Positions 1 through 64,000 of a stretch of 64,000 nt of DNA are shown here, in pieces. The DNA is taken from contig JAYVCD010000034.1 of NCBI GenBank assembly GCA_043750125.1, positions 561-64,560 on the forward strand. The letters run 5' to 3'. Numbering within the stretch: the first letter of the stretch is position 1; each line of letters opens with the position of its first letter. Below the pieces are notes generated by a model, which saw only the letters and a list, made by a program, of their open reading frames with translations, had not been told where the DNA came from and did not search any database. Both the position numbers and the translations under genes were made by a program. Origin of the DNA: Archangiaceae bacterium (lineage in GTDB: Bacteria > Myxococcota > Myxococcia > Myxococcales > Myxococcaceae).

Positions 1-379
1 TGCACCGCAGCGTCCGGGAAGTCGGCCAGCCCACCCGCATGATCGACATCGAGGTGGGTGACGACCAGGTGACGAACGTCCTCGCGCTTGAAGCCGAGGG
101 CCTCGATCTGCGACAGCGCCGGCATCTTCGGGTCGGGGTGCGCCAGGTCCATCAAGGGCGCGAACCAGGGTCCGAGCCGCCCGGGACCCGCACGTCGGCA
201 GACCCGATGCCCGAGTCCACCAGAACCAGGCCGGCCGAATCGGTTTCAATCAACAGGCAGTGGCTGACCATCAAGCCGCGTTCGAAGAGCGAGCCCTCGC
301 CATTGACCGCGCTGCGGCCGACGGGGCACATGGTGCAGCAGTCGAGGTGGTGAATGCGCATCGGCACGATGTAAGCCAT
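1..379 (-). pseudogene. MBL-fold metallo-hydrolase, 5' part only (runs off the window start); reading frame broken near 176-196
   Basis: ORF 152..379(-) begins MAYIVPMRIHHLDCCTMCP...[19 protein letters not shown] and stops at 152-154. The expected continuation [59 protein letters not shown] is readable on the same strand in another frame, from about 185 down to base 3. Confidence 0.6.
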
Positions 380-401
380 TGGCCCGGCGAACCGAGGAAG
401 C

Positions 402-441
402 AGAAAAAAAGAAAAGCAGCTCCGAGTTTCCCCGGAGCTGC
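402..441 (-). terminator. Rho-independent terminator downstream of nrdJ
   Basis: Perfect 9-bp stem gcagctccg (416-424) / cggagctgc (433-441) with an 8-nt loop. On the minus strand it is followed by TTTTCTTTTTTTCT (415-402). It lies about 160 nt after the nrdJ stop at 603-605. Confidence 0.7.
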
Positions 442-602
442 CTGTTCCCCCTCATCGAGATTTCCGCGGAGTGACAGGGCGCTCTTCGCATAGCCCCATC
501 CAGACCGTGTGACCGCATCCCTCCGGCGGGCCTCTCTTCAAAGCTTTTGCGAGGCCTCGAATACGCAGGTGCTCGAGGCCGATTTCTCGAAATTCTCTAA
601 CC

Positions 603-3353
603 TTAGCTGCAGCCGCTGGTGGCGCCGCAGTTGTGGCACTTGTAACAAGCGCCGTTGCGCACGGTGATCGTCCCGCACACATGGCAGGGCGGAGCATCGG
701 CTTGGTTCAAGAACGCCTGCCGCGAAGAGGAAGACGCCGCTCCCGCAGGAGGAGGAGACGCCAGCGGTTCGCGCATCGCGTTGGCTTCGAGGTTGGCCTG
801 CGCCTCGGTCTGTTCCACTTCCGCCGGAAGAAACTTCTGTGCCAGCCACCGGAAAATGTAGTCGGTGATCGACTTGGCGATCGGCAGATTGGGATTGCCG
901 GTGAAGCCCGAGGGCTCGAAGCGCATGTGGGTGAACTTGTCGACGAGCACCTTGAGCGGAACGCCGTACTGGAAGGACATCGAAATCGCGGTGGCGAACG
1001 AGTCCATCAGGCCCGACACGGTGCTGCCTTCCTTCGCCATCGTGATGAACAGCTCACCGGGCGTTCCGTCGTCGTACATCCCCACGGTCAAGTAGCCCTC
1101 GTGACCTCCGATCGAGAACTTGTGGGTGATTGCCTTGCGCTCATCGGGCAAGCGCTTGCGGGCGATGCGTTCGATGACGGTGGTGGTCTCGGCAACCTTG
1201 AGCTCGGTCTTCGAGGTGTTGAGGGGCTGGCTGCGTTTGCAACCATCGCGGTAGACCGCAACGGCCTTCAGCCCAAGCCGCCACGCTTCCATGTACGCCT
1301 GCTCGATGTCCTCGACGGTCGCCTCGTTGGGCAGGTTGACCGTCTTGGAGATCGCGCCCGAGAGGAAGGGCTGGCACGAGCCCATCATCTTGAGGTGGCC
1401 CAGGAAACCAATGGTGCGGGTCCCCTTCGACGGCTTGAAGGCGCAGTCGAAAACCGGCAGGTGCGCGTCCTTCAAGCCCGGCGCGCCCTCAATCGTCTCG
1501 TTCTTGTCGAGGAAGTTGACGATCGCTTCGGCCTCTGCCGGCGAATAGCCGAGCTTGACCAGCGCCGAGGGGACGGTGTTGTTGACGATCTTCAGCATCC
1601 CCCCGCCGACCAGCTTCTTGTACTTGATGAGCGCGATGTCCGGCTCGATGCCGGTGGTGTCGCAATCCATCATGAAGCCGATGGTTCCCGTCGGCGCGAG
1701 CACGGTGACCTGGCTGTTGCGAAAGCCGTGTTGTTCGCCGGCTGAAAGCGCCTCATCCCAGACGCCTTTCTGTGCTTCCCACAGGCCGTTGCCCACGCCG
1801 TTGTCGTGCAACTGGTAGGCGGCCTTGCGGTGCTTGCGAATGACGCTGAGCATCGGCTGCTCGTTGCCGATGTAGCCGGCGAACGTGCCCATCCGTTCGG
1901 CGATCTTCGAGGAAGTCAGGTAGGCCTGACCGCCCATCAGTGAGGTGACGGCCCCGGCGTAGTTGCGCCCTTCGTCCGAGTCGTACGGCAGACCGGTCGC
2001 CATCAGCAGCGCGCCCAGGTTCGCAAACCCCAGCCCCAGGGGACGGTAGTCGTGCGAGTTCTGGGTGATCTTCGGGGTGGGGTACTTCGAGAAGCCCACC
2101 AGAATTTCCTGCCCCAGCAACGTCACGTCGACAGCGTGCTTGAAGGCCTCGACATCGAACTCTCCGTCGATGGTGCGGAAGTGAATGAGGTTCAGCGACG
2201 CCAGGTTGCAGGCGGTGTCGTCGAGGAACATGTACTCACTGCACGGATTGCTGGCGTTGATGCGCGCGGTGCCTGAGCAGGTGTGCCAGGCGTTGATCGT
2301 GGTGTCGAACTGCAGACCGGGGTCGCCGCACAGGTGGGTGGCCTCGGCGATCTCACGGAACAACCCGCGCGCCGAATGGGTGTCCATCTCTCGGCCGTCT
2401 TTGACCGCGTGGGTGGTCCACGTCTTGTTCTCGGCGACGGCCTTCATGAAGTCGTCGGTGACGCGCACTGAGTTGTTCGAGTTCTGGAAGAAGATCGACG
2501 AGTACGCCGCGCCATTGAACGACGAGTCGTAGCCAGCCTGGATCAACGCCCACGCCTTCTTCTCTTCGGTCGACTTGCAGCGAATGAAGTCGAGAATGTC
2601 GGGGTGATCGGCGTTGAGGATCACCATCTTCGCGGCGCGGCGAGTCTTGCCGCCCGACTTGATGACGCCTGCGAAGGCATCAAAGCCCTTCATGAAGCTG
2701 ACCGGCCCTGACGCGGTTCCGCCCCCGGCGAGCAACTCGCGCGACGAACGAATCGACGACAGGTTGCTGCCCGTGCCCGAGCCGTACTTGAAGAGCATGC
2801 CTTCGGTCTTGGCCAGGGTGAGGATCGAGTCCATCGAGTCTTCGACCGAGTTGATGAAGCACGCGCTGCACTGCGGGTGCTCTTCAACGCCGACGTTGAA
2901 CCAGACGGGCGAGTTGAACGCGACCTTCTGCCGCAGCAGCAGGTGGGTCAGCTCGGCGTGGAAGGAAAGCTTGTCGCCCTCGGCGAGGAAGTAGCCGCCC
3001 TGCTCACCCCAGCGGGTGATGGTGTCGACGACGCGGGCGATCAGCTTGCGAACCGAGGACTCGCGCTCGGGCGTACCGGGGGTGCCGCGGAAGTACTTCG
3101 AGGCGACGACGTTGGTGGCGAGCATCGACCACGACTTGGGCACCTCGATGCCTTTCTGCTCGAAGACGACCTTCCCGTCTTCGCCCTGGATCCCGGCGCT
3201 TCGCATTTCCCAGGCGATCTCGTCGGCCGGGTCCACTCCTGGAGTAGTGAAGTACCGCTTGACCTCAAGACCACTTCCGCGCGCAACCTTCTTGGGCGAC
3301 GCCTTGGGGGCCTTGGAAACCGTCACGTGCCTGGGGGCCAGCTCTTTTTCCAT
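603..3353 (-). CDS. nrdJ: Adenosylcobalamin-dependent (class II) ribonucleotide reductase
   Basis: ORF 603..3629(-). Start moved to ATG 3353 (MEKELAPRH), which has GGAG 8 nt upstream. Contains the SNPCSEYMFLDDTACNLASLNL active-site loop and a Cys-rich C-terminal tail CHVCGTITVRNGACYKCHNCG. The upstream extension looks non-protein-like. Confidence 0.9.
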   Translation of the reverse strand: MEKELAPRHVTVSKAPKASPKKVARGSGLEVKRYFTTPGVDPADEIAWEMRSAGIQGEDGKVVFEQKGIEVPKSWSMLATNVVASKYFRGTPGTPERESSVRKLIARVVDTITRWGEQGGYFLAEGDKLSFHAELTHLLLRQKVAFNSPVWFNVGVEEHPQCSACFINSVEDSMDSILTLAKTEGMLFKYGSGTGSNLSSIRSSRELLAGGGTASGPVSFMKGFDAFAGVIKSGGKTRRAAKMVILNADHPDILDFIRCKSTEEKKAWALIQAGYDSSFNGAAYSSIFFQNSNNSVRVTDDFMKAVAENKTWTTHAVKDGREMDTHSARGLFREIAEATHLCGDPGLQFDTTINAWHTCSGTARINASNPCSEYMFLDDTACNLASLNLIHFRTIDGEFDVEAFKHAVDVTLLGQEILVGFSKYPTPKITQNSHDYRPLGLGFANLGALLMATGLPYDSDEGRNYAGAVTSLMGGQAYLTSSKIAERMGTFAGYIGNEQPMLSVIRKHRKAAYQLHDNGVGNGLWEAQKGVWDEALSAGEQHGFRNSQVTVLAPTGTIGFMMDCDTTGIEPDIALIKYKKLVGGGMLKIVNNTVPSALVKLGYSPAEAEAIVNFLDKNETIEGAPGLKDAHLPVFDCAFKPSKGTRTIGFLGHLKMMGSCQPFLSGAISKTVNLPNEATVEDIEQAYMEAWRLGLKAVAVYRDGCKRSQPLNTSKTELKVAETTTVIERIARKRLPDERKAITHKFSIGGHEGYLTVGMYDDGTPGELFITMAKEGSTVSGLMDSFATAISMSFQYGVPLKVLVDKFTHMRFEPSGFTGNPNLPIAKSITDYIFRWLAQKFLPAEVEQTEAQANLEANAMREPLASPPPAGAASSSSRQAFLNQADAPPCHVCGTITVRNGACYKCHNCGATSGCS

Positions 3354-3559
3354 TGTCTCTTCTCCAGATTGACTGCCGGTGTGGGTGTGAGGCGAAGACT
3401 GTCCTGAGCCTCGAGGAGCAACCCTGAGGGGAGACAAAGTGCGAAAGGTAGGTTTTTTAACGCCTGGGTTCACGTCGCACCCCCCAGAAGTTGACTGCTT
3501 TCCCCCTGCTTGTGCGGCCGGCTTGTACCGTTTGCTTCCATCATGTGTCAAGCCTAAAG

Positions 3560-3607
3560 CCACCACATCTAGTGTCAAATTCTTTACCAAGCCCCTACAT
3601 TTAGGGG
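3560..3607 (-). promoter_or_regulatory. Tandem NrdR boxes in the nrdJ promoter region
   Basis: Read on the minus strand: cccctaaatgtagggg (3607-3592) and acactagatgtggtgg (3575-3560). They match the NrdR box consensus acaCwAtATaTwGtgt at 10/16 and 12/16 positions. Centres are 32 bp apart in an AT-richer stretch. The second box overlaps a TTGACA hexamer. Confidence 0.55.
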
Positions 3608-3907
3608 TTCGATGGCGTTTGGCGGTCAATCCAATCGACCTCCAGGGCCTCTAAATCGGCCCCAGCGGCGATCGGGATCACTGAGGCCTACATTGGCCTC
3701 GAGGGACCGATGGCGGGGGCGGAAAACGACAGTACATCGCCCTTCACGTACGGCAGCTTTGATCGGACCGTGTATTTGCTGAAAGTCCGTTAGAAAGGAT
3801 GATCAGTTTTACCAAGCAAGGCGATCAAATCGGGCCGATTTTCAGCCTCGGAACGCAGTTTTGCGATTTCCGCACCACCAGCAACGGCCCCCGAGTAGAG
3901 AAGCGCG

Positions 3908-4237
3908 ATGCCCCCGCCTTTTGAAAGACACGTCTTCATTTGTACCAACTTGCGCGAGCTGAACAACCCGAAGGGGAGCTGCTCAGCAAAGGGCTCGGAA
4001 GAGCTCCCGATGCTCTTCAAGAAGGAGCTCGAGGGCAAAGATGTTCCCGAGGGGAGCATTCGAATCAACAAAGCGGGCTGCCTCGACGCCTGCGAGCGTG
4101 GCTGCACCGTCGTCGTCTACCCCGAGGGCGTCTGGTACGGAGGGGTTACCAAGGGCGACGTGAAGCAGATCGTCGAAGAACACCTGGTGGGTGGAAAGCC
4201 GGTCGAACGGCTGAAGATGAAGCGCTACGAAAAGTAG
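3908..4237 (+). CDS. Thioredoxin-like [2Fe-2S] ferredoxin
   Basis: 109 aa. Motifs HVFICTN...GSCSAKG...AGCLDACERGC...VVVYPEGVWYG fit the four-Cys pattern of this small ferredoxin family. Confidence 0.7.
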   Translation: MPPPFERHVFICTNLRELNNPKGSCSAKGSEELPMLFKKELEGKDVPEGSIRINKAGCLDACERGCTVVVYPEGVWYGGVTKGDVKQIVEEHLVGGKPVERLKMKRYEK

Positions 4238-4269
4238 CTTTCGTCGCTCACACCTCGAAGCAAGACGCA

Positions 4270-4309
4270 CCCCTGGGACCGGCGTTCTGGGAACGCACAA
4301 TCCCAGGGG
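4270..4309. terminator. Hairpin between convergent genes (possible bidirectional terminator, no U-tract)
   Basis: cccctggga (4270-4278) pairs with tcccagggg (4301-4309). It lies between the ferredoxin stop (4237) and the BI-1 stop (4323). Confidence 0.3.
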
Positions 4310-4322
4310 AAATCGAATCGCT

Positions 4323-5030
4323 TTAGCGGCGGTTTCCCAGCAGGCGCAGCAGCATCAAGAACAGGTTGATGAAATCGAGATACAGAATCAGCGCCCCGGT
4401 GATGGCAGCCGAACCTTTGCTCTTGTGACCCATTTGGGCGTGGTGTTCGCGCAGCTTCTGGGTGTCGTAGGCGGTGAGGCCGGCGAAGACGAGGACTCCA
4501 GCGCAGGCGATGACGAATGACAGGCCGCTCGAGTGAAGAAACAGGTTCACCACCATCGCCAGAACCACGCCGATCAGCCCCATGAACAAGAACGTGGACC
4601 AGGTCGAGAGGTTCTTCTTCGTCACCGTGCCGTAGATCGACAGAGCGCCGAAGGCTCCTCCGGTGACGAGGAACGTGCTGCCGATCGACCCCAGGCTGTA
4701 GACCAGGAACAGCACCGAGAAGGTGAGTCCGGTCATAAAGGCGTAGCCGATGAACATCAGGCCCGCGACAGGCGCGCTGACTCTGGGGGCCAGAAACGAC
4801 AACCCGATCACCAGGGCCAACTCGCCCACCACCAGGGGCAAGTACAGCCCGAGCACCGCCTGCTGCAGTGAAGCGTTGCTGGCCACCGCGACGGCGGTGA
4901 TGCCGGTAATGGCCAGACCGGCCACCATCCACCGGTAGACCGCGCTCATGTACGTCCCAGCGGCTTCGTCCGTCAGGATCTGGGTGTTGCTGCGGATGCC
5001 GACTTCTGAACCAGGTGTTTGCCAGGCCAT
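4323..5030 (-). CDS. Bax inhibitor-1/YccA family membrane protein
   Basis: 235 aa and multi-pass hydrophobic. Has the characteristic C-terminal region TAYDTQKLRE...ALILYLDFINLFLMLLRLLG. Confidence 0.8.
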   Translation of the reverse strand: MAWQTPGSEVGIRSNTQILTDEAAGTYMSAVYRWMVAGLAITGITAVAVASNASLQQAVLGLYLPLVVGELALVIGLSFLAPRVSAPVAGLMFIGYAFMTGLTFSVLFLVYSLGSIGSTFLVTGGAFGALSIYGTVTKKNLSTWSTFLFMGLIGVVLAMVVNLFLHSSGLSFVIACAGVLVFAGLTAYDTQKLREHHAQMGHKSKGSAAITGALILYLDFINLFLMLLRLLGNRR

Positions 5031-5057
5031 GGGTGATCGTCCTTTTGAAGAGTGTCG

Positions 5058-6542
5058 CTAACGGCGAGAAGTAACGCCTGCACGGTAAGCATTGAGCAGC
5101 GAACCTGCCACCTCGTCGTTCAACAATGGAATGACCCCGCCTCCTCCCACGATATTGACGATGTGAGAAATGGAGCCCCGACAGACGCCGCCCCAGGCGG
5201 GCTGGGTCTCGAGCCCCACCGAGGCGTAGGACGAGAAGTCGACGTACAGCTCGGCAGGTTCCTGGGTGTTGCCTGAGCACAGCAGGTGCGGCTCGGGCCG
5301 GGTTTCGACCAGCTGCTGCACGACGAAGCCCCCGCCGACCCGATCTTCGGCCGCCCGGGGGCACAGCTCTTCCCAGGTCAGGGGGCGGCCATACGCCGCG
5401 CTCACCCGATCGTTGAAGGAATCCTCGTTGCGGGTTCGGCCCACGAAGACGGCGCGGCCGCCGTAGTCCCAGGATCTCTTCAGCACGTAGCGATCGGGCG
5501 CGGCGCTGACTTGTCGCACCAGCGCTTCGCCGCGAAACGGCCGCGTCCACGGAACCGATTGGGCGATCGCCTCGAGCTCTTCTTCGTTCAGGCCCGCGTC
5601 TCGGGCGAGGTCGGGCTCTTCGCCCGCCTGGGACAGCAGCGCAAAAGCGGTCTTCACCTCGACGTGAGAGGCCGGAGGGTTGAGCACCACCGCCCGTTTC
5701 CCATTCGGTTCCGCAAGCAGCGCCTGAACGTACGCGGCCCCACCCAGGCCGGCCTCTTCGAGGCGGCGCACGAACAGGTGGCGGTAGACCAGATCGTAGG
5801 CCTTGCCGTTCGCCTTCACGGCGTCGTCGCCGCTGAGCTGATCAGGGTAGACGAGGTCGGCGTCGGCCCCCCACTCGACGAAGCGCTCGCGCAGGTAGCC
5901 CAGCTCGGTGAGTTGGGCGTCGTTCCGCCTGCACAGCAACGCGATTGCGTTGGGCGTCTTTCCCGGCCGTACCCGGGCGTAGCCGGACAGCAGCGCGCGG
6001 TAGAGGGCGAGCGCGTTGCTGCCATTCTTCGCCATCAAGGTGGCAATCGCGTGGGGCTGCAAACCCCAGCTGCGGCCCGCAACCTCGATCAGCGTATGGG
6101 CCGCGATGTCCGAGTAGCCATGCATCGCGGGAATCGTCGCGTTGACTTCGAGTGCGCTGACCGTCTGGCCGACGAAGAAATCGACCCGGGTGGTCACCAG
6201 CGCGTCGGTCTTCGCCACGGTGGCTTCACACAGCTTTCGCTCGAGCGGCGAGAGGGCGCCCAGCACCAGCTCGCTGGCGCTGCCCAGGCAGATCGCGCGC
6301 GCCATCTTCAAGCAGGCCGAGCTCAGCAGCGCGGCCAGCCTTTGTCGTCGCTGAAGCTCTGCACGGGTCAGCACCACCGCCGTGGCGGTGATCGGAATCG
6401 GGCGGGTCTGGCCGTCGGCCTTGTCGGTGACCGCCAGTCCGCGCTCGTACGCAGTCCGGGCGAGCTCGGGGCCGAAGTGTCGGGCTCCCGACCGCAGCGC
6501 TTCTAAAAGAGCATCGGTGGGGGTAAGTCGCTCGGTCGCCAT
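5058..6542 (-). CDS. Hypothetical enzyme, possibly a glutathione-synthetase-like (circularly permuted ATP-grasp) ligase
   Basis: ORF 5058..6743(-). Start set to ATG 6542 (MATERLTPTD), with GAGG 9 nt upstream. Motifs LEVNATIPAMHGYS, VLKRSWDYGGRAVFVG and NIVGGGGVIPL recall the eukaryotic-type GSH synthetase fold. This is from memory of motifs only. Confidence 0.35.
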   Translation of the reverse strand: MATERLTPTDALLEALRSGARHFGPELARTAYERGLAVTDKADGQTRPIPITATAVVLTRAELQRRQRLAALLSSACLKMARAICLGSASELVLGALSPLERKLCEATVAKTDALVTTRVDFFVGQTVSALEVNATIPAMHGYSDIAAHTLIEVAGRSWGLQPHAIATLMAKNGSNALALYRALLSGYARVRPGKTPNAIALLCRRNDAQLTELGYLRERFVEWGADADLVYPDQLSGDDAVKANGKAYDLVYRHLFVRRLEEAGLGGAAYVQALLAEPNGKRAVVLNPPASHVEVKTAFALLSQAGEEPDLARDAGLNEEELEAIAQSVPWTRPFRGEALVRQVSAAPDRYVLKRSWDYGGRAVFVGRTRNEDSFNDRVSAAYGRPLTWEELCPRAAEDRVGGGFVVQQLVETRPEPHLLCSGNTQEPAELYVDFSSYASVGLETQPAWGGVCRGSISHIVNIVGGGGVIPLLNDEVAGSLLNAYRAGVTSRR

Positions 6543-7143
6543 GGGTAAGAGCCTCGAGTTCTTCTTCGATTTTATGAGTCCGTACGCGTTTCTCGCGTCC
6601 ACGCAGTTGCCGGCTCTTGCCGAACGGACGAACGCGACGCTGCGTTGGCGTCCTCTGTATTTGCCGGGCGTGTTGAAGGCCACAGGAAATGCGGGCCCGA
6701 CTTCGATTGCGGCCAAGGCGATGTACAACTTCAAGGATCTCAACGATTGGGCCCGGCACTACCAACTGCCTCCGATCGAGCTGCCTGATCATTTTCCATT
6801 CACCGCCGTGCTCGCCAACCGGGTGGCGTTGGTGGCCGACGAACAGGCGCGGGGTTCGCAATACGCGCTGAAGATGTTCTGGCGAATCTGGGCCGAGCGC
6901 GCCGACTGCAACGATCCGGCGATGGTGGCTGGAGTCCTTGGCCAGGTGGGGCTCGACCCGGAGGCGGTCATCGCCCGCGCCGGCAGCGATGAAATCAAGG
7001 CTCGGCTCAGGCTGAACAGCGAAGAGGCGGTGCAGCGCGGCGCGTTCGGTGTTCCTACGTTTTATGTGGGCGAAGAGATGTTCGTCGGCAACGACCGGCT
7101 TCTCTTCGTCGAACAGGCGCTGAAGCGTCAGGACGGGGCGTGA
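6541..7143 (+). CDS. 2-hydroxychromene-2-carboxylate isomerase / DsbA-like thioredoxin-fold protein
   Basis: Start ATG 6541 (MGKSLEFFFDFMSPYAFLAS). C-terminal GAFGVPTFYVGEEMFVGNDRL is typical of the HCCA isomerase family. Confidence 0.7.
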   Translation: MGKSLEFFFDFMSPYAFLASTQLPALAERTNATLRWRPLYLPGVLKATGNAGPTSIAAKAMYNFKDLNDWARHYQLPPIELPDHFPFTAVLANRVALVADEQARGSQYALKMFWRIWAERADCNDPAMVAGVLGQVGLDPEAVIARAGSDEIKARLRLNSEEAVQRGAFGVPTFYVGEEMFVGNDRLLFVEQALKRQDGA

Positions 7144-7688
7144 TGCAGCGGTTCAAACGCGAAGCCTCTGCACTGCTGGTGATCGACGTTCAGGAACGGC
7201 TGGCGGCGGCGATGAACCCCGACTCGCTGCAGAGGGCGCTCAACCGCACCGTCGCTGCGATCCTCGGGGCCAAAGCGTTGGGGATGCCGATTCTCGTCAC
7301 TGAGCAGTACCCCCGGGGGCTGGGCCCGACGATGAAGGCGGTGCAAGAAGCGATCGGCGAGGGGTTTCAACCGATCGAGAAAATCGAGTTCTCAGCCTGG
7401 CAACCCGGAATTCAAGCGCAGCTCTCCGCGCGCCCCAACGTGCTGGTCGTCGGAATGGAAACCCACGTCTGCGTCTTTCAGACCGTGCGGGACCTGGCGT
7501 CGGCGGGCCTGACCCCGTGGCTGGCGGCCGACGCCGTGCTCTCGCGCCAGGCCATCGATCACCAGACCGGCCTGGCGCTCAGCGCTCGGGCGGGCGCGAT
7601 CCTCACCACGGTCGAGACGGCGTTGTTCGACGCGCTGGTCAAGGCCTCGGGCCCTGAGTTCAAGGCCGTTTCGGCCGCGGTGAAGTAG
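7143..7688 (+). CDS. Isochorismatase-family hydrolase
   Basis: ALLVIDVQERL...VLVVGMETHVCVFQTVRDL is the cysteine hydrolase signature. The ATG overlaps the upstream TGA by 1 nt. Confidence 0.7.
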   Translation: MQRFKREASALLVIDVQERLAAAMNPDSLQRALNRTVAAILGAKALGMPILVTEQYPRGLGPTMKAVQEAIGEGFQPIEKIEFSAWQPGIQAQLSARPNVLVVGMETHVCVFQTVRDLASAGLTPWLAADAVLSRQAIDHQTGLALSARAGAILTTVETALFDALVKASGPEFKAVSAAVK

Positions 7689-7696
7689 GTGAGGGG

Positions 7697-8059
7697 TTGG
7701 CCAACAGCCGAGGGGACGGCGTGATCTGGGTGCTTGCCTCGAAGCAGCTTCTCGAAGGCGGTCGGACCGTCGTCGTCGCCCAGGGGCGCGAAATCGCGCT
7801 GGTGCGGGTCGAGGGTCAGGTCTTCGCGGTGGGCAACACCTGCCCCCATCGAGGGGGTGCCCTGGGGCTGGGCGATCTATCGGGCCACCACCTGTACTGC
7901 CCGCTTCACGCCTGGTGCTTCGATGTCAGGAACGGTGAAGGCTTTTTCCCGCCGGGGGCGCGCATTGCGACCCACGACGTGAAGGAAGTCGAAGGCGAAA
8001 TCTTCGTCGAGCCGGTGCCCCGTCCGCGGCCGATCGACTTCCTGCCTCCAACCGTTTAG
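7697..8059 (+). CDS. Rieske [2Fe-2S] domain protein (NirD-like small subunit)
   Basis: CPHRGGALGLGDLSGHHLYCPLH is the Rieske CxH...CxxH motif. The TTG at 7697 has no spacer after GAGGGG, so GTG 7721 (AGGGGA 5 nt upstream) is an equally likely start. Confidence 0.8.
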   Translation: MANSRGDGVIWVLASKQLLEGGRTVVVAQGREIALVRVEGQVFAVGNTCPHRGGALGLGDLSGHHLYCPLHAWCFDVRNGEGFFPPGARIATHDVKEVEGEIFVEPVPRPRPIDFLPPTV

Positions 8060-8099
8060 CGCTGCGGCAACGGGCCGGGGCTTACGTTAGGTTGCACCT

Positions 8100-8450
8100 A
8101 TGAAGATGCGCCTCAAAGTCGATTTCCACTTCAGTTCCGCCCATGCGCTGCCGTTCTACGAAGGAGTCTGCAAGCGGATGCATGGGCACAACTACCGGCT
8201 CCAGGTCACCGTCGAAGGCAAGCCCAACCCCAACGATGGAATGATTCGCGACTTCGAGGACATCAAGAAGCGGGTGTGGGACGCGGCGCTCACCCAGTGC
8301 GACCACCACTGTCTGAATGACCTGATTGAAAACCCGACCGCCGAGAACATGGGCACGTGGATCTGGGAAAAGTTGAAGCCCAACATCGAAGGGCTCCAGG
8401 CCATCACGCTTTGGGAAAATCCGGACTACTGCGTGACCGTCGAGGTCTGA
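8100..8450 (+). CDS. QueD / 6-pyruvoyl-tetrahydropterin synthase family protein (paralog 1)
   Basis: 116 aa. Contains FSSAHALPFYEGVCKRMHGHNY...DHHCLND...ENPTAENM, i.e. T-fold Zn-binding His residues plus the catalytic Cys. Confidence 0.8.
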   Translation: MKMRLKVDFHFSSAHALPFYEGVCKRMHGHNYRLQVTVEGKPNPNDGMIRDFEDIKKRVWDAALTQCDHHCLNDLIENPTAENMGTWIWEKLKPNIEGLQAITLWENPDYCVTVEV

Positions 8451-8466
8451 TTCGAACCGGGGTGGG

Positions 8467-8877
8467 TCAAGCCGCCGGGTTCTTTTTGACTGCCGGGTCG
8501 AACCCGACTTGTTCGGCGAGCGCTGCTTGAAGGGTCGATCGAAGCTCAGCATTCTCCCAGGGTTTGGTCATGAAGCGGTCGATTTCCCCTGCGGCGAGGG
8601 CTTCGGCGACCCGCTCGGGCATGAAGCCGGTGATGATGATTTTCACGCAGGGTCGAAACCGACGCTTGACCTCCCGCATCAGCTCGAGGCCGGTCATTCC
8701 AGGCATCAGGTGGTCAGAAATCACCGCGATGAAGTCGTGTTTCTCGAGTAATTCCAGGGCTTGCTGCCCACTGGCGGCGGTGAGGATTCGAAACCCGGTT
8801 GAGCGCAGGGTCCGTTCCAACGCACGGCGAACCAGCTCATCGTCATCAACGATCAAGATGTTCTGTCCGCTGTCCAT
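8467..8877 (-). CDS. Stand-alone response regulator receiver
   Basis: ILIVDDDELV...VISDHLMPGMTGLEL...IDRFMTKPWE is a CheY-like REC domain with no output domain. Confidence 0.85.
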   Translation of the reverse strand: MDSGQNILIVDDDELVRRALERTLRSTGFRILTAASGQQALELLEKHDFIAVISDHLMPGMTGLELMREVKRRFRPCVKIIITGFMPERVAEALAAGEIDRFMTKPWENAELRSTLQAALAEQVGFDPAVKKNPAA

Positions 8878-8920
8878 CTGGGTGAACAGATCAACTTTCG
8901 GACCAAACGCCTTTTACGGG

Positions 8921-8936
8921 CGGCTCCGCGATTGCT
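8921..8936 (+). promoter_or_regulatory. Candidate sigma54 (-24/-12) promoter upstream of the EBP gene
   Basis: cGGCTCCgcgaTTGCT fits TGGCAC-N5-TTGCW, with GG and GC exactly 10 nt apart. The GC lies 15 nt before ATG 8951, and no SD is visible. Confidence 0.3.
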
Positions 8937-8950
8937 TTACCGCAGCTCAC

Positions 8951-10417
<1,467 letters not shown>

Positions 10418-10440
10418 ACTCTCGCGGCTGGGTGGACTTC

Positions 10441-10745
10441 GCTGTCCAGCCGCAATGAAGTCTAAAGAGTCCTGTCGTCAGTACGAGGCGCCGACCGGGC
10501 GCACCGCGGTGTTCACCCGCAATGAAGTCCAAAGAGTCCTGTCGTCAGTACGAGGCGCCGACCGGGCGCACCGCGGTGTTCACCCGCAGTGAAGTCCAAA
10601 CAGTTCTCACGTCAGTACGAGGCGGCGACCGGGTGCACCGCGGTGTTCACCCGCAGTGACGTCCAAAGAGTCCTCCCGTCAGTATGAGGCGGCGACCCGG
10701 AGCACCGCGGTGTTCACCCGCAGTGAAGTCCAAAGAGTCCTGTCG
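10441..10745. repeat. 67-bp tandem repeat array: four full copies plus partial copies at both ends, non-coding
   Basis: Unit starts at 10457, 10524, 10591, 10658 and 10725, an exact period of 67. The core caccgcggtgttcacccgca is identical in all full copies. The array fills the gap between the convergent stops at 10417 and 10770. Confidence 0.9.
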
Positions 10746-10769
10746 AAGGCGGGGGGGCGGCTGCCCTTG

Positions 10770-12443
10770 TCAGCCGTCTTTGCGCAGCTTCACAGTGAAC
10801 GTCGAACCCTGGCCGAGCACCGAAGCGACTTCGATGTCACCGCCGGCGCGCCGAATGATGCCGTAGGCCGCGGTGAGCCCGAGCCCGATGCCCTTGCCGA
10901 CCCCTCGGGTGGTAAAAAACGGCTCGAAAATGCGCCTCAGATTTTCAGGCGAGATGCCCGTGCCTTCATCCTGGATCTCGATTCTGACCTCGGTGTCCGA
11001 TTGGCTGGTTCGCACCCGAACGGCTTGACCCGGTTTCACGGCCTGGTGCGCATTTTTCAAGATGTGGCCCAGCGCCTGATCCAGCTGAAGCGGAGCGATC
11101 TGCGCCAACGTCGTCGCGTCGAGTGTCACCACCGGTCTGCCGGCCTCCGGAAGCCGAGCCGCAAGCCGCGACACCGACGAATTGACGTTACTCGGCTCCG
11201 CACTCGAGACCTCGAGCCGAGAGAATTCTCTCAGCCCGGCAACGATTTCCTTTACCCGCCGCACTCCGTCCAGGGACTCGGCGACCATCTCCTGCCCGTC
11301 GGAAAGATCGGTCGCATTGGCCGTACCTGCAACGACTTCGCCGAGCAGACCCTTCAGTGATTGCAGGTTCGCATTCACGAAGCCGATCGGATTGTTGATC
11401 TCGTGCGCCGCGCCATCGGCGAGCTGACCCACCGCGATCAGCCGCTCACCTTCGCGGGCCTTCTCTTCGAGTTGTTTCTGAATCGTCACATCTCGGTACT
11501 GCACCACCACCGACGTGTCGGTCGCATCTTCATGAGCAAGCCAGAATCCCGAGAAGCGAAAGGTTGACCCGTGCGAGTCGATTTCAGCGGCCAGCTCGTG
11601 CGCCCCGCGGCCCTTGAGCAGGGGACAGGCGGGGCAGGGCGTCGGGCGGCCCGCGATCAGCTCGTGGCAGCGGCGGCCGGTCACCTGCGTGATGGGGACC
11701 CCGACGGCCCGCGACCAGGCAAGGTTCGCGCGGCGAATCACGAAGCCGTCTTGCACTGCGATCGGGTCGCTGATCGCATCGAACGTGCGTTCCCACTCGC
11801 GTTTGGCGCGGCTCAACATGTGGGTGCGCTGCTCGACCTTTTCTTCGAGGCCCGCATTGATCGCGATCAACTGGGTATGCGCCGCCCGAAGCCGTTCATC
11901 GACCTGCGCTTGACGCACGGCGATCACCACGTGGGGGGCCAGGTCGATCAGACGCTTGAGGTACCGTTCGTCGAACGGCTCTTCTGCCGCGCCGCGCACC
12001 GCTTCCAGCACGCCCAGGCATTGGCCCCGGTGGACGAGGGGAACCGCAATGATCGACCCGGCCGCAAAGCCACTGAGCTCGTCGACCGACGGCTCGAACT
12101 CGGGGCACGCACGGGCTTCCACCACCAGCACCGGCTCGCGCTCGCGGGCAACGCGCCCCGCGACTCCACGGCCCGCGGCGATCTTCACATGCTCGATTCG
12201 CCCCGCCCCTGGGCCTTCAACGCGATCGAAGGACAGCTCCATCGTGTCCCCGTCGAGCAGCAGCAGGCTGGCTCCGTCGGCATCGCAGAGTGCGCGGGTG
12301 TGTTCGATCGCCGTCGCGATCAGATCGCTGACTGAGCGCTGCGCCGCGATGGCTTGTGCGATTCGGTTGATGAGCTTTGCGCTCAGCGCACACTCGAGCA
12401 GGGCTGCCCTGTCGTCCGGCTCCCGATCGTCTTCGGTGATCAT
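10770..12443 (-). CDS. GAF-PAS sensor histidine kinase
   Basis: N-terminal GAF-like region, PAS domain, H-box AAHEINNPIGFV, and an HATPase with GTGISPENLRRIFEPFFTT...GIGLGL. Confidence 0.85.
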   Translation of the reverse strand: MITEDDREPDDRAALLECALSAKLINRIAQAIAAQRSVSDLIATAIEHTRALCDADGASLLLLDGDTMELSFDRVEGPGAGRIEHVKIAAGRGVAGRVAREREPVLVVEARACPEFEPSVDELSGFAAGSIIAVPLVHRGQCLGVLEAVRGAAEEPFDERYLKRLIDLAPHVVIAVRQAQVDERLRAAHTQLIAINAGLEEKVEQRTHMLSRAKREWERTFDAISDPIAVQDGFVIRRANLAWSRAVGVPITQVTGRRCHELIAGRPTPCPACPLLKGRGAHELAAEIDSHGSTFRFSGFWLAHEDATDTSVVVQYRDVTIQKQLEEKAREGERLIAVGQLADGAAHEINNPIGFVNANLQSLKGLLGEVVAGTANATDLSDGQEMVAESLDGVRRVKEIVAGLREFSRLEVSSAEPSNVNSSVSRLAARLPEAGRPVVTLDATTLAQIAPLQLDQALGHILKNAHQAVKPGQAVRVRTSQSDTEVRIEIQDEGTGISPENLRRIFEPFFTTRGVGKGIGLGLTAAYGIIRRAGGDIEVASVLGQGSTFTVKLRKDG

Positions 12444-12451
12444 CTCAAACC

Positions 12452-12988
12452 CTAGACCGAGGCGACCGCCATCGGGTCGTCATCGAGCAGAATCGCTCCT
12501 TCCGAGTTCCGGCGAAGGTCTCCAATGCCCGGATACTGGGTCTCGAGATCTTTGATCAGGTCGGCCTGGCGTCGAACGGTGGCCAGCAAACGGCGGTGCT
12601 CGCGCTCGAGATCCAGATGCTCGAAGGCAAGGTACAAGGTGACCTTCAGCTCGACGTCGTCCCACGGCTTGGTCAAGAACCGGTAGACCTGCCCGTCGTT
12701 GATTGCCCTGATCGCCGTGTCCATGTCGGCGTGACCGGTGAGCAGCACCCGCACGCTGTTCGGGTGGCGGTCCCGAACGATGCCCAGGAACTCGAGCCCG
12801 GTCATGTTGGGCATCATGTGATCGCTGAGCACGAGGTCGACCTTCTCGACCTTGAGGATCTCCAGCCCCTGGGCCGGCTCGTTGGCGACGAGAATGTCGT
12901 AGCCTTCCTTGCGCAGGCTGCGGCGCAGGGCGTTGCAGATGTTGATCTCGTCGTCGACTACAAGAATGCGGCGGGGGGCGGTGGTCAT
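12452..12988 (-). CDS. Response regulator (REC plus short C-terminal extension)
   Basis: RILVVDDEINI...VLSDHMMPNMTGLEF...VYRFLTKPWDDVEL. Confidence 0.85.
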   Translation of the reverse strand: MTTAPRRILVVDDEINICNALRRSLRKEGYDILVANEPAQGLEILKVEKVDLVLSDHMMPNMTGLEFLGIVRDRHPNSVRVLLTGHADMDTAIRAINDGQVYRFLTKPWDDVELKVTLYLAFEHLDLEREHRRLLATVRRQADLIKDLETQYPGIGDLRRNSEGAILLDDDPMAVASV

Positions 12989-13052
12989 GTTTCTCCTCGA
13001 AGGCGGACGAGGAGACGTTGAGCAACGTGTGTGCCGTCGCTTCAGCCTTGAT

Positions 13053-14240
13053 TCACCGGGGAATCGTGGGGGTCAACGGCGTCGGCGAGGTCAAAGCTGA
13101 CTCGTGCGCGGGGTGATCTTCCATTCGCGGAAAGACCAGCTCGAACGAGGCCCCCTGGCCTTCTTCGCTGCGCACCCGAATGCGCCCGTTGCTCTGGCAA
13201 ACGATGCCCCAGGCCGTCGCCAGCCCCAGCCCCACGCCCTTGCCCCGGGGCTTGGTGGTGAAGAACGGTTCGAACAAGTGCATACGGGTCCGGGCGTTCA
13301 TTCCCACCCCCGAGTCTTCGACACCCAGGCTCACCCACTTTCCCTCAGGCTCGAGATTCGAGGCCGACAGGTTCGAGGTGGAAAAGGTCAGCTGGCCACC
13401 CTGGGGCATCGCGTCCCGCGCATTGAGCGCGAGCTGCACCACGACGCGCTCGAGCTGCTGGGCGTCGGCGTGAATCGCCCCTACCTGAGGGTCGAGCTGG
13501 GTGATCACGCGAATCGACGGACCCAGCTGGCCCCGGACCTCGTCGAGCGCCGCCTTGACGATCTCGTTCACCGACACCGGCCCAGGCACCAACAGCTGAC
13601 GTCGACTGAAGGAAAGCAGCTGGCGGGTCAGATCGACGGCCCGTCGGCAGGCGAGACGAATCTCTTCCGTCATCGGCTGCGAAGGGTGGTCGGCGGCGAG
13701 CTCGTCGTGGATCAGCGCACCCGCTGACCCGATGATGCTCAGCAGGTTGTTGAAGTCGTGGGCCACTTGCCCGGCGAGTCGACCGATGGCGTCCATCTTC
13801 TGCGCCTGGAGCACCTGTTCATCGCGGGCCTGGAATGCACCCGGCGTCTGTCCGGTCTCGCTTTGGGTCGTCGCAACGCGCCAGTGGACCACCACCGACT
13901 TCACTTGAGGATCTTCGAGCAGGTTGCGACTTGCCGCCGCGATCCACTTCCAGCTTCCGTCGCGATGCTTCATCCGCAGGCAGCTGGACACCGCGACCCC
14001 GGGTGAAGACATCACCTGGACCCACAACCGCTGCGCTTCAGCAAGATGGTCGGGGTGAACTTCGGCGAAGGCTTTCGACGGGTGGGTCTGCCCGGGCTGT
14101 CCTCCTGCCAGCTGTCCGTCTTTGTCACTGGTGACTCTGACCACTGCATTTTCATCGAGAAGGCTGACCGCCTGGAAAGGGAGCTCGCTCAGCAAATCGG
14201 CGAAGCGCCCTGGGCTCACACATGGGTCCGTCGTTTCCAC
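13053..14240 (-). CDS. PAS sensor histidine kinase
   Basis: PAS-like N-terminus, H-box AGQVAHDFNNLLSII, and an HATPase with GVGMNARTRMHLFEPFFTTK...GVGLGLA. Confidence 0.85.
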   Translation of the reverse strand: METTDPCVSPGRFADLLSELPFQAVSLLDENAVVRVTSDKDGQLAGGQPGQTHPSKAFAEVHPDHLAEAQRLWVQVMSSPGVAVSSCLRMKHRDGSWKWIAAASRNLLEDPQVKSVVVHWRVATTQSETGQTPGAFQARDEQVLQAQKMDAIGRLAGQVAHDFNNLLSIIGSAGALIHDELAADHPSQPMTEEIRLACRRAVDLTRQLLSFSRRQLLVPGPVSVNEIVKAALDEVRGQLGPSIRVITQLDPQVGAIHADAQQLERVVVQLALNARDAMPQGGQLTFSTSNLSASNLEPEGKWVSLGVEDSGVGMNARTRMHLFEPFFTTKPRGKGVGLGLATAWGIVCQSNGRIRVRSEEGQGASFELVFPRMEDHPAHESALTSPTPLTPTIPR

Positions 14241-14268
14241 CGCGCCAATCTACGCCCGGGGGGCGAAA

Positions 14269-14742
14269 TTATTGGAGCAGGAAAGTCTGCGTGGCGCGGG
14301 AAACCTGCTCGGCGTCCAGGAACACGCGAACCGACCAGGTCCCGGTCATCGAGAACTGCTGAATCCAGGTTCCCGCGACCGGCATCGAAGTCCAGACCCG
14401 ATAGTGGGTCGAGGTTCCGGTGCTGAACGGCACTTCGGTGCGCTGGAAGACGGTTCCGCCCGGCGAGGTGATTTCGAAGGCGGCCAGGTGCTGTCCAGCC
14501 AGCGCGACCGGAAGATCGAAGGCCATGAACAGGTCGTAGGTGGTCGCGATGACGAAGCTGGTCTTGAAGATGGGGTTGGTCGAGGTCGCGCTGACCTGCA
14601 CCTGCCAAACCGCCGCCGCAGGGCGCGCGGCCTTCAACTCGGCCTGGCTCGTCGCCGAAAGATCTTCTGCGGCCGGGACCATCGGGCTGCCGCAGGCAAC
14701 CAGAGTCAGGGAAACGAGAGCAGCGAGCAGTGTGTTGTTCAT
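14269..14742 (-). CDS. Lipoprotein of unknown function
   Basis: ORF 14269..14760. ATG 14742 gives MNNTLLAALVSLTLVACG (lipobox LVAC). It is the first gene of the minus-strand HK-RR-HK string. Confidence 0.6.
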   Translation of the reverse strand: MNNTLLAALVSLTLVACGSPMVPAAEDLSATSQAELKAARPAAAVWQVQVSATSTNPIFKTSFVIATTYDLFMAFDLPVALAGQHLAAFEITSPGGTVFQRTEVPFSTGTSTHYRVWTSMPVAGTWIQQFSMTGTWSVRVFLDAEQVSRATQTFLLQ

Positions 14743-14755
14743 GCTGGAGACGTTT

Positions 14756-14771
14756 TGCAAACCTGCTGCCG
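14756..14771 (-). promoter_or_regulatory. Candidate sigma54 (-24/-12) promoter for the lipoprotein-HK-RR-HK operon
   Basis: The minus strand reads cGGCAGCaggtTTGCA, against the consensus TGGCAC-N5-TTGCA. GG-N10-GC spacing is correct. The GC lies 14 nt before ATG 14742. Confidence 0.4.
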
Positions 14772-14882
14772 TCGTGCAGCCCAGCGGGCAAGCACACTTG
14801 GGGTCCCGGGCAGCGGGTCGTTCCGGGTGTCGCAGGGTGAACGGTGACTGAAACCGGCAGCTGCGCTAGGAGCTCAGGAGCC

Positions 14883-15233
14883 ATGGACATGTTGCTCTCG
14901 GTCGATTTTCACTTCTGCGCCGCACACCACCTGCCGTTCTACGACGGGCCGTGCAAGCGCCTTCACGGTCACAACTACCAACTGCGCGTCACGTTGACCG
15001 GTCGCCCTTCACCCAAAGACGGAATGATTCGCGACTTCGACGAGATCAAGCGCACCGTTACCGAGTTGGTGTTGATCGAGTGCGACCACCACAACCTCAA
15101 CGACCTGATGGAAAACCCGACCGCCGAGAACATGGTGGTGTGGATGTGGGACCGCCTCGAGAAGCACATCGACGGGTTGCGCGAGCTTCAGCTTTGGGAA
15201 ACCCCCGAGTACTGCGTCACCTACCGGAAGTGA
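14883..15233 (+). CDS. QueD / 6-pyruvoyl-tetrahydropterin synthase family protein (paralog 2)
   Basis: MDMLLSVDFHFCAAHHLPFYDGPCKRLHGHNY...DHHNLND...ENPTAENM. A hand alignment with the 8100..8450 product gives 70/116 identical residues. Confidence 0.8.
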   Translation: MDMLLSVDFHFCAAHHLPFYDGPCKRLHGHNYQLRVTLTGRPSPKDGMIRDFDEIKRTVTELVLIECDHHNLNDLMENPTAENMVVWMWDRLEKHIDGLRELQLWETPEYCVTYRK

Positions 15234-15244
15234 ATCGCCCCGCG

Positions 15245-15802
15245 ATGCGGCGTGCGGTGAAGGACTTTCTGACCGCCGCGGGGCTGAACCTGTCGGACCC
15301 CAACCTGGCCCAGACTCCGAGCCGGGTCGCCGACGCGTGGGCGGACGAATTTCTCGATGGGTACGGACGGTCGGCGGCCGAAGTTCTGGGCGAGCGCTTT
15401 CCGGTCTCGAAGGCCTCCCAGCGTGAGCTGGTCGTGGTGACCGGCCTCCACTTCCGTTCGATGTGCCCGCACCACCTGTTGCCCTACTCCGGCCGCGCGA
15501 CGGTCGCCTACCTGCCGGGAAAAACAGTCGTCGGGTTCGGCAGACTCGCTTCGCTGGTCGACCTCTTCGCCCACCGGTTGATCCTTCAAGAAGAGCTGGC
15601 CCGCCAGGTCGCGGTCGCCTTGAAAGTCCACCTGCGCTCTCCGGCCACCGCCTGCGTGCTCGAAGCCGAGCAGACCTGCCTGCGCCTGCGCGGAGGCCAC
15701 CAGCACGACGCGGTGACTCACGCCGAGGCGTACGAAGGAAAATTGAGCCGCGACTCCGCGCTTCGGCGCGAGCTGTGGGCCCGGATAGGAAAAAAGAAAT
15801 GA
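15245..15802 (+). CDS. folE: GTP cyclohydrolase I-like protein (divergent FolE)
   Basis: 185 aa. Contains PNLAQTPSRVADAW, SMCPHHLLPYSGRATVAYLPGKTVVGFGRLA and QTCLRLRG, which align to FolE Zn-site segments. CPHH replaces the canonical CEHH. Confidence 0.65.
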   Translation: MRRAVKDFLTAAGLNLSDPNLAQTPSRVADAWADEFLDGYGRSAAEVLGERFPVSKASQRELVVVTGLHFRSMCPHHLLPYSGRATVAYLPGKTVVGFGRLASLVDLFAHRLILQEELARQVAVALKVHLRSPATACVLEAEQTCLRLRGGHQHDAVTHAEAYEGKLSRDSALRRELWARIGKKK

Positions 15803-16518
15803 AGACCCGCCGCAAACCTTTTCTCCAGCCGTACCCCCCGACCATCGCGCTGGTGACGGGCGCTTCCCGAGGCATCGGAGCGGCGATCGCCCGCGCCCTG
15901 GCAGGCCTGGGGCTCGACTTGATTTTGACCTCGACCCGGAAGGGAGGCACCCGGGGGACCGCCGAAGAGTGCCGGGGTCACGGAATTGAAGTGCTCGAGT
16001 TGGCGCACGACGCGGGCTCGCGCGCAGACGCAGATCGCGTCGTGGCCGCTGCGATCAAACGGTTTGGTCAGGTCGACATCCTGATCAACAACGCGGGCCA
16101 GGTCATTCGCAAGCCGGTGGTGAAGATGTCCGACGACGACTTCGATGACGTGCTGCGCACGAACCTCAGCGGCCCGTTCTACCTGACCCGCCGACTGCTG
16201 CCCGGAATGGTGAAGCGGGGGCTGGGCAGAATCATCAACATCTCGTCGATTTCGGCCACGCTCGGCTCTGAGAACCACACCGGCTATTGCGCTTCGAAAT
16301 GGGGGCTGGACGGCTTCACCAAGGCCCTGGCCGAAGAGACGCGCGGCACCGGAGTGCTGGTCTGCTCGGTGTTGCCCGGAAGCGTGGACACCCAGATGCT
16401 CAAAGGCTCGGGTTTTCCTCCGATGATGGGCGCGTGGGAAGTCGCTGACGTCGTCCGCTACCTGGCCTTCGAAGCGCCGCTGGCCCTGCACGGCGGCCGG
16501 GTGGAAGTCTTCGGGTGA
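15799..16518 (+). CDS. Short-chain dehydrogenase/reductase (classical SDR)
   Basis: The ATG overlaps the folE stop (ATGA). Contains TGASRGIGAAIA, NNAG and the S...YCASK catalytic motif. Confidence 0.8.
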   Translation: MKTRRKPFLQPYPPTIALVTGASRGIGAAIARALAGLGLDLILTSTRKGGTRGTAEECRGHGIEVLELAHDAGSRADADRVVAAAIKRFGQVDILINNAGQVIRKPVVKMSDDDFDDVLRTNLSGPFYLTRRLLPGMVKRGLGRIINISSISATLGSENHTGYCASKWGLDGFTKALAEETRGTGVLVCSVLPGSVDTQMLKGSGFPPMMGAWEVADVVRYLAFEAPLALHGGRVEVFG

Positions 16519-17915
16519 AGCGACCTGAGGCTGAAGCGGTGGCCGCAGTCCGGGCCGAGCTGGAAGCCGCGCTGGGGGCCGCGCAGGTCAGCGCTGACCC
16601 CGACAAGCTGCTGGTCTACGGGCACGACGAGTCGGACATGGGGGACTTCGCGCCCCAGCTGATCGTCTTTGCGCGAAGCACCGCCGACGTGCAGCAGGTC
16701 TTTGCCACCGCGTTCGCCCACCGCGTGCCGGTGACGCCGGTGGCCGCGCGCAGCGGAAAATCGGGCGGCTCATTGCCCTTGTACGGCGGGGTGTCGCTGA
16801 GCCTCGAGCGGATGAACAAGATCTTGAGCATCAACCCCGAAGATCTGACCGCGGTGGTCGAGCCCGGGGTCATCACCGGCACGCTGATGAAGGCGGCCGA
16901 TGACGTGGGCCTCTTCTACCCCCCCGACCCGAACAGCTGGGAATTCTGTTCCCTCGGCGGCAACGTCGCCGAGAACGCCGGAGGCCCCCGTGCACTCAAA
17001 TACGGCGTCACCCGCGACTACGTGCTCGCAATGGAATGGGTTCTTCCGACCGGCGAGGCGCTGAACATCGGCAAGCGCACCATCAAAGGGGTGGCGGGCT
17101 ACGACTTGTGCGGCCTGTTCGTGGGCTCGGAAGGGACGCTGGGGGTGGCAACGCAGATCACGCTCCAGCTGATCCCCCGGCCCCGCAAGGTGAGAACGGC
17201 ACTGGTGATCTTCAAAGACGTTCTCGATGCGGCGCGGGCAGTCAGCGCGGTGCTGGCGGCTGGGCTGCTGCCCCGATGCCTCGAGCTGCTCGACGATGTG
17301 AGCATTCGGGCCATTGACGGTCGCGGGTTCTCATTTCCGCCGGGCTCGGGCGCCGCGGTCATCGCCGAGGTCGACGGGAATCACGACGAAGGGCTGCTGC
17401 TGGAGCTCGAGCAACTGTCCGAAATCGCCACTGCCCACGGAGCCCTCGATACGCTCCTGGCGCAGGACGAAGCCCAGCGGGAAAAACTGTGGGCCGCCCG
17501 CCGGGTGGTCTCGACGGCGTTGCGGGCATTAAAGCCCTTCAAGATTTCCGAAGACATCGCGGTGCCGCGCTCGAAGATCCCCGAGGCGATCGCGCGGTTC
17601 AAAGAGCTCGGCGCCCAGCTCGGGCTCACGGTCGCGACCTACGGTCATGCGGGCGATGGAAACCTTCACGCCAACATCCTCTTCGATGGGCCCCACCAGC
17701 GTCCGAAGGTCGACCAGGCGCTGGCGCAGATGATGCGCATCACCCTCGAGCTGGGAGGTACCATTACCGGCGAGCACGGGGTGGGCTTTGCCAAGCGGGC
17801 CTTCATTGCTCTCGAGCAGGGAAAGGCGCTGATCGACTTTCAAAAGCGGCTGAAGGCCTTTATCGACCCATTAGGGTTGCTAAATCCCGGGAAAATATTC
17901 GAGGAAGAGCCCTAA
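16515..17915 (+). CDS. FAD-linked oxidase (GlcD / D-lactate dehydrogenase family)
   Basis: GTGA overlap with the SDR stop. Has an FAD_binding_4-type N-terminal half (VTPVAARSGKSGGS) and the C-terminal GTITGEHGVGFAKR. Confidence 0.8.
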   Translation: MKRPEAEAVAAVRAELEAALGAAQVSADPDKLLVYGHDESDMGDFAPQLIVFARSTADVQQVFATAFAHRVPVTPVAARSGKSGGSLPLYGGVSLSLERMNKILSINPEDLTAVVEPGVITGTLMKAADDVGLFYPPDPNSWEFCSLGGNVAENAGGPRALKYGVTRDYVLAMEWVLPTGEALNIGKRTIKGVAGYDLCGLFVGSEGTLGVATQITLQLIPRPRKVRTALVIFKDVLDAARAVSAVLAAGLLPRCLELLDDVSIRAIDGRGFSFPPGSGAAVIAEVDGNHDEGLLLELEQLSEIATAHGALDTLLAQDEAQREKLWAARRVVSTALRALKPFKISEDIAVPRSKIPEAIARFKELGAQLGLTVATYGHAGDGNLHANILFDGPHQRPKVDQALAQMMRITLELGGTITGEHGVGFAKRAFIALEQGKALIDFQKRLKAFIDPLGLLNPGKIFEEEP

Positions 17916-18046
17916 TAGTTTTCATTGGTTGCCGAACTCGAATTCTCTGCCGCGCGCTTCGTCCAAATTCCCGAAACTCTTCACACAACTACACGAAACG
18001 GATTGGGCGGCCATGCGTCTTCTCTTCAGAGAGAGAGGAAATTCAT

Positions 18047-18820
18047 ATGGCTTTCAGCGCAGCCCGTCGCAACTCATCCGAAGGCATCTCGCACTACCTG
18101 CGAAGCTTCGGCGGTCACAAACAACTTACGCGCGAGCAGGAATATTCGCTCAGCAAACGCGCGCACGCTGGCGATGAGGAAGCTCGTCGAATTCTGGCCG
18201 TCAGCAACCTTCCCTTCGTTGTCGCGGTGGCTCGTAAGTTCGCCAGCCGAGGCGCGCGGCTCGATGATCTCGTTCAGGAAGGCAACGTCGGCCTGATGAA
18301 GGCGATCGAGCACTTCGACTCGAAAAAGAACGTGCGCTTTGCCACCTATGCCGTCTGGTGGATCCGCGCGTACATCACCCGGTATTTGAAGGACAACCGC
18401 AGCCAGGTCCGGGGCGGCGAGTCCGAGCGGGCGAGCATGAGCGACTTTTCGCTCGACACGCCGATCGAAGAGGATGGCGATTCGACCTGGCTCGACCGCC
18501 TCGAGTCGAGCGACGAGGCTCCGGACACGACCTACACCCGACACGAGCGAGACGCCGAAGTGAGCGATGCGCTCGAGAAGGTGAAGAAGCGCCTGGGCGA
18601 TCTCGGCTGGGACATTCTTCAGGAACGCCTGACTCAGGACAAGCCGCGGACGCTCGAAGAGCTCGGGCAGCGGTGGGGCGTTTCCCGCGAGCGGGTCCGT
18701 CAGGTCGAGCTGAAGACCAAGAATTTCCTCGCCCGGTACCTCGAGCCCATCAACCAGGATTACGAGGTCGATGGCGACGACGAAAACGAGAATGACAACG
18801 ATTCGTCGGTAGCGGCGTAA
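18047..18820 (+). CDS. Sigma-70 family sigma factor (group 3 / RpoH-like)
   Basis: ATG 18047 with GAGAGAGGAA upstream. Region 2 reads DLVQEGNVGLMKAIEHFD...FATYAVWWIRAYI. Region 4 HTH reads LEELGQRWGVSRERVRQVE. The tail is acidic. Confidence 0.8.
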   Translation: MAFSAARRNSSEGISHYLRSFGGHKQLTREQEYSLSKRAHAGDEEARRILAVSNLPFVVAVARKFASRGARLDDLVQEGNVGLMKAIEHFDSKKNVRFATYAVWWIRAYITRYLKDNRSQVRGGESERASMSDFSLDTPIEEDGDSTWLDRLESSDEAPDTTYTRHERDAEVSDALEKVKKRLGDLGWDILQERLTQDKPRTLEELGQRWGVSRERVRQVELKTKNFLARYLEPINQDYEVDGDDENENDNDSSVAA

Positions 18821-18866
18821 CGGTCAAAACCTGTAGCAGTGCGAACTTCCCCCTTTTGCGCTGCGG

Positions 18867-18904
18867 CGCGCGCCCCCTTGATGGTTCGGGCGCGCGTTTT
18901 TTTT
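18867..18904 (+). terminator. Rho-independent terminator after the sigma factor gene
   Basis: Stem cgcgcgccc (18867-18875) / gggcgcgcg (18888-18896) with a 12-nt loop, followed by eight T (18897-18904). Confidence 0.85.
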
Positions 18905-18932
18905 CGTCTCGGGCGGTGCTAAAAGCCGGCGG

Positions 18933-19721
18933 ATGAAGCGCTCATTCCGGGTTGGGTTTGCGACGTTGTTTCTTGCCTCTGCGGCCCTGGCCCAGGGCGA
19001 TGCCGGCGCGGGTTCCGTTTCAGCCAATGGCGCGGCCGATTTCAGCGCCCGGCTGGACGCGTTGTGGGTGACCCGGGACACGCCCGAGTCGATCAAGCAG
19101 CAGAACCAGGCCGTCACTGAGGGCCTGGCGGCGTGGCCGGTCGACTACCCACTGCTTTGGCGCTGCGCCCGACACAAGTGGTACCTCGCCGATGGTCAGG
19201 ACTCGGACCACGGGGCGCAGAAGAAGGCGCTGGGGAAGGACGCGTGGGAATACGCCGATCGTGCGTTGAAGGCGAAGCCCGGCGGGTTCGAGGCCAACTA
19301 CTACAAGGCGCTTTCGATTGGCGCCTACTCGGAAGCGGTGGGGATTCTCACCGCGCTGTCGCAAGGGCTCGAACGTCAGTTCGTCGAGAGCCTCGATCTC
19401 GCGATGAAGGTCAACGAGGCCTACGAGCGGGCGGGGCCCGTGCGCGCGAAAGGCCGGTACTACGCGCAGCTGCCGTGGCCCAAACGAGATCGCGAGAAGG
19501 CCGTCGAGCTGCTGAACAAGGCGATCAAGCTGAGCCCGGAAGCGACCCGGTCGTACTTCTACCTGGCCGAAGTGCTGCTCCAGGCAGGCAAGGCGAAGGA
19601 AGCTCAGGTGGCGATGAAAAAGGTCTTCTCGCTCAGTCCCGACTTTGATCCGCCCGAAGGCCGTCGGATTCTTCTTTGGGCCAAGCCGGTCGCCGAGCAG
19701 ATTGATGCCGAGCTGAAGTAG
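18933..19721 (+). CDS. Secreted helical-repeat (TPR-like) protein, unknown function
   Basis: Signal peptide MKRSFRVGFATLFLASAALAQG. The sequence looks helical-repeat-like by eye. No catalytic motif was seen. Confidence 0.45.
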   Translation: MKRSFRVGFATLFLASAALAQGDAGAGSVSANGAADFSARLDALWVTRDTPESIKQQNQAVTEGLAAWPVDYPLLWRCARHKWYLADGQDSDHGAQKKALGKDAWEYADRALKAKPGGFEANYYKALSIGAYSEAVGILTALSQGLERQFVESLDLAMKVNEAYERAGPVRAKGRYYAQLPWPKRDREKAVELLNKAIKLSPEATRSYFYLAEVLLQAGKAKEAQVAMKKVFSLSPDFDPPEGRRILLWAKPVAEQIDAELK

Positions 19722-19746
19722 GAAAACACCCGTCGGGGGGAAGACC

Positions 19747-21585
19747 ATGAATGCAGCGCAACAGATGAAGACGCACGTAGAGGGCAGCGAAAAGAACCTC
19801 GTCGAGCTGTTGATTTCCCGGGTCAAGGAAAACCGGGGGCCCGCCGTGCAGCACAAGACTGCCGTCGGCTGGGTCGAAGTCAGCTGGGCCCAGGTCCTCG
19901 AGGACGTAACGAAGCTCTCGAACGCGTTGGTGGGGTGGGGCGTGAAGCCCGGAGACCGAATCGCGATTTTCGCCGGCACCACCCTGCAGTGGGTGGTCAC
20001 CGACCTGGCGATCTCGGCGGCACGCGCGATCACCGTGCCCATTTATGCGTCGAATACTCCGGACGAAATTCGGTATGTGCTCCAGCACTCGGGCGCCCGG
20101 TTGTGCTTCGTCGACAATGACGTGCCCGACGCGAAGCAGCCCGGCCGGCTGACCCGGCTGCGGCAGCGACTGGCCCAGTGCACCGCGGTGAACCAGGTGG
20201 TGGTGTTCGAAGGTCCGGCGGGTGGGGAAAAAGAGTTGTCGCTGGCGTCCCTGCTCGAGAAGGCCGCCGGGGTCGACGATTTCAGTCAGCGGGTGGCCGC
20301 GGTGCAGTCCGAAGACCTATGCCACTTCATCTACACCTCGGGGACGACCGGCGATCCGAAGGGCGTCATGCTCAGCCACGGCAACTGGGCGTATGAGGCC
20401 AAGAGCTGCACCAAGATCGGCCTGATGCAGAACGACGATGCCGTGATGTTGTTTCTGCCTTTGGCGCACTCGTTTGCACAGGTGATCAAGGCTGCGTGGC
20501 TGGGCCTGGGCTTCAAGCTGGCGTTCGCCGAGTCGATCGACAAGCTGATCGCCAACCTGGCCGAGAGCAAGCCGTCGATTCTGCCGGCGGTACCGCGGGT
20601 GTTCGAGAAGGTCTTCAGTGGAGTTCAGGCAAGCGCGATGGGCGCTCCGGGAATGAAGGGCAAGCTGGGACGATGGGCGTTTCGGCTCTTCGATGAATAC
20701 GTCGAGGCCAGACTCGCCGGAAAGTCATACGACTCGCTGGGCTGGGCCCTGGCGAAGCGACTGGTGTTCTCGAAAGTGAAGGCCGGGCTCGCCCAGAAGC
20801 TCGGGGGCCGGATGCGGCTGTTCATTTCAGGAGGCGCACCGTTGTCGACGAAGATCGCGTACTTCTTCGACCTGCTGGGTTTCGAAGTGCTGGAAGGGTT
20901 CGGGCTGACTGAGACTTCGGCCGCCAGCTGCGTCAACCGGCCGGGCAACTTCAAGATCGGAACCGTAGGGCAGGCGCTTCCCGGTACCGAAGTGAAGATC
21001 GCCAGCGACGGTGAGATTTTGATCCGGGGTCCGGGAGTGATGAAGGGCTACTACGCCAACCCGGAAGCGACCGCCGAGGTGCTCGAGAAAGACGGCTGGT
21101 TCCACTCGGGGGACATCGGAGAAATCGACGCCGAGGGCAATGTCCGCATCACGGATCGCAAGAAGGACATCATCGTCACCGCGGGGGGGAAGAACGTCGC
21201 TCCGCAGAATCTCGAGAACGTGCTCAAGACCCACCCGATCATCAGCACCGCGATGGTTCATGGAGACAAGCGGCCGTACCTCACGGTGCTGATCTGCGTG
21301 AACGAGGAAAACGCGAAGAAGCTGTTGACCGAGAAGGGGCTACCGGTCGGCAGCTATCTGGAAATCGCCGGTCGGCCGGAAATCCGCGAAGCCGTGCAGA
21401 AGGCCATCTCTCAGGTGAACTCCGAGCAGCCGCCATACAACACGCTCAAGAAGTTTCATTTGATGGACCACGACTTCACCCAGGAAAGCGGTGAGCTGAC
21501 ACCGACGCTGAAGGTGAAGCGGAAGTTCTGCACCTCCAAATACGCGTCGCTGCTCGACGGAATGTACGAGAGCAAGGCCAACTGA
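19747..21585 (+). CDS. fadD: Long-chain fatty acid-CoA ligase (AMP-forming)
   Basis: AMP-binding motif IYTSGTTGDPKGV, and GWFHSGDIGEIDAEGNVRITDRKKD. Confidence 0.85.
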   Translation: MNAAQQMKTHVEGSEKNLVELLISRVKENRGPAVQHKTAVGWVEVSWAQVLEDVTKLSNALVGWGVKPGDRIAIFAGTTLQWVVTDLAISAARAITVPIYASNTPDEIRYVLQHSGARLCFVDNDVPDAKQPGRLTRLRQRLAQCTAVNQVVVFEGPAGGEKELSLASLLEKAAGVDDFSQRVAAVQSEDLCHFIYTSGTTGDPKGVMLSHGNWAYEAKSCTKIGLMQNDDAVMLFLPLAHSFAQVIKAAWLGLGFKLAFAESIDKLIANLAESKPSILPAVPRVFEKVFSGVQASAMGAPGMKGKLGRWAFRLFDEYVEARLAGKSYDSLGWALAKRLVFSKVKAGLAQKLGGRMRLFISGGAPLSTKIAYFFDLLGFEVLEGFGLTETSAASCVNRPGNFKIGTVGQALPGTEVKIASDGEILIRGPGVMKGYYANPEATAEVLEKDGWFHSGDIGEIDAEGNVRITDRKKDIIVTAGGKNVAPQNLENVLKTHPIISTAMVHGDKRPYLTVLICVNEENAKKLLTEKGLPVGSYLEIAGRPEIREAVQKAISQVNSEQPPYNTLKKFHLMDHDFTQESGELTPTLKVKRKFCTSKYASLLDGMYESKAN

Positions 21586-21640
21586 AGGGTGGGCCGTGAG
21601 GGGGGAATGGAAGGCTCCCGCCACACGCCAATTCCCTTTT

Positions 21641-21880
21641 TCAGCTCTGCTTGGTCGCAGCCTTATCGGCGGCGGGAATGGCAGTCCCGCTGCCTTCGGC
21701 AATCTTCTTGTCCTTCGCGACCTCTTCGGGAGTCGGCTCGCCCTCGCCTCCAAAGCCCTTCTTGAAGTTGCGAATGGCGCTGCCCAGCGACGATCCCAGC
21801 TGCGGAAGGCGGGTGGCTCCAAACAGGAGCATCAACACCGCCATAATCAAAAGAACTTCGGTCCACTTCAGGCCCATCAT
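21641..21880 (-). CDS. tatA: Twin-arginine translocase subunit TatA/E
   Basis: MMGLKWTEVLLIMAVLMLLFGATRLPQLGSSLGSAIRNFKKGF. AAGGAG lies upstream. Confidence 0.9.
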   Translation of the reverse strand: MMGLKWTEVLLIMAVLMLLFGATRLPQLGSSLGSAIRNFKKGFGGEGEPTPEEVAKDKKIAEGSGTAIPAADKAATKQS

Positions 21881-21952
21881 GGGTGCTCCTTCGGAAATGA
21901 GGAAGCGATCATACCGGGCGCCCGGACAGACCGCTACCCTGGTACCCAGCCT

Positions 21953-24193
21953 CTACCCCACCGTTCCGGTACCGGTGGGCGATTTGTCCCCCACGGGGGA
22001 GGCGACATGCCGAATCACGGGCTCGACGTTTTTCGGCTCTGAGCTGCGGCGAGCCAGCTCGAGCTGAACGGCCTGGCTGCGGACCAACTGCCCATCAATG
22101 GGCTGTGGAACGGGCAGGTAGGTGCCATCGACGGTGAGCTGGCGGGCTTTGACGTTGTCTTTGAATCCGATTCCCAGCACTTCTTCGAGAATGCGGGCCC
22201 GAATGGCAGGGTCTTCGACCGGGAACATCACCTCGACCCGGCGCTGGAAATTTCTCGGCATCCAGTCGGCGCTGGACATCCAGACCTCGGTGCTGGCGCC
22301 GGTTCCAAAGGCGAAGACCCGCGAGTGCTCGAGGAATCGGTCGATGATGCTCGTCACCCGGATCCGCTCGCTCACCCCGGGCACTCCTGGCCGCAGGCAG
22401 CAGATGCCACGAACCAGCAGCTCGATTTCGACCCCGGCCTGGCTGGCCGCGTACAGGGCGCGAATGGTGGCCGGGTCGACCAGTGAGTTGAGCTTGCCTG
22501 CGATGCGGGCCGGCTCACCCTTCTTCGCGCGGGTGGTCTGAGCTTCGATCAGCTCGAGCACCTTGGCTTGAAGGCTCATCGGCGCGACGGCCAGTCGCTT
22601 CCAGGCAGGCGCCGACGAGTAGCCGGTGAGCAGGTTGAAGAGCGCGGTCACGTCGTCGGCGATTTCCGGCCGGGCGGTGAACAGCGAGAGGTCCGTATAG
22701 CTGCGCGCGGTCTGAGGGTTGTAGTTCCCGGTGCCGAGGTGAACGTAGCGACGAATTCCGCTGCCTTCGCGGCGGACTACCATCGTCACTTTGCAGTGGG
22801 TCTTGAGGCCGATCAGCCCGTAGACGACGTGCACCCCGTTCTCTTCCATGCGCCGGGCCCATGCGATGTTGTTCGCTTCGTCCAGCCGGGCCTTGAGCTC
22901 GACGAGCACCGCGACCTGCTTCCCATTCTCAGAGGCCCGCACCAGAGCGCGGCCGATCGGGCTGTCGCCGCCGCTGGTGCGGTACAGCGTCTGCTTGATG
23001 GCCAGAACGTTGGGATCATCGGCCGCCTCTTCGATGAAGCGAACGACCGGGTCAAAGGCTTCATAGGGGTGATGCAGCAAGACGTCGCGTTGCCCCACCA
23101 CGTGAAGAATCGATTCGACATCGCGAAGCACCAGTGGAATCGCAGGCACCATCGGCTCGACGCGGTTCTCGGGCCTGGGGTCGGCGTCCGCCAGCGCTCC
23201 GAGGTCCTGAAGCTGAAGCGGGCCGGCGACCCGGTACACGTCCTGGGGAGAGAGCTTGAGCGCGTAGGTGAGCTGGGCCTCGAGGGTGGGGGAAGCTGCG
23301 TTGTCGAGCTCGAGCCGGACTGCCGCGCCCCGCTCACGGCGCCGCAGCTCTTGTTGAATGGTGGACAGAAGGTCTTCAGATTCTTCCTCGTCGACGTTGA
23401 GGTCCCAGTTGCGGGTGACGCGAAAGCCCACCGTCTGCTCGACCGCGTACCCGGGGAAGAGATCGCCGACGTGCAGCGAGATCAATTCTTCGAGAAGAAG
23501 AAAGGCGTGGCCCGACGCCGAGGGCAAGGGAACCACCCGGGCGAGCACGCTGGGCACCTGAACCACCGCCAGCGAGCTTTCGCTTTGGTCCTTCTTTCGC
23601 CTTCGACCTTCGCGGCGAAGCAGCACCGCCAGGTTGATCGACTTGTTGCGCAGGTGAGGGAAGGGGTGGCCGGGGTCGACGGCCAGCGGGGTCAGCGCCG
23701 GAAACACCGAAGACTGGAAGTGGGCCTTGGCCGCGGTCTTCTGTTCAGCCGACAGCTCGGTGCGCGGGAGCACCGCCAGACCGTTGGCTGACAACAGCCC
23801 GAGCAGCTCGCGGTGCCAAAGGCGGTATTGCTCGGCCATCATCAGGTGGGTGCGCTCGGAAATCGCGACCAGCGCTTCGCTTGGCCCCATTCCGTCGGCG
23901 GAAAGCTCGGCGACTCCGTTCTGTACCTGTTGCTTGAGGCCCGCGACGCGCACCATGAAAAATTCGTCGAGGTTGCCCGCAGAGATGGTGAGAAATTTGA
24001 TCCGCTCGTGCAGCGGCAACGAGGCGTTGCGGGCCTCGACCAGGACGCGCTCGTTGAAAGCCAGCCAGGAAAGCTCGCGATTGATGAAGAGCAGTCGGTC
24101 GGTCAGTTCCACGGGAGGATCGATGGTGGCACGAAGTAGAGGCACGCTCACGTCACATGTCTGCCACGGAAGGGGGTCGCGTCGCTCGATCAA
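21953..24193 (-). CDS. ppk: Polyphosphate kinase 1
   Basis: FINRELSWLAFNERVLVEA near the N-terminus, and PLD-like C-terminal domains (HCKVTMVVRRE, FLEHSRVFAF). The ORF start is TTG 24193 with no SD, so the true start is uncertain (GTG 24151 or 24145 are possible). Confidence 0.9.
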   Translation of the reverse strand: MIERRDPLPWQTCDVSVPLLRATIDPPVELTDRLLFINRELSWLAFNERVLVEARNASLPLHERIKFLTISAGNLDEFFMVRVAGLKQQVQNGVAELSADGMGPSEALVAISERTHLMMAEQYRLWHRELLGLLSANGLAVLPRTELSAEQKTAAKAHFQSSVFPALTPLAVDPGHPFPHLRNKSINLAVLLRREGRRRKKDQSESSLAVVQVPSVLARVVPLPSASGHAFLLLEELISLHVGDLFPGYAVEQTVGFRVTRNWDLNVDEEESEDLLSTIQQELRRRERGAAVRLELDNAASPTLEAQLTYALKLSPQDVYRVAGPLQLQDLGALADADPRPENRVEPMVPAIPLVLRDVESILHVVGQRDVLLHHPYEAFDPVVRFIEEAADDPNVLAIKQTLYRTSGGDSPIGRALVRASENGKQVAVLVELKARLDEANNIAWARRMEENGVHVVYGLIGLKTHCKVTMVVRREGSGIRRYVHLGTGNYNPQTARSYTDLSLFTARPEIADDVTALFNLLTGYSSAPAWKRLAVAPMSLQAKVLELIEAQTTRAKKGEPARIAGKLNSLVDPATIRALYAASQAGVEIELLVRGICCLRPGVPGVSERIRVTSIIDRFLEHSRVFAFGTGASTEVWMSSADWMPRNFQRRVEVMFPVEDPAIRARILEEVLGIGFKDNVKARQLTVDGTYLPVPQPIDGQLVRSQAVQLELARRSSEPKNVEPVIRHVASPVGDKSPTGTGTVG

Positions 24194-24226
24194 ATAAAGA
24201 ATCGCTCAGTGCGCTAGAGGGGGCAG

Positions 24227-25741
24227 GTGATCAAGCGCGCTCGCAAAGAGCCCACCGACGACATTCTGGCTGCAATCGACGTGGGGACCAACGCGGTGCG
24301 GCTCGAGCTGGCCCGGGTGCTTCCCGACGGATCTCTGGAAACGCTGCACCAGGAACGAGATCCGGTTCGTCCGGGGGAAGGGCTGTTCAAGACGGGCATC
24401 ATTCGCCGCGAGGTCGCCGATCGTCTGCTCGCGACCCTGCGGCGTTACTCGGCGTTGTGCCGCCGCTATGAAGCCCGGGTCAAGGCGGTGGCAACCAGCG
24501 CCGTGCGCGAAGCGAAGAACCGGGACGAGATCGTTCGGCGCGCGCGCAAAGAAGCCCAGCTGCTCCTCGATGTCATCTCTGGCCGCGAAGAGGCCCGGTT
24601 GATCTGTCTGGGCGTGCTGCACGGGACTCCACCGCTGAAGCGGTCGCTGTGCATCGACATCGGGGGAGGCTCGACCGAGGTGGCATTCGCGGTGGGCGAG
24701 CACCCCAAAGATCTCTGGAGCCTGACCCTGGGCGCGGTGCGAATCACCGAGCTGTTCGGGTTGTCGGGAAAAGTGTCGAAGAAGCAATTGAAGCTGATGC
24801 GCAGGTTCGCGCGCGAGGCGGTCGAGGAAGCGCTGCCCAAGCGCATCAACCATGGACCCAGCACGGCCCTGGGCAGCAGTGGCACCATTCAGGCGGTGGT
24901 GGGTTTCGCGCGCAAAGAAGGGGTGGGCCACGCCACCACCGAAGAGATTTCAAATGCGGCCGAAGAGCTCGCCGACATGGATCTGGCCAAGCGGCGAAAG
25001 CGCTTCGACCCACGGCGCGCGGACATCGTCGTCGCGGGAGCCGTGATTCTCGAGGCGGTGATGAAGCACCTGAAGCTCGATGCAATCACCGCGATCGATC
25101 GCGGGCTGCGCGATGGGCTGCTGCGCGACATGGTTCGCAGGCGGAAGGTGGACCAGAACGACGGGTCGTTGCACGAGGCCGCAGTGGGGGTGGGACGGCG
25201 ATTCGGCTTTGGGGAGCAACACTGCGAGCAGGTGACCCGCCTCGCGCTCGCATTGTTCGACGACCTGGCGTTGGTGCACCAGCTGCCGGCGTCGGCCCGC
25301 CCCTGGCTGGAAGTCGCCGCGCTGCTTCATGACGTGGGGAACGCGATCAACTACCAGCGGCACCACAAGCACTCGCAGTACTTGATTCAGAACGCCGATC
25401 TTCCCGGGCTGTCGGATCGCGAGCGGATGGTGATCGGGTGCATCGCGCGGTTTCACCGGCGCAGCGCTCCTTCGCTGCTTCACGAGGGGATGACGGGGCT
25501 GACGCCACAGGAGGCTCGGCTGGTGCGCAAGTGCGCGACGCTGCTGCGGGTCGCCGATTCGTTGGACCGCAGCCACCGCCAGCCCATTTCGAAGCTGTCT
25601 GCGTCGCTGCGGGGTTCAAAGGTGGTGGTGAAGATGAGCTCGCGAACTCCCATCGACCTCGAGCTGTGGGATGCCGAGCATGAGCAGCCGTTGTTCCGCG
25701 AAGTTTTCGGGCGCGCGCTCGTGCTCCAGCAGGGGCGCTGA
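24227..25741 (+). CDS. ppx: Exopolyphosphatase / GppA-family phosphatase with HD domain
   Basis: GTG start with AGAGGGGG upstream. Contains AAIDVGTNAVRLELA, IDIGGGSTEV, and LLHDVGNAINYQRHHKHS. Confidence 0.85.
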   Translation: MIKRARKEPTDDILAAIDVGTNAVRLELARVLPDGSLETLHQERDPVRPGEGLFKTGIIRREVADRLLATLRRYSALCRRYEARVKAVATSAVREAKNRDEIVRRARKEAQLLLDVISGREEARLICLGVLHGTPPLKRSLCIDIGGGSTEVAFAVGEHPKDLWSLTLGAVRITELFGLSGKVSKKQLKLMRRFAREAVEEALPKRINHGPSTALGSSGTIQAVVGFARKEGVGHATTEEISNAAEELADMDLAKRRKRFDPRRADIVVAGAVILEAVMKHLKLDAITAIDRGLRDGLLRDMVRRRKVDQNDGSLHEAAVGVGRRFGFGEQHCEQVTRLALALFDDLALVHQLPASARPWLEVAALLHDVGNAINYQRHHKHSQYLIQNADLPGLSDRERMVIGCIARFHRRSAPSLLHEGMTGLTPQEARLVRKCATLLRVADSLDRSHRQPISKLSASLRGSKVVVKMSSRTPIDLELWDAEHEQPLFREVFGRALVLQQGR

Positions 25742-25925
25742 AGCCTGGTTTGAGCTGACGCGGCCCGGGCTGGGAAAAAACACGTGCTGTTGTCGTGACA
25801 CCGCTTGTGTCGATCTCGGGTGTCACTGCGCAGCGCGGTTCTGCGGCTTTGCGCCCCGCACCCGTGGGCACAGCTTTTGTAGTGGGTCGTCGCGAAGTTC
25901 ACTTCAACCCAAAGGAAAAACTCTC

Positions 25926-26543
25926 ATGCGCCTGCTGCTCTCTTCGCTTGTTGTGGTGTTGGCTGCCTGTGGTGTCGATGAATCGATGGATTCGGTGACG
26001 ACGGCGGTGAAGCAAGAGGCGCTGTCGGCCTCGCATTGTCCAGCCAGCGTCCCGGTGGCCCTGGCCCCTGCTGCGGACCAGGCGTTGTGGCGGGTGCTGG
26101 CCGCGGAAGGCGTTCAAATCTACCGTTGTACGAACACCGCGACCGGGCCGGCCTGGGTCTTCGAATCACCCGATGCGCTGCTGCGCAGCACTGACAGCTG
26201 CGACGACGAGGGAGACCACCCGATCGTGGGGCATCACTATGCGGGTCCGACCTGGGAGTTCAAAGATCGCAGCACCGTTGTCGGGGTGAAGGCGGCCGCG
26301 GCCCCTGCACCGGTGGCCACGGCGATTCCGTGGCTGTTGCTCAACGCGGTCAGCCACGCGGGCAGCGGGAGGTTTACCGAGGTGACGAGCATCCAACGCA
26401 TGGACACCGAAGGCGGCCTCGCCCCTGGGACCGGCTGCGACGCCACCACGATCAACGCTGCGGTCCGCGTTCCGTACACGGCCAACTACTACCTGTACCG
26501 AGCACGACCGGGCCGCGACAACACCGAGCAGCAGTGCCGCTGA
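25926..26543 (+). CDS. Lipoprotein, DUF3455-like
   Basis: ATG 25926 gives MRLLLSSLVVVLAACG (lipobox). Contains GVQIYRC...WVFESPDALL...HYAGPTWEF. The family assignment is from memory only. Confidence 0.5.
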   Translation: MRLLLSSLVVVLAACGVDESMDSVTTAVKQEALSASHCPASVPVALAPAADQALWRVLAAEGVQIYRCTNTATGPAWVFESPDALLRSTDSCDDEGDHPIVGHHYAGPTWEFKDRSTVVGVKAAAAPAPVATAIPWLLLNAVSHAGSGRFTEVTSIQRMDTEGGLAPGTGCDATTINAAVRVPYTANYYLYRARPGRDNTEQQCR

Positions 26544-26801
26544 TTCCTTGAAGAGTTCTGTTCTGGCGCTGAAGAAGGGCTCCAGCGCCAGGACGGGCAT
26601 TCGCGCCGTTCAACCACGCGGAACCCGAAGGGATCCAATCGTTGCCGAAGTGTCACCGAACAGGGGGCGCGGTCAGGTGCATGTTCGGCGCATGGCTTGG
26701 CAGCTCATCTTCAAGGCTCTGGAACCCGAGGACGAAGGCGCGTGGGCGATTGAATTAGACCGAACGAACCCGTGGCCCCGCAAGCCGGTGTCGATGACCG
26801 T

Positions 26802-27551
26802 TCAGCTCGAGCCGGGCACGAGTGGGGGGGGCGCGTCGGGTGATGAGGACGAAGAAGACGACTGAAGGCCTGCGAGCTTCCGGCTCCAGGGGTGACGGAT
26901 GTCCGTGCCCTTCACCATGTAGACGACCATCTCGGCGACGTTGGTGGCGTGGTCTCCGATTCGTTCGAGGTGCTTGGCGATGAACATCAGCGCGGTCGCA
27001 CGGCGAATGTATTTCGGGTCTTCCATCATCAGCGTCAGCAGCTCGTTGAAGAGCTGAAGGAAGAGGGCATCGAGCATCTCTTCGTCTTTCAGCACCACTG
27101 CAGCGAGGTCCACGTCGGCGGCCACGAACGCATCGAGGGCTTTCCGGGTCTGGAGCTGGGACAGCTCGGCCAGGCGGGGAAGGGTGTTGTTCGGGGGCAT
27201 CGGAGGCGCCTCGTTCAGGTCCCTCGCGCGCTCAGCGATGTTGACCGCCAGATCTCCACACCGTTCGAGATCGGTCACGATCTTCAGCGCGGTGGTGATC
27301 AACCGCAGATCAGACGCGGCAGGCTGACGCAAGGCGAGAATCTTGCGGCAGCGCTCGTCGATGTCGACCTCGAGCCGGTTGACCTCTGCGTCTTCGTCGA
27401 TCACCGCGCGGGCCAACGTGCTGTCGCGATCGGCGACCGCCTGCATGCTTCGCGCGATGGCGGACTCGATGCGTGCCCCCATCGTCAGCAACAACTGGCG
27501 CAGGTCGGCGAGGTCGGTCTCGAAGGCTTTGTCCGTGTGTCTAGAGGCCAT
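26802..27551 (-). CDS. phoU: Phosphate signalling complex protein PhoU
   Basis: Two PhoU repeats (DLERCGDLAVNIAE / HLERIGDHATNVAE). Has an unusual Ser/Pro-rich tail of about 30 aa. Confidence 0.9.
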   Translation of the reverse strand: MASRHTDKAFETDLADLRQLLLTMGARIESAIARSMQAVADRDSTLARAVIDEDAEVNRLEVDIDERCRKILALRQPAASDLRLITTALKIVTDLERCGDLAVNIAERARDLNEAPPMPPNNTLPRLAELSQLQTRKALDAFVAADVDLAAVVLKDEEMLDALFLQLFNELLTLMMEDPKYIRRATALMFIAKHLERIGDHATNVAEMVVYMVKGTDIRHPWSRKLAGLQSSSSSSSPDAPPPLVPGSS

Positions 27552-27554
27552 GGG

Positions 27555-28346
27555 TCACCCGAATTTCCCGGTTACGTAGTCCTCAGTGCGTCGATTGGTC
27601 GGAGTCGTGAACATCTTCGCAGTGGGCCCGACTTCGACCATCTCACCCATGAAGAAGAAGGCCGTCTGGTCCGATACCCGCGCGGCCTGCTGCATGTTGT
27701 GGGTGACGATGACGATCGTGTACCGCGCTTTGAGCTCGTGGATCAGATCTTCGATTTTTGCGGTGCTCAGCGGGTCGAGCGCGCTCGCGGGTTCGTCCAT
27801 CAACACCACCTCGGGCTCGATCGCGAGCGCGCGGGCGATGCACAGCCGTTGCTGCTGCCCCCCGGACAGCGCGAGCGCCGAGTCCCCCAGCCGGTCTTTG
27901 ACCTCGTCCCACAGCGCACTTTGGTGAAGGCTCTTCTCGACCCTGCCGGCGAGCTCGGCGCGGTCGTTCATTCCTGCGATGCGCAGGCCATACGCGACGT
28001 TTTCGAAGATCGATTTCGGAAAGGGGTTCGACTTCTGGAACACCATTCCTACCCGACGGCGCAGCTCGACCACGTCGACGCCGCGCTCGTAGATGTTGGC
28101 CGCGTCGAGCAGCACTTCGCCGGTGTGCCTGGCCCCCGGAATGAGATCATTCATCCGGTTGAGCGCGCGTAGGAAAGTCGACTTTCCGCAGCCCGACGGG
28201 CCGATCAGGGCCAGAACCTGGTGCTCGGCGATGTCGAGGTTCAAGTCCTTCACCGCGGGCTTGGCGCCGTAGTGAATCGAAAGGTTTCGAATGTGCATCT
28301 TGGAGCTGGGAAGCAGCGCAGTCTGGAGGTTCATGGCGGCACTCAT
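27555..28346 (-). CDS. pstB: Phosphate ABC transporter ATP-binding protein
   Basis: Start ATG 28346, overlapping the pstA stop (ATGA). Contains [26 protein letters not shown] and [12 protein letters not shown]. Confidence 0.95.
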
Positions 28347-29245
28347 GCGTTGACCCGGCTTCGGGTGCGGCTTCGCAGCAGGACAGCCACGAAATTCAAG
28401 CTGAAGGTCAGCATCAGCAGCACCAGTACGGTCCCGTAGAGCAGGGGCCGGGTGGCCTCGACATCGGGGGACTGAGTGGCGAGCACGTACGTGTGGTAGC
28501 CGAGGTGCATGAACTGCGAGTTGAGGGTGCGGGGCAGCTCGGGAAGAAAGTAGGCCGCGCCGGTCAGCAAGATGGGAGCGACCTCGCCCGCCCCGCGTGA
28601 GACGGCGAGGATCGCGCCGGTGAGGATTCCCGGAGTCGCGCCGGGCAGTACGACCCGCATCAAGGTCTGCGACTTCGTCGCGCCGAGGGCGAGGCTGGCG
28701 TTTCGCAAGTCTGGGGGCACGGCCCTCAAGGCTTCTTCGGTGGCGACGATCACCACCGGAAGGGTGAGGACGGCAAGGGTGAGCGAGGCCCACAACAGGC
28801 CGGGCTGGCCGTAACGCAGCTCACCGCCCAGCAGGTGGTCCATTCCTTCGCCGACGAAGTGAATGAAGAACCCCAGGCCAAAGAGCCCAAAGACGATCGA
28901 GGGGACACCGGCCAGGTTCTGCACCGCGATTCGCACGGCTGCGGCGAGCTTCGATTGGGCTGGGGCGTACTCGTGAAGGTAGATCGCGGTCAGTACTCCC
29001 ACCGGCATTACGGCCACCGTCATCATCAACGTCAGCACGGTGGTGCCCCAGACCGCAGGGAAGATGCCTCCTGCGGTCATCCCTTCGGTGGGGTTGGCGG
29101 TGAAGAATTCCCAGCTCAGCTTCGACCAGCCTCCGCGGACGGCGTCGGCGAGGATCACCGCCAGGGCTAAGACGATCAGCAGCGCGGCCAGGCCGCTGAG
29201 CCCTGAGAAGAAACCCGAGCGGAACATTCGGGCGCGAGCGCTCAT
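28343..29245 (-). CDS. pstA: Phosphate ABC transporter permease PstA
   Basis: Start ATG 29245 (ATGA overlap with the pstC stop). Multi-pass permease containing the [21 protein letters not shown] loop. Confidence 0.9.
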
Positions 29246-30237
29246 ACTTTTCCCCCCAGCCGCTTCACCACCCGCCGGGTCCAGACGCCGGCGATCAGGT
29301 TGAGCACGAAGGTGATCGCGAACAGCTGCACCCCGATGAAGAACAGCAGCGAGTAATGGGGGCTGCCCACGACCACTTCGCCCATCTCGGCTGCGATGGT
29401 GGCCGACAGCGTTCGGGTCGAGTCGGTCAGGTGGGGTGAGACTATCGCGGCGTTGCCGCTGGCCATCAGCACCACCATCGTCTCGCCGATGGCACGGCCC
29501 AGCCCGAGGACGCAGGCGGCGAGCACTCCGGGCGCCGCGGCAGGCAGCACCACTTTCCACGCTGTTTCCCAGCGGGTGGCCCCGAGCGCCAGCGACGCTT
29601 CCCGGTAGCTGCGCGGCACGGCCGTGAGCGCGTCTTCGGCGACGGTGAACACCACGGGAATGATCGCCAGCGACAGGGCGAGGCCTGCCAGCCCGGCGTT
29701 GAGCCGGTAGGTCAGGCCGAAGGTGTCCTGCAGCGCCGAGGCGAAGACCATCAGCGCGAAGAAGCCCAGAACTACCGAGGGCACCCCCGCGAGCAGCTCG
29801 ATGGTGGGCTTGAGCCATTCGCGCAGGCGCCGGGGCGCAAGCTCGGAAGTAAACAGCGCGGCCAGCACCCCCAGCGGCGCGGCGACGATCATCCCCACCA
29901 CGCTGACCTTCAAGGTCCCGATGAACAGGGGAATCAAGCTCACCTTCGGAATGTCCGAGACGGGCTGCCAGACGAAGGTGGAAGCCTTCCCCGCTTTGAG
30001 CACCTGGGGCAAAAACAGCTTCGAGAGGCTCACTTCTTTGAGCGACTGGGGATCAAAGAACAGCGGGAGCGCTTCTTTGGCGACGAAAACGAGGATCAGC
30101 CCGATCGCCAGCACCCCGCTGAAAGCGACGGCGGTGATCACCGCTTCGATCACCTTCTCGCGAAGCTGCCAGCGCCGCCGGGGCGGAAGGCGGGGCGTGG
30201 CTCGGGTCGAAGGTTCCGCCAGCATGTGCACCCTCAT
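29242..30237 (-). CDS. pstC: Phosphate ABC transporter permease PstC
   Basis: ATGA overlap with the pstS stop. Contains the permease loop [24 protein letters not shown]. Confidence 0.9.
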   Translation of the reverse strand: MRVHMLAEPSTRATPRLPPRRRWQLREKVIEAVITAVAFSGVLAIGLILVFVAKEALPLFFDPQSLKEVSLSKLFLPQVLKAGKASTFVWQPVSDIPKVSLIPLFIGTLKVSVVGMIVAAPLGVLAALFTSELAPRRLREWLKPTIELLAGVPSVVLGFFALMVFASALQDTFGLTYRLNAGLAGLALSLAIIPVVFTVAEDALTAVPRSYREASLALGATRWETAWKVVLPAAAPGVLAACVLGLGRAIGETMVVLMASGNAAIVSPHLTDSTRTLSATIAAEMGEVVVGSPHYSLLFFIGVQLFAITFVLNLIAGVWTRRVVKRLGGKV

Positions 30238-31043
30238 TTGACGGGGAAATAGCCAACCTTGGTGACGACGGCCTGGCCTTCCGGCGAGAGGCAGAAGTCG
30301 ATCAGCGCCTTGGCGTCGCCCGAGGGTTTGGTGCGCAGGTAGAAGTAGAGATCGCGCGAGAGCGGGTACTTGCCGCTCTTCACGTTCTCGAGGGTCGGGG
30401 CGAGCTCGTCGGAGCCCACCTTGACCTTCAGCTCTTTGACTCCTTTGGCGTAGGCGGCACCTCCGTAGCCGATGCCGAACTTCTCTTTGGCGACCGCATT
30501 CACGACGGCGGCGGTGCCGGGCAGGGTCTGCGCCGAAGCTGCGAAGTCTTCGCCCCCGAGCAAATTGTCTTTGACGAACACGTAGGTGCCCGAAGAGTTT
30601 TCACGTGAGAACACGACGATCGCTTTGTCGGGACCGCCTACGTCCTTCCAGTTGGTCAGCTCGCCCAGGTAGATCTTTTTCAGCTGGTCCATCGTCAGCG
30701 CGCTGAGGGGGTTCGACCCGTTGACGTAGAAGGTCACTCCGTCTTTGGCGACGGCGACCTCGGTGCCAGCGGTGTTGTACCGGGCGCGCAGTTTTTCCAT
30801 TTCGGCTTCCTTCATCGGCCGGCTGCTGGTGGCGATATCGGTGGTGCCGTTGATCAGCGCGGCCAGGCCGGTGCCCGAGCCTCCGCCGGTGACCTGCACT
30901 TTGGCGGTCGCGTTTTTCTTCATGAATTCCTCGGCCCAGCGCTGGGTGAGGATCACCATCGTGTCAGAGCCTTTGATGGTGACTGAGCCGGCCAGGGCCG
31001 ACAGCGGTGCGAGGACGAGGAACATCAAGAGAGTGCGTTTCAT
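30234..31043 (-). CDS. pstS: Phosphate-binding protein PstS
   Basis: Start ATG 31043 (MKRTLLMFLVLAPLSALAG) with AGGAG upstream. Contains IKGSDTMV...VTGGGSGTG...ATSSRPMK. Confidence 0.9.
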   Translation of the reverse strand: MKRTLLMFLVLAPLSALAGSVTIKGSDTMVILTQRWAEEFMKKNATAKVQVTGGGSGTGLAALINGTTDIATSSRPMKEAEMEKLRARYNTAGTEVAVAKDGVTFYVNGSNPLSALTMDQLKKIYLGELTNWKDVGGPDKAIVVFSRENSSGTYVFVKDNLLGGEDFAASAQTLPGTAAVVNAVAKEKFGIGYGGAAYAKGVKELKVKVGSDELAPTLENVKSGKYPLSRDLYFYLRTKPSGDAKALIDFCLSPEGQAVVTKVGYFPVK

Positions 31044-31053
31044 GGTCGGGCTC

Positions 31054-32280
31054 CTAGAATTTCGCCTGCAGTTGGACAGTGAGCAGATTTTGCTTGGGAG
31101 CCGAATCGTCGGTTCCACTGGTGTATAGCAACGGAATTTCGTAGCTGACGCTGAGCTTCAAGACCTCGTCGAAGTAGTGAGAGGCGACGAGCCCGAAGGT
31201 GTGGATCTGGTTCTTGCTCGAAGGCTTGGTGTTGTCTTTCGGGTCGACGGCGTTGGGGGTGCCGGTCGCGGGGTCGAAGAAGTCGTAGCGAAACGCCACT
31301 TGCTCGTGGTCTCCAATGTTCTGGACGATCAGCCCGTACCAGCCCAGGCCGGTCTGCCCGAACACTTCGACGTTGTTCGCCTGGTAGGTCCGGCCGGCGA
31401 TGAACTCGGCCTTGATCGCGGTGGAACCGAACGGCAACAGATCGAGGAAGAGCTGCGCGTCGAAGCCGATGCGGGCGCGCTCGTAGTGCCGGCCAGGGCC
31501 GGTCGCGTCGGTGGGCTTATAGGTGAGTCCTCGCGAGCCCGAGACGCCTGCGGCAAACCACTTGAAGTCGACGGCCAGCCGTCCGTAGAAATCTTTTTCG
31601 GTGTCGTTGTCGACGCCGATGAAGCCGCGGTTGGCGGTGCCGTTGCCATCGAAGACGCCGAGCCACGCGCGCACCGGGCCGCCCTTGAACTGAAGTTTCA
31701 TTCCGCGGTCGCGCTCGCCATTGAAGAAGGCGCGGACCACCCGGGTGCGCTCGGGGAATTCTCGTTCACCCGACGACTGCACCACCTCGTACCCAAACGG
31801 CCACTTGGTCTGGCCGAGGGTGAGGGTGAGGTACTTCTTGCCCGACCACGGCTCGGTAAACCCGGCTTCGGCGTCCTTCAACACCACCCCTGAAGGGGTC
31901 GCGTCGATCTGCACCATGTAGCGACCGACGGTGCCCTGGTACTCGATCTTGGCGCGGCCCCGTCGCACCGAAAACCCGTCCTTCACCAGGGAAACCAGTG
32001 AAGGGTCGACGCCGCTCAAACTGTTTTCGGCGTAGGAAAAACGTCCCTGCACGTATCCCGAAACCTTGATTTTGCTCAGGCCCGAAAGGATTCCTTTGCT
32101 CTCGGCGAATTGCTCTTCGAGCGCTTCGACTTTCCCCTGTAGAAATCCGACTTTTTCAGAATCGGTTTGAAGGGTGTTCGCCGGTTCGGCGGCGACGGGC
32201 GTTTCGCCACCGCCGTCGAGCGGTTTTTGGGCCAATGCAGCGGACGTAACGAGAAAGCCAACGAAGTAGAGGTTTTTCAA
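31054..32280 (-). CDS. Outer-membrane beta-barrel porin, probably phosphate-selective (OprO/P-like)
   Basis: Signal peptide MKNLYFVGFLVTSAALAQ, alternating beta-strand pattern, C-terminal Phe. Sits immediately upstream of pstS. The TTG start overlaps the upstream TGA. Confidence 0.6.
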   Translation of the reverse strand: MKNLYFVGFLVTSAALAQKPLDGGGETPVAAEPANTLQTDSEKVGFLQGKVEALEEQFAESKGILSGLSKIKVSGYVQGRFSYAENSLSGVDPSLVSLVKDGFSVRRGRAKIEYQGTVGRYMVQIDATPSGVVLKDAEAGFTEPWSGKKYLTLTLGQTKWPFGYEVVQSSGEREFPERTRVVRAFFNGERDRGMKLQFKGGPVRAWLGVFDGNGTANRGFIGVDNDTEKDFYGRLAVDFKWFAAGVSGSRGLTYKPTDATGPGRHYERARIGFDAQLFLDLLPFGSTAIKAEFIAGRTYQANNVEVFGQTGLGWYGLIVQNIGDHEQVAFRYDFFDPATGTPNAVDPKDNTKPSSKNQIHTFGLVASHYFDEVLKLSVSYEIPLLYTSGTDDSAPKQNLLTVQLQAKF

Positions 32281-32987
32281 GGGTGGTGATCTCCGGGTGT
32301 GACGGGCAGGTTGTCTGCCGAAAGTCGGTAGCCGACACCGCGAACGGTCTCGAGCAGCTCGCGCGCGGCGCCGAGCTTCTCGCGCAGCCGCATCATGTGG
32401 GTGTCGACGGTGCGGGTCTCGAGTGGGCTCGAGATTCCCCAGACCTCACGCAACAGGACCTCGCGCGACTGCACCCGCCCCCGATGCAACAGCAGGTGGT
32501 GGACGAGCTTGAACTCGAGGGAAGTGAGCGTGACTTCCTGGTCCTCGACGTAGGCGCGATGGGCCGACAGGTCGAGCCGCAGTCTTCCCACTTCCAGCGT
32601 GACCTGCGGGGCGACGGTGGCCTGGCGGCGCAGCACCGCTTTCACCCGCAGCACCAGTTCCCGAACGCTGAAGGGCTTGGTGACGTAGTCATCGGCGCCG
32701 GCCTCGAAGCCGCCGACGCGATCGGGCTCTTCGCTTCGTGCGGTGAGCAGCATCACCGGCACCTGGGCGGTGGCGGGGTCATTTTTGAGGCGGCGGCAGA
32801 CTTCCGAGCCCGAGACGTCGGGCAGCATCACGTCGAGCAGCACCAGGTCGAACGGTTGAGAGCGAGCCAACAGCAGAGCCGCTTCACCGGTGTGGGCCAC
32901 GTCGACGGCAAAGCCCGCGTCCTTGAGGTTCAGCTCGACGAGAGCCGCAAGATCGGGCTCGTCGTCACAGATGAGAACGCGCTGCAT
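32277..32987 (-). CDS. OmpR/PhoB-family response regulator (PhoB paralog)
   Basis: REC domain (VLICDDEPDL...LLDVMLPDVSG) plus a winged-helix output (TRTVDTHMMRLREKL...VRGVGYRL). Confidence 0.85.
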   Translation of the reverse strand: MQRVLICDDEPDLAALVELNLKDAGFAVDVAHTGEAALLLARSQPFDLVLLDVMLPDVSGSEVCRRLKNDPATAQVPVMLLTARSEEPDRVGGFEAGADDYVTKPFSVRELVLRVKAVLRRQATVAPQVTLEVGRLRLDLSAHRAYVEDQEVTLTSLEFKLVHHLLLHRGRVQSREVLLREVWGISSPLETRTVDTHMMRLREKLGAARELLETVRGVGYRLSADNLPVTPGDHHP

Positions 32988-33021
32988 GGCGCATCATCTA
33001 TCGAGGCCCGGTTTCAACTTG

Positions 33022-33048
33022 ATGACGTCAAAGTGACGATTGAGTGAC
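33022..33048 (-). promoter_or_regulatory. Candidate Pho box (three direct repeats with 11-bp phasing)
   Basis: The minus strand reads GTCACtcaatcGTCACtttgacGTCAT (33048-33022). It lies 35-61 nt upstream of ATG 32987, and a TAGAT -10-like element follows. Confidence 0.5.
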
Positions 33049-33054
33049 TTTGCT

Positions 33055-34008
33055 TCAACCGTCAGACGCCACGAGGGGCCCTGGCGCCGGCAGATCTTCG
33101 GTGGTCGGCTCTTCTGAAGCCCCCACCGGAGGGGACATGCGGGGAGGGGGACCTGGGACGGTGGGGTGAGGGGACAACGAGTCGGGGGGAGGCGGAATGT
33201 TCCCCGACTGCGAGCCCGGGGGCATTCGCAACAGCGGCAAGGCGGGCAGCCCGGAGTGCCGGCGAGCGGCCTCGGCCAGGGCCAGATGCTGGCGGTAGCG
33301 TGCTTCGACCATCTTGTGGATCAGCAGTGGAGCCCCGGGCACCTTGCGGTCGGTCAGAGCCTGGGTCGAGCGCCGCACCGGGTAGCGCACCCGGCGAATC
33401 TGAACCCGCCAGCCCCGGGGGGTATAGGTGAACAGCCCCCAGGCCGGCCGAAGATCTCCGTCGCGCGGAATGCCGGCCGACGCGACATCGGCGATCAGCA
33501 TCCGGCCCACGCGACGGCGGTAGGGAAAGTGAAGGTGACCGAAGGCGACGGCCGCGGCATCGAGGTGCTGCAGGTACCCGTGCAGCTCGTGCTCTTCCAT
33601 CGTTGGTTCCAGCGAGTCCTCGAGGTTTCGGGGGTTGGCGTGACAGACGTAGAGGTCCTGCCCCGGCCGGGGCGAGTAGCGCACCGAGAACGGAAGGGTT
33701 CCCAGCTGCTTGACCCGGTCGGCGCCCAGCTCGTTTCGCGTCCACTCGAGCAGGTCGGTCTTCCAGTGTTCCTTCTCGCGGTAGGCGCCCCCGAGGTAAT
33801 TGCCGGCGAGGTAACAGTCGGTGTTCCCCATCAGCACCGCGTGGCAGCGATCGAAGAGGAGCTCGACCGTCTCTCTGGGGTGGGCCCCGCGAAGCGCGAG
33901 GTCGCCGGCCGCTACGATGTAGTCGGGCATTTGCTTCTTGATGTCGTCGAGAACTGCCTCGCACGCCGGCAGGTTCCCGTGAATGTCGGCGAGAATCGCG
34001 ACTCGCAT
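33055..34008 (-). CDS. Calcineurin-like metallophosphoesterase with a Pro-rich C-terminal tail
   Basis: Contains MRVAILADIHGN, VAAGDLALRG, MGNTD, VCHANP and AFGHLHFP. The last 60 aa or so are low-complexity and Pro-rich. Confidence 0.75.
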   Translation of the reverse strand: MRVAILADIHGNLPACEAVLDDIKKQMPDYIVAAGDLALRGAHPRETVELLFDRCHAVLMGNTDCYLAGNYLGGAYREKEHWKTDLLEWTRNELGADRVKQLGTLPFSVRYSPRPGQDLYVCHANPRNLEDSLEPTMEEHELHGYLQHLDAAAVAFGHLHFPYRRRVGRMLIADVASAGIPRDGDLRPAWGLFTYTPRGWRVQIRRVRYPVRRSTQALTDRKVPGAPLLIHKMVEARYRQHLALAEAARRHSGLPALPLLRMPPGSQSGNIPPPPDSLSPHPTVPGPPPRMSPPVGASEEPTTEDLPAPGPLVASDG

Positions 34009-34027
34009 GGCTTGCGAGCCATCCTAC

Positions 34028-35260
34028 TTACGGGTTGGGTGCTTTCCCACTTGTCGGCGCGAAAGGAAGCTCGACGAAGAACGTGCTTCCCCGGCCCGGC
34101 ACGCTTTCGACACGCACATCGCCATGCATCGCCGTCGCGAGGTGCTTGACGATCGACAGGCCCAGGCCGGTGCCTCCCATGTCGCGGCTTCGGCCCTTGT
34201 CGACCCGGTAGAAGCGCTCGAAGACCCGGGCGAGGTGTTTGGGCTCGATGCCCAGGCCGGTGTCGCGAACGCAGATGACGACGCCCGCGGCTCCTGAACG
34301 GGCGAAGACGGTGACGACGCCCTGGGGAGCAGTGAACTTGACCGCGTTGTCCAACAGGTTGATCAGCACCTGCTCGACGCCGCGCTCATCGGCCAGGGCC
34401 GTCATTCCCGGGGGCACCTCGAGATTGAGGGTCACGTTGCGGGCAGACGCTTTGAGGCGAACCGTGTCGGCCGCCCGCTGAGCGGCGACCGAGAGGTCCA
34501 CCGGCAGCTCGGCGAGCTGAAACAGGCGGCCTTCGATGCGCGAGAGCTCGAGCAGATCTTCGACCAACTCTGAGAGCCGTTCGGATTGGCGGTGGATGAT
34601 CTCGACCATCTTCGGAGCGTTTTCGGGATCCTTGAGCGCGCCTGCCTGCAGCGTCTCGGAGTACCCGCGGATCGCGGTGATCGGCGTGCGCAGCTCGTGG
34701 CTGACGTTGGCGACGAAGTCCTTTCGAACCGTCTCGAGGCGGCGCAGCTCGGTCACGTCGAAGAAGACGGCGGCCGAGCCTCCGACTTCCTTGCGCAGTG
34801 CCGAGACGTGCACCTGCAGCACCCGGGGCCGTACGCTTTCGACATTGATCTCGAGCTGGGACGACAGCCCCTCGGAGCAGGCGCGGGTCACGGCTTCCTG
34901 CAGCGGGGCCGATCGCACCAGCTCGACCGGTCGGTGCCCCAGCAGCTCGGTGCCGCTGTAGAGCATCTGCTTGAGAGCGTCGTTGTGTTGCACGACGGTG
35001 CCGTCGCGGCTGGTGATCCAAAGCCCCTCGGCCAGCCCATCGACCACCGCGCGCAGGGTGTCGAGCTCGCGTGCCGCGTGGGAATCCGGGTTGATCTGGG
35101 GAGGCAAGGTGGTCGGCGCGCGAGAGAGCAGGTCCAGCAGCACCGCCGCGAGGAACACCGCCGCGCCGATCGCCAGTGCAAGGGCGGGGTCGATGCCGAA
35201 GGCGAGAGCAGCGGCGATCGCGACCGCCGCGCTTCCCGCCCGCTGCCAGGAAGGCTCCAT
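34028..35260 (-). CDS. phoR: Phosphate regulon sensor histidine kinase (PhoR-like)
   Basis: N-terminal TM segments, PAS domain, H-box VANVSHELRTPITAIRGY, and an HATPase with GTGLGLSIVKH. The start overlaps the phoB stop by 1 nt. Confidence 0.8.
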   Translation of the reverse strand: MEPSWQRAGSAAVAIAAALAFGIDPALALAIGAAVFLAAVLLDLLSRAPTTLPPQINPDSHAARELDTLRAVVDGLAEGLWITSRDGTVVQHNDALKQMLYSGTELLGHRPVELVRSAPLQEAVTRACSEGLSSQLEINVESVRPRVLQVHVSALRKEVGGSAAVFFDVTELRRLETVRKDFVANVSHELRTPITAIRGYSETLQAGALKDPENAPKMVEIIHRQSERLSELVEDLLELSRIEGRLFQLAELPVDLSVAAQRAADTVRLKASARNVTLNLEVPPGMTALADERGVEQVLINLLDNAVKFTAPQGVVTVFARSGAAGVVICVRDTGLGIEPKHLARVFERFYRVDKGRSRDMGGTGLGLSIVKHLATAMHGDVRVESVPGRGSTFFVELPFAPTSGKAPNP

Positions 35261-35934
35261 CAGGCCCCGAGCTTGTAGCCCACGCCTCGAACCGTCTCGA
35301 GGACATCGCCCGCGGGCCCCAGCTTTTCGCGCAGACGCTTGATGTGGGTGTCGACGGTGCGGGTGGTCACTTCGACGTCGATGCCCCAGACGTTCGACAG
35401 CAGGCTCTCGCGGGTCTGCACCCGGCCGGGGCGTTCGAGGAACGTGCGCAGCAGCTTGAATTCCAGAGCGGTCAAGACCACCAGCGCCCCCTTCACCTTC
35501 ACTTCGTGGCGTTCGATGTCGAGCGTGATGTCGCCCGCGTGCAGCGGGCCGGTGGTCGGAGGCTCTTCGAGGCGACGCAGAACCGCCTTCACCCGCAGCA
35601 GCAGCTCTTTGACCGAGAAGGGTTTGACGACGTAGTCGTCGGCTCCGAGCTCGAGGCCGCGAACGCGATCAGCTTCTTCGCCCCGGGCGGTGACGATGAT
35701 GATCGGAATTCGCCGGGTCGAAGGCTCGAGCCGAACCATTCGCGCCACCTCTGCCCCCGAGATGTCCGGCAGCATCAAGTCGAGCAGCACCAGGTCGGCC
35801 CCTTCGTCGCGCAGGGCCGACAGAGCAGCGGCTCCACTGCGGAACAGGCTGACGTGGTGACCTTCGCTCTTGAGGTTGTAGGCGAGCAGATCGGCCAGAT
35901 CTTGTTCGTCTTCGATGACGAGAATGCGCGCCAT
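35260..35934 (-). CDS. phoB: Phosphate regulon response regulator (PhoB-like)
   Basis: MARILVIEDEQDL...LLDLMLPDISG...TRTVDTHIKRLREKL...VRGVGYKL. AGGAAG lies upstream. Confidence 0.8.
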   Translation of the reverse strand: MARILVIEDEQDLADLLAYNLKSEGHHVSLFRSGAAALSALRDEGADLVLLDLMLPDISGAEVARMVRLEPSTRRIPIIIVTARGEEADRVRGLELGADDYVVKPFSVKELLLRVKAVLRRLEEPPTTGPLHAGDITLDIERHEVKVKGALVVLTALEFKLLRTFLERPGRVQTRESLLSNVWGIDVEVTTRTVDTHIKRLREKLGPAGDVLETVRGVGYKLGA

Positions 35935-35982
35935 GCGGTGCTTCCTAACTCAACTCGAAACGTGACATAAGCGCGGCCGTCG

Positions 35983-36309
35983 ATGTCCGCGGAATCCGAC
36001 AAAAGAAAGCAGCGCAGAATCCCAGTGGAGCTGTGGATCGAAGCGGCCCGCGACGGGGAACTGTATTTTCAGCGCGCCAGCAACCTCTCGGTCGGGGGCG
36101 CCTACTTCACCCAGACGGTGCCTCTGCCGGTCGGCTCGCAAGTCGCTCTGAAGTTCTCACTGCCCAACGACACCCACGAGATTGTCTGCGATGGACAGAT
36201 CGTGACCGCCAAAGGGCTGGGGATGGGAGTGCTGTTCGTCGGGATCAAGACCGCGGACCAGGCGCGGATTGAAAAGCTCATCGACTTGCAGCTGAAGAAG
36301 AAGCCGTAG
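35983..36309 (+). CDS. PilZ domain protein (putative c-di-GMP receptor)
   Basis: KRKQRRIPVE (the RxxxR motif) and NLSVGGAYF (the D/NxSxxG motif). 108 aa. Confidence 0.75.
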   Translation: MSAESDKRKQRRIPVELWIEAARDGELYFQRASNLSVGGAYFTQTVPLPVGSQVALKFSLPNDTHEIVCDGQIVTAKGLGMGVLFVGIKTADQARIEKLIDLQLKKKP

Positions 36310-36834
36310 CTACTTCGTCTTGTCGACGCGCGGGTCGCAGTTCACCGGCGGCGAAAGCGGACGAATCGTGACCGCCAGCTTTTCGGGGTTTGCTCCCGGG
36401 TTGATTTCCTGGAGGTAGTTGCAGGAGCTGCCGGCGAGCATCGGCGGGCTGTCCTTCGAGAGCGCCTCGATCACCAGGCCGTAGTCTTTCCCCAGCGGAA
36501 TCCCCTGCACGACCACTTGCTGCGAGCTGTTGACCCCGACCGGCTTCACATCGAGGTCGACGACAACGGCGCGAACCTCGTTGCCCTTTGCATCTCGAAC
36601 CGGCACGAACCTGTCTGCGGGAAGTTGATTCACCAGGCAAGTCGTCTGCACCTTCACGCAATCGCCATCGCCCAGGCTGCGGCCTTTGGTGACGATTGAG
36701 ATTTGGAGCTTGGCGATCGAGTCGGCCAGCAAAGCGGAAAGGACAAAATTGAACTGCAGCTGGGGGCCGCGATTTTCCAGAGGACCGCACGCGGCGAGGA
36801 CCAGCATTGCGATCGCTGTGGTGGCGCGAATCAC
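36310..36834 (-). CDS. Lipoprotein of unknown function
   Basis: GTG 36834 overlaps the upstream stop (GTGA). N-terminus VIRATTAIAMLVLAACG has a lipobox. Confidence 0.55.
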   Translation of the reverse strand: MIRATTAIAMLVLAACGPLENRGPQLQFNFVLSALLADSIAKLQISIVTKGRSLGDGDCVKVQTTCLVNQLPADRFVPVRDAKGNEVRAVVVDLDVKPVGVNSSQQVVVQGIPLGKDYGLVIEALSKDSPPMLAGSSCNYLQEINPGANPEKLAVTIRPLSPPVNCDPRVDKTK

Positions 36835-37772
36835 ATTCCCTCGATGGTGATGGTGATGGGCAAGGTGCCGGTCTGTTTCTGGGTCGCGATCACCGCGACT
36901 CCCGCGGCGATCGAGCCGGCGGCGACGACGCCCACTCCGATTCCCACCCACACCCAGGGGTTCTTGTACCAGGCGGTGGCCAGCTCGGGCGCCGGGCCGT
37001 CATGGGTGCGCGGGTTGACCCGAAACGCCAGGGGACTGAAGGCATCGCCTCGACCGGCGAGCCTGCGCTGAGCGGCGTCGGCGACCTCGACGTAGTACTC
37101 GACCTCGTACCCGGCGTCTTCGATCGGCAGCTCGTACGCGGGGACGGTCGCGCTGAAGTCTTCTTTGCTGCCTTTCTTCCGGGTGAAGTCGACCGAGCTG
37201 TACGACTGGTTTCCGGCGCGGCGAAAGAACAGCTTGGCCTTCGCACCCAGCGACAGATCTTCAATCTGGGCCGCGATCAGCACCGGCTGGCCCCCCTCGA
37301 CCGGGTCGAGCACCGGAATGCTCAAGGTCACCGGTCGGACCCGGCGCTTCTTGATGTCCTCTTTGATCCGCGCGTAGAGCGCCCGAATTTTCGGAGGAGC
37401 GGACCTGGGCAGCTCGTAGTCCGGCCGCGCCTGCAGCAGCTTCTCGAACGCGTCGCGCGCCTTCTCTTCGTTGCCCATGTAGAGGTGCGCCAGCCCCAGC
37501 AGGCGGTACATCTCGGCGAGCTGTGCATCGGTGAGATCGGGCTGGGACAACCCTTGCCCCAGCGTCTTGATCGCCTCTTCGAAGTCTCCGCTGTCGACCT
37601 GCTCGCTCGCCTTGTCCAGCTCAGGCATGCGGGGCGAAACCTGTCCGAGGACGAGGGGCGCTTGAAGCGGCGCGTCAGACCAGATCGATCGACAGGGCGA
37701 ACGGCAGGGCCCGCCTGCCAGCGCTGGCAGCGCGGTCGAGACCACCAGCAGCGTGAGGCAGCCCCCTTTCAT
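36831..37772 (-). CDS. TPR-containing protein with signal peptide and C-terminal transmembrane anchor
   Basis: Start ATG 37772 (MKGGCLTLLVVSTALPALAG). TPR-like segment AEMYRLLGLAHLYMGNEEKARDAFEKLLQARPDY. C-terminal hydrophobic segment WVWVGIGVGVVAAGSIAAGVAVIA. Confidence 0.55.
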   Translation of the reverse strand: MKGGCLTLLVVSTALPALAGGPCRSPCRSIWSDAPLQAPLVLGQVSPRMPELDKASEQVDSGDFEEAIKTLGQGLSQPDLTDAQLAEMYRLLGLAHLYMGNEEKARDAFEKLLQARPDYELPRSAPPKIRALYARIKEDIKKRRVRPVTLSIPVLDPVEGGQPVLIAAQIEDLSLGAKAKLFFRRAGNQSYSSVDFTRKKGSKEDFSATVPAYELPIEDAGYEVEYYVEVADAAQRRLAGRGDAFSPLAFRVNPRTHDGPAPELATAWYKNPWVWVGIGVGVVAAGSIAAGVAVIATQKQTGTLPITITIEGM

Positions 37773-37871
37773 CGACCGACGATGCTTAACACGGCGGAAT
37801 CCGATGACGGTTTGATTATCAATGGCCCGGGAGGTATGGTCCGCCACATTTTTCCGGAACCATAAACGCAA

Positions 37872-38435
37872 ATGCTCGTAAAGATTGAAGAAATACAAGA
37901 TAAGGGTCTGGAGGTCAACGCTCCGGTCTCACTGGAATTGCTGACTGAGGCGCTGGTGCCTTCTGACGGCTTCAAAGTCAGCGAGCCGGGCAAGATCTCG
38001 GTGCGTTTCAAAAAGGTCGCCGGACGCGTTTTCCTCAATGGAAACATGAGGGCCGAGTTGATCGCGCCCTGCAAGCGCTGCACGAATGACGTGAGCCTGG
38101 GCGTGCCGGTGAACTTCTCGCTGCGCATGGTCGATCGGACCCAGTTTGATCGGGCCGCTTCTTCGGACGAGGAAGACGCGGGAAACGGCGAGAGCGCCGG
38201 CAGCTTCGATCTCGACCAGGCCGACGCCGAGCCGTTCGACGGCAAAACAATCGACCTCGACCCGATCATTCGAGAGCAGGTATTGCTTGCTCTTCCGGTT
38301 TCGGTGCTTTGCCGGGAAGACTGCAAGGGTCTGTGTACCGTTTGCGGTGAGGACCTGAACGAAAAGGATTGCGGCTGCGAGCGGAAGGTGGTCGATGTGC
38401 GCCTCGCTAAGCTCAAAGACATCAAGCTCAACTAA
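37872..38435 (+). CDS. yceD: YceD/DUF177 family protein
   Basis: C-terminal CREDCKGLCTVCGEDLNEKDCGC motif, in the conserved position just upstream of rpmF. Confidence 0.8.
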   Translation: MLVKIEEIQDKGLEVNAPVSLELLTEALVPSDGFKVSEPGKISVRFKKVAGRVFLNGNMRAELIAPCKRCTNDVSLGVPVNFSLRMVDRTQFDRAASSDEEDAGNGESAGSFDLDQADAEPFDGKTIDLDPIIREQVLLALPVSVLCREDCKGLCTVCGEDLNEKDCGCERKVVDVRLAKLKDIKLN

Positions 38436-38480
38436 CCAACCGTCTCCTTCACGGAGGCGAGCAATGAGGCAGGAAGCATC

Positions 38481-38672
38481 ATGGGAGTTCCCAAGAAGCG
38501 TACGTCGAAGATGCGTCGAGACCGGCGCCGCGCGGCCAATAACAAGGTCCGCACCCCGGTACAGGTGATTGCCTGTTCCAGCTGTGGCGCCCCAGTCATG
38601 CCGCACCGGGTCTGTGCTGCCTGTGGAAATTATGACGGTCGCAAGGTGACCGCCGGTAAGGACGAGAAGTAA
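38481..38672 (+). CDS. rpmF: 50S ribosomal protein L32
   Basis: MGVPKKRTSKMRRDRRRA...CSSCGAPVMPHRVCAACGNY. Confidence 0.95.
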   Translation: MGVPKKRTSKMRRDRRRAANNKVRTPVQVIACSSCGAPVMPHRVCAACGNYDGRKVTAGKDEK

Positions 38673-38846
38673 CCCTTCGTTCGTTTCCGTTCCGCTCAAT
38701 CAGCCCTGTCGCAGCGCACGCAACTGGCGAAGATGCCCGTCGCGTGCGCGAGCGTTTGAGCTCGACGTTCTGCGCGCGTCAGTTCGAAGTGCGTAAATCA
38801 GTTCGCGGTGACACGCGCATGGCCAGCGTGTAAGGACGCGATTCGC

Positions 38847-39830
38847 ATGACCCTCGCGCAGATCATCGGTACTGGCAGCTATGCCCCCGCGAAGGTGATG
38901 ACCAACGCCGACATGGCGAAGAGAGTCGACACTTCTGACGCGTGGATCTTCGAGCGAACCGGAATCCGGGAACGCCGCGTGGCCGCCGAAGACGAAGTGA
39001 CGTCTGACATGGCGGTGAAGGCCGCGATTCGCGCCCTGGAGATGGCGGGCACCCGGGCCGAAGACCTCGACATGATCATCGTCGGCACCATTTCTCCGGA
39101 CATGCCGATGCCCGCCTGTGCGGCGTTCGTCGCGCACAAGCTCGGAGCGAAGAAAGCGTTTGCCTTCGACGTCGCGGCGGCCTGCGCCGGCTCGCTGTTC
39201 GGGATGTCGATCGCCACTCAGTACATTCAGACCGGAGCGGTGAAGCGGGCTCTGGTGATCGGCGTCGAGCTGCTCACCCGGGTCATCGATTGGGAAGATC
39301 GCAACACCTGCGTGCTGTTCGGTGATGCGGCCGGCGCGATGGTGCTCGGCCCGTCGTCCGACCCGAAGCGGGGCGTGCTGTCGACCCACCTTCACACCGA
39401 CGGCGCGCTGACCGAGATCCTCTGCATCAAGGGCGGGGGCAGCAAGCACCCGATGAACGAAGAGACCCTGAAGCTGAAGCTGCACAAGGTCTCGATGAAC
39501 GGCCGCGAGGTCTTCAAGTTCGCGGTTCGCTCGCTGACCGACGCGGTGAACGAAGCGCTCGAGCACAACAAGATCACCGCCGGCGAAGTGACCCACCTGA
39601 TTGCCCACCAGGCGAATCTGCGCATCATCGATGCCGTCATCGACCGCCTGAAAATCGCGCGTGAGAAGGCGTGGCTGAACATCGAGAAGTACGGCAACAC
39701 CTCGTCGGCGTCGCTGCCGATGACGCTCGATGAAGCCAACCGCGCCGGCCGCCTCAAGCCCAACGACACGATCGCGATGATGGCGATCGGCGCCGGCATG
39801 TCGTGGGGCAGCGCCCTGGTGCGCTGGTGA
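38847..39830 (+). CDS. fabH: 3-oxoacyl-ACP synthase III
   Basis: ATG 38847 (MTLAQIIGTGSYAP) with AAGGA 10 nt upstream. Contains AFDVAAACAG, HQANLRII and GNTSSASLP. Confidence 0.9.
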   Translation: MTLAQIIGTGSYAPAKVMTNADMAKRVDTSDAWIFERTGIRERRVAAEDEVTSDMAVKAAIRALEMAGTRAEDLDMIIVGTISPDMPMPACAAFVAHKLGAKKAFAFDVAAACAGSLFGMSIATQYIQTGAVKRALVIGVELLTRVIDWEDRNTCVLFGDAAGAMVLGPSSDPKRGVLSTHLHTDGALTEILCIKGGGSKHPMNEETLKLKLHKVSMNGREVFKFAVRSLTDAVNEALEHNKITAGEVTHLIAHQANLRIIDAVIDRLKIAREKAWLNIEKYGNTSSASLPMTLDEANRAGRLKPNDTIAMMAIGAGMSWGSALVRW

Positions 39831-40777
39831 TCAAGACGGCGTTCGTTTTTCCAGGGCAGGGCAGCCAGTCGGTTGGCATGGGAAAGGCGCTCTTCGAGAC
39901 CTTCCCCGAGGCGAAGGCCGTCTTCGAGGCCGCCGACGACGCGCTGTCGCAAAAGTTGTCGACGCTGTGCTTCGAAGGCCCGGACGAGGCGTTGAAGCTC
40001 ACCGCCAACACCCAGCCGGCGATTCTCACCGTCAGCATTGCGGCGCACGCGGTGTTCGCCAAACGCTTCGAAGGCGCGCCGGCGTTCGTGGCCGGCCATT
40101 CGCTGGGCGAGTACTCGGCGCTGGTCGTGGCCCGGGCGCTGAGCCTGGCCGACGCGGTTCGTGCGGTGCGCGCGCGGGGAACCTTCATGCAGGAAGCCGT
40201 CCTGCCCGGTGTCGGAGCGATGGCGGCCGTGCTCGGGCTCGAGCCTTCCAAGGTCAAAGAAATCTGCGACGGGGCCTGCGTCGACGGGCAGGTGGTCGCG
40301 GCTGCGAACTACAACGACCCGGGCCAGACGGTGATCGCAGGCCACGCCGCCGCGGTCGAGCGCGCCTCGGTGATGCTCAAAGAAGCGGGCGCCCGGCGGG
40401 TCTTGCCGCTGCCGGTCTCGGCTCCTTTCCACTGTGCGCTGATGCAGCCGGTGGTCCCCCGACTGGGCGATGTGCTCTCGAAGCTGAACTTCGCCACCCC
40501 CAGTGTTCCGGTGGTGACCAACGTCGAGGCGATGCCGAACCAGGACCCGGCGCGAATTGCAGAACTGCTGCTGCGGCAGGTGACGGGCAGCGTGCGGTGG
40601 ACCGAGTGCGTGCAGACTCTCGAGCGCGAAGGCGTGACCCGAATCGTCGAGCTGGGTCCGGGCAAAGTGCTGTGCGGGCTGGTGAAGCGAATCAGCAAAA
40701 CCATCGAGTGCGTGAACGTCGAAGATCCAGCGAGCCTCGAGAAGGCGCTGGCGAGCCCGACGAGGAGCGAATCGTGA
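39827..40777 (+). CDS. fabD: Malonyl-CoA-ACP transacylase
   Basis: GTGA overlap with the fabH stop. Contains FVFPGQGSQ and GHSLGEYSAL. Confidence 0.9.
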   Translation: MIKTAFVFPGQGSQSVGMGKALFETFPEAKAVFEAADDALSQKLSTLCFEGPDEALKLTANTQPAILTVSIAAHAVFAKRFEGAPAFVAGHSLGEYSALVVARALSLADAVRAVRARGTFMQEAVLPGVGAMAAVLGLEPSKVKEICDGACVDGQVVAAANYNDPGQTVIAGHAAAVERASVMLKEAGARRVLPLPVSAPFHCALMQPVVPRLGDVLSKLNFATPSVPVVTNVEAMPNQDPARIAELLLRQVTGSVRWTECVQTLEREGVTRIVELGPGKVLCGLVKRISKTIECVNVEDPASLEKALASPTRSES

Positions 40778-41511
40778 AAGACAAGATCGCGTTGGTCACC
40801 GGCGGCTCGCGGGGCATTGGTCGGGCGGTCTGCGTCGAGCTGGCCCGTCGGGGCGCGATGGTGGTGCTCAGCTACCAGGGGAACGAAGAGGCCGCGGCCC
40901 AGACGGTGAAGTTGATTACCGATGCAGGCGGCAAGGCCAAGTCGGTGCGCTTCGATGTTTCCGATGCCGCCGCGTGCACCAAGGCCGTCGACGAGCTGCT
41001 CAAAGAACACGCCCGCCTGGACATCCTGGTGAACAACGCCGGAATCGCGGTCGATGGGTTGATCATGCGGTTTCGCGATGAAGACTGGGACAAGACGATC
41101 GACACCAACTTGAAGGGCGCGTGGGCTCTGTGCCGCGCCGCCTGCCGCCCGATGATGAAGCAGCGGGGCGGGGCGATCATCAACCTGACTTCGATCGTGG
41201 GCGAGATGGGAAACGCCGGCCAGACCGCCTACGCCGCTTCGAAGGCCGGGTTGATCGGCCTCACCAAGGCGCTGGCCAAAGAGCTCTGCAGCCGGAACAT
41301 TCGCGTCAATGCGGTTTCTCCGGGCTTCATCGGCACCGACATGACCTCGCATATCCCCGAAGAGATGCGGGCGAAGATGCTGGACGTCATTCCGTTGGCC
41401 CGCTTGGGCACCGCGGAAGAAGTCGCCAAGGCGGTCGCCTTTCTCGCCTCCACCGATGCGTCGTACATCACGGGCGAAGTTTTGAAGGTCAACGGTGGGA
41501 TGTACATGTGA
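40774..41511 (+). CDS. fabG: 3-oxoacyl-ACP reductase
   Basis: GTGA overlap with the fabD stop. Contains ALVTGGSRGIG, NNAG and YAASKAG. Confidence 0.9.
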   Translation: MKDKIALVTGGSRGIGRAVCVELARRGAMVVLSYQGNEEAAAQTVKLITDAGGKAKSVRFDVSDAAACTKAVDELLKEHARLDILVNNAGIAVDGLIMRFRDEDWDKTIDTNLKGAWALCRAACRPMMKQRGGAIINLTSIVGEMGNAGQTAYAASKAGLIGLTKALAKELCSRNIRVNAVSPGFIGTDMTSHIPEEMRAKMLDVIPLARLGTAEEVAKAVAFLASTDASYITGEVLKVNGGMYM

Positions 41512-41609
41512 CGTAGGAATGAAGTGCTTCCTTTTGCGAGCAACAGCGCTGAGATATAGGCGCGCTCGTTCACGCAGTGCTGAACACGCAATTACGAGGG
41601 TCGAACCAC

Positions 41610-41852
41610 ATGTCTGCAACGAACATCGAGGCCAAGGTCAAGTCCATCATCGCCGACCAGCTGGGAGTCGGGGAGGACGAGATCAAGCTCGAGAGCTCCT
41701 TCATCGAGGACCTCGGAGCCGACAGCCTCGACATCGTCGAGCTTGTCATGGCGATGGAAGAGGAATTCGAAGTCGAGATCCCCGACGAAGAGGCTGAGAA
41801 CATCAAGTCGGTCGGCGACGCCATCAACTACATCAACACCCACAAGAAGTAG
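41610..41852 (+). CDS. acpP: Acyl carrier protein
   Basis: The [20 protein letters not shown] phosphopantetheine-attachment motif. Confidence 0.95.
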
Positions 41853-41859
41853 GACCCTT

Positions 41860-43116
41860 ATGTCCCGCCGCGTCGTCATCACCGGAACCGGGCTCATCAC
41901 TGCGCTCGGAACCGGTACCGAGAAGAACTGGCAAGCCTTGCTGGCTGGCAAGTCGGGCGTGGCGAAGATCACCCGGTTCAACGGGGGCAAGCTGACGGTG
42001 AACTTCGCCGGCGAGGTCAAGGACTTCGACCCGACCCAGTTCATCGAGCATCGCGAGGCCCGCCGCATGGACCTCTTCTGCCAGTACGCCCTGGCCGCGG
42101 CCGAGATGGCGATCGCCGAATCGGGGATCCCGATCGGCACCGCAGATCTCAACACCTATGATCCAGAACGGGTCGGAGTAATTGTCGGCAGCGGAATCGG
42201 AGGCCTCTCGAGCTTCGAAGAGAGCCACACCAAGGCGCTGCAGAAGGGGTACGATCGTCTGTCGCCCTTCTTCATCCTCCAGATGATCGTCAACATGGCG
42301 CCTGGGCGGATCAGCATGAAGCACAACTGCAAAGGGCCCAACTGGTCGCCGGTGTCGGCGTGCAGCACCAGCGCCCACGCGGTGGGCGAGGCGTACAAGT
42401 CGATCAAATTCGATGAGACCGACGCGATGATCGCCGGAGGCTCTGAAGCGTCGATCACCGGAATGGGCATCGGAGGCTTCGAGTCGATGCGCGCGCTGTC
42501 GACCCGCACCGACGCTCCCGAGGCGGCGAGCCGGCCGTTCGACAAAGATCGCGATGGCTTCGTGATGGGCGAAGGCGCGGGAATCGTGGTGCTCGAAGAG
42601 CTGGAGCACGCGAAGAAGCGCGGCGCGAACATCATCGCCGAGCTGATCGGCTACGGCGCCAACAGCGATGCCTTTCATGAGACCCAGCCGGCGCCCGGCG
42701 GTGAAGGGGCCGTGCGGTGCATGCGGGTGGCGCTGAAGAGCGCGGGGATCAACGCGACCGACGTGGGCTACATCAACGCGCACGGCACTTCGACGCCGTT
42801 CAATGACGCCAATGAGACCAAGGCGATCAAGACGGTGTTCGCAGACCACGCGAAGAAGCTGATGGTCAGCTCGACCAAGTCGATGACCGGTCACATGCTC
42901 GGCGCGGCGGGCGGCGCCGAAGCGGTGATCACCGCGTTGGCGCTCTCGCGGGGAATCCTGCCTCCGACGATCAACTACACCACCCCTGATCCCGAATGCG
43001 ACCTGGACTACGTGCCCAACAAGGCGCGCGAAGTGCGAGGCATCGACATCGCGCTTTCCAATTCATTCGGCTTCGGTGGCACCAACGCGGTGCTGGTCTT
43101 GAAGCGGTACAAGTAG
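41860..43116 (+). CDS. fabF: 3-oxoacyl-ACP synthase II
   Basis: [11 protein letters not shown]...SACSTSAHA...NAHGTSTP...GHMLGAAG...SFGFGGTN. Confidence 0.95.
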
Positions 43117-43126
43117 GCCTTAGCCG

Positions 43127-43570
43127 ATGCGAATCGCGATCGCCTCGGATCACGCCGGCTTCGCTCTGAAGAGCGAGCTGGTCCTCGCGCTGGTGGACCT
43201 GAAGCTCGACTTCGATGACCTCGGTCCGGCAGATGCCACTCCAATGGACTACCCGGATTCCGCGAGGAAGGTGGCCGACGCGGTGGTGGCGGGCCGGGCG
43301 GATCTCGGGGTGCTGGTCTGCGGCACGGGAATCGGGATGAGCATCAGCGCCAACAAGGTGCATGGGGTTCGGGCCGCGTCGTGCCACAACGAATTCGAAG
43401 CGCGGGTGGCGCGCGGGCACAACGATGCGAACGTGCTGTGCCTTGGGCAGCGGGTGACGGGCGGGGGCGTGGCGCGCAGCATTCTCGAGGAGTTCTTGAA
43501 GGGGAAGTTCGAGGGCGGCCGGCACGCGCGGCGCGTCGACAAGATCCTCGCCCAGGAGAAGAGCGGTTGA
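43127..43570 (+). CDS. rpiB: Ribose-5-phosphate isomerase B
   Basis: MRIAIASDHAGF...GVLVCGTGIGMSISANK...ARGHNDANVLCLG. Confidence 0.9.
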   Translation: MRIAIASDHAGFALKSELVLALVDLKLDFDDLGPADATPMDYPDSARKVADAVVAGRADLGVLVCGTGIGMSISANKVHGVRAASCHNEFEARVARGHNDANVLCLGQRVTGGGVARSILEEFLKGKFEGGRHARRVDKILAQEKSG

Positions 43571-43917
43571 TGCGAACGGCCCTGCTCGGGGTGGTGCTGG
43601 GACTGATGGGGTGCCGCACGCCCGTGATCGCCCACGCCAAGACGACGGCTGCCGACAAGGACGTCTACGTCACCAAAGAGTGCAACGTCCGCGACTTCCC
43701 TTCGCTGACCGACCTGCCCGAGGGCTCGATCAACTTGGGGACGGTGCGGGTGGCGAAGGTGCAGGGCGCCAGCGACGAAGAGATGTACCTGCTGCTGCGC
43801 GAAGAAATCTGCAAGCAGGGCGGCGATGCCCTCTCGGGACTGCGGTGGGTCAAAGAGCTGGGGAAGATCAGCGGCCGGCCGACCGAGCTCGAAGCCAACG
43901 CCTGGACCCTGCCCTGA
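43570..43917 (+). CDS. Small lipoprotein, unknown function
   Basis: The ATG overlaps the rpiB stop by 1 nt. N-terminus MRTALLGVVLGLMGC has a lipobox. Confidence 0.5.
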   Translation: MRTALLGVVLGLMGCRTPVIAHAKTTAADKDVYVTKECNVRDFPSLTDLPEGSINLGTVRVAKVQGASDEEMYLLLREEICKQGGDALSGLRWVKELGKISGRPTELEANAWTLP

Positions 43918-43984
43918 TTCACCTGCGGTAGCGGTCAGATTTCAGATTCCATTCCCGGCGCACTCGGGCTAGCTCAAGGCGCCC

Positions 43985-45241
43985 ATGTGGAACTCTGCTC
44001 CCCTGAAGGAAGTTGATCCCGCGATCTGGAACCTCATTCGTGCCGAGACACAGCGGCAGGAAGACGGGCTCGAGCTCATCGCCAGCGAAAATTTCGTCAG
44101 CCCTGCGGTGCTCGAAGCCGCCGGAAGCGTACTGACCAACAAGTACGCAGAGGGCTACCCCGGCAAGCGCTACTACGGCGGCTGCGAAGAGGTCGACAAG
44201 GTCGAGCAGCTGGCCATCGACCGAGCGATTCAGCTGTTCGGGGCGGAAGCGGCCAACGTGCAGCCCCACTCGGGAAGCCAGGCGAACATGGCGGCGTACA
44301 TGGCCGTGATGAAGCCGGGCGACACGATGCTCGCACTCGACCTCAACTCAGGCGGGCACCTGACCCATGGGGCCTCGTTCAACTTCAGCGGCAAGCTCTA
44401 CAAGGCGGTGCACTACGGGCTGCAACGCGAGAGCGAGACCATCGACTACGCGCAGGCGGCGGCGCTCGCCAAGGAGCACAAGCCGAAGGTGGTCGTGGTG
44501 GGCGCGTCGGCATACCCCCGCGTGCTCGACTTCGTGAAATTCCGCGAGATCGCCTCTTCGGTCGGAGCGGTGCTGATGGTCGACATGGCCCACATCGCCG
44601 GCCTGGTCGCGGCAGGGGTCCACCCCTCTCCGGTTCCGCTGGCAGACATCGTCACCACCACCACCCACAAGACGCTTCGCGGTCCCCGCAGCGGAATGAT
44701 CCTGATGAAGGAGCCGCTTGCGAAGGCGATCAACGGGCAGATTTTTCCGGGCATTCAAGGCGGCCCGCTGATGCACGTCATCGCGGCGAAGGCGGTCGCG
44801 TTTGGCGAAGCCCTGCGCCCCGAGTTCAAGACGTACCAGCAGCAGATCGTGAAGAACGCCCAGGCGCTGGCCGAGGGGCTCAAGGCCCAGGGGCTGCGGC
44901 TTTGCTCCGGCGGGACGGACAACCACCTGATGCTGGTGGATCTGCGGCCGAAGAAGATCACCGGCAAGCTCGGCGAGGAAGTGCTGGGGAAGGCGGGGAT
45001 CACGGTGAACAAGAATCAAATCCCCTTCGACCCCGAGAAGCCGACGGTCAGCTCGGGGGTTCGCATTGGGACTCCGGCGATCACCACCCGGGGAATGAAG
45101 GAGCCGCAGATGGCCGAAGTGGCGAAGCTGATTGGCGAGGCACTCGACAATGCGGGCGACGATGCGGTGCTGGCTCGGGTGAAGGGCAAGGTGAAGGAGC
45201 TGTCGACCGGCTTTCCGCTCTACCGGTCGCGGCTGGGCTGA
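43985..45241 (+). CDS. glyA: Serine hydroxymethyltransferase
   Basis: LELIASENF...[16 protein letters not shown]...[12 protein letters not shown]. Confidence 0.95.
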
Positions 45242-45244
45242 CCC

Positions 45245-45724
45245 ATGCGTTGTCCGTTCTGTTCCACCGACGACACCCGGGTGTTGGATTCTCGCGATTC
45301 CAACGAGGGCGCGGTCATTCGCCGCCGGCGAGAGTGCGAGGCGTGCAAGCGGCGCTTCACCACCTATGAGCGGGTCGATGAGCTGAACCCGCTGGTGATC
45401 AAAAAAGACGGTCGGCGTGAAGCGTTTGGTCGCGACAAGCTGTTGATGGGGCTGAAGAAGGCCTGCGAGAAGCGGCCGGTCTCGGTCGAACAGCTCGAAG
45501 AAATCATCACCGGCATCGAACGGAAGCTTCAGGAAAGCGGTGAGAAAGAAATTCCTTCGACGATGATCGGCGAAGAGGTGATGGCCCGATTGCCTGCCCT
45601 CGATGAAGTCGCGTACGTGCGTTTCGCCTCGGTGTACCGCTCGTTTCGGGACATCGCCGAATTCATGGACGAGCTCAAAGAGATCCTCGAAGGGCAGGAG
45701 CGCCTGAAGAAAGTGCGCAAGTGA
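45245..45724 (+). CDS. nrdR: Transcriptional repressor NrdR
   Basis: [17 protein letters not shown]...[16 protein letters not shown] zinc ribbon plus an ATP-cone. Confidence 0.95.
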
Positions 45725-46833
45725 AGCGCTCGGTCGCCCGGAGCTCCCGAGACGAAGAATGGATGCAGCGGGCGCTGGCGCAGGCGAGGACAGCGGTGGG
45801 ACGAACGCACCCCAACCCCCCGGTCGGGGCGGTGGTGGTGAAGGGCGGGAAGCTCGTCGGGGTGGGCTTCACGGCTCCGGCGGGGGGGCCGCACGCAGAG
45901 ATCCGCGCGCTCGAAGACGCGGGCCCGCGCGCGAAGGGCTCGGATCTCTACACCACGCTCGAGCCCTGCGATCACTACGGCAAGACACCTCCCTGCAGCG
46001 TTGCGATCCTCGAGAACGGGGTAAAGCGGGTGGTGTTCGCCTCTTCGGATCCCAACCCGCTGGTCAACGGTAAGGGGGTGCGGCGGTTGAAGAGAGCCGG
46101 GGTCGAAGTGCTCGCGCACCTGCTGCAACCCGACGCAGATCTTCTCTATCGCCCGTTCTTCAAGTTCATCCGCCGGGGAATGCCCTTCGTGACGCTGAAG
46201 GCGGCGATCACCCTCGATGGGAAGCTGGCCACCCGCACCGGCGATTCGAAGTGGATCAGCTCAGAAGCGTCGCGGGCCCGCGCCCACGGCCTGCGAAATC
46301 AGGTGGACGCGGTGATCGTCGGGGCGGGCACCGTCGAAGCCGACGACCCTCGCCTCACCACCCGCGGCATCGCCCACGGCCGGGACCCGGTGCGGGTGGT
46401 GCTCGACTCGAAGCTGCGAACCGCGGGGAACGCCAAAATCTACACCCAGCGCTCGAAGGCCCGGACGATCGTCGCGACCCTCGAAGGCGCCCAGTACCCC
46501 CGCGCCGAGGCGCTGGCCGACAAGGGGGTCGAAGTGTGGAGAGTTCCCGGGCGCGGCGGGCAGGTCGACCTCAAGGCGCTGCTGAAGCGATTGGGGCAGG
46601 CCGGCCTGCTGCACGTGCTGGTCGAGGGCGGCGCAGGCGTGCACGGAAGCTTCCTCAAAGCGGGTCTGTGGGACGAGCTGTGGCTGTTCATCGCTCCCAG
46701 GCTGTTCGGTCACGAAGGCCTGACCTTCAGCGGCGCTCTGGGCATTGGCCAGGCGTCGAGCGCGACCCCGCTGCGCATCGCCTCGGTGCAGAGGGTGGGG
46801 GAAGACGTGCTGCTCGAAGTGCTGCCGGGGTGA
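45721..46833 (+). CDS. ribD: Bifunctional riboflavin biosynthesis deaminase/reductase RibD
   Basis: GTGA overlap with nrdR. Contains NPPVGAVVV...HAEIRAL...[14 protein letters not shown], followed by a reductase half. Confidence 0.9.
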
Positions 46834-46839
46834 ATGCGG

Positions 46840-48219
46840 CTACAGCAGCGTCCCGCGCAAGATCAGACTGGCGACGGTGAAGTAGATGACCACTCCGGTC
46901 ACGTCGACCAGCGTGGCCACGAAGGGGGCCGAGGCGGTGGCGGGGTCGAGGCCAAGGCGGCGCAGGACGAAAGGCAGCATCGAGCCGCAGAGCACTCCGA
47001 AGACCACCACGCCGATCAAGCTGACCGCGACGGTGATCGCGACCATTCCGTAGTGGGGGCCGTAGAGCTTCTCGCGCATCGGCCAGAAATAGATTCGAAG
47101 AAAGCCGATCGAGGCCAGCAGGCTGCCGAGCGCGAGGCCGTTGCGCACTTCACGGACCGCGACCTTCCACCAGTCCTTGAGCTGAATTTCTCGAACCGCC
47201 AACGCGCGAATGATGAGCGACGTGGTCTGGCTGCCCGAGTTGCCCCCCGAGGAAATGATCAGGGGGATGAAGAGCGCGAGGACCACCGCGCGAGCGATCT
47301 CTTTTTCGAAGTAGCTCATCGCGGTGGTGGTGAACATCTCACCGACCAACAGAATCGAGAGCCAGCCGCCGCGCTTCTTCACCATCTCGAGAAAACCGAT
47401 GTCCATGTACGGGGCATCGAGGGCTTCCATGCCTCCCAACCGTTGAATGTCTTCGGTCGCCATCGCTTCGGCGGCGTCGAGCACGTCGTCGACGGTGATG
47501 ATCCCCAACAGGACCTGGCGCGAATCGGTGACCGGCAGCGCGGTGCGGTCGTATTTCTCGAACGCGCCAATCACCTCTTCGCGGGTCGCAGACGCCTGCA
47601 AAGAGACCAGCTGACGGGAAGGAATTTCAGCCACCTTCATCTCGGGCGGTGCCATCACGACTTCGCCCAGCCGAACGTCGGCCAGCAGCGCCCCGCGATC
47701 ATCGACCACGTAGAGGATGTTGAGCGTCTCGACCCCTTTGCCCCGGGTGCGCACGTGCTCGAGAGCCTGGGCGGCCGTCATCGTCGGCTTCACCGTCAGG
47801 TACTCGGGCGTCATGAACCGGCCGGCGGTCCCTTCGGGGTAGCCCAGCAGCTGCCGTGCGATGCGAAGCTCTTCGGGCTTCAGCGTCGCGAGCGCGCGCT
47901 TGGTGACCTCGGCCGGCAGCTCCTCGAAGAGGCGGGTGCGATCGTCGGGCGCCATCTCGTTGAGGATCCCGACCAGCTGATCGCTGGTGAGGGTGCTGAC
48001 GATCTGCGCTTGTTGATCGACCGGCAGGTACTCGAACGCGAGGCTGGCCTTGTCGCGGGGAAGAATGCGAAAGATCACTCCGCTGTCTTCGGGGGGAAGA
48101 TCTTCGAGGACCTCCGCGATGTCCGGAGGGTCGAGCTCTTCGAACGCGACCCGAAGGGTTTCCCAATCCTTCTTCTGGATCAGCTCCTCGTACTCGGGTT
48201 TGAGGAAGTGGCCGAGCAC
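46840..48219 (-). CDS. mgtE: Magnesium transporter MgtE
   Basis: N-domain with PPDIAEVLEDL, a CBS pair, and a C-terminal TM domain (GNSGSQT...DPATASAPFVATLVDVTG). Confidence 0.9.
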   Translation of the reverse strand: MLGHFLKPEYEELIQKKDWETLRVAFEELDPPDIAEVLEDLPPEDSGVIFRILPRDKASLAFEYLPVDQQAQIVSTLTSDQLVGILNEMAPDDRTRLFEELPAEVTKRALATLKPEELRIARQLLGYPEGTAGRFMTPEYLTVKPTMTAAQALEHVRTRGKGVETLNILYVVDDRGALLADVRLGEVVMAPPEMKVAEIPSRQLVSLQASATREEVIGAFEKYDRTALPVTDSRQVLLGIITVDDVLDAAEAMATEDIQRLGGMEALDAPYMDIGFLEMVKKRGGWLSILLVGEMFTTTAMSYFEKEIARAVVLALFIPLIISSGGNSGSQTTSLIIRALAVREIQLKDWWKVAVREVRNGLALGSLLASIGFLRIYFWPMREKLYGPHYGMVAITVAVSLIGVVVFGVLCGSMLPFVLRRLGLDPATASAPFVATLVDVTGVVIYFTVASLILRGTLL

Positions 48220-48247
48220 GAGGGTCTTCTACCTCGCCGCCGAGGAG

Positions 48248-48571
48248 CTAGATGACCTTCTTGAACGCTTCTTCGATCTTCGACTTCGTCGGACCCGCCA
48301 ACTGGTCGACGACCTTTCCGCCCTTGAACATCAGCAGGGTGGGGATCGAGCGGATTCCGTACTGCATCGCAGTCGCCTGGTTCTCATCGACATCGACCTT
48401 CACCACGGTGACCTTGCCTTTGTAGGTGGTCGCCAGCTCTTCGAGCGTGGGGGCGATGGCCTTACAGGGCCCGCACCAGGTGGCCCAGAAATCGACCAAC
48501 ACGGGCTCGACCGAGTCGAGCACCTTGGTCTTGAACTCGGCATCGCTGACGTTGATGGTGTCTTTGGCCAC
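48248..48571 (-). CDS. trxA: Thioredoxin
   Basis: VLVDFWATWCGPCK active site. GTG 48571 (GGAG upstream) was chosen over the TTG at 48601 because it gives a typical 107-aa length. Confidence 0.9.
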   Translation of the reverse strand: MAKDTINVSDAEFKTKVLDSVEPVLVDFWATWCGPCKAIAPTLEELATTYKGKVTVVKVDVDENQATAMQYGIRSIPTLLMFKGGKVVDQLAGPTKSKIEEAFKKVI

Positions 48572-48650
48572 GGGGTCTCCGAACTGAAGGGTTGGAAGCA
48601 ATAATAGCGTGGCAGGTGCGCAGCAAGGCGTCGCGATATAAGAAGGGGCC

Positions 48651-49028
48651 GTGAAGCTCTTTCTTCCTCAGAAGACTCTTGAGGACTGGTCGGTCGGTGA
48701 AAAGGCCGACCTCGAAGACGGCAAGCTCGTCGTCAAGGAAACCAGATCCTCACATCCCGTCACCCCCGCGGTGCACTTCGTGAAAGTGGTCAGCGGCCTC
48801 GACGCCCACCAGCTGACCGGGCGGGTGAAGACGATGAAGCAGCTCGATGAGCTGGGCGCCGAGCACATGATGGATTCCGTCCTTTTGGGCGAGACCGCGT
48901 TCGAGGTCATCCCCGGCTACGTCACCGAGGTCGAGGCGCCGCGGCCTGCCGGCAAGCCCGACCCGAAAAAGAAGCAAATCTCTCCTGAAGCCGACCTGCT
49001 CGCCGCGTTCATTCTCGACAAGCTGTAG
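48651..49028 (+). CDS. Hypothetical protein
   Basis: 125-aa ORF, GTG start with AAGAAGGGG upstream. Codon usage looks like the neighbouring genes by eye. No motif recognised. Confidence 0.45.
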   Translation: MKLFLPQKTLEDWSVGEKADLEDGKLVVKETRSSHPVTPAVHFVKVVSGLDAHQLTGRVKTMKQLDELGAEHMMDSVLLGETAFEVIPGYVTEVEAPRPAGKPDPKKKQISPEADLLAAFILDKL

Positions 49029-49046
49029 GTCCTGGTCCCACTTGCG

Positions 49047-49769
49047 ATGAGCCTCGAAGGTGTTCGGGTTGCGTTGACCGCGTCACGGGAACGCAGCGAG
49101 GCGATTTCTTTCCTGCTCGAAGACGAAGGCGCCCAGCTGCTGCACGTGCCGGTGCTCGAGCTGATGGCCCCGGCCGACCCGCGGCCGTTTGCCGCGGTGG
49201 TCGAGCAGCTTCAGCGCTACCCGTGGATTCTGCTCTCGTCGCTCGAGTCGGTCGCTGCGCTGTGGGAAGGCGCGCGCGTGGCCGGAACGCTCAAGCAGAT
49301 GGAAAAAGTGGGCTTGATCGCGGTTGATTCGGCCATCGCCCGGCTGCTGGTTTGCCTGGGCCAGCCGGCGCGGATTGAGCTGGGCGCCCTGGCGGCGCTC
49401 AACCACCCGGCGGCGTTGAAGGCCGGTCTCGACGCCGATGCCGAGGTGCTCGTCCCGCTGGGTGAGGGCGAGAGTGAATGGCCGACCCGATTGGCCGAAG
49501 CCGGAGCGCTGGCGATTTCGGTGCTCGCCTTCACTCCTTGCCCCCTTCAATTGCCGGCCCAGGCTGCAGACCTGATTGTGTTCGACAGCCTGGGGGCCGC
49601 CTCTGCGCTCCACCGCGATCACCCGCAGTGGCTTCAAGCCGCGGTGCGGGTGGCCGGGTCTGCCTCGACCGCCGACGAGCTGTCGAAACTGGGGTTGCCC
49701 GCCCACGCCGTCGCCCGCGGGGGGGCGATGGGTCTTCTCGACGCGGCGCAGTCGGCGTGGAAGAGGTAG
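49047..49769 (+). CDS. Uroporphyrinogen-III synthase-like (HemD family) protein
   Basis: 240 aa. The overall pattern (VALTASRERSEAISFLLEDEGAQLLHVPVLEL...ILLSSLESVAAL) resembles HemD. The call is weak. Confidence 0.45.
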   Translation: MSLEGVRVALTASRERSEAISFLLEDEGAQLLHVPVLELMAPADPRPFAAVVEQLQRYPWILLSSLESVAALWEGARVAGTLKQMEKVGLIAVDSAIARLLVCLGQPARIELGALAALNHPAALKAGLDADAEVLVPLGEGESEWPTRLAEAGALAISVLAFTPCPLQLPAQAADLIVFDSLGAASALHRDHPQWLQAAVRVAGSASTADELSKLGLPAHAVARGGAMGLLDAAQSAWKR

Positions 49770-49782
49770 CCTGCACGCCCCC

Positions 49783-50274
49783 ATGCGCAGGCATTTTCCG
49801 GCTTCGTTGCTGCTCTTCGTTTCTGCGGCGGCGCTCGCCACCTCGATTACCCCCCACACCCTGGCTCAGCGCGCCGCCGAGGCCGACCGGATCGCGCTGG
49901 TCCAGGTGGTGTCGAAACAGACGGTTCTCGAGAACGACGATCCGCGCAGGATGAAAACCCTGAGCACGCTCGCGGTCGCCCAAAGCTACAAGGGCGAGGG
50001 TGCGCTGCACGTGCAGTTGGTCCAGCGGGGAGGCAAGTCGGGCCTGTACGAGGCGCACATTCCCGGTGATGCGCAGCTCGAGGTCGGTGCCACCGCGCTG
50101 GTGTTCCTCAAGTGTCCGCAGCCCAACATCTGCTCTCTGGTTGCGTTGGGCGCCGGTGCCTTGCGAATGGTCGACGGTCAGCTGTGGGTTCCGGACTTGA
50201 AGACGCTCACCTACAGTCGACAGACTCTGGCCGCCGTCGTCGCGCAGCTGCAGCCGCCGAAGGGCGCGAAGTGA
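49783..50274 (+). CDS. Secreted protein of unknown function
   Basis: ATG 49783 gives MRRHFPASLLLFVSAAALATS (signal-like). The stop overlaps the next start. Confidence 0.5.
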   Translation: MRRHFPASLLLFVSAAALATSITPHTLAQRAAEADRIALVQVVSKQTVLENDDPRRMKTLSTLAVAQSYKGEGALHVQLVQRGGKSGLYEAHIPGDAQLEVGATALVFLKCPQPNICSLVALGAGALRMVDGQLWVPDLKTLTYSRQTLAAVVAQLQPPKGAK

Positions 50275-52040
50275 GGCGCGGGCTGTGGGTGATGATGTTG
50301 ATGCTGTCGTCACTGGCCCAGGCCCAGTTTTCGACCCCCCAATACCTGCCCTTCAAGATGGTGAACACCAAGGACGACCCGTTTCGGTACTACCTCGACA
50401 ACCGCACCGCGATGCCCGCAGGGCTGAGCATGTCGGTGGTGCAGACCGCGACCACCAACGCGTGGAATTCGTGGAACGCCGTAACTTGCGCTGTTCCGAA
50501 AACGACTTTTGCCGGCTTCACCAACGGAATCGTCCCCAACCCGCCTGATTCGTACGACGCCTTCAACGTCACCCCGGTCTGGATTCTCTCGCAGACCGAC
50601 CCGCTGTACTCGCCGCTGTTTGGCAGCGCCTACGTGAAGGGGATCACGCTCCCGTTCACCTACGCGGGGGTGCTGGTGCAGTGCGACATCTATCTGAATG
50701 GCGTGGGCATCAACTGGAGCGTCAGCCCCTCGACCGCCACGGGCAGCGTGGATCTCGAGACAGTCATGCTCCATGAGGAAGGTCACTGTCTGGGCATGGA
50801 CCATTGGCAGCCGGAGCCCCCGTTTGTGGGGGTGATGGTGGGGTCGGTTCAGGAAGGCTTTCAGCGTCGAAGCCCGGGCTCGGAAGACGTCCGAGCACTC
50901 TGCGAGCGCAATCCGGTCCAGGGCAGCGTCGGCTCGCCGTGTCTGGCGGACGGTGGCTGCGGCTCGACCGTGAACGGCATCAAGTGCGTCACCCAACCGC
51001 TGGCCTCGGGCTCAGCGAAGTTCTGCACCATCGGCTGCCCCACCGGAACGGGGTTCGTCTGCGATCTGCCGTTGTATTGCGAGGCCGCCAGCTACTTCCC
51101 GGGCTCGACCGGGGCGTGTCTGCGCGCGGCCGATACGATTACCCGGGTTGGCGCGCCGTGCACGGCTGACAATCAATGCAATTCGGCGATGGGGTTGTGC
51201 CAGCCGCAGGGCTCCCAACCGTCGGGGTTCCAACGCTGGAGCCAGGGGTACTGCTACCAGACCTGTGCGCAGGGGCAGGCGGTCTGCCCCGCGGGCAGCC
51301 AGTGCACCAACATTGGAAACCCGACTCCGATTTGTTTGCTGTCTTGCCGTGTCGGGCTGGCCGATTGCCGGCCGGGTTATTCCTGCGCGCAGTCGGTCAA
51401 CGGAGGCGTCTGCGTTCCTTCCTGCTTTCAGGACATCGATTGCGGCGACGTTGCCAATTACCAGTGCCGCACGTGCGATGGGTTGTGCGTGGCGCGTCAG
51501 AACTCGAGCGGGCAGGTCGGCGACCCTTGTCAGCAGGACGAAGAATGCGGCTCGGGCCAGGTGTGCACCCGGCCGGATCCCACCAAGGCCGGAAAGCTGT
51601 GCACCGTCTCGTGCGGGTCCGGATGTGCCCTCTGCCCGACCGGCTCGGCCTGCCATCCCACCGCTCCGGCCAACGCGCTGTCTTGCCTGCGCATCTGCAC
51701 CGGCGCTGGCACCTGCCCGACGGGAACCCGCTGCGCCAATCTGCCCACCGGACGCGCGTGCATGCCGCCCTGCCTTTCGAATTCCGATTGCCCGGTCGGT
51801 CAAGACTGCATCAGCGGTGAGTGCTTCAACCCGGGCGAAGACGATGCGGGCTGTGGCGCGTTCTGCCCCAAGGTCGATGCCGGCCACCCCATCATTCAGC
51901 CCATGGCGGACGCTGGTACCGGAGGCGGGAAGGGCGGATGCGGGTGCTCGAGCGTCGACCTCTCGGGCTTCCTGGCGTTGATCTTTGTGGGGTGGGCGCT
52001 GTCCCGCCCGCGGCTGACTCCGGTGAGGCCCCGCCGGTGA
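50271..52040 (+). CDS. Secreted zinc metalloprotease (metzincin) with Cys-rich modules and a MYXO-CTERM-type sorting tail
   Basis: GTG 50271 (GTGA overlap) or ATG 50292. Signal peptide LWVMMLMLSSLAQAQ. HEEGHCLGMDH at 50772-50804. A Cys-rich region of about 330 aa. C-terminus GGGKGGCGCSS plus a hydrophobic helix plus RPRR (51915-52037). Confidence 0.75.
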   Translation: MRRGLWVMMLMLSSLAQAQFSTPQYLPFKMVNTKDDPFRYYLDNRTAMPAGLSMSVVQTATTNAWNSWNAVTCAVPKTTFAGFTNGIVPNPPDSYDAFNVTPVWILSQTDPLYSPLFGSAYVKGITLPFTYAGVLVQCDIYLNGVGINWSVSPSTATGSVDLETVMLHEEGHCLGMDHWQPEPPFVGVMVGSVQEGFQRRSPGSEDVRALCERNPVQGSVGSPCLADGGCGSTVNGIKCVTQPLASGSAKFCTIGCPTGTGFVCDLPLYCEAASYFPGSTGACLRAADTITRVGAPCTADNQCNSAMGLCQPQGSQPSGFQRWSQGYCYQTCAQGQAVCPAGSQCTNIGNPTPICLLSCRVGLADCRPGYSCAQSVNGGVCVPSCFQDIDCGDVANYQCRTCDGLCVARQNSSGQVGDPCQQDEECGSGQVCTRPDPTKAGKLCTVSCGSGCALCPTGSACHPTAPANALSCLRICTGAGTCPTGTRCANLPTGRACMPPCLSNSDCPVGQDCISGECFNPGEDDAGCGAFCPKVDAGHPIIQPMADAGTGGGKGGCGCSSVDLSGFLALIFVGWALSRPRLTPVRPRR

Positions 52041-53830
52041 CCCAGGTGCCTGTCGCGGCTCGAATGCCGCAAGACTTCTCGCTCGATTTCGTTCTTCAGG
52101 CGCTGGTCAGCGCGCGAGAGCTGACTGTCGATCAGGCGAGCGAGATTCTCAGTCAAGAGACGCAGGCCCGCGCCCGGGTGGTGAAGCTGTCGGGGCGCGA
52201 GAAGTACGAGGTTTCTCCGATCGAGATTGTCGCGGCGTTCGTGATGCCGAAGCTCGATCAGGATCGCGTCAGCGAGCTGGTGGCGAAGGTCAGTGGGGTG
52301 GGCTACCGAAAAATCGACCCGCTCAAGCTCGACCTCGGAGCGGTGACGCGAATCATCTCGCGCCCCTACGCGCAGAAGAACGTCATTCTGCCGCTGGGCA
52401 TCGAGGCTGGCGCGCTGGTCGTCGCGGTGGCCAACCCCTTTGCGCCCGAGCTGTTTTCGGATCTGCAGCGGCTCGCGGCGATGAAGATCATCCCGGTGCT
52501 CTCGGCGAAGGCCGACATTCTCAAGGGCATCGCGGACGTCTATGGGTTTCGCCGCACGCTGGCCGCAGCCGCCAGCGACTTCGCTGAAACGTCTGCGGTC
52601 ACCACCAACTTCGAGCAGCTCGTTCAGCTCTCCAACGGTCAGGAGCTCGACGCGTCGGACAAGCCGGTGGTGCAGGCGGTCGAGTTCCTTCTGCGCTACG
52701 CGTTCGACAACCGCGCCTCGGACATTCACATCGAGCCGAAGCGGGACAAGTCGCTGGTGCGCTTCCGAATCGACGGGGTGCTCCACAACGTCTACCAGCT
52801 GCCCGCGCAGGTTCACGCCCCGGTGGTCTCGCGGGTGAAAATGCTCTCGCGAATCGACATCTCTGAGAAGCGCAAGCCGCAGGACGGGCGGATAAAAATC
52901 GATCGCGAGGGCAGGGAAGTCGAGCTTCGCGTCTCGACGCTGCCCACCGCGTTCGGCGAGAAAGTGGTGATGCGAATCTTCGACCCTGAGGCGCTGGTCA
53001 CCGATCTGGCGGCCCTCGGCTTTGATCCGGTCGAGCGCCGGATTTTCGAGTCGTGGATCGCCCAACCCCACGGGTTGATCCTCGTCACCGGGCCGACGGG
53101 CAGCGGCAAGACGACGACGCTCTATTCGGCCCTCAAAGCACTGGCAGGGCCGGACGTGAACGTCACCACCATCGAGGATCCGATCGAGATGGTCTGGGAC
53201 GCCTTCAACCAGGTCCAGGTGCAGCCGAAGCTCGGTCTGGACTTCGCGGGCGCGCTTCGCCACATCTTGCGACAGGACCCCGACATCATCATGGTCGGAG
53301 AAATCCGTGATCCCGAGACGGCAGAGAACGCGATTCAGTCGGCGTTGACGGGCCACCTGGTGCTCTCGACGCTGCACACCAACGACTCGATCGGGGCGGT
53401 GGGGCGGCTGATTGATCTGAAGGTGCCTCCTTTTCTGCTCGCCTCGAGCCTGCTCGGAATCATGGCGCAGCGGCTGCTGCGGAAAATCTGCGTCCACTGC
53501 TCGATTCCGGTGAGCCTGGGAGCCACCGAGATTGAAGCCCTTCAGTCGCCCTTGCCGCTGCTCGAGGAAGGCCTTCAGACCGCGCTCGGCAAGGGCTGCG
53601 TCAAATGCCGCGGCACCGGCTACCTGGGTCGCACCGGAATCTTCGAGCTCTTCAGCGCGACGCCGGAAATCCGACAGATGGTGAGCGCGGGAGCCAACTC
53701 TGCCGATCTGACCGCGGCGGCGCGGCGGGCCGGCCTTCGTTCGCTGCGCGAAGCGGCGGTGTTGAAGCTCGCGCAGGGGCTCACTTCCTTCGAAGAGGTT
53801 CTCCGAATGACGTCCACCACCCAGTGGTAG
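52037..53830 (+). CDS. GspE/PilB-family secretion ATPase (orphan)
   Basis: GTG 52037 (GTGA overlap) or ATG 52064. Contains GPTGSGKTTTLYS, IIMVGEIRDPETA, TGHLVLSTLHTND, and a CVHC...CVKC tetracysteine. Confidence 0.85.
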   Translation: MTQVPVAARMPQDFSLDFVLQALVSARELTVDQASEILSQETQARARVVKLSGREKYEVSPIEIVAAFVMPKLDQDRVSELVAKVSGVGYRKIDPLKLDLGAVTRIISRPYAQKNVILPLGIEAGALVVAVANPFAPELFSDLQRLAAMKIIPVLSAKADILKGIADVYGFRRTLAAAASDFAETSAVTTNFEQLVQLSNGQELDASDKPVVQAVEFLLRYAFDNRASDIHIEPKRDKSLVRFRIDGVLHNVYQLPAQVHAPVVSRVKMLSRIDISEKRKPQDGRIKIDREGREVELRVSTLPTAFGEKVVMRIFDPEALVTDLAALGFDPVERRIFESWIAQPHGLILVTGPTGSGKTTTLYSALKALAGPDVNVTTIEDPIEMVWDAFNQVQVQPKLGLDFAGALRHILRQDPDIIMVGEIRDPETAENAIQSALTGHLVLSTLHTNDSIGAVGRLIDLKVPPFLLASSLLGIMAQRLLRKICVHCSIPVSLGATEIEALQSPLPLLEEGLQTALGKGCVKCRGTGYLGRTGIFELFSATPEIRQMVSAGANSADLTAAARRAGLRSLREAAVLKLAQGLTSFEEVLRMTSTTQW

Positions 53831-53867
53831 CTGCATAGTGCCGCACGTGAGTCGAAGGGGGTTTTCG

Positions 53868-55001
53868 ATGCGCCTGACACCTGCCCTGGTCGCGCTGCTG
53901 TGCCTCACCGGGTGTCCTCCCAAAGAGGATCCGCAGGCAGACGCGAAGGCCCAGGCCGACGGGCTCTACCTGGCCGGAACAGCCGCGTACATGAAGGGCG
54001 AGTTCAAGCAGGCCCACGAGCGCTATGCCGAAGTAAAGAAGTTGAACCCGACCGACCCGCGTCTGCCCGCGGCGGTCGCCGAGGTCTACCTGGCCGAGGT
54101 GAAGCTCGACGAGGCGCTGAAGAGCTTCGAAGAGGCGGCGAAGCTCGAGCCGAAACGCGCCACCACCTGGAGCCGCATCGGCTTCATCCATTCGCTCAAA
54201 GGTCGCCCGAAAGAAGCGCAGGAAGCGCTGCTGAAGGCGTTGGCCCTCAACCCCCGGGACTTCAATGCGCTCGAGTCGGTCGCCGAGATGGACCTCAAAG
54301 AGAAGAAGCTCGACGACGCGGTGAAGCACTTCGTCGCCGCCTCGGACGCTGCGCCCGACGCCTCGCGCGGCCCGTTGGTGATGCGGGCAGTCGAAGAGTT
54401 GACCCGGGCCGGTCGCGACGCCGAAGCGCTCACGCTGCTCGAAGAGACGGTGAAAAAAGGGGTGAAGTCGTCCGAGCTGCTCGGCGAGCTGGGCGATCGG
54501 CTGGTGGCGCAGGCTCGGCTGCCCGAGGCGGTGCTCGCTTACACCGAGGCGGCGAAAGGCATTCCGGCCGACCCGGCCCTGTGGGAACTGGTGGGCGAGC
54601 TGCAGATGAAACTCGACAAGCCCGCCGATGCCGAGGCCGCTTTTCGCGAGTCGCTGCGGGTCAAAGATCGCGGCGTGGTGCATGCCTCGCTCGCCCGGTT
54701 GTGCCAGGCGCGCAAGGACGCGGCGTGCACCAGGAGTGAGCTCGACCAGGCGCTCTCCAGGGCCTCGGGCGAAGAGCCGCGCGAGCTGATCGACATCGCC
54801 GATTTGCTCTCCTCGGTGGGACGCAAAGCCGACGCCCTCTCGTTGCTCAAGGGGCTCGCCGATGAAGAGGAGTCGGAGGGGGACACCGCGCTTCAACTGA
54901 AGCTCGCCCGGCTGGCGAAAGACGCGGGCGACAAAGCGACGCTCAAGGCTGCCTGCGACCGGGTGCTGGCAAGCGACGCGGGCGTGAAGAAGTGCCCCTG
55001 A
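53868..55001 (+). CDS. TPR-repeat lipoprotein
   Basis: ATG 53868 with AAGGGGG upstream. N-terminus MRLTPALVALLCLTGC has a lipobox. Multiple TPR-like repeats follow. Confidence 0.7.
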   Translation: MRLTPALVALLCLTGCPPKEDPQADAKAQADGLYLAGTAAYMKGEFKQAHERYAEVKKLNPTDPRLPAAVAEVYLAEVKLDEALKSFEEAAKLEPKRATTWSRIGFIHSLKGRPKEAQEALLKALALNPRDFNALESVAEMDLKEKKLDDAVKHFVAASDAAPDASRGPLVMRAVEELTRAGRDAEALTLLEETVKKGVKSSELLGELGDRLVAQARLPEAVLAYTEAAKGIPADPALWELVGELQMKLDKPADAEAAFRESLRVKDRGVVHASLARLCQARKDAACTRSELDQALSRASGEEPRELIDIADLLSSVGRKADALSLLKGLADEEESEGDTALQLKLARLAKDAGDKATLKAACDRVLASDAGVKKCP

Positions 55002-55013
55002 AGGGAAGCTTCT

Positions 55014-55676
55014 CTACCGGCGGGAGCTGCCCATCTGTCGATAGACGCCGACCACCTGACCTAGAATCTGGGTCTGCTTGAAGTCCGACTTGTTGACGTA
55101 AATCGGCTCCATGTCCTTGTTCGCCGGCTGAAAGCGGATCCGGTCGGCCTCGGGGAAGTAGCGCTTCACCGTGGCCTCGTCTTCGATCAGCGCGACGACG
55201 ATCTCTCCTGGCGAGGCCGACGGCGTCTTTCGGACGAACAGGTAGTCCCCGTCATAGATCCCATCTTCGATCATCGACTCGCCCTTCACTTTGAGCGCGA
55301 ACACTTCTTTGCCGCTGCCGCCCAGCAGAAAGCTGTCGATTCGCACTGAGTCTTCGAAATTTTCAGTGGCCAGCAGGGGAGCCCCGGCCGCCACCTTCCC
55401 CAGCAGGGGGACGTCGATCATCCCCGAGTCACGCTTGCTGCCGATGCCGAGGACCATTCGCGCCCGTTTGGTGGGAACCAGGCTGCGGCTCTGTTGCTCT
55501 CCCCGGGTGAGGTAGCCCTTCCTTTCCAGCGCCTTGAGGTGGTCGTTGACCCCATTGGTGGACCGGATGTCCATCTCTTCGCCAATCTCGCGAATTGTCG
55601 GGGGAAAACCCCGGGTCTCTGACTCGCGAACGATGAACTGGAGGACTTCCTTCTGCCGATCGGTCAGCTCATCCAC
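55014..55676 (-). CDS. lexA: SOS repressor LexA
   Basis: ORF 55014..55733. GTG 55676 (GAGG 5 nt upstream) gives VDELTDRQKEVLQFI, which aligns with the E. coli N-terminus MKALTARQQEVF. Contains the AAG cleavage-site region and GESMIEDGI...VKRY. Confidence 0.9.
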   Translation of the reverse strand: MDELTDRQKEVLQFIVRESETRGFPPTIREIGEEMDIRSTNGVNDHLKALERKGYLTRGEQQSRSLVPTKRARMVLGIGSKRDSGMIDVPLLGKVAAGAPLLATENFEDSVRIDSFLLGGSGKEVFALKVKGESMIEDGIYDGDYLFVRKTPSASPGEIVVALIEDEATVKRYFPEADRIRFQPANKDMEPIYVNKSDFKQTQILGQVVGVYRQMGSSRR

Positions 55677-55724
55677 GGGTGCCTCAGGGGGAGGGGTGCA
55701 AGGGCGTTCAGTGTCGCGATGGTC

Positions 55725-55741
55725 CCTGAACAAACGGGTAG
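55725..55741 (-). promoter_or_regulatory. LexA box (Myxococcus type)
   Basis: The minus strand reads CTACCCGTTTGTTCAGG. It matches CTRHAMRYBYGTTCAGS at 16 of 17 positions, about 50 nt upstream of the revised lexA start. Confidence 0.65.
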
Positions 55742-55839
55742 TGTCAAACTTTCAAGCCCATTCCCGCCGAACCCCCGTTGTTTCCACGTCTTTTTTTGCC
55801 GCACGGCCCCAATCGTGTTGGGTTGGTACCTGAAAGCAG

Positions 55840-56355
55840 ATGAGGCGACTCACCAAACGGGGGCTGTTTCTGGGAGCGCTGGCCTGCGTCAGCCTTGTTT
55901 CGTGCACCGGGCACACGGTGAAAGACGGCTACTTCACCAAGGGGTGGCTGCGTTACCGGGTGGCAACACCGGACCCCGGCCAATGGGAACAGGTGAAGTT
56001 TGTAGAGAATGATCTGGCCTGGGTGAACCGCAACACCGCCCACGTGCTGTCGGTCAACGCCACCTGCGACGAGCACGGAGACCCTGGGCTCGACGTGCTG
56101 ACCACCCACCTGCTCTTCGGCTTCACCGACCGGACCTTGAAGTCGCGCGAGACGAAGATGATCGACGGCCGCGAGGCGCTGCTGTCGAACTACGTCGCGA
56201 AGCTCGACGGCGTTCCGGTTGAAATTGATCTCGCGGTCCTGAAGAAGAACGACTGCGTGCATGACTTCATCTACGTCTCCCCCGCAGGGCGCGCGGGCGA
56301 GCACCGGCCCGAGTTCGACCGGTTGCTCGCGCAGTTCACGGCGGAAAAGACGTGA
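55840..56355 (+). CDS. Lipoprotein of unknown function, first gene of the Mla-like operon
   Basis: MRRLTKRGLFLGALACVSLVSC (lipobox). The stop overlaps the mlaE start. Confidence 0.55.
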   Translation: MRRLTKRGLFLGALACVSLVSCTGHTVKDGYFTKGWLRYRVATPDPGQWEQVKFVENDLAWVNRNTAHVLSVNATCDEHGDPGLDVLTTHLLFGFTDRTLKSRETKMIDGREALLSNYVAKLDGVPVEIDLAVLKKNDCVHDFIYVSPAGRAGEHRPEFDRLLAQFTAEKT

Positions 56356-57215
56356 GCGCCGACGACCCCCGCGACGGGCCTGCCGAAACGACCCAGCCTC
56401 ACGGGCTGCAGCCCGAGTTTGGCGACATGGTGCAGCAGGAACTCGAATCGCTGCTGCCCTTCACCGCCCGGGTGCGGCACTTCTTCGAGCAGCTGGGCGG
56501 AATGGTGGTGATGTCGATGCGGGCGCTGCGGCGGTCGCTGCATCGGCCCCTGGGCGTGGGCGACCTGGCGTACCAGATGGTCGCGCTGGGCCAGCGCTCG
56601 CTGTCGATTGCCACGCTGGTGGCGATCTTCGCCGGCCTCGTCATCTCGTTGCAGTTCGCCTACTTCCTCGCCCGCTTCGGAGTGCAGCACACCGTCGGGA
56701 AGGTGGTGGTGCTGACCTTGTTCCGCGAGCTGGGCCCGGTGCTGACCGCACTGACCGTCGGAGCGCGCATCGGCTCGGGGATTACCGCCGAGCTCGGCTC
56801 GATGAAGGTGACCGAACAGATCGACGCGATCTCGGCGCTGGGGGCGGACCCGATCAAGAAGCTGGTCGGTCCGCGGTTGATCGCCTGCACGCTGGTGCTG
56901 CCGGTGCTGACTGCGATGGCCGATGTCTTCGGGCTGATCGCCGGGTCGCTGGTGGTCCACAGCGAGTACGACATTCCTCTCGAGCAATTCTACCGGTCGG
57001 TGGTCGAGACCGCGACGCTCAGTGACTTCGGGTCGGGGATCGCCAAGAGCGCGATCTTCGGGTTCGTGATCGCCAGTGTGGGGTGCTTCAAGGGGTTCAA
57101 CGTCAGCGGAGGCACCGAAGGCGTCGGGCGGGCGACCACCGAGACGGTCGCGATCGCGTCGGTGGCGATCTGCCTTTCGGACTTCTTCCTCACCAAGCTG
57201 TTCCTCTCGCTGTGA
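56352..57215 (+). CDS. mlaE: MlaE-family ABC transporter permease
   Basis: RELGPVLTALTVGARIGSGITAELGSMKVTEQIDA is the MlaE signature region. Confidence 0.85.
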   Translation: MSADDPRDGPAETTQPHGLQPEFGDMVQQELESLLPFTARVRHFFEQLGGMVVMSMRALRRSLHRPLGVGDLAYQMVALGQRSLSIATLVAIFAGLVISLQFAYFLARFGVQHTVGKVVVLTLFRELGPVLTALTVGARIGSGITAELGSMKVTEQIDAISALGADPIKKLVGPRLIACTLVLPVLTAMADVFGLIAGSLVVHSEYDIPLEQFYRSVVETATLSDFGSGIAKSAIFGFVIASVGCFKGFNVSGGTEGVGRATTETVAIASVAICLSDFFLTKLFLSL

Positions 57216-57949
57216 GAGCCTTGATTCAGTACCGGGGGGTCTACAAGGCCTTCGGGAAGAAGAAGATCTTCGAAGGGCTCGACCTGGAAGTTCAAAAGGG
57301 CGAAACGCTGACGATCATCGGCGGCTCGGGCACGGGCAAGAGCGTGCTGATCAAGTGCTTGATCGGGCTGCTCAACCCCGACGCGGGCTCGATTGTCTTC
57401 GACGGGCAAGACGTGACCCAGCTGAACGAAGAGGGGTTACGGGCGGTGAGAAAGCGGGTCTCGATGGTCTTCCAGGGGTCGGCCCTGTTCGACTCGCTGA
57501 GCGTGGGCGAGAACATCGCGTACCCATTGAGAGAAAACATGCCCGAGCTGAGTGAAGAGGAAGTGCGCGCCCGGGTGGCGAAGAAGCTCGAGCTCGTCAA
57601 CCTCGCCGGAATCGAGCAGATGAAGCCGTCCGACCTGTCAGGCGGAATGCGAAAGCGGGTGGGGCTGGCGCGGGCGATTGCCACCGACCCCGAGGTGATC
57701 TTGTGGGACGAGCCGACCACCGGCCTCGACCCGATCAGCACCCGGGTGATTGACGAGCTGATCCTCTCGATGAAGAAAACGCTGGGCGCGACGAGCATCG
57801 TTGTTACCCACGATATGGACAGCGCATTTCGGGTCAGTGACCGGATGGCGATGCTGGCACGTCGCAAGATCGTCGAATCGGGCACTGTCGCGCAGATGCA
57901 GGGCTCGAAAAACCCCGACGTTCGAGCATTCTTCGACGCGAGGAAGTGA
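57212..57949 (+). CDS. mlaF: MlaF-family ABC transporter ATPase
   Basis: GTGA overlap. Contains GGSGTGKSVLIK, LSGGMRKRVGLARA and ILWDEPTTGLD. Confidence 0.9.
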   Translation: MRALIQYRGVYKAFGKKKIFEGLDLEVQKGETLTIIGGSGTGKSVLIKCLIGLLNPDAGSIVFDGQDVTQLNEEGLRAVRKRVSMVFQGSALFDSLSVGENIAYPLRENMPELSEEEVRARVAKKLELVNLAGIEQMKPSDLSGGMRKRVGLARAIATDPEVILWDEPTTGLDPISTRVIDELILSMKKTLGATSIVVTHDMDSAFRVSDRMAMLARRKIVESGTVAQMQGSKNPDVRAFFDARK

Positions 57950-57956
57950 GGAGACG

Positions 57957-59099
57957 ATGGCGAACCAGAGTCCAGCAGAGCGAGACCGACGAATCGTCAT
58001 CCGGGCCGGGCTCTTCGTCGGCCTGGGGCTGCTGCTGGCTGCGGTCGTCATTTTCTTGATCGGCAAAGAGCGCAACCTGTTCGACAAGCAGGTCGTCTAC
58101 TTCGGAGCGTTCGAGAACGTCGACGGCCTGGTGCTCGATGCGCCGGTGCGGTTGGGCGGCTTGCAGGTTGGGCGGGTGACGAAGATCAAATTCGCTCCGG
58201 ATCTGGGCGACAAACGAATCATGGTGACGATGGAAGTCGCCACCCAGTTCCGCGATCGCATTCGACGCGATTCGGTGGCCCGCGTGACCGGCCGTGGCGT
58301 GTTGGGGGACAAGGCGGTCGACATCTCGTTGGGGTCACCGGAGGCCGAGGCCATTGCCGGCGGAGGCGAAATCACCACCGGCACCTCGGGCGACATCTCG
58401 AGCTTGTTGAAGGCGACCGGAGAAATCATCGACAACGCCGTCGGGATCACCCGCGATCTGAAGTCGGGCGTGGCCGCGTATACCGCTCCGGCGGTCCGCA
58501 ATGACATCGCGGTGCTGGTGAAGAGCGCGCGCAACATCGTCGAGGAAATCGAGGCCGGCAAAGGGGTGGCCCACGCGTTGATCTACGACAAGCGCACCAC
58601 CGAGGAAGTCCGGGCCCTGTTGGCCTCGGCCAGCTCGAGCGCTGTGCGGCTCGATTCCGCCATTGGCCAGGCCGAGCTCATCTTGAAGGACATCCGCACC
58701 GGGAACGGCACCGCGCACGCCCTGATTTACGACCAGAAGATTGCCAGGGCGATCAACAGCCTGGGCGACGCTGCCGAAGAGGTCTCGACGCTGATCCACG
58801 ACGCGAAGACCACCAAGGACGGAGCGGTCTACCAGCTGGTGTACGGGGACGCGCGCTCGATGCTCGGAGACCTGGGGGTGGCCGCCCGGGACATTCGGGA
58901 CATCACCACCAAGATCAAAGCCGGCGAGGGCTCATTGGGTGGGGTGATCAATGATCCGACCGTCTACGAGGACCTCAAAGAAGTGCTCGGGAACGTCAAG
59001 CGCAACAAGATCCTTCGCGAGCTGGTGAGACTGTCGATCAGCAACGGCGAGAACCTCGACAAGGTCGGCAGGCCGGTTTCGGGTCCCACCGGCAAATAA
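57957..59099 (+). CDS. mlaD: MCE/MlaD-family substrate-binding protein with a long helical C-terminus
   Basis: N-terminal TM segment (AGLFVGLGLLLAAVVIFLIG), then an MCE domain (VDGLVLDAPVRLGGLQVGRVTKIKF). Confidence 0.8.
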   Translation: MANQSPAERDRRIVIRAGLFVGLGLLLAAVVIFLIGKERNLFDKQVVYFGAFENVDGLVLDAPVRLGGLQVGRVTKIKFAPDLGDKRIMVTMEVATQFRDRIRRDSVARVTGRGVLGDKAVDISLGSPEAEAIAGGGEITTGTSGDISSLLKATGEIIDNAVGITRDLKSGVAAYTAPAVRNDIAVLVKSARNIVEEIEAGKGVAHALIYDKRTTEEVRALLASASSSAVRLDSAIGQAELILKDIRTGNGTAHALIYDQKIARAINSLGDAAEEVSTLIHDAKTTKDGAVYQLVYGDARSMLGDLGVAARDIRDITTKIKAGEGSLGGVINDPTVYEDLKEVLGNVKRNKILRELVRLSISNGENLDKVGRPVSGPTGK

Positions 59100-59164
59100 C
59101 CGCGGTGTAGTCGCGGCCCCCACCCCCCCTTCAGTTTTTTGTCCGGTGTGGACTGGCGCATACA

Positions 59165-62100
59165 ATGCTCAGCACCTTGCCGCGCCCCACGTTGTTGTTC
59201 GTCGATGATGAGGCGAACGTCCTCGAAGTGCTGACCCGGATGTTCGAGAAGCGCTTTGACGTCGTCTGCGCCCATTCCGGAATGGAAGCGCTCGAGATCC
59301 TGAAGTGCCGCTCGATCGATCTGCTGCTCACTGATCAGAAGATGCCCGAGATGACCGGCATTCAGCTCGCGCGGGCGGCGCGAGAGCTGGGAATCGAGGT
59401 GACGACGATTCTGCTCACCGCGTACACCGACCCCACCGAGATCATCGCGGCGATCAACGAAGGGCAGGTCTACCGGTACGTCACCAAGCCGTGGGACGTG
59501 AACGACCTGTCGATGACGGTGAAGAACGCGATCGAGTCGGTCGAGCTGAAGAAAGAAAAAAACCGGTTGCTCGAGAGCCTTCACAAGCGAATCGAGGCAC
59601 TCAACGTCCTCTACGAAGTCAGCCGCACCAGCGCCGGTGATGCGCACTCACTCGAAGCGATCGTCGACCGGTTGTTGTCGGTGGTGGGCCGGGTGCTGCC
59701 TCACGACGTGAGCGCGGTGGTGATCGAGGCAGGCGACGGCCGAAGCGCGTCGTTGAGGATTCGCTGCCGCGCGGTGGTGTCGGAAAAGGCGTTGATTCAC
59801 GTGAAGGAATCGGTGCTGTCGGCCCATCGCAAGAGCGCAGGGGTGCTGCTGCCCGAAGAGAAGATGCTGACCCACATCATGGGCAACACCACGCCCGATC
59901 CCGCCGCGCCGACGGGGTTTCCCAGCGCGCTGTCCGTGCCCCTGGTCGCCACCGGTCGGGTGGTCGGGACGCTGTCGATCTTCTCGGCCAACGCCACCTA
60001 CGCGTTGGAAGACGGTGAGCTGCTGGACCTGCTGGTGAACCAGACGACCGACGCGATCGATCACCTGCGCGCAGCCGAGCTCGCGGCGCGCCGCCGGATC
60101 GAGCGAATGGTCGAGGCGATGGCCGACGGGGTGATGCTGCTCGATGAGAAGAACGAGCTGGTGGTCGTCAACCCCGCTGCCCGCAAGCTGCTGCAGTTGA
60201 CGGGCGAACCAGCGCACCTCACCCCCAGACATCTGGCCGAGAAGCTCGGGTTTGCTCCGTGGGACATGGTCCGGGGCTGGGAATACGGAGGGCAGAAATC
60301 CTTTCGCGACGAGCTGAAGCTCTTTGATCGCACCGTGCACCTGACTGTCAACCCGGTGGCCGAAGAGTCTGGGGCCCTGCGCGGGGTCGTCGTCGTGCTG
60401 CGCGACATCAGCGAACAAAAGGCCCTGGAAGAGCGCAAAGACGAGTTCGTGCAGATGGTCAGCCACGAGCTGCGCACTCCGTTGACTTCGATTACCGGAG
60501 CGCTCGACCTGGTGCTCAACCACATCACAGGGGAAGTGAACCTCAAGCAGCGCCGCTTTCTCGACATGGCGCGCGAGTCGACCGAGAAGCTCAACGCGCT
60601 GGTCGATGACTTGCTCGACCTGTCGAAGTTCGCCAACAAGAAGATGCGCATGAGCTTCGAGTTCACCCACCTCGACGAGCTGGTGAAGCGCGCAGTCGAG
60701 AAGTACGGCCCGGCGATGAACGCCAAGCGGTTGACCGTGCGGGTTCCGCCGTCCGATGGGCCGATGAAGAGCCTGGTCGACCCCAACCGCATCACCCAGG
60801 TGCTCAACAACCTGCTGACCAACGCGGTGAAGTTCACGCCCCACGGCGGTGAAGTGTCGATCGCGTTGACTCACGCCCTCGATGCGCCCGGCTTCGTCAG
60901 CCTGAGCGTGTCGAATTCCGGAGACCCGATCGCGGAAGCCGACCTCGAACGGATCTTCGACCGCTTCGAGCAGGCGCGTTCGGCCAAGACCCAGGCCATT
61001 CGGGGCACCGGCCTGGGCCTGTCGATTTGCCGCAACATCGTCGAAGGCCACGGCGGTCGGATCTGGGCCGAGCCGGTAGCGACCGGCGCGCGCTTCATCG
61101 TCGTTCTTCCGGTCGAACCCGGGGCCGAACAGCTCAACCCGGTGGACCCGATGCCGCAGGTCGGCCCGCGGGTGGTGCGGGGCACGGTGCTGGTCGTCGA
61201 AGACAACCCGACGCTGGCGTGGATACTCAAAGCGACGCTGATCGCCCGCCAGTTCAAGGTGGTGATTGCCCACTCGGGTGAGGAAGCGCTGACGGTCGCC
61301 CGCACGCTCAAGCCCGACGTGATCACCCTCGACATTCGGCTGCCGGACATCGACGGGCTGAAGCTCGCCGACATCTTTCGCCACGACCCTGAGACGAAGC
61401 ACGCACGGATGATGGTGATTTCCGGTTTCCACGAGCGCGAAACGGCGATGCGCGCCGGAGCCAGAGGGTTTCTGCTCAAACCGATCAACCCCGAGACCCT
61501 GGTCGCCTCGGTCGAGTCGCTGATGGCCGTCACCACCCGTCGCAAGGGCAGCGTGCTGGTGATCGACGACGACGCGCAGATCCGCGCGATTTGCGTGGAA
61601 GTGATGCACAACCTCGGCTTCGAGGCAGACCAGGCGGGCACGTTGGCCGAAGCGCGACGGGTCATCGCCGACAAGCGGCCGGACCTTCTGCTGCTCGACG
61701 TGATGCTTCCGGACGGCGATGGGTTCAGCTTTTTCGAGGAACTGAAGGCCGAGCGAGCCTCGAGCCCGCTGTCGGTGATCTTCGTCTCGGCCCGTACTGA
61801 AACCACGTCCAAGGTCCGGGCGCTGAAGCTGGGCGGCGACGACTACCTTACCAAGCCGTTCGATGCGCTCGAGCTGGGAGCCCGCGTCGAGTCGGTGCTC
61901 CGAAGGCGGACGGAAGAAGGCTCGCCCTCGCCCACCACGATGTTGCCCGGCTCGGGAGCGATCGAGCGCGAGGTCCAGCGGCGGGTCAAGTCGCGGGAAG
62001 CGTTCGCGTTCTGCTACCTCGATCTCGACAACCTCAAGGCCTACAACGACTACTACGGCTTTGCGAAAGCAGACGGGGTCGTCCGTCAGACCGCAGACCT

Positions 62101-62494
62101 GATGCGCGAGATCATGACCATCCACGGCAAGCCGGGTGACTTCCTGGGGCACGTAGCCGGTGACGACTTCGTCTTCATCACCACCGAGCAGACGTGTGAC
62201 CCGGTGTGCCGGCGAGCGATCGAGGCTTTCGATCGGATCATTCCGCTCTACTACGACCGGACGGATCGAGACCGGGGCTACATCGAAACGGACGATCGTT
62301 TTGGCGAGAAGCGCCGGTTTCCGATCATGAGCGTCTCGGTGGTGGCGGTGATGTCGTCCGGCCAGTCCGACCACTCGGACCTCGCGCGCCAGGCGGCTGA
62401 CTTGAAGAAGCGCGCCAAAGCGGTGGTGGGCAGTGTGTTTCTGCGCAGCGATCGCGACCCGCCTCCGGGGAAGCCGATCGTGAAGAGCGCGTGA
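59165..62494 (+). CDS. Hybrid sensor: REC-GAF-PAS-HisKA-HATPase-REC-REC-degenerate GGDEF
   Basis: 1109 aa. REC1 has VYRYVTKPWD. H-box VSHELRTPLTSITG. HATPase GTGLGLSICRNIVEGHGG. Two further REC domains (LDIRLPDIDG, LDVMLPDGDG). The C-terminal domain reads DLDNLKAYNDYYGF...GHVAGDDFVFI. Confidence 0.85.
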   Translation: MLSTLPRPTLLFVDDEANVLEVLTRMFEKRFDVVCAHSGMEALEILKCRSIDLLLTDQKMPEMTGIQLARAARELGIEVTTILLTAYTDPTEIIAAINEGQVYRYVTKPWDVNDLSMTVKNAIESVELKKEKNRLLESLHKRIEALNVLYEVSRTSAGDAHSLEAIVDRLLSVVGRVLPHDVSAVVIEAGDGRSASLRIRCRAVVSEKALIHVKESVLSAHRKSAGVLLPEEKMLTHIMGNTTPDPAAPTGFPSALSVPLVATGRVVGTLSIFSANATYALEDGELLDLLVNQTTDAIDHLRAAELAARRRIERMVEAMADGVMLLDEKNELVVVNPAARKLLQLTGEPAHLTPRHLAEKLGFAPWDMVRGWEYGGQKSFRDELKLFDRTVHLTVNPVAEESGALRGVVVVLRDISEQKALEERKDEFVQMVSHELRTPLTSITGALDLVLNHITGEVNLKQRRFLDMARESTEKLNALVDDLLDLSKFANKKMRMSFEFTHLDELVKRAVEKYGPAMNAKRLTVRVPPSDGPMKSLVDPNRITQVLNNLLTNAVKFTPHGGEVSIALTHALDAPGFVSLSVSNSGDPIAEADLERIFDRFEQARSAKTQAIRGTGLGLSICRNIVEGHGGRIWAEPVATGARFIVVLPVEPGAEQLNPVDPMPQVGPRVVRGTVLVVEDNPTLAWILKATLIARQFKVVIAHSGEEALTVARTLKPDVITLDIRLPDIDGLKLADIFRHDPETKHARMMVISGFHERETAMRAGARGFLLKPINPETLVASVESLMAVTTRRKGSVLVIDDDAQIRAICVEVMHNLGFEADQAGTLAEARRVIADKRPDLLLLDVMLPDGDGFSFFEELKAERASSPLSVIFVSARTETTSKVRALKLGGDDYLTKPFDALELGARVESVLRRRTEEGSPSPTTMLPGSGAIEREVQRRVKSREAFAFCYLDLDNLKAYNDYYGFAKADGVVRQTADLMREIMTIHGKPGDFLGHVAGDDFVFITTEQTCDPVCRRAIEAFDRIIPLYYDRTDRDRGYIETDDRFGEKRRFPIMSVSVVAVMSSGQSDHSDLARQAADLKKRAKAVVGSVFLRSDRDPPPGKPIVKSA

Positions 62495-62495
62495 C

Positions 62496-64000
62496 GTGCG
62501 GCTTTCGCAGCAGCTGATCCTCTTCATGTTGGCGGCGGCGGTCCTTCCCCTGTCCGGGGTGGGGTTCTGGCTGTTGCAGCGGTCAGAAGCCGAGCTGTCG
62601 GTTCGACTCGAGCACGAGCAGCGCGCGGTCGCCGAGGCGGCAGCGGAAGGCGCGGCCGCTCAGCTGATGGCCGCGATCAACGGGCTTTCGATCTCGGCGG
62701 GCTTGATCGACTGGCGGGCGGTGAGCGCCGACGAGGCGCGCGGCGGGTTGCAGCTGCTTGCCGCCCAGTCCGACCTCATCGCCGCGGTGGCCCTGGTCGA
62801 CCCGAAACGGGAAGCCGCGCTCGAGCCGGTGCCAGGGGGCAGCGGGCACCCTTCCTTCGATTCGAAGATCGATCGAGCCCGGCTGCTCATTGCGCTGCCG
62901 TTCGATTCGCTGGGCCTGCATGGCGACCGGGGCCAGGTGGCGGTCGGTACGGCCCTCGCGCTGGGGGCGTTTCCGGCGCTGCCCATCGCGGTCCAGGTCT
63001 CGGAAGGGGGCAAGGACGCCGCGTTCGTGGTCGCTTTTGTCGGGTTGCAGGGCCTGGCCCTTCGGCTCGCCGCGCGGGCTTCCTCGACAGCAGGTCAGCT
63101 GCAGCTGGTCGACCCGGAAGGACGGGTGGTGGCCAGCTCGTCGCAAAGTACCCTGCTCGAGGCGCTGTCTCCGGCGCGGTTGGAAGTGGTCAACAGCGGA
63201 CAGGAAAACGGGCGGACCTCGGAAGGCGAGCGGGTGGCGGTCGCCCGGGTTCCCGAGCGGCTCGGGTTGAGCGCGGTGGTCTTCCTCCCCGAGAGCGCAG
63301 CGCTGCAGCCGGTGCGTGCGCTGCGCAAGACGGTGCTCTGGGGCATCGGCACCACGTTGGGTTTTCTGGTGACCGTGGGGCTGTTCTTCACCCGAAGGCT
63401 GAACCGCCGCCTGAAGCTCGTCGGGGGAGCGGCCGAGGCCTATGCGCGCGGCGAGCTGTCGACCCGCATTGAAGTCGGAGGCCAGGACGAGCTGGCAGAG
63501 TTGGCCGACATCTTCAACCGCATGGGAGCCGAGCTCGAAGCCGCCCGCGGGCGACTGCTGAAGTGGAATGACGATTTGAAAGCGAGGGTCGACGAGGCGA
63601 CGGCCGACCTCCGCGCGGCCCAGGGCCAGCTGGTCGAAGCGCAGAAGCTGGCGGCGATAGGTCAGCTGGGTGCTGGCGTGGCGCACGAGATCAACAACCC
63701 GCTCTGCGGGATTCTCGGCAACGCCCAGCTGATGATGCTCGATCGCTCCGAGACCGACGAAGACTTCGATCTGCTCAAGAAAATCGAAGAGAGCGCCAAG
63801 CGGTGCCGGGACATCACTCAGAACCTGCTCCGGTTTTCTCAGAGCACCGCGCGGGCAGAACGCCGCCAGCTCGATTTGAACGCAGTGGTGCGCAGCAGCC
63901 TGGCCTTCGAGCAGCCGCGGTTCGAAGAGACGAAGGTTTTGGTGAGCTCACGCCTGTCGGCCGCCCCGATGCAGGTGTGGGCCGACCCCGAGCTGATTGC
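62496..64000 (+). CDS. Sensor histidine kinase with periplasmic domain and HAMP (partial, runs off the window end)
   Basis: This ORF is not in the ORF track because it is open-ended. GTG 62496 gives VRLSQQLILFMLAAAVLPLSGVGFWLL. There is a second TM segment near 63340-63390, a HAMP region (RRLKLVGGAAEAYARGELSTRIEV), and the H-box LGAGVAHEINNPL. Confidence 0.75.
   Translation, partial: MRLSQQLILFMLAAAVLPLSGVGFWLLQRSEAELSVRLEHEQRAVAEAAAEGAAAQLMAAINGLSISAGLIDWRAVSADEARGGLQLLAAQSDLIAAVALVDPKREAALEPVPGGSGHPSFDSKIDRARLLIALPFDSLGLHGDRGQVAVGTALALGAFPALPIAVQVSEGGKDAAFVVAFVGLQGLALRLAARASSTAGQLQLVDPEGRVVASSSQSTLLEALSPARLEVVNSGQENGRTSEGERVAVARVPERLGLSAVVFLPESAALQPVRALRKTVLWGIGTTLGFLVTVGLFFTRRLNRRLKLVGGAAEAYARGELSTRIEVGGQDELAELADIFNRMGAELEAARGRLLKWNDDLKARVDEATADLRAAQGQLVEAQKLAAIGQLGAGVAHEINNPLCGILGNAQLMMLDRSETDEDFDLLKKIEESAKRCRDITQNLLRFSQSTARAERRQLDLNAVVRSSLAFEQPRFEETKVLVSSRLSAAPMQVWADPELI

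Follow-up and report, generated by a model that had tools for sequence, protein, structure and literature searches.

Organization of the locus

The analyzed DNA, a stretch of 64,000 nucleotides from a Myxococcota MAG (hereafter the window; the source genome is denoted G000), contains four tightly packed genes on the forward strand. The first of these encodes QueD2, a 6-carboxy-tetrahydropterin synthase (PTPS-I) of 116 aa (14883..15233; PF01242, TIGR03367), and is followed after 11 nt by the ATG start codon, at 15245, of the gene for FolE, a GTP cyclohydrolase I of 185 aa (15245..15802; PF01227, NF006825). The third gene codes for a classical SDR of 239 aa (15799..16518; adh_short, E 5e-53) and the fourth for a GlcD-like FAD-linked oxidase or dehydrogenase of 466 aa (16515..17915; PF01565 and PF02913). 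The folE stop codon and the SDR start codon share the sequence ATGA (15799-15802), the SDR stop codon and the GTG start codon of the GlcD-like gene share GTGA (16515-16518), and the stop codon of the GlcD-like gene occupies positions 17913-17915. These ORFs and junctions exactly match those described in a previous, sequence-only reading of the same DNA, and the family assignments made there hold as well (PF01242, PF01227, adh_short, and FAD_binding_4 with FAD-oxidase_C). Downstream, after a spacer of 132 nt with an RBS-like GAGAGG before the start codon, lies a gene for an RpoH-like sigma-70 family factor (18048..18820, forward strand; Sigma70_r2, r1_2 and r4 domains). Upstream, on the same strand, are the genes for a small Rieske [2Fe-2S] protein (7697..8059; PF00355) and for QueD1, a PTPS paralog with the motif CKRMHGH (8100..8450).

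The sequence-only reading placed queC, folB, folK and folP outside the window, in agreement with genome-wide searches of G000, where QueC of the preQ0 pathway was found on contig C415, FolK on C201, and FolP on C426 and C412. No riboswitch or other known RNA was detected at E <= 1 between positions 7000 and 19000, and sigma-70 promoter and terminator scans of the locus were uninformative. No RNA datasets containing the stretch are listed, the only runs that contain it being DNA from sediment metagenomes.

The order QueD-FolE-SDR-GlcD recurs well beyond chance: it is present in 22 loci in a set of 41 genomes (G000 and 40 relatives), in 7 of the 9 sampled families, and a scan across all GTDB species found it in 19 of 80 loci. 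The four genes are thus co-conserved in relatives, and the lack of conservation that the sequence-only reading had named as grounds for rejecting its proposal is not observed.

QueD2 and FolE

QueD2 matches PF01242 (E 1.4e-34), scores 98.3 against the TIGR03367 QueD equivalog, above the cut-off of 89.25, and carries the motif CKRLHGH, which fits the PTPS-I (QueD) signature CxxxHGH (PMC5041015). In the tree, it belongs to clade A as the sister to the sole QueD of a relative, G008; this protein, to which QueD2 is 77% identical, is the only PTPS of a genome that has QueC, and where relatives have QueC, their single PTPS gene is the positional ortholog of QueD2. The suggestion that QueD2 is a T-fold enzyme outside the queuosine pathway is not supported by the motif, the TIGR03367 score and the identity to the G008 protein, and the phylogenetic placement that the sequence-only reading had proposed as a check groups it, by sequence, with bona fide QueD. 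Assignment to PTPS-II (CxxxxxHGH) is ruled out by the three-residue motif spacing, which is the same in QueD1, and by the tree. Assignment to PTPS-III, for which the motif rule is ExxHGH or CExxHGH (PMC5041015), is likewise ruled out by motif and tree: a Lys follows the Cys in both QueD1 and QueD2, and the Glu of the PTPS-III motif is absent from every FolE-adjacent QueD surveyed. No PTPS beyond these two was found in G000. QueD1, encoded downstream of the Rieske ferredoxin gene, is a recent paralog of QueD2 (62% identity), and in the same-genus genome G001 the two genes directly abut (126-470 and 556-903 of locus L005). In relatives belonging to four families, a Rieske ortholog immediately precedes the QueD gene next to FolE, with tblastn matches of 39-63% identity beside QueD at ten loci.

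FolE matches PF01227 with E 6e-47 (159.7 bits); its score is above the cut-off of NF006825 (176.3 vs. 174) and below that of TIGR00063 (128.7 vs. 181.6). The zinc motif is a CPHH variant of the canonical C-E-H-H, shared by 100 of the 101 FolE matches of the fetched loci, a count in which some genomes are represented more than once. The same variant is present in sole-copy FolEs of genomes with FolK, FolP and QueC, so that the CPHH form is probably functional. It cannot be taken as a sign of altered FolE function linked to the SDR given that SDR-less genomes carry it too. In G000, this FolE is the single PF01227 match and FolE2 (PF02649) gave no match; it is also the sole GTP cyclohydrolase I in G008, G012, G017, G091 and the Sorangium genome G176. 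Being the only GTP cyclohydrolase I of the genome, FolE is a housekeeping enzyme, not a dedicated second copy, and the idea that it belongs to a specialized pathway has to be abandoned.

The GlcD-like oxidase and the sigma factor

The GlcD-like protein has the domain pair PF01565 and PF02913 in common with GlcD, D-lactate and D-2-hydroxyacid dehydrogenases (VAO-type FAD enzymes), and the PDB entries that match it best are glycolate oxidase (9qgz), LctD (7qh2) and D-LDH (8jdc). It does not qualify as the glycolate oxidase subunit GlcD: the TIGR00387 score is 394.7, below the cut-off of 567.9, and, unlike in the case of GlcD, the gene has no adjoining GlcE or GlcF, its neighbors being the SDR and the sigma factor. 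A GlcD-like gene downstream of FolE is also found in G008 and G029, both of which lack the SDR, and no such gene adjoins the FolE-SDR pair in Polyangia; these observations argue against the oxidase as an SDR-specific partner or an extra step of a pathway, as had been proposed. The sigma-factor gene is a conserved downstream neighbor as well (also in G008, G012 and locus L034) and, like the GlcD-like gene, trails FolE even in SDR-less relatives. Both genes are conserved neighbors without a specific tie to the SDR.

The SDR and its pairing with FolE

The SDR contains the motifs TGASRGIG and NNAG and the tetrad Asn122-Ser150-Tyr163-Lys167 (ortholog alignments A1 and A2); the Gly of TGASRGIG is invariant across alignments of 23 and 31 orthologs. 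The AF2 model (pLDDT 91.8) has a FabG-like fold, and both sequence and fold searches rank FabG, 3-hydroxybutyrate dehydrogenase and hydroxyacyl-CoA dehydrogenase highest. The top 60 PDB sequence matches and the top 50 fold matches contain no pterin reductase, sepiapterin reductase included. Judging by these features, the SDR belongs with the classical FabG-like ketoreductases and is not of the FolM/PTR1 type: in FolM and PTR1, TGX3RXG replaces TGX3GXG (PMC1971073), whereas the SDR has the Gly, and FolM and PTR1 are missing from its PDB ranking. Membership in the FolM or sepiapterin reductase families, with whose routes the sequence-only reading had compared the operon, is accordingly not supported; for the latter, the tetrad is present but sepiapterin reductase is not among the best matches and PTPS-II is lacking. 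The fold also differs from that of FolA dihydrofolate reductase, and the score against the TmpR model NF012208 is 128 bits, below the cut-off of 325 and no better than for FabG models, which excludes TmpR membership. The SDR represents a distinct orthogroup, orthologs scoring 264 bits or more against the profile and paralogs no more than 217 bits; at E <= 1e-30, it has over 1500 matches among database proteins. Public annotation is generic ('FabG', 'SDR family oxidoreductase'), and the nearest Protein Atlas clusters are labeled 'YciK family', a family for which we know of no function.

In 64 of the 73 loci with enough upstream sequence, the gene immediately preceding the SDR encodes FolE. These loci span Myxococcia, Polyangia and Bradymonadia, with Myxococcaceae, Anaeromyxobacter, Polyangiaceae, Sorangium and Labilithrix among the carriers, and include one Vicinamibacteria contig. 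The flanks of the pair are wholly different by group, with QueD and GlcD in one and DUF2203 and a Lon-N-domain gene in the other. The Polyangia loci keep the pair without an adjacent PTPS and without an adjacent GlcD-like gene. A phylum-level profile search with the Polyangia alignment returned orthologs in Myxococcia only, the phylum group searched evidently excluding the class of Sorangium in the database used. We found no paper on a FolE-SDR pair in Myxococcota. The four-gene cluster is real and conserved, yet composite, and its specific, phylum-wide unit is the FolE-SDR pair alone. Since the link between the SDR and GTP cyclohydrolase I extends well outside G000, a pterin-related role, as anticipated in the sequence-only reading, appears to be the most likely one.

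Distribution of folate enzymes

G000 encodes FolK, FolP and ThyX, and genome-wide searches detected no FolA, FolB, ThyA or PTPS-III; tblastn with lineage-specific queries yielded nothing further for FolB and PTPS-III, and PF00186 (FolA) had no match in G000 and four same-genus genomes. The cluster carriers G000, G004, G017 and G091 all possess FolP, FolK, QueC and ThyX but lack FolA, FolB and ThyA. In G008, which is devoid of the SDR, FolA adjoins ThyA, and FolB is present. Among the 41 Myxococcia genomes, 25 carry the SDR; FolB was found in 3 and FolA in 2 of these 25, compared to 14 and 10, respectively, of the 16 SDR-less genomes, and both enzymes are absent in 20 of the 25 SDR carriers. 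The SDR/FolB contrast is repeated within families f1, f4 and f5 and between f3 and other families. In a further sample, restricted to genomes with a completeness of at least 90%, FolA was present in 1-2 of 27 SDR-bearing and 35 of 38 SDR-less genomes. The G008 locus has the order FolM-type SDR, FolB, x, QueD, FolE, GlcD, sigma, which implies that the swap took place within one pterin locus.

The presence of the SDR is thus complementary to that of FolB and FolA in Myxococcia but not in Polyangia, where FolA is found in 9 and FolB in 18 of the 20 SDR-bearing genomes, and FolA is absent in 29 of the 41 SDR-less genomes too. Other observations also count against a connection to the folate branch. 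The genomes compared are related and hence not independent, and the profile searches scored only 19-48 SDR candidates in each genome. The absence of FolA follows the switch from ThyA to ThyX, a known lineage pattern, and in G012 the SDR is retained beside GlcD, apart from FolE. In families f5-f8, PTPS paralogs with CExxHGH or HExxHGH already account for the missing FolB; the SDR carriers of family f1 have no such paralog, so that there the gap left by FolB is not explained by a PTPS-III bypass. Furthermore, homologs of the FolM-type SDR of G008 are present in 40 of the 41 genomes searched, including G000, whose paralog P0128 reads TGAGQRLG, in line with TGxxxRxG, and gives matches to Brucella FolM and PTR1. 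This paralog could already provide DHFR activity.

Possible roles of the SDR

According to the sequence-only reading, the four genes would constitute a pathway dedicated to making a reduced, unconjugated pterin of the BH4 or tetrahydromonapterin kind, with QueD2 acting as a PTPS, the SDR as an analog of sepiapterin reductase and the FAD oxidase catalyzing a further step. The locus does resemble the BH4 route (GTP cyclohydrolase I, PTPS-II, sepiapterin reductase) in that FolE, a T-fold enzyme and a Ser-Tyr-Lys SDR with the carbonyl-reductase tetrad adjoin, and G000 encodes a PhhA-type hydroxylase (contig C88; PF00351, E 1.3e-77). The proposed survey of co-occurrence with pterin-dependent hydroxylases gave a divided answer: strong PhhA matches are somewhat more common with the SDR (9 of 25 genomes, vs. 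2 of 16 without it), but the other 16 SDR carriers, including the same-genus G002, G003 and G004, have none, so that cofactor supply to an aromatic hydroxylase cannot be the general role of the SDR. Moreover, the T-fold enzyme has CxxxHGH, not the CxxxxxHGH of the BH4 route, and its ortholog in relatives is their only QueD; in Polyangia, FolE and the SDR occur without an adjoining PTPS; and GlcD adjacency is independent of the SDR. The similarity to the FolX/FolM tetrahydromonapterin route, as to FolM (DHFR1) and PTR1, consists in the clustering of an SDR gene with folE, but no FolX/FolB homolog was found in G000, and FolM-type reductases, the known bacterial route to tetrahydropterins, are already represented in the genome by the true FolM-type paralog encoded elsewhere. 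With a QueD of the PTPS-I type, a housekeeping FolE and a non-specific GlcD neighbor, a four-gene pathway of this kind is weakly supported, and we consider it unlikely.

Another explanation, which we regard as possible though on the doubtful side, is that the SDR and the GlcD-like protein are ordinary keto-acid, hydroxy-acid or acyl-carrier oxidoreductases that ride in a housekeeping operon and have no pterin substrate, the complementarity with FolA and FolB reflecting nothing more than shared ancestry. This would fit the top sequence and fold matches of the SDR, its generic annotation, the G012 arrangement, the lack of complementarity in Polyangia and, as weak evidence, the lack of fusions with pterin enzymes among longer proteins. 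It is harder to reconcile with the persistence of the FolE-SDR pair through the change of every other neighbor across classes, the overlap of the FolE stop and SDR start codons, the distinctness of the orthogroup and the repetition of the SDR/FolB contrast in several families.

From gene content, synteny, presence-absence patterns and family membership, we infer, tentatively and at less than even confidence, that the SDR is a FolE-coupled, probably NADPH-dependent reductase of the pterin or folate branch within a composite housekeeping pterin locus. All GTP-derived pterins and deazapurines of the cell would start from the dihydroneopterin triphosphate made by FolE, QueD2 would channel this compound into the preQ0/queuosine pathway, and the lineage-specific SDR, apparently translationally coupled to FolE, would have as its substrate a folate-branch pterin derived from the FolE product. 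It might reduce the pterin ring, converting dihydrofolate or a dihydropterin to the tetrahydro form, or, as the Asn-Ser-Tyr-Lys carbonyl-reductase tetrad suggests, the side chain, converting a 6-acyl or 6-formyl group to the alcohol. With either activity, it would close a gap in a folate pathway with FolE, FolK, FolP and ThyX but without FolA, FolB or PTPS-III. There are precedents for SDR-type dihydrofolate or pterin reductases, namely FolM and PTR1, and by analogy the SDR could plausibly reduce a FolE-derived pterin and serve as a back-up or substitute DHFR (PMC1971073), even if it has TGxxxGxG in place of TGX3RXG. A further precedent is the TmpR reductase (NCBIfam NF012208), a short SDR like the one described here and presumably that of Thermus thermophilus, which has been proposed to replace FolA in a FolA-less organism.

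A more elaborate version, which seems to us a long shot, is a bypass in which internal redox and side-chain cleavage of dihydroneopterin triphosphate would fall to the QueD-type T-fold enzyme, and the FolE-coupled SDR would convert the resulting 6-formyl or 6-acyl tetrahydropterin to 6-hydroxymethyl-tetrahydropterin, making both dihydroneopterin aldolase and dihydrofolate reductase dispensable. If correct, it would account for the joint absence of FolA and FolB in most SDR-bearing Myxococcia. FolB-less genomes and extra PTPS paralogs are also features of the PTPS-III (PTPS-I-III) bypass of dihydroneopterin aldolase, from which G000 differs by the absence of the Glu from QueD1 and QueD2.

Implications

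How dihydrofolate is reduced in ThyX-using bacteria without FolA is a stated open problem of comparative folate genomics (PMC1971073), and a related gap is the synthesis of 6-hydroxymethyl-dihydropterin in some FolB-less bacteria. One unannotated SDR orthogroup that is tied to the sole folE across Myxococcota offers a single, cloneable candidate for this pathway hole. Should the SDR turn out to be an unrelated ketoreductase, the result would be an ordinary one; should it prove to be a new DHFR or a reductase of pterin side chains, folate metabolism would gain a new enzyme family, and the 'FabG' and 'SDR family oxidoreductase' annotations of the orthogroup would be corrected.

Gene Order and the Conserved FolE-SDR Pair

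The four genes predicted in the sequence-only reading, together with their junctions, are present exactly as described once the ORFs and overlaps are re-read. All lie on the forward strand: QueD2 (14883-15233); FolE (15245-15802, ATG start at 15245) after an 11-nt gap; a classical short-chain reductase (hereinafter SDR; 15799-16518) that starts within an ATGA overlap with the FolE end; and a GlcD-like FAD oxidase (16515-17915) that starts within a GTGA overlap with the SDR end. A sigma-70 family gene (start at 18048, +) follows after a 132-nt spacer. The four families were confirmed with Pfam and NCBIfam models: QueD2 (98.3 bits against the QueD equivalog cut-off of 89.25) and FolE (176.3 bits against the FolE subfamily cut-off of 174) pass the NCBIfam thresholds, the oxidase scores under the GlcD cut-off, and the SDR matches generic FabG-like NCBIfam models alone, each under its cut-off. 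No riboswitch was found in a search around the cluster, and searches for RNA data on the window and for literature on the FolE-SDR pair also gave nothing.

With the SDR as query, the order QueD-FolE-SDR-GlcD was detected in 22 loci from 7 of the 9 families sampled among Myxococcia relatives (41 genomes, namely G000, the window's own assembly, and 40 relatives), so that the four genes are indeed co-conserved. A wider scan, in which each GTDB species was represented by one genome and an alignment of 23 SDR orthologs served as query, yielded 80 loci; among named records, MAGs of Myxococcales, Archangiaceae and Myxococcaceae came closest to the window. Where the upstream sequence was long enough (73 loci), FolE directly precedes the SDR in 64, with a median of about 60 nt separating the aligned ends. 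All four genes occur in 19 loci (Myxococcaceae, Anaeromyxobacter or unclassified Myxococcales and delta-proteobacterial names) and the pair alone in 44, mostly Polyangiaceae, Sorangium, Labilithrix, Byssovorax or Polyangia records but including one Bradymonadia MAG and one Vicinamibacteria contig. Given that pair-type loci have other flanking genes (a DUF2203 gene upstream; downstream, a Lon-N-domain gene, in some loci together with a Rieske gene), FolE-SDR is the conserved core of the cluster. No fusions of the SDR to pterin enzymes were found among longer proteins. In the relative G012, a rearrangement beside a DUF559 gene has broken the pair: QueD-QueD-FolE stands at 1.94 Mb, away from SDR-GlcD-sigma, which SAM methyltransferase and DUF559 endonuclease-like genes precede there (locus L121, G012:C1:9026000-9035707, 4912-9634).

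The other genes of the cluster

The oxidase had been proposed as an additional pathway step, which its distribution does not support. The locus of the relative G008 reads FolM-type SDR, FolB, a gene x, QueD, FolE, GlcD-like, sigma, and that of G029 reads QueD, FolE, GlcD-like, both lacking the FolE-adjacent SDR; the oxidase and the sigma factor therefore neighbor FolE in Myxococcia regardless of the SDR. Neither adjoins the FolE-SDR pair in Polyangia loci, and the GlcD-like oxidase has no specific tie to the SDR.

FolE is the sole PF01227 gene in G000 (6.17 Mb in 460 contigs, 89% complete), where a genome search found no FolE2, and it is likewise single, without FolE2, in G008, G012, G017, G091 and the Sorangium genome G176; as the only GTP cyclohydrolase I gene, it is the housekeeping enzyme. 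Its zinc motif is CPHH (15464-15475), a variant shared by 100 of the 101 FolE matches in the fetched Myxococcota loci and found also in genomes without the SDR; the canonical CEHH occurs in G023 only, adjoining a canonical FolB.

All surveyed FolE-adjacent QueDs carry C-x3-HGH; the residue after the Cys is K, F, N, S, R or Q but never Glu, and by the published motif rule (PTPS-I, CxxxHGH; PTPS-II, CxxxxxHGH; PTPS-III, ExxHGH; PMC5041015) they, QueD2 included, are PTPS-I. In a maximum-likelihood tree, QueD2 belongs to a well-supported clade of FolE-adjacent QueDs, as sister to the sole PTPS of G008, a QueC-bearing genome. In sequence terms, placement among the PTPS subfamilies goes against a dedicated non-queuosine enzyme, and QueD2 is read as a housekeeping gene. 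The second paralog, QueD1 (8100-8450, +), is 62% identical to QueD2 and is a recent duplicate within the family. In the same-genus relative G001 (locus L005, G001:C702, 126-903), QueD1 abuts QueD2 with a gap of 85 nt, whereas the two stand 6-7 kb apart in G000 and G004, so that the intervening sigma-54/two-component island (8467-14760) appears to have been inserted into a Rieske-QueD1-QueD2-FolE-SDR-GlcD locus. In loci L011, L019, L020, L025, L027, L044, L095, L098, L117 and L128 of relatives (families f1, f2, f5 and f7), the FolE-adjacent QueD is immediately preceded by a homolog (39-63% identical) of the small Rieske [2Fe-2S] gene at 7697-8059, and 8 Polyangia loci have a more distant Rieske gene after FolE-SDR-LonN.

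Folate genes in genomes with and without the SDR

FolP, FolK, QueC and ThyX are present in the cluster-bearing genomes G000, G004, G017 and G091, in which FolA, FolB and ThyA were not found; when lineage-specific FolB and PTPS-III sequences were run by tblastn against the complete G000 assembly, they matched the two window QueDs only. In G008, which lacks the SDR, FolA adjoins ThyA, FolB is present and ThyX is absent. ThyX appears to consist of two tandem Thy1 domains in one frame (about 560-620 aa) in G000 (C73:214-1590), G004 (C6) and G017 (C4), and of a single domain in G091.

Among the 41 Myxococcia genomes, which are related rather than independent, FolB was found in 3 of the 25 with the SDR vs 14 of the 16 without, and FolA in 2 of 25 vs 10 of 16. 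Twenty SDR-bearing genomes lack both genes, 2 have FolA only and 3 FolB only; among those without the SDR, 9 have both, 5 FolB only, 1 a weak FolA match only and 1 neither. The FolB contrast recurs inside families f1, f4 and f5, and again when f3 is set against the other families. In a second sample (genomes at least 90% complete), FolA is present in 1-2 of 27 SDR-bearing genomes vs 35 of 38 others. The profile searches scored part of each genome's SDR candidates. In Sorangium's class this complementarity is absent (FolA in 9 of 20 genomes with the SDR vs 12 of 41 without; FolB in 18 of the 20). The absence of FolA tracks the ThyA/ThyX switch.

In families f5-f8, second PTPS copies carry CExxHGH, or HExxHGH in G028 (loci L125-L131 of G036, G030, G037, G040, G029, G031 and G028, respectively). 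These signatures mark PTPS-I/III or PTPS-III enzymes, which stand in for FolB, so that the missing FolB is already explained. The f1 genomes, G000 included, have no Glu-motif PTPS copy, and their FolB gap accordingly stays unexplained. FolB and a Glu-motif PTPS are both missing in G000-G004, G006, G007, G009, G012, G017, G019, G020 and G024, as well as in the FolA-bearing f1 genome G018. Hence these Myxococcaceae are missing dihydroneopterin aldolase without a known substitute, FolK and FolP being confirmed, among f1 genomes without FolB, in G000, G004 and G017 only.

A homolog of the FolM-type SDR of G008 is encoded in G000 and nearly all relatives; the G000 copy (motif TGAGQRLG) has Brucella FolM and PTR1 among its PDB matches and could be the DHFR substitute. 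In relatives without the FolE-adjacent SDR, a FolM-type SDR (TGGGIRVG) adjoins a 249-aa FolB whose C-terminal extension is cupin-like by eye and has no Pfam match (L119, G008:C1:1876000-1890000, 3560-5045; G005:C470:2444-4384), with a Biopterin_H-like gene directly upstream in G005; this arrangement is reminiscent of a FolX/FolM-style tetrahydropterin module. Yet another classical SDR type, the third (TGGGTGIG or TGGGSGIG), is located beside the extended FolB in L132 and L134 (G013 and G011, both without FolA and the FolE-adjacent SDR) and in L133 (the FolA-bearing G021). At least three different SDR types are thus found in pterin loci of the class.

Possible roles of the SDR

The SDR forms a clean orthogroup (orthologs at least 264 bits, paralogs at most 217 bits in a profile search) with generic names in public records. 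The TGASRGIG and NNAG motifs and the tetrad Asn122-Ser150-Tyr163-Lys167 are invariant across orthologs, and the C-terminal signature PGSVDTxML ... EAPxAMxGSxVExFG is conserved; NADP(H) is the probable cofactor, judging from basic residues within the glycine motif and behind strand 2. Assignment to the FolM/PTR1 type was rejected since TGX3RXG is missing. The top 60 PDB sequence matches and, for a confident structural model (pLDDT 91.8), the top 50 fold matches consist of FabG, 3-hydroxybutyrate dehydrogenase and other ketoreductases, with no pterin reductase among them. The SDR is therefore a member of no known pterin-reductase family.

A ketoreductase unrelated to pterins would suit these matches, and we consider this less likely than not, though second among the readings. 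Two genes that stay paired across classes, with every other neighbor changing, are usually linked in function, and because FolE-SDR persists in this manner, the likeliest reading is that the SDR acts on a pterin. This much of the proposed pterin pathway stands; the dedicated four-gene route resembling tetrahydrobiopterin (BH4) synthesis is unsupported, given the housekeeping nature of QueD2 and FolE and the lack of a specific tie between oxidase and SDR, and a BH4-type cofactor route appears improbable. A PhhA-type gene is present in G000, and strong PhhA matches, a mark of pterin-dependent hydroxylases, occur in only 9 of the 25 SDR-bearing Myxococcia genomes and 1 of 4 same-genus relatives, so a cofactor role cannot explain the SDR distribution. 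Simple replacement of FolA or FolB by the SDR is weakened by the Polyangia pattern, the PTPS copies, the FolM-type paralog, the ThyX switch, G012 and the kinship of the genomes. Other SDR roles take up the remaining probability. Our tentative preference is that the SDR, by reducing either the ring or, as the tetrad would favor, a side-chain carbonyl, may serve as a FolE-coupled reductase of the folate/pterin branch that helps ThyX genomes lacking FolA and FolB.
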